Shown here piece by piece: positions 1 through 64,000 of a stretch of 64,000 bases of DNA. Under the pieces are notes generated by a model, which was given only the letters and a program-made list of their open reading frames with translations, was not told the origin of the DNA and did not search any database. This stretch comes from Ophelia neglecta. Taxonomy: Eukaryota. Every line of letters starts with the position of its first letter. Position 1 is the first letter of the stretch. The DNA lies in contig OZ260662.1 in assembly GCA_965285935.1 (NCBI GenBank), forward strand, positions 85,374,001-85,438,000, written 5' to 3'. The position numbers and the translations under genes are program-made.

Positions 1-12330: not shown

Positions 12331-13392
12331 TCTTTTGTGCCAACTAAAAACTACCATATTCACTACCTCGCCTTATGCCATGTTCCCCATTCGATTATTG
12401 CACGCATTCGCGGATATACCCCTTGCTGTCGGCCCCCCGACAGCGTTGGCCTAGTTAATATGACGTAGTGAGCTTGGATGTAGTTTAATTTAGTCCCATG
12501 CATAAATATAGTACGTCGGGAAACTGGAGACTGTGGCCAGATCGGCAGATGCTCTGATTGTAGAATATAATGGGTACTATTCGTGTGTTCGTGGGTGTAG
12601 GACAATGCTTAATTTATGGAAATTTCGTCAGTTTTCTGAATTGATGGCTGGTCTCAGTGTAGTACCCCTGGTAAGTGATATGCTGGTTACGCATGTGTAC
12701 ATAAAGGGGGTTACTTCAAAAAGCTAGGTCTACTGGATAAAAACACAACATAACCTACCCTGAATTTTTAATATACTGTGGACATTGCATGAAACTTTTG
12801 TGACAGCTAAGCAGCAAATTGCCCGAATCATTAGAAATATACGGAATCTATACGAATGTCATAATGACCACCAATGGAAAATGCATTAGTGTTTTAAAGC
12901 CTATTTGGAGATTTTGAGCAGTTTTTCGTTTTTTTTTCAATATTCGTAAACTCTATTTATTTTTACTATGACCCGCAATTCAGCCAGGAATACTTATTTC
13001 GTCATGTTTTAGTTCATGAAATGATATTTTGGGCCTAAAATAGAAATTAAATCAGTTATAATAAATATCGATTTTTCTTCACATTTTTTTGCAATTTTAT
13101 TTAAACTTTACATTGTGCTTAAAAGACTGATTATTCGGCTTTACAGTGGCATATTTGTGTTGCTTATATCCGCAAAAGTGACGTATCTATCAACCAAAAT
13201 CTACCATTACCCCATTTAAAAAATGAAGTTTCCTCGATTTTACCAGTACTAACTACAGAGCGTCCGGCAAAATTTTGCCGCGTACAGAGCGTGACACCAT
13301 CCCAAAAAAGATGCATCGGTCATGGAATAAAAATCGGAGGCCATCGGGATAAAGATTGAACATTATTTCCATTTTTATTCCTGTATAGCCTA

Positions 13393-13530
13393 TACTACTC
13401 TAATTATCATGGCGTAGTGATCTTGTATGTAGATGAATTAATTCCCATAAATATAGTGTGTCGGGAAATTCGAGAGTGTGGCCAAATCGGCTGAGGCATT
13501 GATTGTAAAATATATCGGGTAATATTCGTG
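13393..13530 (+). repeat. Diverged direct duplicate of 11156-11167 joined to 12456-12590 (uninterrupted paralog)
   Basis: CATAAATATAGT..GTCGGGAAA...GAGA.TGTGGCCA.ATCGGC.GA.GC..TGATTGTA.AATATA is shared by both segments. Confidence 0.8.
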
Positions 13531-14428
13531 TTTTTCTGCTGGTTTATCTGGATGACTGTATGAGGTTTTAGAAAAATTAAGTGATAACCCAAAAGCAAAA
13601 TAGAAAGCAGCGCTAACATGCAATAACGTGAGAACATAACTGCAGAGTTTTTTGTGTCCTATCTAAAACGTTACTTTACCTGTATGCCTATGGTTTGTGT
13701 CCAAACTAATAAAATACCTGAACCATTTATTACGTGCACGGTTTGAACGAGGCCTTGATATTTTCTGTGACATCAAATGCTTAATTTTGTCAGTGAATCT
13801 AGCGTATTTAAAACAAAAGAAGCAAGATTATCATCGCGAAACTTTGCTGAAACTTACCAGTGCCATAGCTGTCCATAAGCACCTGAACACAGATTAAATT
13901 TCTAAGCCTTCACGCGGCTATTTTGCTTAATGATAACGAGCGTTACCAACAGTCGGTGGAGCACTGTGAATAGCCTATCAAGCGACTTTTAAGGAGACCA
14001 ATGTGTAGATGTAGCATATCTATATGCTTCAGAAACTACACAGCAGTAATATGTACTGACGACTTCTCGCATGACCGACGCCTTTCGACACATCAGTTTC
14101 CACCAGAAGTGAAAACCCGATGTGTGTACAAATATCATTATACATATTGTTGTTACACCAAATTCACATATTCGTAATGCCACGGACCGACAGAACGGAA
14201 CGTGTAGGCCTACTGGTTACTTGCCCCCTCTGTGTCTAACATGTGCATTTGCTGCGTTTATACAGAAGGAGACGTAACAACAAATGGAGCATTCTGAAAT
14301 GTTTTCAAGGAGAATTAGGGGGCGTGAAACCCGCAAAATAAAACACTTGTTCGACTTATCTATTATTTCTGTGGTGTATTCCCGTTTGTTTTGTGGTCAG
14401 TGAGATGAGAAGTTCGACATGAGCTGAT

Positions 14429-15437
14429 ATGGCTAATTTGGTATTCAAACCGGAAAGGGGCTATAGATGCTACAGATGCTACAGATTTCGTATAGTATGG
14501 ACTGGTGTAATGTGCCTTTCATTGGCTATATTGATGTTCTATGTGTTCAGACATCCGTCAGTTGGAAAACACAGCAAAATACCTCGCATTATACACCAGT
14601 ACTGGGTCACCTACCAACTCCCTCCCGAAATAAATATAGGATGGCCACACTCCTTTCAGGAATTAAATCCGGACTGGCAGTACTGGTTCTGGTCAGAGGA
14701 GGACGTGCGCTGCTTCCTGCAGAGAGAATATCCACAGTTCCTTCCCTACTTTGACTTCCGGTTTGTGGGCGAGACTAGAGGTAGAGTTTTCCGAGCATTT
14801 GCCATGCGGTTTTTTGTCCTCCACCACTTTGGTGGTGTATATGCTGACCTAGATATAGAATGCTTGAAACCATTACACTTTTGGACGAACAAAAGTAGTT
14901 GTATCCTTCCGGAGGACAATCCTGTCCATTCTTACCTACTTTTAGGTAAATCCGAAGGGAACATTATAGACATTCTTATAGGGTGCGAACCTCAGCATCC
15001 ATTTTTAAGAGATTATAAAAGGAATCCCCGAGAGGATCAAAGAATTCGAAGTGTTAGCATTGGCCGGGCCTTTGATAATATCCGACATGTGGAAGAAATA
15101 CACAACATCAAAATCAGCATTTGATAATAGAGTAACCATTAGAAACAGCACATTATTTGTCCCTACATTTGATTCCTCAAACATAGTGAAAATAACTGAT
15201 ATATGTACAGTGCCAAGGGCTTATGCCTCTCTGTCATTACCGGCGAAAGTCGTCTGCGATGGCCTCCTGGCCACTAACTTTACGAATTCAGTAATGGCGG
15301 AGTCTTACACAAACCATCATTGGACACATACTGTTAATAACCCGGACTGGTCGTGGAATGAGAAGGAGGGGGTGCCTTTATCTAACTCTATACACAACTT
15401 TACTACGTACCAAATGATTTATGGTAGTTGTCAATAA
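14429..15437 (+). pseudogene. Intronless GT32-family (DxD; SUR1/OCH1/A4GNT-like) type II membrane glycosyltransferase, frameshifted at ~15008 (pseudogene or sequencing/assembly indel)
   Basis: N-terminal TM segment IVWTGVMCLSLAILMFYVF; motifs KIPRIIHQYW, NPDWQYWFWS, R..VL..FGGVYADLD, HPF. The +1 frame continues EIIKGIP...LAGP...YTNHHWTHT to TAA 15435-15437. AATAAA overlaps the stop. Confidence 0.85.
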
Positions 15438-18400
15438 AATTAATATGTTATCATGGAACCAAAACGAAGGAAAATTTTATAATTATTTTTTGATTTTTAT
15501 TGATCCAAAACTACTATGCAATATTTTATTGACCGGGAATTAAAGACAACACTTCCAGTCAGACAACTCTGATAACTGGTCGGTATACAAGCGTCCTTTC
15601 ATCACTTATCGAATTATGTGTTCTCTCATAAATTATCGGACTATGACTGTGTCATGGCGTACCATTTCCGGAGTGTGTCATCTCATAACTTCAAGGAGTA
15701 ACGCTATGGTGTTTCTCAGATGTTTAAAGTTATTGTTGTGGAGTTTCTCAGATTATCAATATGTGTAGTGGTGTTGATTTAATTGGCTCATTTAATAAAC
15801 TACATTCCACGTTTTCTTTGGGTGTACAATAACAATATGATGGAGGCAGAGACTTGGAGCGAGCATAGCAGTAAAAAATCTTTACGATATGAGAGCTAAA
15901 GATATCTCGAATATTTTTCCCAAAACAGGAGAAGATAAGCATAAACATTTTCTTAGCTTCATGTTATATAGGCGTTAGTACGGTCCTGTACATGTCTGAC
16001 AAAGCTCTTCAGAGCTCGTGTTACGTCCCACACCGCCACCAGCAACCAGTGCACCTTTTACCCTTTGTGCTCAGTTTCACAGTCCGGAGCCAGCATGTTG
16101 CACTCGGAAACTGACCCATTTGAAAACCTTAAAGCACACAGGTCCACATATGATCTGACATTCTATATTCTTGTTTTACATATTACATACACCCACTGTT
16201 ACCGTAGGAAGTTCGAAACGCAAACAACCTCCAGCTAAAATCGAAATTACTAAAAGGTTTACAATAATATTAAGCTTCACATAATGGGTCCGATTTTGAG
16301 ATAATATAAAAGTTAATCCCCTAGACAATACTGCGAATTGATACAAACAAGAAGGCGTTATTAGCCTCATCCAAATATTCTGGTTGAAGTTTACAAAATT
16401 TATGTCAATAAGATGTGCGCATGCGTTGGCGATAGGCCCTTTGCGCGCGCGTAGTTCACCCGCAAACAAATCTGTTTTAGCTCGAGATTTGTGCGGTTTT
16501 TATATGAATTCATCACAGGTGTTGTAGATTTAGACTTGATGGTACACTGTCGATATTTCATTCTCTTTATAGTTTATAAAGAATGAGGTAAAATCGTTCA
16601 TCCGCAGCGCCTAGCTCGTCATAGTAAATTACTAATCATTCCGCCAGTAATAGGACAGCTCAATCGAGGCGCAGCAGCCTCAGATCACACTAGATGCAAT
16701 TTTTTGTAAACTTCCGCCACCTTGTTGTGTGTTATTCATTATTCCGTCTAATTTCCTGAAGAAATTCAAATAGTTCCTGTGCTTTGGGCCTTCTTTGATT
16801 TGTATCCTACAGTTCAATGAAGCATTTATCACGAATGTCCAATGACAACATTACTGATTGCGGATTCTTACGAGAATTATTTTGTTTGGCGTTGTGAGCT
16901 TAGTTCCATTCGAGAAATTCATTGTGTGTAGCACATAAACAAAAATATAAATGTGTTTTATTCGTTTATTTCCTCTGCAACGTAATAAATCGTCAACACA
17001 AATTAGTGGAATTGATCACCGAAGCTCATCCGATATCCGCAAACTGGACAAAAAAACAAACAAAATCATGTCACCGGATTTTTCCAGGATGTTGTTAACT
17101 TAACACAGATGATTAAATGATTTAAAGAAGACTAACCCTTTTGGACCTCTAAAATCTGTAAGGCAAATCGCGCTGGAGTGGATTTTGCTGGGGGGATTTT
17201 TATGCGCTTTTGGAGATCTACGGAGACAATCCATACAGTACAATGACCTAAATTATCTAAAGACTGTGCATGATTTAAAAATCACACTTTTGGCTCCTCC
17301 TTTTTGACCAGTTTAGGGAGACTGAATGAGCTGTCTGTTACCTGTGCTATAGAGGGTCTCGTAATAATTCAAGCCTCTCGAATCATGCACACATTGTCAG
17401 TTTTGATATAATAATATGACACTAAACAAATTATCGTCTCTTTTTAGTCAACGAATGCGGTCACTTTCTATTTCCCCGCGTATAAGAAAATGTTGAGCTA
17501 TGAAGTATGGTAACGCATAGAAAGTATTAAACGGCATTAAGCAGTACGAATCAAGTAGTATTATATGTGATTCTTCTCCGTTGTCTGGTCTTCAGATATA
17601 CATCTCCGCTACTACTGTAGCACATTAGTGTGAAACAGTCATCCACGAGTTTAAGGTTATTGGCGTTAACGGCAGACTCAATCGCCAGGTGTCGCTACTG
17701 TTTGAATTTTTGCCACGATCTTCCTTAAACAGGGTTCTCAAATTGTGAAACCTAACTGTGCAAGAGCCAGTGAATTGTGGTCAGTTTCACACATGATGAG
17801 TTTCATTCATACGTTAATGACTGTGAGAAAGTTGGGAATCATTCAACAGATGGGCCTAACAACTAAAAGTTATTTCAAACTTAAATGGATACAACGTTTT
17901 TTAATTGCATGACAATCGCAATTTAAAAATTGCAAACCTTTAGTAAAGATTGATCGTTTGTCACTTACATTTGTGTGCGAAGAGTGGGAACAGATCAAAT
18001 TAAACGTTTGCTGTTTTATTGTCAAAACACCCATGTATATTTTTGATTTACATAGAGACGTACGGGCGTCGTCTATAACGCTCCAATGCTGGCTTAAGGA
18101 AGAAGTCAACCAAAACTCACCACTTTCACCACAGAAAGACACCACAAGGTAAACAGGATTGGTTTGATACAATATCATCTACAAAAAAAATGTTTGCTAC
18201 ATACATGGCAGAACACAGTATGAAACTACTATAAAAGTAAGCTCTAAGTGGAGATCTTGATTTGGGTGTTTTCAACCCAGCCTATGATTCGAACTGATGT
18301 AGTCATTCCTATCTGGGTAGATTTCTAATTGATACCATTATGCCTACTCGATTTCTATACAAATAAGCACATTGTTGGGATGAAACCCGTCTATGTACAT

Positions 18401-19034
18401 ATTACTTTTTTGAAAATTAACCTAAATTGATTGCTGTACATGTATATGCTTTCGGTGAGTATTTGTGTCTTTATTTATAGGCTTGGGGGGGGGGGGGGGA
18501 TTTACTACTTCAAGCACCCGAAATTCTAATACAAGGTTGTAATGAAACCAACCAAGATGTGAAGGATTCTATAATTATAAAAAAAAGCATTAAGTATTCA
18601 AAGTCAAATTTCAATGCAAGAATTTTGAAATTTAAAAAGAATCAATTCTGTGTAGTTATTTGTACACCACCTATAAGTCTAGTCATATTGCCTTATTGAA
18701 CGTTTTGTTTGAAAATAATTGGCTATTTTTTTTACGTTTGGAGAGTAACAACCACATAAGTTACGCAGAACGCAAGTTGATCCCGAAATAATTAAACATA
18801 TTAATTTAGTAAATTTAAGCTCCACCCCTCCCACTTTCACCGATTATAATGAGTGGTCCACTAGCCTAAGATCGTGGTTACGTAATTACACGTATTGCCC
18901 TATCGACGATAATTTTTTTTTAATTATTATTAACTTAATGAAAGACATTTTTAGATACACGCATAGATGTACTTTAGGGACTGGTTGTGGTTGCCCCTTA
19001 GAGTATTCAAGTTATTAACATAGGTAGCCTACCA

Positions 19035-21930
19035 ATTTCTAGAAATTCTTGTGGACAAGTAAATGTTAGTTTTAGGACCCGTCGTGGTTTCTAGTCATTC
19101 TCGTAGAGAGGTACTGTAAGTTTTGGGACCGGTCGTTGTTAGCCCCGAGAAATTTCTAGTCATTCTCGTGGGGAGGTACTGTCGGTCATGGTATGCCCTG
19201 AGAAGTTTCTAGTCATTCACATAGAGAGGTAGGCCTACTGTTAGTTTTGGGACCGGTCATGGTATGCCCTGAGAAGTTTCTAGTCATTCTCGTAGAGAGG
19301 TAGTGTTAGTAGTAAGCCCTGAGAAATTTCTAGTCATTCTCGTAGAGAGGTGGTGTTAGTTTTCGGACCAGTCATGGTAAGCCCTGAGAAGTTTCTAGTC
19401 ATTCTCGTAGAGAAGTACTGTTAGTTTTGGGACCGGTCGTGGTAAGCTCTTAGAAATTTCTAGTCATTCTCGGAGAGAGGTAGTGTTAGTAGTAAGCCCT
19501 GAGAAATTTCTAGTCATTCTCGTAGAGAGGTGGTGTTAATTTTCGGACCAGTCATGGTAAGCCCTGAGAAGTTTCTAGTCATTCACATAGAGAGGTACTG
19601 TTAGTTTTGGGACGCGTCATGATATGCCCTGAGAAGTTTCTAGTCATTCTCGTAGAGAGGTAGTGTTAGTAGTAAGCCCTGAGAAATTTCTAGTCATTCT
19701 CGTAGAGAGGTGATGTTAGTTTTCGGACCAGTCATGGTAAGCCCTGAGAAATTTCTAGCCATTTTCGTAGAGAGGTCCTGTTAGTTTGGAACCGGTCATG
19801 GTAAGCCCTGAAAAGTTTCTAATAATTCTCGTAGAGAGGTACTGTTAGTTTTGGGACCGGTCGTGGTAAGTCCTGAGAAGTCTCTAGTCATTCTCTTAGA
19901 GAGGTACTGTTAGTTTTGGAACCGGTCATGGTAAGCCCTGAGAAATTTCTAGTCATTCTCGTAGAGAGGAAGTGTTAGTGGTAAGCCCTGAGAAATTTCT
20001 AGTCATTCTCGTAGAGAGGTGGTGTTAGTTTTGGGACTCGTCGTGGTATGCCCTGCGAAAGTTCTAGTCATTCTCGTGGGGAGGTACTGTCGGTCATGGT
20101 ATGCCCTGAGAAGTTTCTAGTCATTCTCATAGATAGGTGGTGTTAGTTTTGGGACCGGTCGTGGTAAGCCCTGAGAAACTTCTAGTCATTCTCGTAGAGA
20201 GGTAGTGTTAATGGTAAGCCCTGAGAAATTTCTAGTCATTCTCGTAGAGAGGTGGTGTTAGTTTTCGGACCAGTCATGTTAAGCCCTGAGAAGTTTCTAG
20301 TCATTCTCATAGAGAGGTACTGTTAGTTTTGGGACCGGTCGTGGTAAGCCCTGAGAAATTTCTAGTCATTCTCGTAGAGAGGTAGTGTTAGTGGTAAGCC
20401 TTGAGTAATTTCTAGTCATTCTCGTAGAGAGGTGGTGTTAGTTTTCGGACAAGTCATGTTAAGCCCTGAGAAGTTTCTAGTCATTCTCGTAGAGAGGTAC
20501 TGTTAGTTTTGGGACCGGTCGTGGTAAGCCCTGAGAAATTTCTAGCCATTCTCGTAGAGAGGTGGTGTTAGTTTTCGGACCAGTCATGGTAAGCCCTGAG
20601 AAGTTTCTAGACATTCTCGTAGAGAGTTACTGTTAGTTTTGGGACCGGTCGTGGTTAGCCCTGAGAAGTCTCTAGTCATTGTCGTAGAGAGGTACTGTCA
20701 GCTTTGGGAAGTAAGCGGCCTGTTTAACCCTGAGTGGTTTCTAGTCATTCTCGTAGACGGGATATGTTATTTTCATGACCAGTTTTGACTAGCCGTGAGA
20801 GGATTCTATTCCTTCTCATGGCTAGCTAAGTTAGTTGTAAGACTTTGTGTGGTTAGAATTATCCCTTGGGGTTCCTAGTCATTCAGGCAGACATGTTACT
20901 GCTACTTTTTTGACCCCGTCTTGGATAGCCGTGAAAAGTTTTCTCATCTCATTTTCTGTTACTGTTAGTTTGAGACCGGTCAATGGTTAGCCCTGAGCTG
21001 ATTCAATTCACCCTCAAAGAAAGGTACTGCTACTTTTAGGATATGTTAGGATAAAAAACCTCGAGAGGCTGCTAGTCATTCTTCTAAAGAGGTACTGATA
21101 GAATGGACCCGTCGTCAATGCCTTGAAAGGTTTCTATAGTCATTCTCATAGACAGATCTGTGCATGTAGGCTCATGAATCGTCTTGGTAGGCACTGAAAC
21201 GTTACTATTCATTCTCATAGACATATATACATGTTCTACAAGTACCTGAATGGTCGTGATTAGCCCAGAGAGGTTTTAGTCTATCTCGTTTAGTTTTAGT
21301 TCTAGGACACGTCCTGGTTAGCCTTGAAAGGTTTCTAGTCATTCTCTTATAGACACGTTCCTGTCATTTTAGGACCCGCAGTGTTTGGTCTTTAGAAGTT
21401 TCTATGTATTCTCATACACAATACTGATAGTTTTAGGATCCTTCGTGGTTAGACCTGAGAGGTTTCTTGTCTCACTCTTAGTTTAAGGACCTGTCTTCTT
21501 GGCTGTGAGTGGTTTCTAGAATTCTCGTAGACAGGTACTATAAGTTTTGGGACTAGCCTGATGGCCCTGCGAGGCTTGAAGTCATTCTCATCTACGAGAG
21601 GTACTGTTAGTTTATGGATTCGTCTTGGTTAACCCTGAGATGTTCCTAGTCATTCTCAATGACAGGTACTAACGTTAGTACTTTAAGCTCGGGCGGTGGT
21701 TAACCCTTTGAGGCCTCTAGTCATAATCGTAGACAGGTAATGTTAGCTTTAGTACCCGTGATGGTTGGCCCTTAGAGCTTTCAGGTCTGTCTCGAAGGCA
21801 AGTGCTTTAGTTTAAAGACCCGTGGTGGCCGCCCCGGAGAGGTTTCTTGTCAGGCCTGTAGACAGAGGCTATTAGTTTAAGGACTTGTGGTTAGAGACTA
21901 ATAGTTTAAGGACTTGTGGTTAGCTCTATA
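19035..21930. repeat. Satellite array with 65-bp and 50-bp monomers; homogeneous core ~19140-20700, degenerate on both flanks
   Basis: AAGCCCTGAGAA(A/G)TTTCTAGTCATTCTCGTAGAGAGG recurs with spacings 65/65/50 (for example 20281, 20346, 20396, 20461). Confidence 0.95.
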
Positions 21931-22174
21931 AGAAGTTCTAACTAAACGTACCATGACCCGCTGACTATAGGTACTGACCCTAGGTAGTTCACGGGTTACT
22001 GGTACTTGGAATACTCGTCATCTTTGCCAATAGGGATAATTAACTAGGTTACTTGTCACTGGTTACTTGTCATGATTTACTTGTCTTTTACCATTACGAA
22101 TATAAACAAGCCCATCATACATACCTTGGTGGGTTGGTTATCGTTGTATTTCAAATTCCAGACGGTCAACGTTA

Positions 22175-22552
22175 GGTCACATAAAATAAATAAAATGAGT
22201 CTCAGGCACCGCCGGTACCCCTTGAGAGGCCCCGCACCCCATTTTCATTTCCGCTCTGAGAATAAAGTTAAAATGGCCGCACCTCATTTCACCCACCAAA
22301 TAAATTAATAAACGCCGCTCCAATCTTTTAAGTCACCGAAAATTCTCAGAAAACTGTTAGAAGTGCTTATAAACAGCCTGACTCACCCTATTGTACCGAT
22401 TTTTAAAAAATCCTGCCTCACCCCGCTGAGCAAACCGAAAATAAAGATGCCTCGTTCCCTTTTTGCGGAAAAATAATAAAAATAAAAACCTGCCACCCCT
22501 TTTCAGAATCTAAACTAAGAGCCTGAGAATCATTTATTAATTTTATGTGGTC
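22175..22552. mobile_element. PIF/Harbinger (Tourist-like) MITE, ~378 bp
   Basis: Imperfect ~33-bp TIRs GGTCACATAAAATAAATAAAATGAGTCTCAGGC / GCCTGAGAATCATTTATTAATTTTATGTGGTC, flanked by a TTA duplication (22172-22174 and 22553-22555); no coding capacity. Confidence 0.8.
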
Positions 22553-25500
22553 TTACACGGGTTCTTGTTGTTCGTATACGTTTGGGTCTTAGGCTAGTTG
22601 TCGTTCTTACAAACTCTTGCAGAGGTACCTTTAAAAGTACACGACAGGTTTATAGGTCAGAGGACTGGCTGTCTTCATTTTAGAACCCAAAATATTAGTT
22701 TGGCCATGCCCTCTCCGCACGAGCCTTGATAGGCCTGCTGATCATTAGGTAGGCCAGTGTTAACATATAGAACCTGTCGTGGTTGGCCCGGAGATAAGGC
22801 AGGTTATTCTTCCAGAATGTTTCTGACGAATGCTCGGGACTGAGGCTGGCGTGCCGGGAGATACTGCCGGAGTGTGTTTGCCCAGAGCTTGTGTTAACCT
22901 CGGTGGCGGTGATGAGATTAACCCCGCTCTCATCTGATCTCTTCTGTTTGTCTCTCCCAAACCGAGTAGCCGCCAGCCTAAAAGCCGAGACATCAAACCC
23001 GGTGTCAACACATGACGCCCCTAAACGCATTACAAGACTTTTACTTGATGTTAGATTGTGTGTAAACGTCTATTTCCCCTTCCCATTACCATTGGAGGTG
23101 ATTCCACCGACTTCACTGGCTGCACCAATAATCTAATAGTGATATTTCCCTAACTCTGATTGCCCGAGTGGAGCCATGGTCGGAGCAAACCGAGGCGACA
23201 AGAGTTGATGGAATCACAGCGGAGCTGGCCCAGAAATCAAATTTACCCGACTCACAGGATGGAAAATGTACAAAGGGTGGTGTTTGCACAAATCGAAAGG
23301 CGAAAATGCCTACAGTGCTAATGTGATGAACAACAACCGAGATTGCCCTGGCCACGATGGATGGCGCTTGAGTCATGCTTGCTGACTTCGGTTTCCCCGT
23401 TAGAACCATGCTCGGTGGTGCTGCTCCCTGTTTTCTCTTGAAACTTTACGGCGAGGTCGTGGGGTCATAAATGGCCAAAGAGGTCAACCCATGAAGAGGA
23501 GGGTCCACCTCAAGGGGCTACTACGTGAGCTCTTGTCACCTAGGTGATCACATCGGTGATTTCAAGTGGGCAGCAAAATCGAGAATGTTTCTATAACCTA
23601 ACTTAAATCATGACTAGAATCGGTGTAGATAAAATGCAAAGCATGTCTGGGCTATTATAGGAGCCATATTTGTTTCAGCTAGTAGTGCTGATAGTCCTAG
23701 GCCCTGCAGGGAAAAAAAAAATAAAAACCATGGCATTTTATTTAAAAAAAATTGATTATTTAAATACAAATAACTAAGACTTTAGGGTCTATATATTCCT
23801 TCTGTCATAATTCTTATTGTGAACTCAAAGGTTTAGAGAGTTTAAAGGTTTCCCCTGTGAGAAACATCCTGTACAGTGTACTTGAAGGCAACCAGAGACC
23901 CCGAGGTCGAAGGGTCCGGGACGCTTTTTGTCATAATTTCAGATTTTGAATCTCCTTCGGCCGCCAGCCAGTGATCTACTGGGACGCGTAGAAACCTCAT
24001 AATAATACGATAACGGTCCATCCTCTGAGGGAATAGCAGCAAACCTCGACCCACTATCAGATCTGCCCCTTCTCTACCCGGTGTCAGGAGATTTGCGCAT
24101 CTGCAACTGGCATCTTTTTAATATGCTTTGCTGTAAAAGGGGTGCTTTAGATTGTAAATCGAGAATATAAAACACCAATTCCGTGATATGTGTAATCGGT
24201 TCACACTTAAAGTTTCCTAGTTAACTGCGTTCTTCAAAGTAAAGATAAAGTGGATTCGGGGCAAATAAAGTGTATTTTGATAACCGATCAGTCTTATATA
24301 GCTCGCATATATAATGACCTGTCATGCATGTTTTCTGTAAAAAAAATATGCATTTAGGCCGACAAATATAGTAGATAACATAAGCTATTCAAATAATGGA
24401 GCCGCTATATGTTAAACAAACTTGGTTGCACATTGCCGATGAAGATTCAGCCTTTAATTTAAACAGATAGGCGTTTTGCATTTAAAAAATAATCAATTGT
24501 GAATAGTTTAAAAAACATTTTAGTCTGGATAGCCCATTTTATTACAGTTGTATAATGATACTAAATGGTGCCCAATTGATTCCGAGGTGTTTGTTGACAG
24601 ACTAAACACATTGCATTAGAATTGACAGCGCCATTGGCTAAAAACCATTAGGAAGTCATCTAGCAGTTTTTGACACTTAAAAAATCCATTTGCCTCAATA
24701 GCCCAATCCGTGACTCTATCTCTTCTAGACTGACTGACCATCAGTCCTTTACAGTGTCATATTCCGCCTCATTTCACTTTAATACGCTGAGCACCGTGAT
24801 TGTGATGGGGGCTAACCACACTCCCTACAAAGAGCAGACGAGAGGCGACCACCTTGGCCTCTCCTCTACAATACTGGGTTAACACATGTCCAGCACGGAT
24901 CGTTAGCCAAGGATATAATGGACACTCGACCCAGCGCTGTCCCCTTTTAAATCAGCTTGTTATCCCATTTGATTTTCACCTGCACAGGCCATCACAGTTG
25001 TCAGACGACCAACGGGGCTCATTGTGTCATCGATAGTCGACGAAATGTCGTCTGTCACGGCAAATCCTGGAGAAAGCAAACTATGATAGAGACAACCTGG
25101 TGTAAATGAAAAGTGCCATTTTATATTACAATAGCGCTGATCGCTAGAAGAGCATCGATTGTTTGTGGCCATGTTAGTTTGCCACCTTTGACTTGAAATC
25201 GACGAAAAAGATTTCATGCCTTTCAATTGATAATAAGAACGAGAAACCTGATCTCAATCCCATTAAACTACCACTGTGTCAGGAGATTTTACTGCTGATG
25301 AACGTCTCCATAGATAAATGTGAAATTGCACCAATACAAATAGGTTATATCTTTTACTGAACCCCAATACACAGCAAAAGTTTAAGGCTAGAAATAACGA
25401 CGACCAAATAAATTTAAGTGAACCGAAATACATTGTGTACGTTTAACACTGCCTCGCGGTCAAACCCCAGCCACTGTGGTACAGAAACCAATTTGTAGGG

Positions 25501-26960
25501 CTACCTACACCTAAATGTAACAACGAAGAATTAAGTGACAAATTCAATTTAAAGGAACTGGAGAAGATTTGTGTTATATGCGCCTCCCTCCCTCTGCGCC
25601 CCTCCCTCCCCCTCCCCCCAAGCCCGCCCCCACACCAACACCCATTAAAACTTTCAGACAAGGGTCAGTCATGTAAACCAGTGATACCTTTATATAGAAC
25701 ATTTCATTCTAATAACTAATTATGAACGGAGTGTATCCTAACCATCTGCCACAGAGCAGAACAGTTTCGGTTTGAATCCATAAAATGTTAACTGTCTGTC
25801 AGGGAAAGTCACCAGGCAAACTCGTAGGTCTTGTATAGTATTTGCAGTTTGCCAATGTTTTATTTTCCGATAATATGCCGCGTTATAAAATTTATTCGAT
25901 TTTCTTTGAGTTGCGAGGTCGTGTGCCTCGTACTGTTTGAATAACCGCCAACCAAGACAAACATTGTGTAATTATTTATGGAATTGAATAGCTGTCATAT
26001 GTGTAAAGGATTAATTCGTAGCACGAGACTCTCTGATACTCACACTGAATACATCTCCATGCTTTTACTGCAGGTAAATTGCGAAAATTGGCGTAAGGGC
26101 CTCAATCAAATACTCACAAATATATTGTTCTTGGTTAATTAATGAATGATATTAATTCTTAATATGTTGAATATGCTATAATGTGTGGAGATCAGGACGT
26201 GATGGGACTTTTGAGTATATAGCTGTGTAACCCACAATGACATTGTCAGCGTCGTTCTCACATCCCCAACAATCACTCACCAAGCAAATGTGATAGGACA
26301 ATTAAGACATAAATGACACCAAAAAAGTTGTTTTTCTACTCCAACTGAAACTCTAAAACTGTTTACATACATATGTACCGGGAAAGGTGTTTTAGATACA
26401 CAAGGTGGATTGTTGTTAGACCATCTAAATTGCGAATGACATATAAACTGAACCAGTCTTTAATGATCAAAATTCAGTTCGTAATTTATCGCAAACGGTA
26501 TAGAATGAAAAGATAATAGATATATCTATACCCTTAATTAGCCGAACAAAAGTGTCATGGCGTTGATGGTTGGCCTTCTTTTACAAGTCACGCGATGAAA
26601 GGTTTAAAAGTGTTTAGTGATATCATATTGGTTCAAGCCAGTGATCTGAATACCTTTAAAATATATACGTATGAGGCAGATTGTCAGGCCGGAAATCACC
26701 TGCCGGATGGAACTGTAAACTATAATGAGATTGTTAACCTTGTACTCAATAAAAACCAGACGTTCCCCACGAAGATTGTAACCGACTTACTTGTGAAATG
26801 CCCAGACAGGGAGATGTATCATTTTTCTATACATGTTATGTCTTTTATAATAGGACGGTTTTTATAGGCAGGTAAGCGTAGCCAATTACCGAGATCACCT
26901 GCCTACTGTCCCGCCTCTTTTTATGAAAAAATAACCTCTTACCTAGACCTGAAACTTAGT

Positions 26961-26971
26961 TGCAGTGATTT
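26961..26971 (-). promoter_or_regulatory. Consensus Gfi1/Senseless binding site AAATCACTGCA
   Basis: TGCAGTGATTT on + is the reverse complement of AAATCAC(A/T)GCA; ~3.9 kb upstream of the predicted Gfi TSS. Motif match only. Confidence 0.4.
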
Positions 26972-29900
26972 CTATTTTAGATGGACCGATAACTTTAAAG
27001 TTTACTTTTACAATTTGATTTATAGCCCGCTGCTGTCATGCAATACCAACGTAATAGTGTACGAGCTTTACAATTTTTTATTTTATGTTGGCTGTTCTCG
27101 AGTTTACTACATTTAGGACATTTACCTCATTACCGAAAGCAACTTATGTCCAAGTGATATCATTCGAAAGGTGCCAAGTATAGCATATAGATAGTTTTGA
27201 ATTCAACTAATTCTGATACTTATGTTTGGATCCCTTTTGCAAATTTTAAAGTAGTCCACATTCTAGACAATAACAAGTGTATCTTCAGAAGATGAATTAA
27301 TAATGTATATCCGCAAGTATTTTCTGAAAATCGGATGTACTAATGTTACATTATCTGCAAGTCATATATGTAAATCGTCAAGTTACAAACGAGTGCTTAC
27401 TGTCCGGAAAATGTAGCATTTAAATGGCGACAGAGACCTGACTGGGACACAGGTCATGTGAAGAATGTCTAACTCACTTTTTATTCAGTTGATATCTTGA
27501 ACACGGCACAAATGGGAACGGCGAGACTTTCTGTAATTGACGATACGATAATTTTGCTGAAATTATAAGAATGCATTTGGTAGTTTCAACTATACATATA
27601 AACTATAAATGTGTGTGTGTGTTTGTGTAAATATTTAAGCCTTTATTCATGATAAATTTGCATGTAATTGTGTGTGTTTTAGCTCTAGTTCACTCGTGAT
27701 AGATTACATGTAGAATGTTCTATTTGTTTCCATGTGGTATACTATACAAGCCTGCACCTCTAGCTTGTCTTCTGTCATTCAGAACGCAAAGGAGTATGAT
27801 GTCCGGAAACTTGAAAAGCAAATTCATGGCGATAGTGGTTATAATTTTCGCGCAAGCTTGTCAAAGGATTCGCAATTCTTCCTTATACACGTATATTCAA
27901 CCGACTTATGAGTATTGAACATAGGTCCTATAAGTTATGGTTACATTATTATATTTCAAACGCTTAAACAAATCTAAGACCAAGCAATGCTCAAAAAGCG
28001 CCAAGTAGGCCTAACATATAGATAAAAGATGAGATTCGACAATTCTGCTTGTAACAATATGCACACTTTTATTGACTAGAGGGTGTAGGTTATATGTGGG
28101 AAATCTTGCAAAAGTCTCGAGACTATTGTTCTTAAATCATTGACAAATCTTGTAAATTCCACTTATACATGTGAATCAACAGTTTTGTGTGGATAACATA
28201 CTGACGAATTAACCTTCACTGTAACTATTACGGTCGAAATTCCTTTAATAATTGACTTTCTTAGCGCATCAATCAATGCTTTAACAGGAGTCCACATGCA
28301 ATCCATACAACTAATTTAGTCAAAGGATCATAAATGAATCCTGAAGTTGTTAACCTTTCCGCGTAAATTTGTTTGCAAATGCTGCTTAAACAATGACAAC
28401 AAAATATCAAACGATTCCGTCTTGTGTGTCCTTAGATTTTACAACTTCCTCCTTCAGCCGCGAATTCTAATTGAAGAGAGATGCATTCATGCTTTAAGCA
28501 GTTTTGTAAGACAAGAGGATTTATATTAGTGCTGCCTAGTGGCCAGGAGTGTTCACACTTATTGTAGGCCCTGGTGATTTCTGTTTAGATCCTTGACATT
28601 TAGATCAAGAGAGTTTTGAATTTCCCGCCACGCTCTTTATGGTGCAGACGACTGCAGAAACCCCTGGACAATACACGCGTTACACAATCGATTTTGGCTC
28701 CTTTGTTTCATAATTGCGCTATAATTGTCGTTTGTACACTTCGATGATTTGCGTAAGCGGCCAGTCTTTTCCTTCATTGTTTCATCAATGTTTACCCACT
28801 AATTTGTATTTTATCATCTGTCAAATATGTACCACCAGTGGACTAATTATGATTTTCTTGCCTGTAATAAACTTTTGATTAACATCGACAATATCCCAAA
28901 ATATTTGCCCAAGTCTCCATCAAGCACCATTTAGATTCTTGTTCGGAAGCAGAGTGTCTTATTCAAATTATATGTTCAATCCTAAGATCGATTTTTATAT
29001 CATTATGTATACACAATTGTTATGAAATATTGATCCATTGGAACTTTTTCCATTCTATGAAATATTTATTCATAAATGCCTATATATGAGCCTGTATGTA
29101 CGTCGTACAGACTATTTTCCTACAAAACTCTGTCTTTAGTAAACGAGGTAACAAGTTTTTTTTCACGCTAGACCCCATTTCATCATACTTAATATTAATA
29201 AAACAAACTACACACATACGTTTCATTAAAAGTATCTAAAAGATGGGCGGGGATGGTTTTGAGGCAGAAGGATGTCTTGATCACCTCTATACAGTATGAT
29301 AAACGACCATCAATTATGGGTGACAGATATCTACACGAGACGTCTTTTGTTTGTATAGCTTTGAGTATGACTAGACTTTACAACTCGTATAGTGAGGTGC
29401 TGTCATTTTTCTTAACTACTTGATATATATTTCCGGTTAGGGTTGACTTTAATGACTTTTTTAATGTCTTAGAAATTGATTGTGAATGCTGTGTCATATT
29501 CAAGTACATTCTCGACCAATTTCAACGCATTTCCCTTCTTCTTCATTCCATAATTTACCGCCTTCAAAGTCAATTCAAGTTTGCGGCAGCACGTATACGT
29601 AGAAAGACCATTTCTTTAATGAATGTTCCTATAGCCCTAGTCTTCAATTAGCGTGTTTCTTGGATTTGAATTTTGTTGTATTGGTAAGTTAAGACTCTCA
29701 ATTTGTCAAATGTATACTAATTTCTTTAACGTAAGGGCACAAATAAGTCGTTAATTATTTGCGGTTCCTTTCATTTACTAGATTAAATCTGTTTGGTGAC
29801 CAGCGTTCGCTGACCAGCTTGGCCATTGCATCGGAATAGATCGGAAGATATATGAATATTAGAGGTTCCTTTATGAGAGGGGAGTGTTTAACACTAATAG

Positions 29901-30858
29901 CAGATCAATTAAACGTGTGTATCGGCGTCCATGCTGTGGGCGATCTGTCGTTTGTCTGTTGGTATGGTCAGCAGTTCACCAGTAGCCGAAGGGCCTCTGT
30001 CATTAGGCAGCAGTCGGAGGCATCTAAGAGTGGGTTGGTGGTGCCAGTTTGAAGGAGGGACGCCTCGGACAGGCTGACAGCTTCCCGGGTTTAAACGCCC
30101 CTTCCCGACGGGAGGGGGGCTCAAACAGCAGGGTCGCGTGTCCCATATCCATGCTCATACCTCACGTGGCAAAGGCCAAATTTGGCATCGCAACCCTCTT
30201 GCCCACCCGCACTCACGCCGAGCCCCCACCCCATCAATGGGCCCCCACCCCGCTCACCCCTCTAATAGCGGCCCTGATATGCCCGTAGGCATAGGACTGC
30301 CCGCCAAATTATCGAAATTAGCCCGGACTGAATGGAAGAAGTCGGACGAAAAGCGGCTGTTTGTGGTCACAGGGACAGCGTCTATGGCTCGTGCCTTGGC
30401 GATATGCTCCATTGTTCCTGGTCGCCGACCGAGAGCCGACTCCACAGACCAATTTCTTCTCTGGACATTCGATATCCATCTAATAGCCCGAGTAATGAAC
30501 GTAAAACTGACTGCCCCTGTCAGTAGCGTAAATAACAAATTAAATTATATACTCTTCTATGGCAAAATATCAACAGTAAAAGGCTTTTGGCCCTTTTGTA
30601 AGAAGACAATTGACTGTCCGGCGTCACGCCACTGCCATGGTTGCAGCCTGCAAAAGGCGGCCGGCTCCGCAGAGATCATTGTCGCCGCAGATGCATTGCC
30701 TCTGCGCGTGCGCGGCTGCGAGGATAATTGAAGGAGAATATAATTGGCTAGAATGGGACAAGCCCGCAGCAAATGATAGCGGCAGAAAACAAGATAATGA
30801 CTGGTAATAGCATATTTGGGAAGGCACTCTCAATGCCCGCCCCGTCCAGCGGTGTCGG

Positions 30859-30895
30859 TATAAAGGCTTCTCGGGTTCCACCAGGACTAGTTTTC
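30859..30895 (+). promoter_or_regulatory. Predicted Gfi core promoter: TATA box plus Inr-like element
   Basis: TATAAAG at 30859-30865 and CTAGTTT ~30 nt downstream, at the end of a GC-rich block (~29800-31050) and ~360 nt upstream of the SNAG ATG. Confidence 0.6.
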
Positions 30896-31248
30896 TTACG
30901 CCACGCGACCAGATCGTGCCTGCCGACTAGAGATCCTAGTCAGACGACCGACAGAGCTGTTTCCCGCCTCATCTCTCAACACTTGCCTTCTCGGCTCGGA
31001 GCAACACGGCCCTTGTACCGCTTTCATCAGACCCACTGAAACTCCTCGTCACCGGAACAGTTTTCGGGATCACCAAAAGGTGTGACTCTCAAACTTCTAT
31101 AGTCTAACACATCTTGCAGACATTCATCGATTGTCCTTGCAAGAATGCTTTGACTGGACTTATTCTGAAATCTTCAAACTAATTGGATTTCAAGACAGTT
31201 CTGGACTACTCTGCTCTTGTTTGTTTCTTGACTAAGTCTGTGAAGATG

Positions 31249-31363
31249 ATGCCAAGATCCTTCTTGTTGAAGAATGGCAAGAGACCCCACGCTCAGGAGA
31301 CTCTCGGTTTTACACCAGAGATGTGCAGCGCCTTCACCGTGGTCCAGCCAAAACGACACAGAG
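31249..31363 (+). CDS. GFI1: Gfi1/senseless-family zinc-finger repressor, coding exon 1 (SNAG motif)
   Basis: MPRSFLLK matches the Gfi1 SNAG start MPRSFLVK. Donor AG|GTAGGT at 31364, phase 1. An in-frame ATG also lies at 31246. Confidence 0.9.
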
Positions 31364-34309
31364 GTAGGTCTTTTGACTGTATCAATTATTATCGCCGGTT
31401 CATGTACCCCCCTTCCGCCATATCCCATCTGATTCTTTACTGGTAGAATCTTGATTTAGCCAAAGGGTTTGATATAGAAGTTGTTACACTGTTCCAGTGC
31501 ATGAGCTTATAATTATAGATTCTGATTTATTCTTGCGTACACCTCGTCTTATACGAATATAGCCTACTAGAGATACAATATTATTTGAAAGTTTTAACTT
31601 TTTGAAGACAGACCGGTAAGGACTGTAAGACAGCAGGCCTATGAGTCTGTAGCTCAAGAAAATGAGTGCTCGACAACTTAGCAAAGCGTGCTACAGTCTA
31701 AAATTATCAACATTATAGCCACAGGCTTAAATCCTTGAAATGTTTGGTAAATTTACAAGTATTTTCTGGTTAAGACGCCGGTTTGTAATTCAAAAAGGCC
31801 CACCTTGCAAGATTCTCACTTCACACAGTATTGTTTAAATTAATAGATGGGGTTTGCTTAAGGTTTTCCTATAGGGGCTAGATATAAACAACAAGGTATT
31901 GACCCCGCCCTTCCTTGCAGGGTGTCAGGAGATTTAGTTGTGAGGCTGTTGAGGTTCTCATGTTTCTTTGCTACCGTATCACCGGCAATGCCATGTTAAC
32001 CTATTGTAAAAGTAAACAAACTTTTCGGATATCGAGGCATATGTTGTGATCACCTGTACGATCGGAGCCGGTTCCCACAGACGCTAGGAACAATCTCCGC
32101 CCTCGTCGATACCGACTTCTTTATCATGGCCAAGCCAGTTAGCTTTGATAAGACTGTGATAATGTTATTCGAAATCACTAAATCTACTTCGATGAATGTA
32201 AACTTGAACATCGGTGGATTCGCACTGTTTTATAACCAATGGGTATATTGTACCTAATTGTACGCTGGTTGTTTTATCAAAAGTTGATACATTTATTTCA
32301 TGCAACCAGTCAATAAATAGACTCACCAATTATTATCTTGGTGTTTCTGAAACATTTCCATTTAGGTACTGTCTCCCCGTCGGGTGTATATACATGCTAA
32401 CATATATCTACTCGAAAATTTGAACGGGAACTTCACTGGTTTTCAATAGTTTCTTGACCGATCCCCTAATTAGGATATTTTATCAAAGAATCTCTTGAGA
32501 TTTAACAGAGCCGGTTCATTGATACAAGCCTGGGGCTCGGGCTGGTCTCTATTCATTGCTTGGGAAATAAAAATCTGGTCAGATAGATATAACAACAAAC
32601 GTATAACAGTGACAACTATTCACGAATCCGACATTTGTTGTGAAGCGCGATTTGGGACTTGTCTTAACAATTGACCCGCGTCCCTTTGGAAAACTTTCCA
32701 TGGTAGACAGGTGATTTTCAATTTAAAGGCTTTGTATCAAGATATGTCTTGAGCAATCTGGTCCAAATAGCCCCGGGCTATGATTACGTTCATCAAAGTG
32801 GGTGGGTGATGTCTTGTTCTTTCACGGCTAAATTGCAGAAGCTATTGTGTAAAGTTGTTCGCTGGAAATTAGCAGTCTTTTATACAGCCGGAGGATACGT
32901 CACGAGGTTGGCTTGGAAAAATAAATTATTTCCATCCCTTCAAATTATGTCTTTGTAGGAAGTCCACCTCCAATAAAATGACGGTGTCAATAGCCCAATT
33001 TCAAATTGGTGAAGGGCCTAATTGAAAACGAGATAACCTTACACCGTTTATTCACGAGTATATTTCATTCAAATTCGTACCATTTCTTGCGATTTCTATT
33101 CGCCTCTACCTTCAACTGTCTAGGTAAAAAGTGTGGTCTTCGATGCGTTTAAAGGCGACTCTTTCTTCGTTTACAAGTAGCCTATGTATGGGAATATTGA
33201 ATATTCTTATGATAGGTTGGTCTACCTTTTTGGCAGACGTCTTTAAATCACCGACGCCAAGTCTTGGCCTTATTCAGTTGATCGACGAAGTCCTCAAAAA
33301 TGGTATTATATACACAGCGATATCGACTTAACATTTCAGTTTTCCCCCAATAAATCAATTGTGGCGACAGACGACAATAAAATATGAGCTCATTAACGTC
33401 AAATGTTGACAATTTAACATGCATTAGCTAATGTAATTATAACTAACGGTATGTTTTAAGATAGAACGACCTGCCACTGACGTTAAGGAGACATTGCAAT
33501 GAAAGTAACAGTCTCTTTTTTCTTACTGTTACGTTTTTATAAAAGTGAACATCCTACTTTAACTCATTAGTCTGGCTACACATAATGCTTTATTAGATTC
33601 TCTTCCATCCTCACTTTGTACGTTTTGACAACACAATATTTGGTCGTTTTTTTTTTTTGCTCTGCTGAGAGGCGTCCTGACTGAGACATACACAGCTAAC
33701 TTAGACATACAGACACATGAGTGACAGGTATAGAGTCTTCTTGACTTGTTCAAGTAATGAATTTACTGTACTCTTTCATGCACTCTTCTGGGTAGAACTG
33801 ACTTTTTCTTTGCTCATGGGAAACCACTTCAAACATGAATGGTCAATGTTTCCGTCTTTTCGTAGGACGATTGCTCTTTTATGAGACTCCTGGCTCCTTG
33901 GTTTGTTATTTTGGGTTTGGAGAGAAATATGTGCCAGTGTCACGTGTGTTTTATTGTCATGTCATTAAAGGGTGCCTCTACTTTTATGCATACAATAATA
34001 TGTCATTTAGTATATTGGACATATTTGTTATAGATATATTTCTTGTGTTATTTATCTGTTAGGTCTACTGTTGTTTTCTCATTATCCGTAAGGTTGACCA
34101 ACTGATTTTTGTAGCATATGATTATACGTAAGACAGACCATTGATTTCTCCCCCTACACTTCTGCCTCTGTGCACCCATTGCTGGGACCTCCACTGCTCC
34201 CTACTCGGCCGCTCCCGGGATGTGCACACTGCCTCTCCCCTCTCGCCCCTTCCCGCCCTGGTCCCATGGCTGTTTGGTTCCAGCAGCACCCCGCCCTCCC
34301 CCACTCGTC

Positions 34310-34502
34310 CCCCGTGTTATCACGCTGTCGAGCCCGTGTCCTGTGGCTGTACAGTACCAGCGGCTCCCCTCCCTCCGAGCCTCCCTCCCTCACTCGCTCC
34401 CCGTGTTATCACGCTGTCGAGCCCGTGTCCTGTGGCTGTACAGTTCCAGCGGCTCCCCTCCCTCCGAGCCTCCCTCCCTCACTCGCTCCCCGTGTTATCA
34501 CT
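34310..34502. repeat. 89-bp near-perfect tandem duplication (~2.2 copies) in Gfi intron 1
   Basis: CCCGTGTTATCAC at 34311, 34400 and 34489. Confidence 0.92.
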
Positions 34503-35239
34503 CTACCGGGCCATTACTCTCCCTCTATTTGCGGCAATAAACGCCAGAAGAGGCCATTGATGCCGACACCATTGACCGGAGGCCGCTTGCCGCTCACTTG
34601 ATCACGATAATGTCCGTAATCCCATCAACTCCATGTTGAGCCGGGCTCCACTACGGGCCCGTTGAATTATCGGGCGGCCGGTAAAGTGCCGTGTTATTAG
34701 GCTCGGATATCCACCACTTATTGCTATTTAGTGAAGAGGTTTCATGTAGCTACAAATGAGAGACGAAACCTGACGTCCGCCGATCTCGAGGAAGTCCGGT
34801 TAGCATGATAAGACCAGATCGAATCAAGCGGCTCTCGCCAATAGGTCTCCATCTCGGCAAGGAAAAGCCGCAATTGATCAAGCTTCAATTTGCAAAGACA
34901 AACACAGAGTTTTCTGACCTGTCTGGCGAATTCATACCAAGAAACATAGCGTTCCAAATATGCCTAATTCTATACCCAAACCTTCATGCAATTTCTCTAA
35001 TAAAAATGTCGCGAACTGCACGTGAAAAATAATAGTTAAAAATTTTCACGCCAGTACTTTATAAACCTCCGAATCATTTATTTCTTGAAGTCTTCAGGCC
35101 TAAATTTTTGACCATACTATATTTATTTGATTCTACAATATATAAGTTGGAACTTATTGTATAAAATAAACTCCTGACTATCGCATCATTTCATATACTG
35201 ATTATATCAGTGTGCCTATATAATTATATTTGTTTTCAG

Positions 35240-35464
35240 ACGACAAGGAGCAGCCGTCTCCCCCTGAAGGAAGCCGCCTGCCGCCGTCAGCCCACCAGGC
35301 CATGGGTATGCCGCCTGCCTTCCCTTTCTACCCCAGCCTCCTGCTCCCCTACCCCAGCCTGTGGCCGTGTAAAGACTGGCCCAGTCCCGGAACGACACCG
35401 GCAGTCAACAGACATCCGGCACTAGACTGTAGCTACCTCTCACCACTCATGTCAGCACCCAAAG
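35240..35464 (+). CDS. GFI1: Gfi1/senseless-family coding exon 2 (Pro-rich)
   Basis: Acceptor tgttttcAG (35238-35239), donor AAG|GTAAAC at 35465; phase 1/1, 225 nt, open and GC-rich (DDKEQPSPPEG...PPAFPFYPSLLLPYPSLWP...SAPK). Confidence 0.8.
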
Positions 35465-36746
35465 GTAAACACCCTTGCGATAACTTAATACGGAAAATAA
35501 CTTATACAATAATCAACGATGGTGCTGTCTGTTGTTCAACATTGTAGCTTCTCTTTGTGTGAAAGAAGAATATACATAGGCCTACAGACCAAGTTCCGCT
35601 CCCCAATTTGTGGGTTCAGCCCGAGCCATCTTTAATACGCATTCTATGAAATAAATGCAGGGCTGTATTAACTGTATACTGCCATCAGAGCGTCAGGGCT
35701 GTGCATGTATGTGCTTGTAAACAACGTAGTGGGACATTATAGATAAATGTCACGGGATGGTTCATGATGACAATTACATGCACAAAAACACTGTATGCCA
35801 GGTCAATCCTAAATATTTTATAAACACCTAGTTTGCAACAGGAAAATAGAAACAATTTTACAAATTAGTATTAAGTGGGTTTTCCGTTTTGCAATTAAAG
35901 TGTACTGTCCTCTTGCCCGGTGTTGGTCGACGATAAAAAAAAATTGCACATAGAGTATAGGCCACTATGGCGGCAATAAATGCTCCGCTGATAGTTACTG
36001 GCTATGCAGTTGTCGTTAACAAGATGTCGTCTGCCTGGGCACTAATATCATATTATCATGACAGAAATCAAGCTGTCACTCGGGCCCTCGTCCCTAGCAT
36101 CTTCCTTCTGGTGAGAATTATCTCGGCCGGTCAGTGTTGGTACTTGGCGGGCGGTTTCACAGCACATTGTCAGGCATGTGGACACTCTCCCTGTTGGCCA
36201 TCCCCCATTGTTCGGGGAACGCCTGCTCCTTGTGGGGCGCCCCATTTTCGGCATTCAAGTGTAGACAGCACAACAATTGGTGACAATTCACTTGGCTGTA
36301 ATTGGCATTTAGAAAGTTTGCCAAGAAGTCAATGACTTAACATGAGATCGTGCGTCCAGCGTGTGGCCATTTCAAGTCCTTAGTTGCGCAATGTTTGCGA
36401 AGCAAAGAGCGCTTTTGAACGGCGTCGCAGTTGTTCACAAGTAGCCTATGTCAACTCGTGCCTCCTCAACTACAGAGCTTGTTCAATGGCTGAGAAGTAC
36501 TTAATACATCCTTTCATTGATATCGTTTACATTGTTAACCCCTCTATCGTATTTGATTTGAAATAGAGAACATGGACACTCTAGAAGCGATCAATCATTT
36601 TAAATGTTCTAGATTCATTACCATGACAGACTATTAACCATTCACAATATCAAAAGATATGTTACAAATAGATTCCTCACCCTCCGAACATTTGTTTTGT
36701 GGTTAATAAAAATAAATGCTAAATGTAATTTTATTTTATTTTGCAG

Positions 36747-37391
36747 ACGACATATTTAGATCGATGTGGTCGAAATGGGATCATCAGGCAGTGACAAGTT
36801 ATAACGATCTATATCGCACTTATTTATTGGCCCACCAGGGCATGCTGCGAAACCGCCCGCATGACCATCAACCAATTTCCCCTACGTCACCACCGGTCAA
36901 GCCTGCGCACAAGCCTATATGGTCTCCCGCTTCCGATCTAGAGAACAAGAATCAAGAGAAGGCGTCTGCCCTAGCCGCCCAGGCCCTGCGTCTGTCTAGC
37001 CCTAACCGGGACCCCCTCGAGCACGTAGAAGAGAAGATTGTAGAAGAGTGCCCCAGTGGTGCGTTCGCCTGCTCTACTTGCCAGAAGAAGTTCACCACCC
37101 CTCACGGTTTGGAGGTCCACGTTCGCCGCTCTCATACCGGCAAGAGGCCCTTCGAATGTGAGGTGTGCAACAAGACATTTGGTCACTCGGTCAGCCTCAG
37201 CCAGCATAGAGCCGTCCACAGTCAGGAGAGAAGCTTCACCTGCAAACAGTGCGGCAAGTGTTTCAAGCGTTCCTCCACCCTGTCGACTCACCTGCTGATC
37301 CACAGCGACACCAGACCCTACCCCTGTCAGTACTGCGGAAAACGCTTCCACCAGAAGTCAGACATGAAGAAACATACCTACATACATACTG
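36747..37391 (+). CDS. GFI1: Gfi1/senseless-family coding exon 3 (zinc fingers 1-4)
   Basis: Acceptor ttttgcAG, donor G|GTAAGC at 37392. Diagnostic [57 protein letters not shown]. Confidence 0.97.
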
Positions 37392-39350
37392 GTAAGCAGC
37401 TAGATAACTTAAAGAAAACATGTCTTAATCAAGTCTCAAATAAAACACCTTAGGCATTTGATTGAAAGAACTGTATGTCCGTGCCATGATAAGTTACACG
37501 CCTGACAATCAATTTCGACATGTCCTTAATACCGTTGGGGCTTGATGTCGAGTGCCAATCTATTGTGTAAGAAAACTGTCAGTTTTTGTCACTTCGTAAA
37601 ACAAAATCTCCGTGATGGTTTCTTGGTCTCCCGGGGCCCCATTCAGGTGACGTGAGTGCGCGGTGAATGGCCGATTGAGAGTAATTACAAGATTAACAGA
37701 CCCGGGTGTGTACCTGGGCTCGCAACAATATTAGCACACCTAATAGTCCTGTGAGAATTCAGTCCCCGACACTCACTATACATGTTACTTGTCACCTCTT
37801 TCAAATAGCCAGCTACGACAGGCAAAACCTCTCACGGGATAACGGTTTTCTCAGATAAGAACTGTCACTATAAAATCTATTAAAGCATTTTTTATTCGAT
37901 TCCAAGTTTTGCTCTTACAATTTTCAAAAAGCCGTTTGTTTGTAAAACATACCAACGGAATAGTCAATTGTCGTGGAAAGTGCGCCAGAAGTTCAAGTCG
38001 ATTTGGTTGATAACAACTGCCTATTAACGGTTGATTGTTGCTTCGGAAAATTAAAATGAATCTGTTTATTCTACAGTTTTCTCTTTAACGGCCGCGACTG
38101 GGAATGCCCATATGATGGGCCATGATTGTATTAACAAAGATTGCTGCTTAATTAATTAACCTCCGGTTGGTCTAATTGGGAAATGTGACGGGAGAGGGGA
38201 CCGATTGAAAGGGAGCATCTGTTCAGGGAGCGGCCGGGGCCGACCATGTCTGCAGCGGTCAACTCGCGCCATATTGGCAGCGGCCAGACTCGGCAAAATT
38301 AGCTAGGTCACGGGGGAAATCGACCATACAGTGTATGGACACCCAAATTTATAAAATGCATGGTTTTTAAGTTTCTGGCATTCAAATTTGTCTAATACCG
38401 CAAAATCAAACGAGGTTGCCCGTAAAATTCGGCACATAGTTTAGACTTCGGAAGGAATGGGTAAAATTTCAACTCCGCATTTCCTTAAGTGATCAATGTC
38501 TATAAGAATGAATCTGGACAAAGTTAGTCCCTAAACCAACACTACATCCGTGCCGAGCCCATTAGAATATAACAAATACCGTGACAGCGGATCATCGCGC
38601 TAGAACCCAGCGCAATTCTCAGTGCAATATCCTTGATTCTCCTAATCAACGGGAACTAAGCAGAAAATTAGCGTCAGGATTTATGATGCTTGGAAAACTA
38701 CCAAGAATAATAAAACGCTCGGTGTTACTTCCTCGGGGAGTTTGTTAATTACTGAAAAACCCAGGTTTTGGACAAGCCACAATCGAAAATCACACTGGCA
38801 TTGTCTGCCATCGCATGTGGGCAGAGAATATAGCCAAGCATTGGTCGTGTTTGGGGAATAACTGGAAATGAAAATTAGGGATTTTTACTGCGTGTTGGAG
38901 CGCAGGGCATTAGGACCCTACCCGCATCGGAAAGGTGGTAAATCTGGCGGCTGGCATGACAAAGAGCAGGAAAGGCGGAACACTAGGATCCACTAATTTC
39001 CTCCCATGCGTGAAACCTCTGCCAAAATAGAAAAAACATAATGATACCCGTCGGTGACAAAGGCGTGATGACTTGATTATCATCAAATATTCATCATCAA
39101 CATGAGATTAGCTGGCTGCATATTCTGAAAAGCACGATCTACATCTAGACGTGTTTTAATATGCAACATAATATAGTATTTTATCCGAAAGTATCGAAAT
39201 ATTAGGTATAGGCCTATTTGTGTTTTATTTGTGAATCATAAGCACATTAATATATTGCACATAGATACTTATTGTACATTTATAAACGCCCTTGTTTTTC
39301 GTATTTTTCACGCTAAACAAACATTAACGTAGTATTTGTTTTGCTTTCAG

Positions 39351-40012
39351 GCGAGAAACCCTATGTATGTCGTTCCTGCGGAAAAGCATTCAGCCAGTCC
39401 TCTAATCTGATCACTCACAGCCGCAAGCACACCGGATTCAAACCCTTCGCCTGTGAGATCTGCGCACGCGCATTCCAGCGGAAGGTCGACCTTAGACGCC
39501 ACATGGAGACGCAGCATTCAGGACAACAAGGGGACGACCATTCCAAGGGTACGGGTGTTATGGCAACCAAAACGGTTTCGGCGGTCATACCCCTTCCCGG
39601 CAGCCTCCCCGCCATGCAGCCTCCTAAAGCGCACCAAGATGGACCCACCGTGACAGGCATGGTGCGCGCGCAGAACATAGGTATGATCCGGGAAAATACT
39701 GTCATTGCGCATGCCCCACCCGCAATTAACAACAATGTACATATGCACAATGTGTTGTCTCCGCCCGGTTCCCTCGTGGACACATCCGAGAGGCCAGAGT
39801 CTCCAAATATTGATGTTGGTTCCGAACTTCCGGTTCAGACTGAAGCAGCAGACTATTCGACCAGAGCCTCGTTAGTTAGTAAACATCCATATTCAGTGGC
39901 CGAACTTACAAAATCGGAAGTACCAATCAAAACAGACAATGAGGAGGTACAAATGGTCCAACACCGCCAAAAATCTTCGCCCAACTCCCCAAACATTAAT
40001 CGAGGTGAATGA
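39351..40012 (+). CDS. GFI1: Gfi1/senseless-family terminal exon (zinc fingers 5-6 plus C-terminal extension)
   Basis: Acceptor ttgctttcAG; GEKP...[26 protein letters not shown]...[14 protein letters not shown]; TGA at 40010-40012. The four exons sum to 1647 nt (548 aa plus stop). Confidence 0.95.
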
Positions 40013-40721
40013 TAAATAATGAAAACTAGACTTATTTATGTCTCTGCCTACCTGCAGTTATTAGAAATTAAAATGACAATGTTGTCCTCAAAGTGACTTT
40101 TGCAGGGCAATGATGTCCTATAGTTAATGTGCCGCGATTTGTGGGCCACCGCAGTATTTACCACCTCAGCCATTCCATGTGCTCATTGAAAATATCATGT
40201 CATTTGAATGATTATAAAATAACCATACATTGCATATTGTTGTAAACTATTACGATGTGTCAACAGTGGTTGAAGCACAATGGTTTAGGTGTGAGCACGT
40301 TCAAAAGCAGGTGAAAATCACCCCTAATTAATGTGCTTTAATATATGCATACGTGTACATAATTATTATATCCTAATTATCAACTTTATTCACTATCGCG
40401 CCAGGTGTTGTGACCTGCCACGAGGGAGATATATTACAACTATTAAAAGTGAATTCTGTTCTTGAAGTTTGTTGTGATATTGCATTTTTCCCAGTGTTTA
40501 ACCCACAAAATGCTAAACGTAAGAATAAGTCAGGAATATATGAAAGTATCTTAAATTAAAAAGAGCATGAGTGGATGAACTTTGAATTAATAAGTATACA
40601 TATTTATGTGACTATGTGATTGCTTTCATAAATTAATCTCTTTATATATGACGTCATCGTCTCATTATGCTATTATGTGAACGTTATGATATTAGGTGTA
40701 AAATTATAAATATGCTAATTG

Positions 40722-40727
40722 AATAAA
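40722..40727 (+). promoter_or_regulatory. Candidate polyadenylation signal of the Gfi gene
   Basis: AATAAA ~710 nt after the stop, at the end of an AT-rich 3'UTR-like stretch. Confidence 0.4.
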
Positions 40728-43700
40728 TGACTGCTATAACCTAATCTTATAGTTATGAGTTTTAATGCATGCACAAAGGCAATACGTGAAACAAATCATT
40801 AAAATAATATTATAGTTGCCAGCACGTGACTTATTTGTATCGTTATCATGTGGAAATATTGAGTCCAACTCCAATCGAAGTAACGTTTTAAATCAATCCA
40901 AAAGAGAATAATTTATTAACGCGGTAATTTTGATATTTAATTTGAGAAAGTATGATAAAGGACAAAATTGATAATCGGTTCTAGCGATAAATATTATATA
41001 ATTAGACCTATAAGTAGATTTGTGTAAATAGTCAGTCTTGGAATGGAAACTATTAAAGATAGGTTAAACATTTAATTAAGACTTGATCCAAGAAATGCTG
41101 ACTCCAAGACCTCGATTTTAATCAAAAGCGTACAATGGCTTGTGGGAGATGGCTTCACCCGCCACAATCATCTCTGCCTCGACTACGCAATGGAAATCCC
41201 ACACAATGTCGTCTGCAACCGTCATTTGGTGGCCTTCCTTCTTCCAGAGCATTCTGCTCACGTTTGTCCCATTCCTGGCTTGCAGTCGCCATTCGATTAC
41301 GGGTTAATAGGTGTCCATGATTAAAAGGCAAGGCAGTTGAATCTGATGAACCAGCATCAGATGTAATCATAGACTTAGCTCTAGTAATTACCGACTGCTC
41401 GCCTCGCCTCCAAGTCTCATCCCCAAGGGGGGTTGGCGGTAATTCGGCCCCGGGCCGAGGTACTGTACTGCTGTAGGATGTATGGGCCAACAGCCACTGA
41501 TTTTACGACAAAATTCTACTCTGATGGCCATACGAGAAGCCTCTTTTGTAACTGTTAGTCAAATTGCAGTATCCGTTGTATAATACTGTCTTTAAATTTA
41601 TGCTTCTCGCCTAGGAGATGTGATATCTTCAGTGGTAGGTTTGTTTGATAGATCCAGGCCAATGGTCATTTATGCCTACGTTAAAATATCCAGTGAAGGC
41701 TTTGCCGCCATTTAAAAACCGCTCAAAGCCTGCATCCGGCGTTCGAAACAAATAAAATGCAAACTTGAATTTATTTTCTTATTATTTGCTATTTATAAAA
41801 TATACAGGCTATATGCCCGCATACGAGTTTTCACAGATGGCTTTGATATCCGAGAGACAGTCGTTGGGGTCATTGCCCAAATGTACGTTGCTCTATATCC
41901 TAAATGTAATAAAGTTTGATGATGATGGACGCGCTGCTAGAGTTCTAAAGGGTTTATTTATGTTCAACTAGAGTTCCATTTAAAGAACTCGTCCTAGTTG
42001 GGCATGTAACCTTGAACGTACGTGTTCATATATATAATTAAAATGAGAGGAGAGTAATATATCTTCTGACTGTAGGTAGAACAGGAAATGTAAGGTTACA
42101 ACCTTTGACACGGTGAAGGTCAAATTGGAGCTGATAGGCTCAGGTTGTGGCAGTCTCGTTTGGTCTTTGGAGACTTCAGTGTACCGTAAATCATCCAGTC
42201 AACAAAACACCTGAGATGGAGCATCTTGAACCAACAATGTTCTTTTTTGGATGTCTGCCATGCTTTGGTGAGGTTCTTTGCTTTTGGGATATTAGAAATA
42301 AAATCGAAGTGTTTCATTGTCAGATGTTACAATGTAGCGGTGGCAATGCCATGTGCGCAGTTTCCGCGGCAATATTTCACCCGTCTGCCGCACACAAAGA
42401 ACGGAGTCGCGCGGCAGCAAAGATCGCGGGTGGCTGAAAAGCACTTGTTCGCAAATATTGGAGGCAAAAGCAAACTGGTAACATGATCTCGACGATATTC
42501 TAAAACACAAACATACGCAGATTCAATTTCATTAAGACACCTTGTGTCGGTTCTCATGCGCACAGTCTGCTTATTGTGCCGCCTCACCGATCGGCATCAA
42601 ATATTAATGCTCAATTCGTGCTCCGCCATATTTGAACGATTGATTCATCATCCTCATCACGGGCGATTTCGACGTTGTCTTTGAACAAATACACAACAGA
42701 ATTGTACTGAATGGAGCTAAAATATTTATCAAAAGCGGGACAGAATCAATCTAGTGAGACTAACAGATTTGGCGTAAATTGAGGGAGACCAGTTCCGCAT
42801 GACTTGAACAGGAGAAAAAAACTCTTCAGCCATTGCAGCGATAATTGCGACTGATCCTGTCTAGCAGTTACAAATGCTGCTTCATTTGGGAGAAATCAGT
42901 AGATTTGAGGGCCATTCAAAGGAGAGCAATGAATAATTAAAACTAAAAGTATGTGCTCTAAGTTGGAACCATCCCATCATCAACACCCGACCATAAAGAC
43001 TGGGTGTGCTCAAAACATTAGCGGTTATTGCGTGAACAGAGGCTGCCAACTAGCTTGGTTTCCATTCAGAGACAAATCTTTTATTCATAATCTGATTTCT
43101 GGACAAACATTTAACGGTCGTTAAAGCGGGTTTGAGTTGGGGCTTTGCATGCTATTCGGGTGTTGCCAAATTTATTGCACGCTTTTTAATTGTGTAAAGT
43201 AAACAGTCACTGATTGCGTAGTTAAGTCCATAAACTAAAGATCGCGATTCGAAAAACGATTGTCCTTGATTCAAAGCAATTCTCTGGCTACTTATGTAAA
43301 GATCTAAGCAACAGTAAGCCCCCCTGTCATAAATGTTCTTTGATTATATAATTTAGAATCACTGGCATTATTTCTTGAACACTGAATATCCTCTCGGACA
43401 TGTTTTCCTGCGATGTACAATTAATGTCGCCTTTTGAATGAAATTTCTACTTGCAGAAATGCTTTCTTTGCTCTTTTTCCATTCCTTATCCGATATCAAT
43501 AAAAGCAATCTACCCTGCCCACAATGGTATGTACTCTGACATAGCATCCCCCTGATTGGGTCTTCGATCTGTGTGCACTAGCCGGTCAATACACATGTAT
43601 GGCATCGATCTTGGGACTGAATGTGCATTCATCAAGCTTATTAGACAAGCTACATAGAAACAACGCATTTGTTGTTAAGTTGTTGATGGAAAAACTCAAT

Positions 43701-46700
43701 ATGATATCACACATTCTGATTTCATTCTGGGATATTATTACATAAATTGCTTTGTATTCAATTTATTGACACAATCAGTAAAAGCAAGGCCATTTTCAAC
43801 TTCAGCAAAGTGGTAATGAGGTTTTATATGTACATGAGATATCTTACCTAGGCCTGTTATTTTGTTACGCAGATCAACCAAAAAGGCAAAAATGTGCAAA
43901 TATGAAAGTTGTTGATATTCTTTAGAAAGTTCCATGCAAAAGCAAATGTAGAGCGAGTATTTAACACTTAAAGTGCCAAGGAATTTCTTGTTGGTTTTGT
44001 TAAGCATTTGAGAATACCTCCACATAATACTGGCTTGCCTGTTAGCTGTAAATATTGTAATTATTATATTTATCAATTAATAGTCCCTACGTGATAGAAC
44101 AATTAATTACAGGTAGAAACCACAAATGGAGATATTTTGATTTTCGGCCGGTCGAATTTTCTATCTCGGTGAGCAAACTCGAAAGTATGACCAATTGGTC
44201 AACTAGACAGCTCGGATCAATGAGGTTTCTCCCCAAGCGATCTGGACAACGATTTTCAATGTACCAAACACGAAATCTTCTTTGAAACATATAGGTTAAA
44301 TTCGCCAATAAAAAATTATACTGTTCCATAAAGAGGCAATGTACCGCCTAAACTGAATAGCCGTGGCTAACCCGTCATGCTAACCATCTATATATTTAAA
44401 TTGCAGAGAAGCGGCTTAAATTTAGTGCTATTTATAATGGAGGAAGTTGATTATCTACAGTTTCCTCAAGAGCGCATGCCCATGCGTATACTGAGTCCGA
44501 AGAATAGGTTATTTAATATGTTGACCTGTTAGAAATAAGACAATTACCCGGCCGGGTGATCTTTAAGTTACACTTGTAAGCGGAACATGACCATTCACAC
44601 TCAACTAGGTTCTCAGCATGTGAAGGGCGAGCATTGTAACTGAGACAATCGTCTTAAAGGTGTGTTGTCAATTGCCACTGTTAGGAGTTAACGGGAGATC
44701 TTTATTGACCTGTTTACTCAGAGTCCTGCCTGCCTCTTATTGTATATGAAATTAATAAATCATATTGACTGGAAATTCGACCACTTTGATTTTTAGTCTA
44801 AAACCAGATAGATTTCAGGGTGCCACTGATTCCGCAACATTTGGATTAAATGGAATATATTTGGCTATGGCCCCATGCTTGTAAAAGTTATTGTGCATTA
44901 AGTTTCAAATTCTGGTGGGCTTAAAATACCTTGTCAGATCGGCTGACCGTCTCATACAACAGATATACTATATTTGTCCCAAAAAACTAAATGAAGAATT
45001 TGCGAGAAATCAGCACCTGATAATAGGCCTTGCCGACACATAGTTATAATAATTGGCATGGATCTTTAATACCCAAATTTAATCACAGAAGTATTAATAG
45101 AATAGTCAAATATCAGAGTGTTATAATTTTTAATGAATTAAATGAAACCAAATATTCTGAATGCCCCATGTCTAAATTTAAATGTTCAATAAAACTGTGT
45201 CTTCTTGACAAATTAAATGATTGAATCTACTACACTCAAAATCGATTGGGCTATATGGTTTACAGCCTTTATATTTATTATATGTACTTAAACGACCTGT
45301 TGGATCGTTCTCGTTTGGCAAATTGATGGGCTGGCTGTTCAAAATCAATTTGAAAATTAACTTTTTTTGTCCAGCAAAACTTACTTATTCCATATAGGCT
45401 AAAGGCATTAGGCCTATATGCAGGTATAAGATTAAGACCAAAAAATCGATAAATATTGCCTTTATATTTTTTTTATATATTATATTGCATTATAAAACAG
45501 ATATTCTCATTCTCTGTGTATATGTTGTGTTAACGTTGTATCTTGTAATACATGGATTTATTTGTTCTACTTGGTACTACACATTCATATGTGAATTGTG
45601 CAGAATTCGTATGACTTCCGGTTCCTGCAGACGAATGGCTTGTGCTGGTAATGTGGACTGTATTTGGTCAGCTTGTTGGCATTGTGACATGTTTAAGAAT
45701 CTTGTCTTTTGCAAAGCCAACTTGCGCCTCATTTTATTTCCGAAGCAGTTGATTAGATAATTACAGGAGATAAATGTTATATCACCTCTCGGATTACTAA
45801 TCATAGTCAGTTCGTGGCCGGCATATGGCGTTGTTACCAACAGGCGTCACACGGACCGGTCCGGGACGGGTAATCCCGGGTTTACCCAATCCCGTCCCCT
45901 GTGTACTGCATTGTTCTGCCGGTCACAATCCGACCTTGGCCACAGAAGATTGAATAATTATTAATGTGTGATTGAGAAATCAGCGTTTGTTCTTCTCCTG
46001 GGGATTAAACACATGCATAGAGTGTATAATAGGCTTTTGACTAAAACACCCAAATGTTCGGCCCAGCTAGAGAATAACCAATTGTTTTTGGAAAGTGTAT
46101 GCTAATTATAATATGACTCGTATATAGGCATATAGTAGAGCTAAATCGTCTCTCGACACGGCGGCAGTTGACAATAGCTTAATTTATTATTCCGAATCGG
46201 TTTCAGGCGAAGCTATATAATGGGTTTTGGAACTAATGAAGTCTAATAGTTTTTGTTGGATTATTTTACCTAAATCAGGCGATAATTTCGTGCTTCTGAC
46301 AAAAATCATTCAAAGTTTTATCCGCAAAATATACACTACCTTCTGTTACGGTTTTTCTTGTTTGAAACCACTACAGAGGTTAAGTGTTGTGGCATGAAAT
46401 ATGCAGTAAAGATACGGATTTGTTCTAAAATCCCTGAAGTATTGGAGGTGCGAAAGATTTTCTCCGAGGCCTAGTAAAGCTAAAACCGGGCAATCCTGAG
46501 CCCTTTACAGGGATACTTTCAGGGCGAAGGAGCCTCGATAATCAAAGTCATAAGCCCATTTTGTCGCCTCACAAATGGCCCTGTAAGACGACTTACTGCA
46601 AAATACTGTATTATTGATGTTCGAAAGCCTGAAAGTGCAGCGTAATCAGCTTAGAAAGACAATGGCTATAATGGCGTGTGTCGCAAGGGAGTGCCGACAC

Positions 46701-49700
46701 ATCCCACTGACCACTTGGACCATTTGTAACAGGACTGTTATCCCTCAAAGATGCGGACGCCCATTTTTCACTCTCTAGCTCCGAACAATCAGAAGTTTTG
46801 ATGAATGCGGACTAGAATCGCATGCATCTGTTGGTCAGTAGAAAGCCATCAGGATGAGACACACTGACAATTAGTCGACTAGATAGAAGTCAACCGATGT
46901 GCTCTGTGTGACTAATTCCCGTAATCATGGGGTTTGACTCCTGCCAGCCTTGGCTGACACCTCACCGACCACGCCAGACGGACAGCTTCTGTCGGCCGAG
47001 CCACCGCCCGAACCATAAACCAGCACGTTAGCCCCGTCAACAGCCTCAGGGTGTTCGCCTCATTTGTCCAAGCAGCAGACTACACGAAATCGGCGGGAAG
47101 GCAATTGGCAGGGCGCTGCAGTGTCGGATGGCACGCGATCCGACCATAAGCGTCGGGTCGGATCGGGGCGAAGCCAACACGGACAATGGGCGGCCGGGTT
47201 AGCAAAATGTCAACCCTCAACTCCCTCCGGACCAAGCTAATCTGCCAAATTACCGCCCTCAGCCATTAGCTCGCCCGGCTGCAGGTTTTGAGCCCGACCA
47301 ATTTGACTTTACACTGGCGAAGCACAGCTCACTTTAATTATTGCGGTTGACTATGGTTAGATTAAACGTGCCATCGTAAGGTCGACATCTAATGAAGACG
47401 GCCTACTCTCAAGTTTAGGGCCCCCTTCTCTTCAACAGACGAGACTGTATCGGTCGACTTGTCGAATAGTGACATTCCTTTGCTTCAATCAAAATCTAAC
47501 TTCTCCCCGGTCACTGTATATTGTTGCTCATGAAAATGTTTGTGGAAGACATGATATTTGTAGACCAACATACTAGACTCTACACGGTACTAAAAACATC
47601 AGTCAGTGGGATAAGTTTCTTTTTGTTACAAGCGGCCAAGGCCGCCATATGATTCCTCGATTTGCTCATCAGAAGTGTCCTTTTTTATGTAGGGCTTATT
47701 TCTTCTGTTTTCTGTTTTGGGTTTGACTCACTCCGCCAAAACTAGAAATTCATCGATCAGTTTTGACATGCAGCCATCCTAGACAATAAGACAGATTTCT
47801 CCCCGGCCCGAGGCAAGCACAGACAAGTGGTGATTGAAACGCTACCAGTTATCCTTTCATCATCGCCCATCTTCAGCGGCCAGAATTAGATATTGCTCAG
47901 CTAGTTAGACCATTACAGTAACACGATGTCAAAAATCTGGCCCAGCCTCCTAAATCTCCCGCCACCATCATCGTAAACAATGCAGAACGTCCTGAATTTC
48001 CCGGATATGGCTGAAGGAACCTGGGTGGTAATCAAATTATCGTCCACTTTCACCACGTCTCTCCTTTTCATCAAGTCAAATGCCTCGGTTCTCCTATGGT
48101 TAAGCCACCTCAAGGGTCAATTAATACTCGAACGAATTACAGAGATTTGATTTTCCGGCGGCAGATACCGCCAATCTTTTGAAGGCAGACGGCTGGATGA
48201 TGAAGATGGGGACAGTGTACGATTAGACTCTCGGTCCGGAGGGAGCATTCGATCAATGGAGAGTTCATCTCCACTCATTAAAGTACAGCCTGTTCATCTT
48301 CCATCTACTCGTAAATTAAACATCGCAGGTTTCCGTATTAAATAAACCGGCCGAAGATATATATTCAATGTGAACAGCTCTTCTTCTACCAGACCAAATC
48401 CACAGACGATGTAGTACTACTATGCAATTCCTGTCGATAATTGTGATTCATCTCTCCCAGCAATGGTTTAATGTCAATCATAAATACCATATGCCTCAAA
48501 TTGTAGGCCTTGGTTTCACCAAATAATTTTTCCAATTGCAGATCAACTGACATAAGGACGAAATCGTATACAATCAAAGCGATTGAGATCGTAGAAATTC
48601 CTATTATTATTGTCTAATATTAAATCTCTTGGTTGCTCTCCAACCCACATAAGCCTTGTAAAGGGACACCGTTGAGCCCTAACCTGGCCCGGCATTCACT
48701 GCGTGAACATCTGTCTCCAGTCATACACTCAATGTATCTCGACTGTGATACAATATCACCCCAAAGAATAGAATACATGTTGACAACCGATGATGACACT
48801 GATAAGGGCAATGGCACGAGCGATTATCCAAGCAAGTTACGAATATCCGGCGAATCTCTATTTAAATCAAACGTCGAGTATGAGCATGCGGGTCTTGGAG
48901 GGCCTGTAAAAGGAGGCAATTTGCAACTTATTACGACAAATGGAGATAATAAGCTGAGTTGATTAGTAAAGAGAGAGCCTAGGCGAAGATAGAGGACCTT
49001 CAAGAACCAAAGTGATCAATACTCGGATGTAATAAATGAATGGAGATTGAGTATCTCTTTCCGGATGTCGTCTGCTATTGATTTACCACCCCGCTAATCA
49101 TTGTTCTGTCCAATGCTATACCCAGCAGAGAAGTAACGCCAAATTGTCAGAAAGAGAAATGACTTAATCCATTTCTAAAAAAACGTTAAGTATTAAGACA
49201 AGTCTGCGCTTACATCATTCATCCGAGGAATGATGATAAAAAATGTTTACGAGTCATGCATTTGGTTATATTCAGTTACATATTTAATAACCTAACAGAT
49301 AATTACCACGATGAAGGGAATGCTGAGGTTAGTGGTGGGGTCGGCGATTAATATTTTTTTCTAAAAATTCTCATGTATATTCACATTTTCTTGCTGCCTG
49401 ATATAAAATATAGCCTTCTAGGCTTACGTACTGGGCTTGTTTTTAAACATTTGCAATAAACATGTATTCTATATTCACATGGGTCAGACTAATGCATTTA
49501 AAGGAATAATAAAGTTAAACCATGGGAAAATAATTTCACCTGTTGCTCGTAATTTAAGTTCTTTGAACAGCCTCAGTTGTTCCTAATTTGTATTCCATGG
49601 GCTCCACTGCCGAAGAATAATCTGATGGATTAATAGAGTTTTCGATGCTCGGCTCTGTTTTCAATTCCTTCGAGAGCCCCTGAAAATTTTGCAGACACCT

Positions 49701-52700
49701 CTCCTGTCAAAATTACGCCAAAAAGGAGATGATCTCTCCTAGTCAATCTCGACATTTCACATGCACGTGACCTCCCCACGAGAGTTGGATAGGCGAGGTA
49801 ACGCGTCAGTAATTCAAAATGTCTCTTCTTGGTGCATAAAATCTGTTTAGGAGAAATTGGATTTGGCTTTCTGGCCAGAAGCCTAGTGCATCCGTTTTGT
49901 AGTAGGGACCTCCTGGGTAATAGAAAATGATTGGCGGGAGTCTTAGTGCCGTCAGAGACTTCAACTTCATACGGCCGTGGGCGAAAATTAAAGAGCTCCA
50001 GACGCTATGTTTATTAATTTTCCATTAAATCCCGAATGATTTAATTCTGCAGACCAAAGGGAAGGGTTACCACGGGACCCCACTGATTTGATGGCGGACC
50101 GAGTGATTCGCTTCATAACCCCGGGGAGGAAATATTTCCATAACTTCCGCAAATACAATAGGGAAAGTGGGTCAGTTTGAGCTGAGTTGGCGGCCATTTT
50201 GAATAAACGAATATCACAGAATATCGCCCACTCATTTGACCGCATTGGTATTGAATTTCTAACGAGCTAATGCTTGGATTTGCGAGCAATGACCCTTGTA
50301 AATTTCATCTTTACGCTAAATAATTTTACCAAATTGAAGCAATCCCAAGTGTCTTACACTCGACAGTGAACAAAAAGCACAAAGTTCCTGGAAATTGGAG
50401 TCCTGTGCACAGCCGTGAGTTAAGGCTCGAGTGATTTAATGTAGTAAAACTAGGGTTACACCGATTCCATTTGACTAAGCTAAAGGCCAATTGTCGATGT
50501 TTATGAGGCACGCAAAAGGAATATCAATGGGAGTTTACCCGTGTTTCAGCCCCTAGACAGCCATAAGGCGAGGACAGTCGTAATGAAAATCACAAGACAG
50601 AGATACCAATCTTTGACAGGCGATCACACCCAAGTGATTTGACGTTTGCACACAATTTGTCTGCCAGTGATTGGGACGTCAACCAACTGTCTGACATCGG
50701 CTGCCAGCCCATCAACCACTTACCTTAGCTATTGCTTTGTCGGCTTCATTGCCCTCCGTCCTGCCATCAGTAGATAGGAAGGCAAGAAATCGGCCATCAC
50801 TGGCGCTAATCACACGAGGGAGGCTAGCAACTGACTCGGGACGAGAGAAACATAGAAAGAACATGACTCCATAGAAAAAAAAACACTGGTACTATAGGCT
50901 CCTTAAGTGTAATTATGTAGTCAGTTCTTACAAAGATGTTCAGTGTTAACGAGCTAGATTGTCAGGCTTCACGGTTCAGACTCTATAGGTTACAATTCAC
51001 ATTATAAATATAATGTTGTGGCGGCAAACTTACGTTGTATGAAGTAAGTAATTAAAAGTGTGTGTACCTGAGTGGGGGGGGGGGGGGGTATGAGTTGTGA
51101 CAGGCAATGACAAATAACAAATTGTAAATCAGCGCCATTTTAAGTTATGATCAGCGGGTGATCGTTACACTACAGTGAATTGTAGGTACCGAATATGAAT
51201 TGTTACAATACAAGAAGGGCAATGCAGGGAATAACAGAAGGTTTTCTAGGGGGACTAGAAAATCATCTGTCCAAGTGTCGGGCCAGGTAGTGCCTGTCGC
51301 GCAGCTGATACACGTCTTCAATTGTAGAAGGATAACATTGCTCTGAATCAAATCTAATATCTGTTATTCTTTTTACCGTCTCATTTTAGATCGAGTACGG
51401 TTTAAGCTATTCATTCTCGTCGCCAGAGTGGAACCGACAATGTAAATTTGGTTAAAAACAGCTGCACTCTGCCCATTATATTAGCTGTATACAATGAACG
51501 GCTTTCATCTATTTGTGTGTTGGAGAACTATTAACTTTTATGTTTATGTCTTTGTCTGATAAATAAACGCCTCTTCAGTTACATTCAACTTTTAAATGGA
51601 ACTTTGATTTGGCCATTCACGTGTCCTCATATCCGTATGGTTTAGTAGAGAAAGTGACACGAGACGAATTGTTTATTTGATTACGGCGTTCTCTAATTAC
51701 TGGAGGTCTATATGCGTAACCAGGCAATGGTAAACGAGGGAAAAGTAACGTCTTAATTTCTATTGGCCTACCAAATGATAAATCTTCACTCGCAGTTCGT
51801 TGGGATGAGGGGTTGCTTTCGCTTGGAGGAGTTGGGGGTGGGGGTGGGGGGTTAGTCCCCAGACCGCCAATTAGGAAAAGATACCAGCCCCACCCCCTCT
51901 ATTAGGACCCGAGCTCGAAACCGCCCTCTCACTTCATCCTAAGTCCACATGTTAACTTTGTTACATATTAACTTGTCCTAAGTCGTCTATTGTCGGTGGT
52001 TAAAGTTACAATGTCATGTCAGCTTACTCTACCAGGCTTTTGTTCTTTTTACTGTCTGAATGTAATCTGACAAAAATGTGGCGCACTTCCCCTCAAGACC
52101 ATGACTAATAGGGCTTACACAACAAGTCATGTGCCTTCTAATCCTCTTATTTGACAAGACAATCTAGATACCAGCGGCAGCTGTTCGAATTCCTGCGGTC
52201 ATCTTCCTGTAAATACGGTAAATAGAACTTGTCAAGAGTCGAGCGGCTGGTCCGGCCATTTCCTAGCGCCGCTAATAGGGCATCAGTTACATATACTGTG
52301 TCAATATTGGCCCTGCGTGTTCGGCCGGTGATTGTCAGCAGATTGGTTATGTCCGCTATAACATCAATAGATTTTCTATTACAGTGAGTGAGGGGGGAAT
52401 GTGGATTGACTACAGACCTTCATGGGTTTAAGGCATGACAGGTCTTATCACGGATATTTAAAAGTCATTTGATCCAAGTGAAAATGTGTCATTATATGTT
52501 TGAACAAACTGAATGTCTACGGTGTTAATCACACTGTACCAACGAGTTGAGTTACAAGTGAAAAACTAGGCTCATGTATTAGTGTAGGCTTACAACATCA
52601 ATTTCATAATGATAATAAATACTAAACTATATCCTATTATTATATTGCTCGGCAACGAGGATTACCTCATATATAATAAGCGGAGAATAAAATTGGTGCA

Positions 52701-52754
52701 ATAAAGGGGAATGTAGTGGAACCTGCATATTATGACTAGCCAAGGGACTGTCAA

Positions 52755-52843
52755 ATGTTGGTCTGATTAAAGAGGTGGTCTGTTTAGGATTTTTTTTCAG
52801 GTGGTCTGAATATAGAGGTGGTTTGAAGGCAGGTATCACTGTA
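52755..52843. mobile_element. Possible terminal fragment of a Tc1/pogo-type MITE
   Basis: Ends ...GAGGTGGTTTGAAGGCAGGTATCACTG|TA with repeated AGGTGGTC subterminal motifs; partner TIR not found. Confidence 0.35.
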
Positions 52844-53394
52844 TATGCATTTTTCTCGTCTAAACTGGAGTGTCAATATTCCTTGATCTATAGCTTGTTT
52901 GACATTGACTCATAAACTTCAACGATTGCAGATCGCTGTAGCAAGGATTGTGACTAGATAGTCAAAATATGTAGTCACACGACACCGATTTTCAAAGAGA
53001 TGCATTGATTGCCAATCAAGCAGCGTATCATTTCAAGTTTCCTTGACTGTATTGAAAGCTCTAAACCGTTTAGCTCCATAACCCACATACCCACAGACAC
53101 TTGAGATCCACTAACTGTAATCTGCTCCTGGTTCCCAGTGTAAAGACTATACTAAGTATTATTGAGAAAGGTATTTTTCATTTGCCGCACCTAAGTTCTG
53201 AAATCTACTATAGGCCTACCACTGCATTAAGTACAAACTTCAGAATGTTTTAGTAGGGGTTGAACACACATTTGTTTAAAGAAGCGTATGACAACTATAA
53301 TTTTTTCTTGTATTCTAAATCGTGATGTTTGCTTTTTATCTCAAGTTATTGTGAATTTGACTTTTACTTTACTTGCTTTTTTTCTATCTAGTCG

Positions 53395-53872
53395 TAATGT
53401 ATCTCTAGTGATTACATATCTCTCATGTATCTCTAATAAATATATTTCTCTAATGTATCTCTAGTGGTTATATATCTCTAATGTATCTCTAGTGGTTACA
53501 ATATATATCTCTAATGTATCTCTAGTGGTTTTATATCTCTAATGTATCTCTAGTGGTTATATATCTCTAATGTATCTCTAGTGGTTATATATCTCTAATG
53601 TATCTCTAGTGGTTATAATATATATCTCTTATGTATCTCTAGTGGTTTTATATCTCTAATGTATCTCTAGTGGTTATATATCTCTAATGTATCTCTAGTG
53701 GTTAAATATCTCTAATGTATCTCTAGTGGTTATATATCTCTAATGTATCTCTGGTGGTTTTATATCTCTAATGTATCTCTAGTGGTTATGTGGTTATATA
53801 TCTCTAATGTATCTCTAGTGGTCATATATCTCTAATGTATCTCAAGTTATCTCTAATTTATCTCTAGTGTAT
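53395..53872. repeat. Minisatellite, ~28-bp unit (TATATATCTCTAATGTATCTCTAGTGGT)
   Basis: About 15 consecutive copies visible. Confidence 0.95.
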
Positions 53873-53975
53873 CTCTTGTCATATTTTACTTTTTAGAAGG
53901 TATATCGTTTAATGTACATCGTCTTTGATAAGATTTTGTGTATGCACGCTAAATATGCACGATGTGTAGGCACAC

Positions 53976-54390
53976 GACCTTGGCCTATTGCCTTACAGGG
54001 CTAGTATTCGACCGTGTCCCTCGGTAGACCTTGGCCCACTGCCTTACATGGCTAGTATCCGACCTTGTCTCGCGGTAGACCTTGGCCCATTGCCTTACAG
54101 GGCTAGTATCCGACCTTGTCCCTCGATAGACATTTGCCCATTGGCTTGCAGGGCTAGTATCCGACCTTGTCCCTCGATAGACATTTGCCCATTGCCTTAC
54201 AGGGCCAGTATACGACCTTGTCCCTCAGTAGACCTTGGCCCATCGCCTTAAAGGGCCAGTACCCGATCTTGTCCCTCGATAGACAGTTGCTCATTGCCTT
54301 ACAGGGCCAGTATCTGACTTTGACTTTCGATAGACATATAGGCCCATTGCCTTACAGAGCGGGTACCTGAACTTGTCCCTCGACAGACAT
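53976..54390. repeat. Minisatellite, 51-bp unit (CTTGGCCCATTGCCTTACAGGGCTAGTATCCGACCTTGTCCCTCGATAGAC), ~8 copies
   Basis: TTGGCC at 53980, 54031 and 54082; the array degenerates towards the 3' side. Confidence 0.93.
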
Positions 54391-55549
54391 GTGATCATAA
54401 CCCCAGAGGGTCCGCCCGCCCATCATCCCGTTCTTCTATATATTGGCACTGCTCCATAGCCTTACAGACCCCATGCATACATTGGCCTTCAAGGTACGTC
54501 CCTGATCACGCCTCTTTAATGACACTGACCCATATCCGGTAGTAATAGTTTGCCAGTGACCCATTTCTGTCCAACACTCTGCTGAGCTAGGACCCTGACG
54601 ACACAATGGTGTCGTTATATTTCCGGGAGCGGTTTCAGGTGTGGTGAACCAATGTTAGTTTACCAGTTTAGAGCAGAGATTATTGGCAAGGAAGGGCAGA
54701 GTTTCCACGGACGATCGACCAGGCGTTTGAGCATTGATCCCTGCTAATCCGTGTGTTAGTTCGGGCACGGCGGGAAAACTCATTCGAGGAAACTCAAACA
54801 CAAGCCTGGAAACCGCCAGGTGTATCAGAAATAATATCTTATTGTCCCAGACCGAGCTGCCGGCCAAATCTATTTTGTGGCCACCTCGTTGGCAGATAAA
54901 GCCGGTGGCTGTCGGGTGTAATGTTTTTGTTTAGTCAGTGTGATATTGGTAATTACTACAAGTTAGGCCCCTCGGTACAAGCTGTTTAACCGATTTGCTC
55001 GGAACGCACACCAGACACGCGACCGGAACAACAACTGGTAGGCGTCGCCCGTGATGACGTGTGTAACAGAAAAATTTCCCCGGGATTTAACCCTTTCAAT
55101 CGTTAGACATTGAATTATAGGGCCCGGGCATACTCATCCTCAAACGAGAAAGAGGTCTAGTCTCTTAACAAAGACAATGACAGATGGGAATTCTTACATG
55201 GGAGTTTCAATCGACTCGGCCAACATAATTATACAAAAAAAGGTGAATATGAAAACTATTGAGGGCCGAGTATTATCCGCCATTCTGGCTTGACCCTTGT
55301 AAACACATAATGGCCGGAACCAGGATACCACAATAGATAGCACTGGTGGGTTATAATGTTTCCTCTCTCTAGTGAGTTTACCTAATAAAGTGGACCTTGA
55401 TCAGACTCCTGTAGTGTCCACAGTTTCATAGTTATTATGCCTATCCTCCTTGTCTAGGTACCGGGGACGGCTGGAGTTATCTGACACAGCCCCAGGGCCA
55501 GCTAGATGTAAACGGGCCTAGAATTATCCCATAATGAAAACACTTTTCA

Positions 55550-55939
55550 GTTTCAAGTCAGCTTCTTCCTCAGTGTCAAGTCTGCCCTACTTCAATATCA
55601 AGTCAGCCCCCATTTTACTGTCAAGTCAGCCCTGCTTCAATATCAAGTCACCCCCCCCCCCACCCTTCATTGTCAAGTCAGCCCCTACTTCAATGTCAAG
55701 TCAGCCCTACTTTAATGTGAAGTCAGCCTCCACTTCAATGTCAAGTCAGCCCTACTTCAATGTCAAGTCAGTCCCCCCTTCAATATCAAGTCAGCCCCTA
55801 CTTCAATGTCAAGTCAGCCCTACTTTAATGTGAAGTCAGCCTCCACTTCAATGTCAAGTCAGCCCTACTTCAATGTCAAGTCAGTCCCCCCTTCAATATC
55901 AAGTCAGCCTCCACTTCAATGTCAAGTCAGCCCCTACTT
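55550..55939. repeat. Minisatellite, 22-23-bp unit (CTTCAATGTCAAGTCAGCCC(C)TA) with a 113-bp five-unit higher-order duplication
   Basis: Variant TTTAATGTGAAGTCAGCCTCC at 55711 and 55824. Confidence 0.92.
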
Positions 55940-58900
55940 GTCTTTATTTGTCAGCGCTATACTAATTTTTAAACTTTAAAATCACTTTACTGTGAAGATA
56001 TTTTTTGAAATCAGTTAAATGTTAATCAGTTATTAGATATAATGTACCCATATTCAGATGATTATTCAAAACCAGGATTAAACCGGGAATGAATTTAACA
56101 GGGTAGACACGGGACAAACTCGAGGATGGAACAGTCGCGGTGATTAGAAATGCATTAATTATCTTAAAAGAACAATTTGCACGTATTAGAGACATTTGAA
56201 AACAAAAATCCATATAAATGAAAGCCTAGACAGACTTTATATAGGGGCCTATAATTTGTATGACAAATTCCGTAGCAGCTTAGAGTTTCACTGTAATCTT
56301 ACCAATATGACTCTTGAATATGATTCCTTCTCTTACAGGTTATGTAGGCCTATATAGGCTTTAAAAGTATTGGTTATTAAACATTGGACATAACCACTTA
56401 ATAGAAAATATTGGTCTAGTTATACAAGTTATACTAGTTAGGGAAGTAGTAATGTGATTGTAGTTGCCGCATTTTAAAGGTTCATTACAGAAAATCTATA
56501 ACAGCGACTGGTTCACTGACTGGGCGACTGATAAACACTGAGATCATAACCAGTGTGTTATAACGAGCCGTGGATAGGTAAACGCTGGCATGGTTCATTT
56601 ATATAGTTTATTGAGACAGGAATATGAGACAGGAACCCTGATTTGCTAAAACCAAAACACCTAGCTGTCAACATTTTAAGTGCCATATGTTCCGATTGGT
56701 TCTTTATTTGGAACTAAATATTACAGTCTTTTCTATCCCAGTCAATATTTGAGAAATGGCGTTCGTGGGATATATGTATGAACTCGCGGCAATCATTTTA
56801 TCGGGCGATATTAGACCCGCCTGGGGTTAGGGGGATGAAATGAGGAACATGTGGTCTATATATTTTTAGGTAGAACCATAGATATACAATCAATAATTAT
56901 TTCCTTTCCAACATAACCATATTTGGAACCAAATGACCTAGCTTAAGTCATGACAGTGGGACAGTGGGAAATTAACAAACCAAAGATTAAGATATGTTGC
57001 AGAATTAACCATCTTTAAGGTAGCAAAGCGAAGATTTCGGATCAACTATCATGCTTACTTTTAATGAACAAGGCAATCTTTTTACCTGATCATTTAACAG
57101 TGAATATGGGTTTTGGCTTAGGATCATAACACTGGATTCATTTATCAATATTTTTATTTGTTCGTGACAAAGGGATGCTGATAAATGCCATGTGTTTCCT
57201 GGTCGTTTCATGATGTTACCTCATCAGATTCTCTTTGACAAATTATCAGTGCATCTCGAGTTAAAATGAAGAGATACCATCAGATATTCACCTGCCGACC
57301 TTGGCTTATTGTTAAAGACTTTCATCAATTGAAAAGGTACTCGAATCTTTAATTCACATAGACCCGAGGGCTTACGGCAGCACTGCCGAGGCAGCTACAA
57401 TGAGGCTAGAAGCAGATTGGGAGCGACCTGCAACGCAGAATTGCAGAACAAATTGTACTTTTTTGATGGTACCTTAATTTTAGAGAGGGAAGATTTTGTC
57501 GTCTCAATACAGGACCAAGAATGCCTAATTAAAAGGTTTTTCTTTATAATCGGCGACATTGTGTTAATACAGGGTATTTAAGACCATCTGTTTTTCCCCA
57601 CTCAATCAAAAGAGTATGTATAGTATAGTAAAAGGTATAGTTGACTGCACAGTTAAGTCTGACCATTTGTTTCGACATTGCAGTCTGTATCACATGACAT
57701 TGTTCTGTATATTGCTTTAACTTTCTGTTCATTTAGACTAATATAATACAACCTGAATCCCGAGATCTAGAGCCTTAGTTCACCGCCAGTTCAAGATAGA
57801 AATTACCAAGAAACTTATAGTACAATTAACAATAATTAATACTTGGTATAATTACCGAAGAAAATCCACATATGTATATATCCGGGAACATTTATTTCAG
57901 ATTGTAGATATACATAATAATTAGTCTTTTAGCAATTGATTGTAAACTGCCAATTTTTTGACTTGGAGGGCCAGAGGGAATATTTGCCACTGATTTTGCA
58001 AATTAAACTGGCACTAATCTTTTGGGAACATATATCGGCCTACCGGTAGGGCAACTGCTGTATGACGACCGAGTGTTACCTGGAGGTAGTTAATTACAGA
58101 GTGATGTGATGTGAGACACCAGATGGAGTCCTCAGCCCCGGGGTAGGGGGCTTCTCTGTCATTTATCAAATTGTCACCAAGACACCCCGCTGGCCAAAAC
58201 CTGTTGCCCGATCAAGTCTCTATCGCAAGATTGTAGTTTAATTTAATTAAAGGCCAGTTTTCAATGCGAAAACTAAACACAAGCGAGGTGTGACAATAGA
58301 CCACCGGGGTATCCATGTCACACACGGGTTTTGTTGTGTCTCGGCTACATATTTACATATCCTATGTCCATACCTGCGGGCTTCCAGGCTTCTTGTTGCG
58401 TCACGGCTGCCTGGCACATGTCACTGCCTGTGTAAGAGATGATATCTCGGACAGATTGCCCATTGTCTCCACGTCTTTAACATGTTTGACGAGATGGTCA
58501 TACCGCCTAATGACTTCATTCCAGAGGCTGTAATAAGCCTTTAAAGTTTACACGAATGATTTTAATACCGGGAAGTTTTCAAAAGCAGTCTCTGGTGATG
58601 TAAGTTTAAATAAATGTTGCACTGTTAATTTTGGTTGTAAATTATCCAATAAACCAGTGTGCAATGTATCATGGGACATTTGTATACTTTCCCATACAAG
58701 GCCTAACCGAAAAAAGCCACTATCAATCTACAGGCCCAGCTCCCGGACACGGGGTGTATATACACACACACACACACATATATATAATATACACAAATCA
58801 TATTTGATCATAAGTGTTTGCCAACAAAGGAGACTTAGCCGAGTCGGAACTGATGTGATGTACCTTATCACGCCAGTTTTATTGTCATTTCAGCATTTTT

Positions 58901-61900
58901 AAAACGAGAGAGGCTGCTTGGGGGCATTTTCTAAACTTTCGGGAACCCAAAAATCTATAATGGAAATCCCATTTATTTCCTTTTAATTCAATTTAATCGA
59001 ATTTAATGAACATATTATTTCGGATTTTGCAAAATTATCTCAAGTGTGCGCCAATTATTAGAGAGGCATGTAAATTTACAGCACAAAACCAAGTGTATTA
59101 CTTGTGTCCCTGGATGGAAATTACCGACATATTATATCAGATAAGTCTATACCAAAACAATTATCTAGGCACACACAAAAAGCAGGATTCGCCAGTTCGT
59201 GCTAGGCCATTCCATTGCCCTTGCTCAAAATAGATATGTTTGAACTAAAGACTTGGTGTACTTGGGTTAGATAAATGTAGCAGGGCTTCCTATAAGGGGG
59301 CACTCAAATGGTTGCTCTATCGTATCTCCTACTGCTGTATAATTTATTTATCCCCCGACATTCTAATTTGATCTCTTGAAGCGCAATTTCCCCCTCTGAG
59401 TAATTGGAAAATAATAATCACTTAATTTTGTTTGCGCAAGGCGTCCTTCAGTTAATACGCCAGAAAAAGTAGTTCTAATTGCCGGACCATTATCGATGAT
59501 TAAAGAGCACCCCGGCGTTGCAAAAATCATTCCGCTCAGAATAAATACTGTATTGGGTCGTTCGGGATGAAGGCAAATCAAAATGTACATTATCATTATT
59601 ACTGAAAATTGTTGCAAGTGAATTATACTATTTTTGGCCTAATGTTGCGGCATATTGGTCTAGGGTCATAAAAACCTTTACAGTATGCGGAAAATCCGCG
59701 AAAAACAAATCATTTAATGTGTAGGAATCCAAAATGTGTATAAGAATTGACAAATGTGGCCATATCTGTCATTTGTGACGCGTTAATCATCGCAATTAGT
59801 GAGGGTGTATTGTATAAAATTACTATGATGAGCTAATCTGCTTATTAAATTGCAATTTTTCAAAGTAGACAAAATATAAGTTGTTTTAGTTTTGCTTTGG
59901 GTTATGACCGTTGAAAAATAGGCCGTCACATGATTGGAAGTTCTGTACAGTCAAGTCATAATCGGCCTCCCTGCTTGTAGGCTACAAACTGGTATTTAGT
60001 CTAGTGGTCTTCGACGAATTCGCACTAACGGTTGTTCATTCAAACTTAAAGCACAAATCCACTGCATGTTAGCAAGGAAGCGTAGTGATTGTCAAAGTAG
60101 TTGTATTATCATGTGAAGTCCTTTTACACCAATAAACAGAACAAAATTTACCTAATTCCCTGGGGGAGCTGACACTTCATATACCAATTAAACGACTATA
60201 CATACAATTAACTCTCAGGTCGGCACTAACAGTTTGTTGTATTTCTCACCATATTTAATTGTCTTGCCGGCTTTGGCCATATATCTTGCGCGTGTTATGA
60301 GGTGGTCAAGTGAACATTGAAGCCTCGTTTTAGTGACCAGCCATTGTTCGCCTTTTCAGATCAGACATGCCGCCGTGTTTCTTTTGTAGTATTTGTCTTT
60401 GATCGGTTCATCGAGATGAATACCAAGTCAATAGCCAGGCTTAATAACCATCTTGTACTCATTGTCTTCTAAATAGTTTTATTGACTTATTCTTTGCCGA
60501 GTTTGAGCGTCCTTTCACCCAGACGCGCCAGATCACCTGTTAGCAGACGACATTTTCCCATCACCGACCCGGGGCATGCATGCGTCAACTACCAATCACA
60601 GTCCGTTATGTGTCCACAAGTCGTCCAGCCTTTTTTTTTTTTAAAGAAAAGAAAAAGAAATATAGATCTATTTATTCAATAGAAATGTAGGCCTACGCAA
60701 TATGCTAAATTTAATAATAAATTGACATTTGAGACTACAGGCACGTCCTAATGTCGGGGCCATCACAAAAAATCTGATATAAGTTTAAAATCTCGTGATG
60801 GTCTGGTCCAGGACGTCGTCTGACACGTTTAGTGCCGGTTTGGCTGTACCAGAGTTTCACACACGTGGCACACATTAGGCCTATAACTCCCGTACTACAA
60901 TAGCTTGGTTACAATTAATCCCACAATGCACCAGTCCGCCGGTCAATTGAATTGACGCTCCACTCAACTATAGGAACCAGCTCACTCCAGATATTAAAGA
61001 TAATAGATGTTTAGATTGTTTTTAATGGCCCACTGAAATGGGCAAAAAACCTTGTTAAGCTAAATTGCCTGTGTTTATATGTTACATTGTATCGTGAATT
61101 TGTTGTGCCCATTTTATGCGCTATGTGTCAGCCCTACCATAATTTTGCAATGCATATAATGGTTTTAGATGCAGTGTAGGTCTATCGGCGGCATTGCCTA
61201 TGTATTCATATGGACTGGAGTTTATGTCTAATATTTTACGCCAGTTCATGGGTATATATGAACGGGTTTTCATTCGGCCACCGAAATATTTAATATTTTT
61301 CACGAGAGATTACAATTTATATGGTGATGCGAAATGAAATATATCTAGCGTTACTGGGTCTAAGTAAAAAAGAAATGCATGCAAATCATAAAGAAATATG
61401 GCAATCATAGTTTCATCTATTGACATACATAAACACATGCACGGACTCACATACTGTCAAAGTGAAGAGAATGGAAATCAAATGGGCGAAAATTACATGT
61501 ACAAATAACTTTTTGTTGCATTATACAAGTAATAAGGATGGCAATTCATCTTTCCGGAGTGGTTATCGCCGACAAGTGTCAACAGCGTCTTGTTGATAAC
61601 GAGACCACGAGATCTCACAATCCTGGGAACGCTACATGATAACATTTGGAATACTTCTGTTTAGTTCTCAACAATCGCGCGAATGAGTTGACTGTCGAAA
61701 TGTAGGCTTTGCTAATAAATGAATGTGATTTATGTTGGCAGTTCGAATATGGCTACTCGGTATATAGGCCTATAGGCGTGTGAGATGGAACACTAAGGAC
61801 AAAGAGCAGACGACATAAAATGGTCGACTGGCTAGATCACCTGGCCAAATAACACCATACATCAAATCAAATGAACACAGCCTGCCACTTGAAAATTTGT

Positions 61901-62902
61901 AAATCAGATCCACGAGGTGGCCGCTGGTATCATTGAGATGTCACTACTCGTTTTTTACTCGATTATTCTGCTGTGTTGTTTACTTTTCCGAGGTGTTTTT
62001 ATAACGCGTCTAGTGTGACTGAAGATGAAGCCAACAGCCGAGCTTTAAACCAACAACTACACGTGCATCACTTGCCAAATTCCCACACTCTTTTTACCTC
62101 GATTTTTTATCAGGTTTATTTGACAAGTTGAGATCGTACACTGCTTTGTGTTACCCAAGTCACACCTTGATAGAAGCCTGCCCTGGCTGGACCCCCCCCC
62201 CCCCACCGTCTCCCCCTCCCTCGAGGGTTCTCTGCTATGATTGTCGCATGCAGGTAGGTAGGCTGATAGACGCTATTACAAGCCAGTCCTGAAACTGAGT
62301 CCACTATCAGACCACACAAACGAGGAAGAATGGCGTCTTTTTGGATGTCGTTTGACTTGAAAATGGAATGAAAATAAAACGGCGCCTGTATGCATTGCTG
62401 GAAATTGAATTGTGAATTGGGCCTTTGAGTGCACAGGGGAGAAGATCACGTGCGCCGAGTCATGCCCCATGGGATAGGTCGGTGCTCGAGTGGACACACC
62501 TGGTAACGGCGTCCCATGTACACACAATCTATCGGGCTGAACTAACAGGACGCCGCCGATAACTCAGCTAAACTCAGCTAAATTAAATATCTCATCCCCA
62601 TCCTTTATTCTCCTTACCGTCCATTGGCGGAGACGCTACATCTTTTAATTAAAACTCTCTCATGGGATTATCTCAAACCTACCATAGCATTGTTTGGCAG
62701 ACGACGACAAATCCTAGCGGCCATTGATGATCAATAAACGTATTAAGTTTTAGGAGCAGTTACCGTTAGAGATCAAAGGGTACAGTTCATTGAACTCACT
62801 CACTTCGACCGTGACCACAGAATCACCTCACATAAATGTTGACCTAAAAGGATCGATCGATTTGCTTGTAGTTATAAAAAACGAACGCACTGTGTGAAAG
62901 TG

Positions 62903-62977
62903 AGAGGGGTGGGAGGAGGGGTCAAATTGGAGGGGGTTGGTGGTGACGGGGGGGGGGGGGTTGGGGGGGGGGGGGGC
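62903..62977 (+). other. G-run cluster with G-quadruplex-forming potential
   Basis: Several G3-G14 tracts within 75 bp. Confidence 0.5.
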
Positions 62978-64000
62978 GAGGAGTCAACTTACTTTTTGAG
63001 ACAAGTTGCTCCAGTGCCGAGAGCGCGTCTTAAGGCTGGCTTCCACTTTACTTGCAAATAAAATGTAATAAAATAAGCATTGGACGTATAAATTCATGTT
63101 TACACTAACATTTGAAATAATATGATGTCCTATTTTTACAACTTGTCTTCATCAAAATTTGATTTACTAGTTATATCTTAATTGCATTTCCAATCGATCA
63201 CATTGCAGCTTCCCGTTTTATTACATTATAATCTTCATCCCTGGGCAATAATAAAGAAATAATTTGCTACCGCCCCCCCCCCCCCCACACACACACACGT
63301 CGTACTCAATTTTTTGACCCGCATATTGATTTATCCTAATGCAACCCGCTGAGCATGCATATAGCCACCGTGCATAATATATTGTTTTTACAGCTGCAGT
63401 ATATGTACATTTTCATAGAGGAACATAAACTTAAAGATAACATCATTTCGTCACTGTAGGGCTATATTTATGTATCTGATCGTTTGCAATATGAACATCT
63501 TTGATAACACATGATTTATTTATTTGAAGCCTGCGCATCGCGTGTTTTGATTTCAAATCTGGTTAGGCTAAATCGATGTCATCTTTTTAAAACTTATTTA
63601 CGTTAGTCCGATGCATATTTCATGTACAAACTCCGATATGGCTATCTTGTTTTGATCTAAACAAATTCAGTAGAAACGGTATGTTTCAGAATAACAATTA
63701 GCTGTCTAGCGATGGAATCGCTGTTGGGTTAAATTAATTCATTAAGCTGATGAGCCTAGCCTAGTGCGGATAAGAATTTTTCACCCAACAATCTCGCCAA
63801 TCTGTTACCCGAGCTCCGTATCCTTCCACTGACATCTGTTGCACGAAAGCCGTGGTAAACACAATATAGTTACTTAGTAGTGTATTTTGTTTGCCTCCAT
63901 TAAGATGGGTGGGGTGCGTGTCAATAATCACTTAGTTTAATTTTAGGTACGGTGGCCCGTATGGCATCCTAATGGAGAGCGATCGAGTACCATCGGGTGG

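Follow-up and report, generated by a model that had tools for sequence, protein, structure and literature searches.

A dominant genomic octamer of Ophelia neglecta as the probable excision footprint of GG-ended pogo transposons

Excision of Tc1 leaves two-base, non-complementary 3' overhangs (PMC4490562), and the footprint of this element in C. elegans, taCATGta (PMC3520976, citing Eide and Anderson 1988), is made up of two letters from either end of the element, enclosed by the duplicated TA. The cited descriptions present this footprint as rare (PMC3520976) and germline repair after Tc1 excision as giving varied deletions (PMC4490562). Sleeping Beauty, ZB, and Passer likewise target TA and leave end-joining scars with 0-4 element-derived bases (PMC2874221, PMC7913693, PMC9976928), flanked by the duplicated TA (PMC2874221). 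Their footprints come from cell assays and are of mixed lengths, and a genome-wide word of this kind is not described in the literature searched. Passer, whose footprints are 0-4 bp long (PMC9976928), is a pogo element and, as the Fot and Fot-like elements, is classed as DD35D (PMC7386202). The latter are described (Gao et al. 2020, PMC7386202) as pogo elements with HTH_psq and DDE_1 domains, TA duplication, and short terminal inverted repeats (TIRs), and are listed from fungi, protists, and algae, with sizes up to 5.2 kb. The pogo elements have been less studied than Tc1/mariner.

In the genome of O. neglecta a comparable word, TAGGCCTA, has GGCC in the middle and is connected with donors of the pogo type, unlike that of Tc1, and a single product dominates instead of being rare. 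Very probably, the copy at position 19230 of the window (the whole 64-kb stretch of DNA analysed) and most of the ca. 60,000 excess copies in the genome are excision footprints of resident pogo-superfamily transposons with GGGG...CCCC ends. The Tc1-type word TACATGTA is enriched here too. Excision footprints are an already-known process; what is added here is that scars pile up in element lineages that are active, and that the clade richest in scars carries a HIRAN-domain gene. We describe an animal clade of GG-ended pogo elements that has a leading genomic word as its probable footprint, together with an internal, family-matched scar record. In the literature searched (most subscription journals and Repbase being outside its scope) TAGGCCTA as a whole word was not found, and titles and abstract openings gave nothing on topic for GGCCTA as a transposon footprint.

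The window contains 14 copies of TAGGCCTA as against ca. 1 expected under an order-3 Markov model (28 against 1.9 when both strands are counted). An earlier sequence-only reading of the window had listed these copies and estimated the expectation by hand, and the 14 coordinates proved exact. The enrichment which it proposed to look for in the genome (an assembly of 762 Mb with seven large contigs) was also found. In a random sample of 52 spread 10-kb stretches, 442 kb of which was left after tandem-repeat masking, TAGGCCTA occurred 42 times versus 6.0 expected under a Markov background, i.e., ca. 7-fold enriched, and ranked first among non-homopolymer 8-mers; this gives ca. 60,000 excess copies genome-wide. 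Its whole-genome count is 69,501, compared with 3,592 for the reversed word, a lenient control since it contains CpG, and with 17,017 for the CpG-free word ATGGCCAT. The excess persists after masking, with diverse flanks, and the copies are clumped (variance 2.2 versus mean 0.83 per 10 kb). In the window, the word is roughly twice as frequent as in the genome on average (12 non-array sites versus 5.8 expected, p=0.016). The variant words pointed out in the sequence-only reading are indeed present in the window, but TAGCCTA/TAGGCTA are not enriched in the masked sample (44 versus 39.4), where TAGGGCTA (11 versus 6.9 expected) was counted as not enriched as well. A one-mismatch decay test gave 1.33 for TAGGCCTA and 1.31 for a control word. 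With about one scar per 13 kb, transposon excision would be a visible source of small insertions, and motif finders would take the top-ranked scar word for a regulatory site.

The origin of the word by insertion at a TA can be followed in the local satellite. At 19207 begins a 71-bp unit reading GAGAGGTA-GGCCTA-CTGTTAG, while the sister unit at 19573, with CACATAG in common, has 65 bp and lacks GGCCTA, just as had been noticed in the bare sequence. Among 27 satellite units one carries GGCCTA, 16 have a plain TA, and 10 show point variants at that place. A predicted excess of GGCCTA insertions at TA was confirmed by an all-against-all comparison of 1.29 Mb of loci, in which 44 of the 147 distinct TAGGCCTA sites had a paralogue: an empty-TA sister was present for eight of these 44 testable sites and for none of 111 control sites. 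The controls were nine palindromes, seven of them of the form TA-xy-x'y'-TA with no corresponding pogo end class found. Seven of the eight cases were classified by a script and one (L113:222), showing an alike 6-bp difference, was added by eye; seven lie inside pogo elements, which were oversampled, and one in the window. Many of the remaining testable sites are shared copies of a single event. Several GGCCTA insertions are private to one copy among 4-10, and the direction of the change, set by lone scarred copies amid several empty ones and by outgroups, is that of insertion. As in an excision footprint, the inserted letters duplicate the TA of the empty site. TAGGCTA, TAGCCTA, TAGGCCCTA, and TAGGGCCTA were also seen as real 5- or 7-bp insertions in repeat copies, and a scar at L124:6518 lies within a transposase reading frame bearing one TAG stop. 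Indels between haplotypes, which had been suggested as a check, were not observed at 56242 or 56345 in the contigs over 56000-58745 from three runs of one individual.

Candidate donors were located by a DDE_1 search and examination of the flanking DNA. TA-flanked TIR elements carry CA, CC, GA, AC, and GG ends, and among them there are at least eight GGGG-ended types (TA-GGGG...CCCC-TA), several with transposases. A TA-targeting element with GG...CC ends, predicted from the window, is therefore present in the genome, and the proposal that such an element left the scars is supported by these donors along with the paralogue comparison. They have the DDE_1 transposase, TIRs, and TA duplication of the pogo superfamily, and their terminal bases are the middle letters of TAGGCCTA. 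L057 is 6,381 bp long, with 27-bp TIRs beginning with TA-GGGG and a 728-codon transposase frame comprising HTH_psq and DDE_1; the DD35D spacing was found in L057, L135, and L240, and HTH_psq in these three and in L235. By their sequence, these features appear to match the published description of Fot/Fot-like pogo elements; unlike the elements of that survey, those found here reside in an animal, reach 6.4 kb, and in some cases have a second ORF, HIRAN or F-box (the latter at L135:5750-6283, within a GG-ended pogo element). Unnamed DDE_1 plus HTH_psq clusters are known from arthropods and molluscs.

The 4,478-bp element L240 has an empty site persisting in its host repeat (1,101 matches to the host-site pattern, all of the first 100 listed being empty), and the comparison of the full site with the paralogous empty ones shows that TA was duplicated on insertion. 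Of the trio of empty, full, and scarred states sought at one locus, the first two were thus seen at the L240 host site, but not the scarred one. A 410-bp GG-ended miniature element (L139, L140, L147, L148, L155) lies within a larger repeat and has multiplied along with this host; no exact empty or scarred version of its host site was found at these loci, and the trio search in this host repeat gave 0 matches, few being expected. GG elements are scarce beside the ca. 60,000 scars (17 ends for the L057 family; 698 loose matches versus 490 for the control), which speaks against the explanation. The L057 and L125 types, the scar-richest GG lineage, would be the likeliest main source. At L110/L111 the second TA of a TAGGCCTA has served as the insertion site of a GG-ended element, which suggests reuse of the site. 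The AC-ended pogo elements at L137:4080-7166 and L133:5605-8196 have very long frames, exceeding 1,000 codons in L137, as well as additional ORFs of a repetitive kind.

By analogy with Tc1 biochemistry, excision is predicted to cut two bases inside each end, so that TA with a GG overhang at the 3' side would stay on each flank; filling-in and end joining would then produce TA-GG-CC-TA, and the loss or gain of a base TAGCCTA, TAGGCTA, or TAGGCCCTA. We infer that excision was the cause of the scars. Owing to many hops per element, neutral scars in the tens of thousands could stem from a few hundred elements, with some scars later multiplied within repeats. The very frequent activity assumed in the sequence-only reading is not required, as a rough steady-state sum for 60,000 scars, with assumed mutation rates of 2e-9 to 1e-8 and an assumed 200-1,000 elements, gives ca. 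1e-6 to 2e-5 excisions with a scar for each element and generation. With such modest rates the rarity of the donors is no paradox; were the L057/L125 lineage (tens of copies) the only source, the required rate would be about tenfold higher.

If the scar generally consists of TA, the first two element bases, their complement, and TA, then each end class should leave its own scar word. TACATGTA is the second-strongest word (63 versus 18.5 in the 442-kb masked sample) and CA-ended elements are the most abundant; TAGATCTA (23,056 versus 13,276 for the reversed word genome-wide) and TAACGTTA are mildly raised. The five GA-ended families support the rule by an excess of their own scar: they contain eight copies of TAGATCTA with different flanks in 25.5 kb versus 0.77 expected from the genome-wide rate (ca. 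10-fold, p about 2e-6), which makes 8 of 11 TAGATCTA copies in 19% of the element length (p=2e-4), and two of these copies were shown to be insertions. A TACCGTA insertion was located in a CC-ended element. The preference for cognate elements is not significant for either GG (13/31, p=0.055) or CA (8/18, p=0.07). A purine precedes TA in 36 of 49 GG ends (73%) and 219 of 317 scars (69%), compared with 52% of all TAs; at position -2, GG ends and scars differ (p=0.01). It counts against the explanation that the enrichment of TACCGGTA is only weak (5 versus 3.1 in the masked sample; 12,128 copies genome-wide) in spite of the youth and large number of the CC-ended families. Since a scar spells the end of its donor, scar words would constitute a family-resolved record of past jumps and of germline target choice, covering even elements that are now rare.

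The scars pile up within the element lineages themselves. TAGGCCTA occurs 13 times in 35.9 kb of GG elements versus 3.4 expected, and also in GA (8 versus 2.4) and CC elements (8 versus 2.3), with none in CA elements (3.3 expected). GG-type words number 13 in the 6.4 kb of L057 and seven in the 5.5 kb of L125, and zero in L235, L233, L228, and L229; sister subfamilies of L057 bear differing scars. Large GA and GG copies gained six GG-type scars per 1,900 mismatches to the nearest paralogue (seven with one missed by the script), compared with one per 7,724 mismatches in random-sample repeats (three with two missed by the script); for 7 versus 0.74 the p value is about 1e-5. Nineteen non-autonomous 2.1-kb GA copies have shared scars only, with no private ones in 466 substitutions. 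Scars thus appear to arise chiefly on lineages that propagate, the counts being small. The pile-up may be due to chromatin being open at active copies, to local hopping, or to autointegration followed by rescue. Sleeping Beauty is described as targeting its own TA sites in autointegration and local hopping, larger elements more often, and autointegration as suicidal (PMC3952818, PMC2874221). An alike process could be a source of the internal scars, and the survival of an element with an internal scar after autointegration is a matter of speculation. As GG scars are also present in GA and CC elements, self-insertion alone cannot explain the pile-up.

A separate HIRAN-domain ORF (PF08797) lies upstream of the transposase gene in L057, L236, L055/L056, and L058, with a fragment in L126, and is conserved as a second gene of pogo elements that have GG or GA ends. 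In a quick transposase tree, built from proteins of this genome only and with a wrong ORF in row CC_L067, L057 clusters with the GA families with a support of 96. HIRAN domains bind 3' ends of single-stranded DNA. The literature search revealed nothing linking HIRAN to DNA transposons. The participation of this gene in scar formation is speculative, as no HIRAN ORF was found in L125, L120, or L121, all scar-bearing. We regard as rather doubtful a scenario in which active pogo lineages log their own jumps internally and the HIRAN gene steers repair to the full TA-NN-N'N'-TA scar. Mobile copies, own family included, would then be preferred targets, possibly by way of autointegration from which another excision with end joining rescues the element, and the HIRAN product would attach to the 3' overhang left at the emptied site, the effect being strongest in the clade of the L057-type GG and the GA-ended families. 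Internal scars would in that case identify the donor and count its hops, and a transposon-encoded factor would write its signature into the host genome. The in-lineage scar excess and the HIRAN gene offer starting points for tests of how pogo elements choose their targets and how their donor sites are repaired.

Other explanations of the TAGGCCTA excess have to be weighed against excision of the GGGG-ended pogo elements. That the footprints come mostly from another GG-ended family, be it another ITm clade or an extinct one, is improbable. Such a source is suggested by the small number of extant GGGG ends and by the flank mismatch at position -2; moreover, DDE_1 and DDE_3 scoring covered the best candidates in a subset of loci, and 30 DDE_3 loci had no assignable TA-flanked TIR pair within about 1.5 kb of the match. 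Against it, 584 kb of random sample plus window gave no further abundant repeat boundary starting with TAGG, modest rates satisfy the steady-state sum, and the L057/L125 lineage is itself loaded with such scars. The footprint of ISL2EU (PHIS), in which an AT duplication around GG...CC ends gives ATGGCCAT (PMC4482050), was rejected: the duplication here is TA and not AT, and ATGGCCAT is not enriched (9 versus 11.3 in the 442-kb masked sample).

A host repair or replication process writing GGCC at TA sites where no element was ever inserted would agree with the very stereotyped insertion and with the scarred sites having yielded no intermediate, but the inserted letters track the element ends, GATC being inserted in GA-ended elements, and the seven control palindromes without a pogo end class had no empty sisters; we hold this to be very unlikely. 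Scarcely credible, finally, is that TAGGCCTA is a selected protein-binding site or a repeat passenger and that the apparent insertions are deletions between two TAs. Tandem arrays do multiply the word, as at 4138 and 4239, its counts are clustered, and for Phytophthora it has been argued that TACATGTA is a site for a transcription factor (PMC3520976). However, the excess outlasts masking with diverse flanks, deletion is contradicted by the polarity of the change (one scarred copy versus many empty ones and outgroups), and one copy, that of L124, lies within a transposase frame bearing a TAG stop.

The sites within the window, together with the HIRAN ORFs, are given in Table 1. Twelve of the 14 copies stand as separate candidate scars, but those at 4138 and 4239 are units of one array, whose other units read TAGGTCTA or TACGACTA with length unchanged. 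Of the 11 dispersed sites without a paralogue for comparison, judging by the enrichment, most should be scars and about one a chance occurrence. A paralogue search over 56000-62100 returned microsatellite matches only.

Table 1. Features of the window (plain numbers) and HIRAN ORFs of sampled loci (L numbers)
Feature	Position	Strand	Basis
TAGGCCTA, TA lengthened by GGCCTA, likely footprint of GG-ended pogo excision	19230..19237	.	unit comparison
Local 50/65-bp satellite, source of empty-TA sister units	19036..20709	.	
Nearest sister unit, CACATAG variant, without insertion	19573..19637	+	unit comparison
TAGGCCTA, dispersed, probable scar, without testable paralogue	3823..3830	.	word count
Two TAGGCCTA copies in a 30-bp tandem array, not independent insertions	4138..4246	.	
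TAGGCCTA, dispersed, probable scar	14205..14212	.	word count
TAGGCCTA, dispersed, probable scar	28006..28013	.	word count
TAGGCCTA, dispersed, probable scar	35577..35584	.	word count
TAGGCCTA, dispersed, flanked by two zinc-finger exons, probable scar	39209..39216	.	
TAGGCCTA, dispersed, probable scar; TAGGCTA at 45395	45409..45416	.	word count
TAGGCCTA, dispersed, probable scar	53211..53218	.	word count
TAGGGGCCTA, possible longer scar of a GGGG end; same-sample contigs without indel	56242..56251	.	
TAGGCCTA, dispersed; same-sample contigs without indel; first T is G in 2/3 runs	56345..56352	.	
TAGGCCTA, dispersed, probable scar	60688..60695	.	word count
TAGGCCTA, dispersed, probable scar	60876..60883	.	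word count
TAGGCCTA, dispersed, probable scar	61765..61772	.	word count
HIRAN ORF	L057:1591-2034; L055:5237-5635; L058:5223-5630; L236		

Inverted-repeat scans of the window gave no convincing GG-ended element. An AT-rich inverted pair at 44505/49294 starting with TAGG is weak, has no second copy in the sampled loci, and is probably due to chance. A repeat ending with CTAGGCCAACG at 12453 was rejected as a GGCC-ended donor: its copies share bases past the TA, and a hairpin precedes its CTAG end. The corresponding region, 11160-12457, is a non-autonomous repeat that is abundant and that we take to be Helentron/HINE-like. Inside it are repeats of 152 and 101 bp, its inverted repeats are short and subterminal, and it has a GC hairpin and ends with CTAG. 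The 29/30-bp tandem array at 4103-5337 comprises one part with TAGGCCTA or TAGGTCTA and another with TACGACTA at the same position. The genes of the window, named from their translations, include exons of a cyclic-nucleotide-gated channel-like gene, a glycosyltransferase-like ORF, and a zinc-finger gene. Elsewhere in the genome, at L171:4640-9770, eight copies of TAGGCCTA occur in 10 kb, in TA-rich DNA around an exon reading as caveolin-like.
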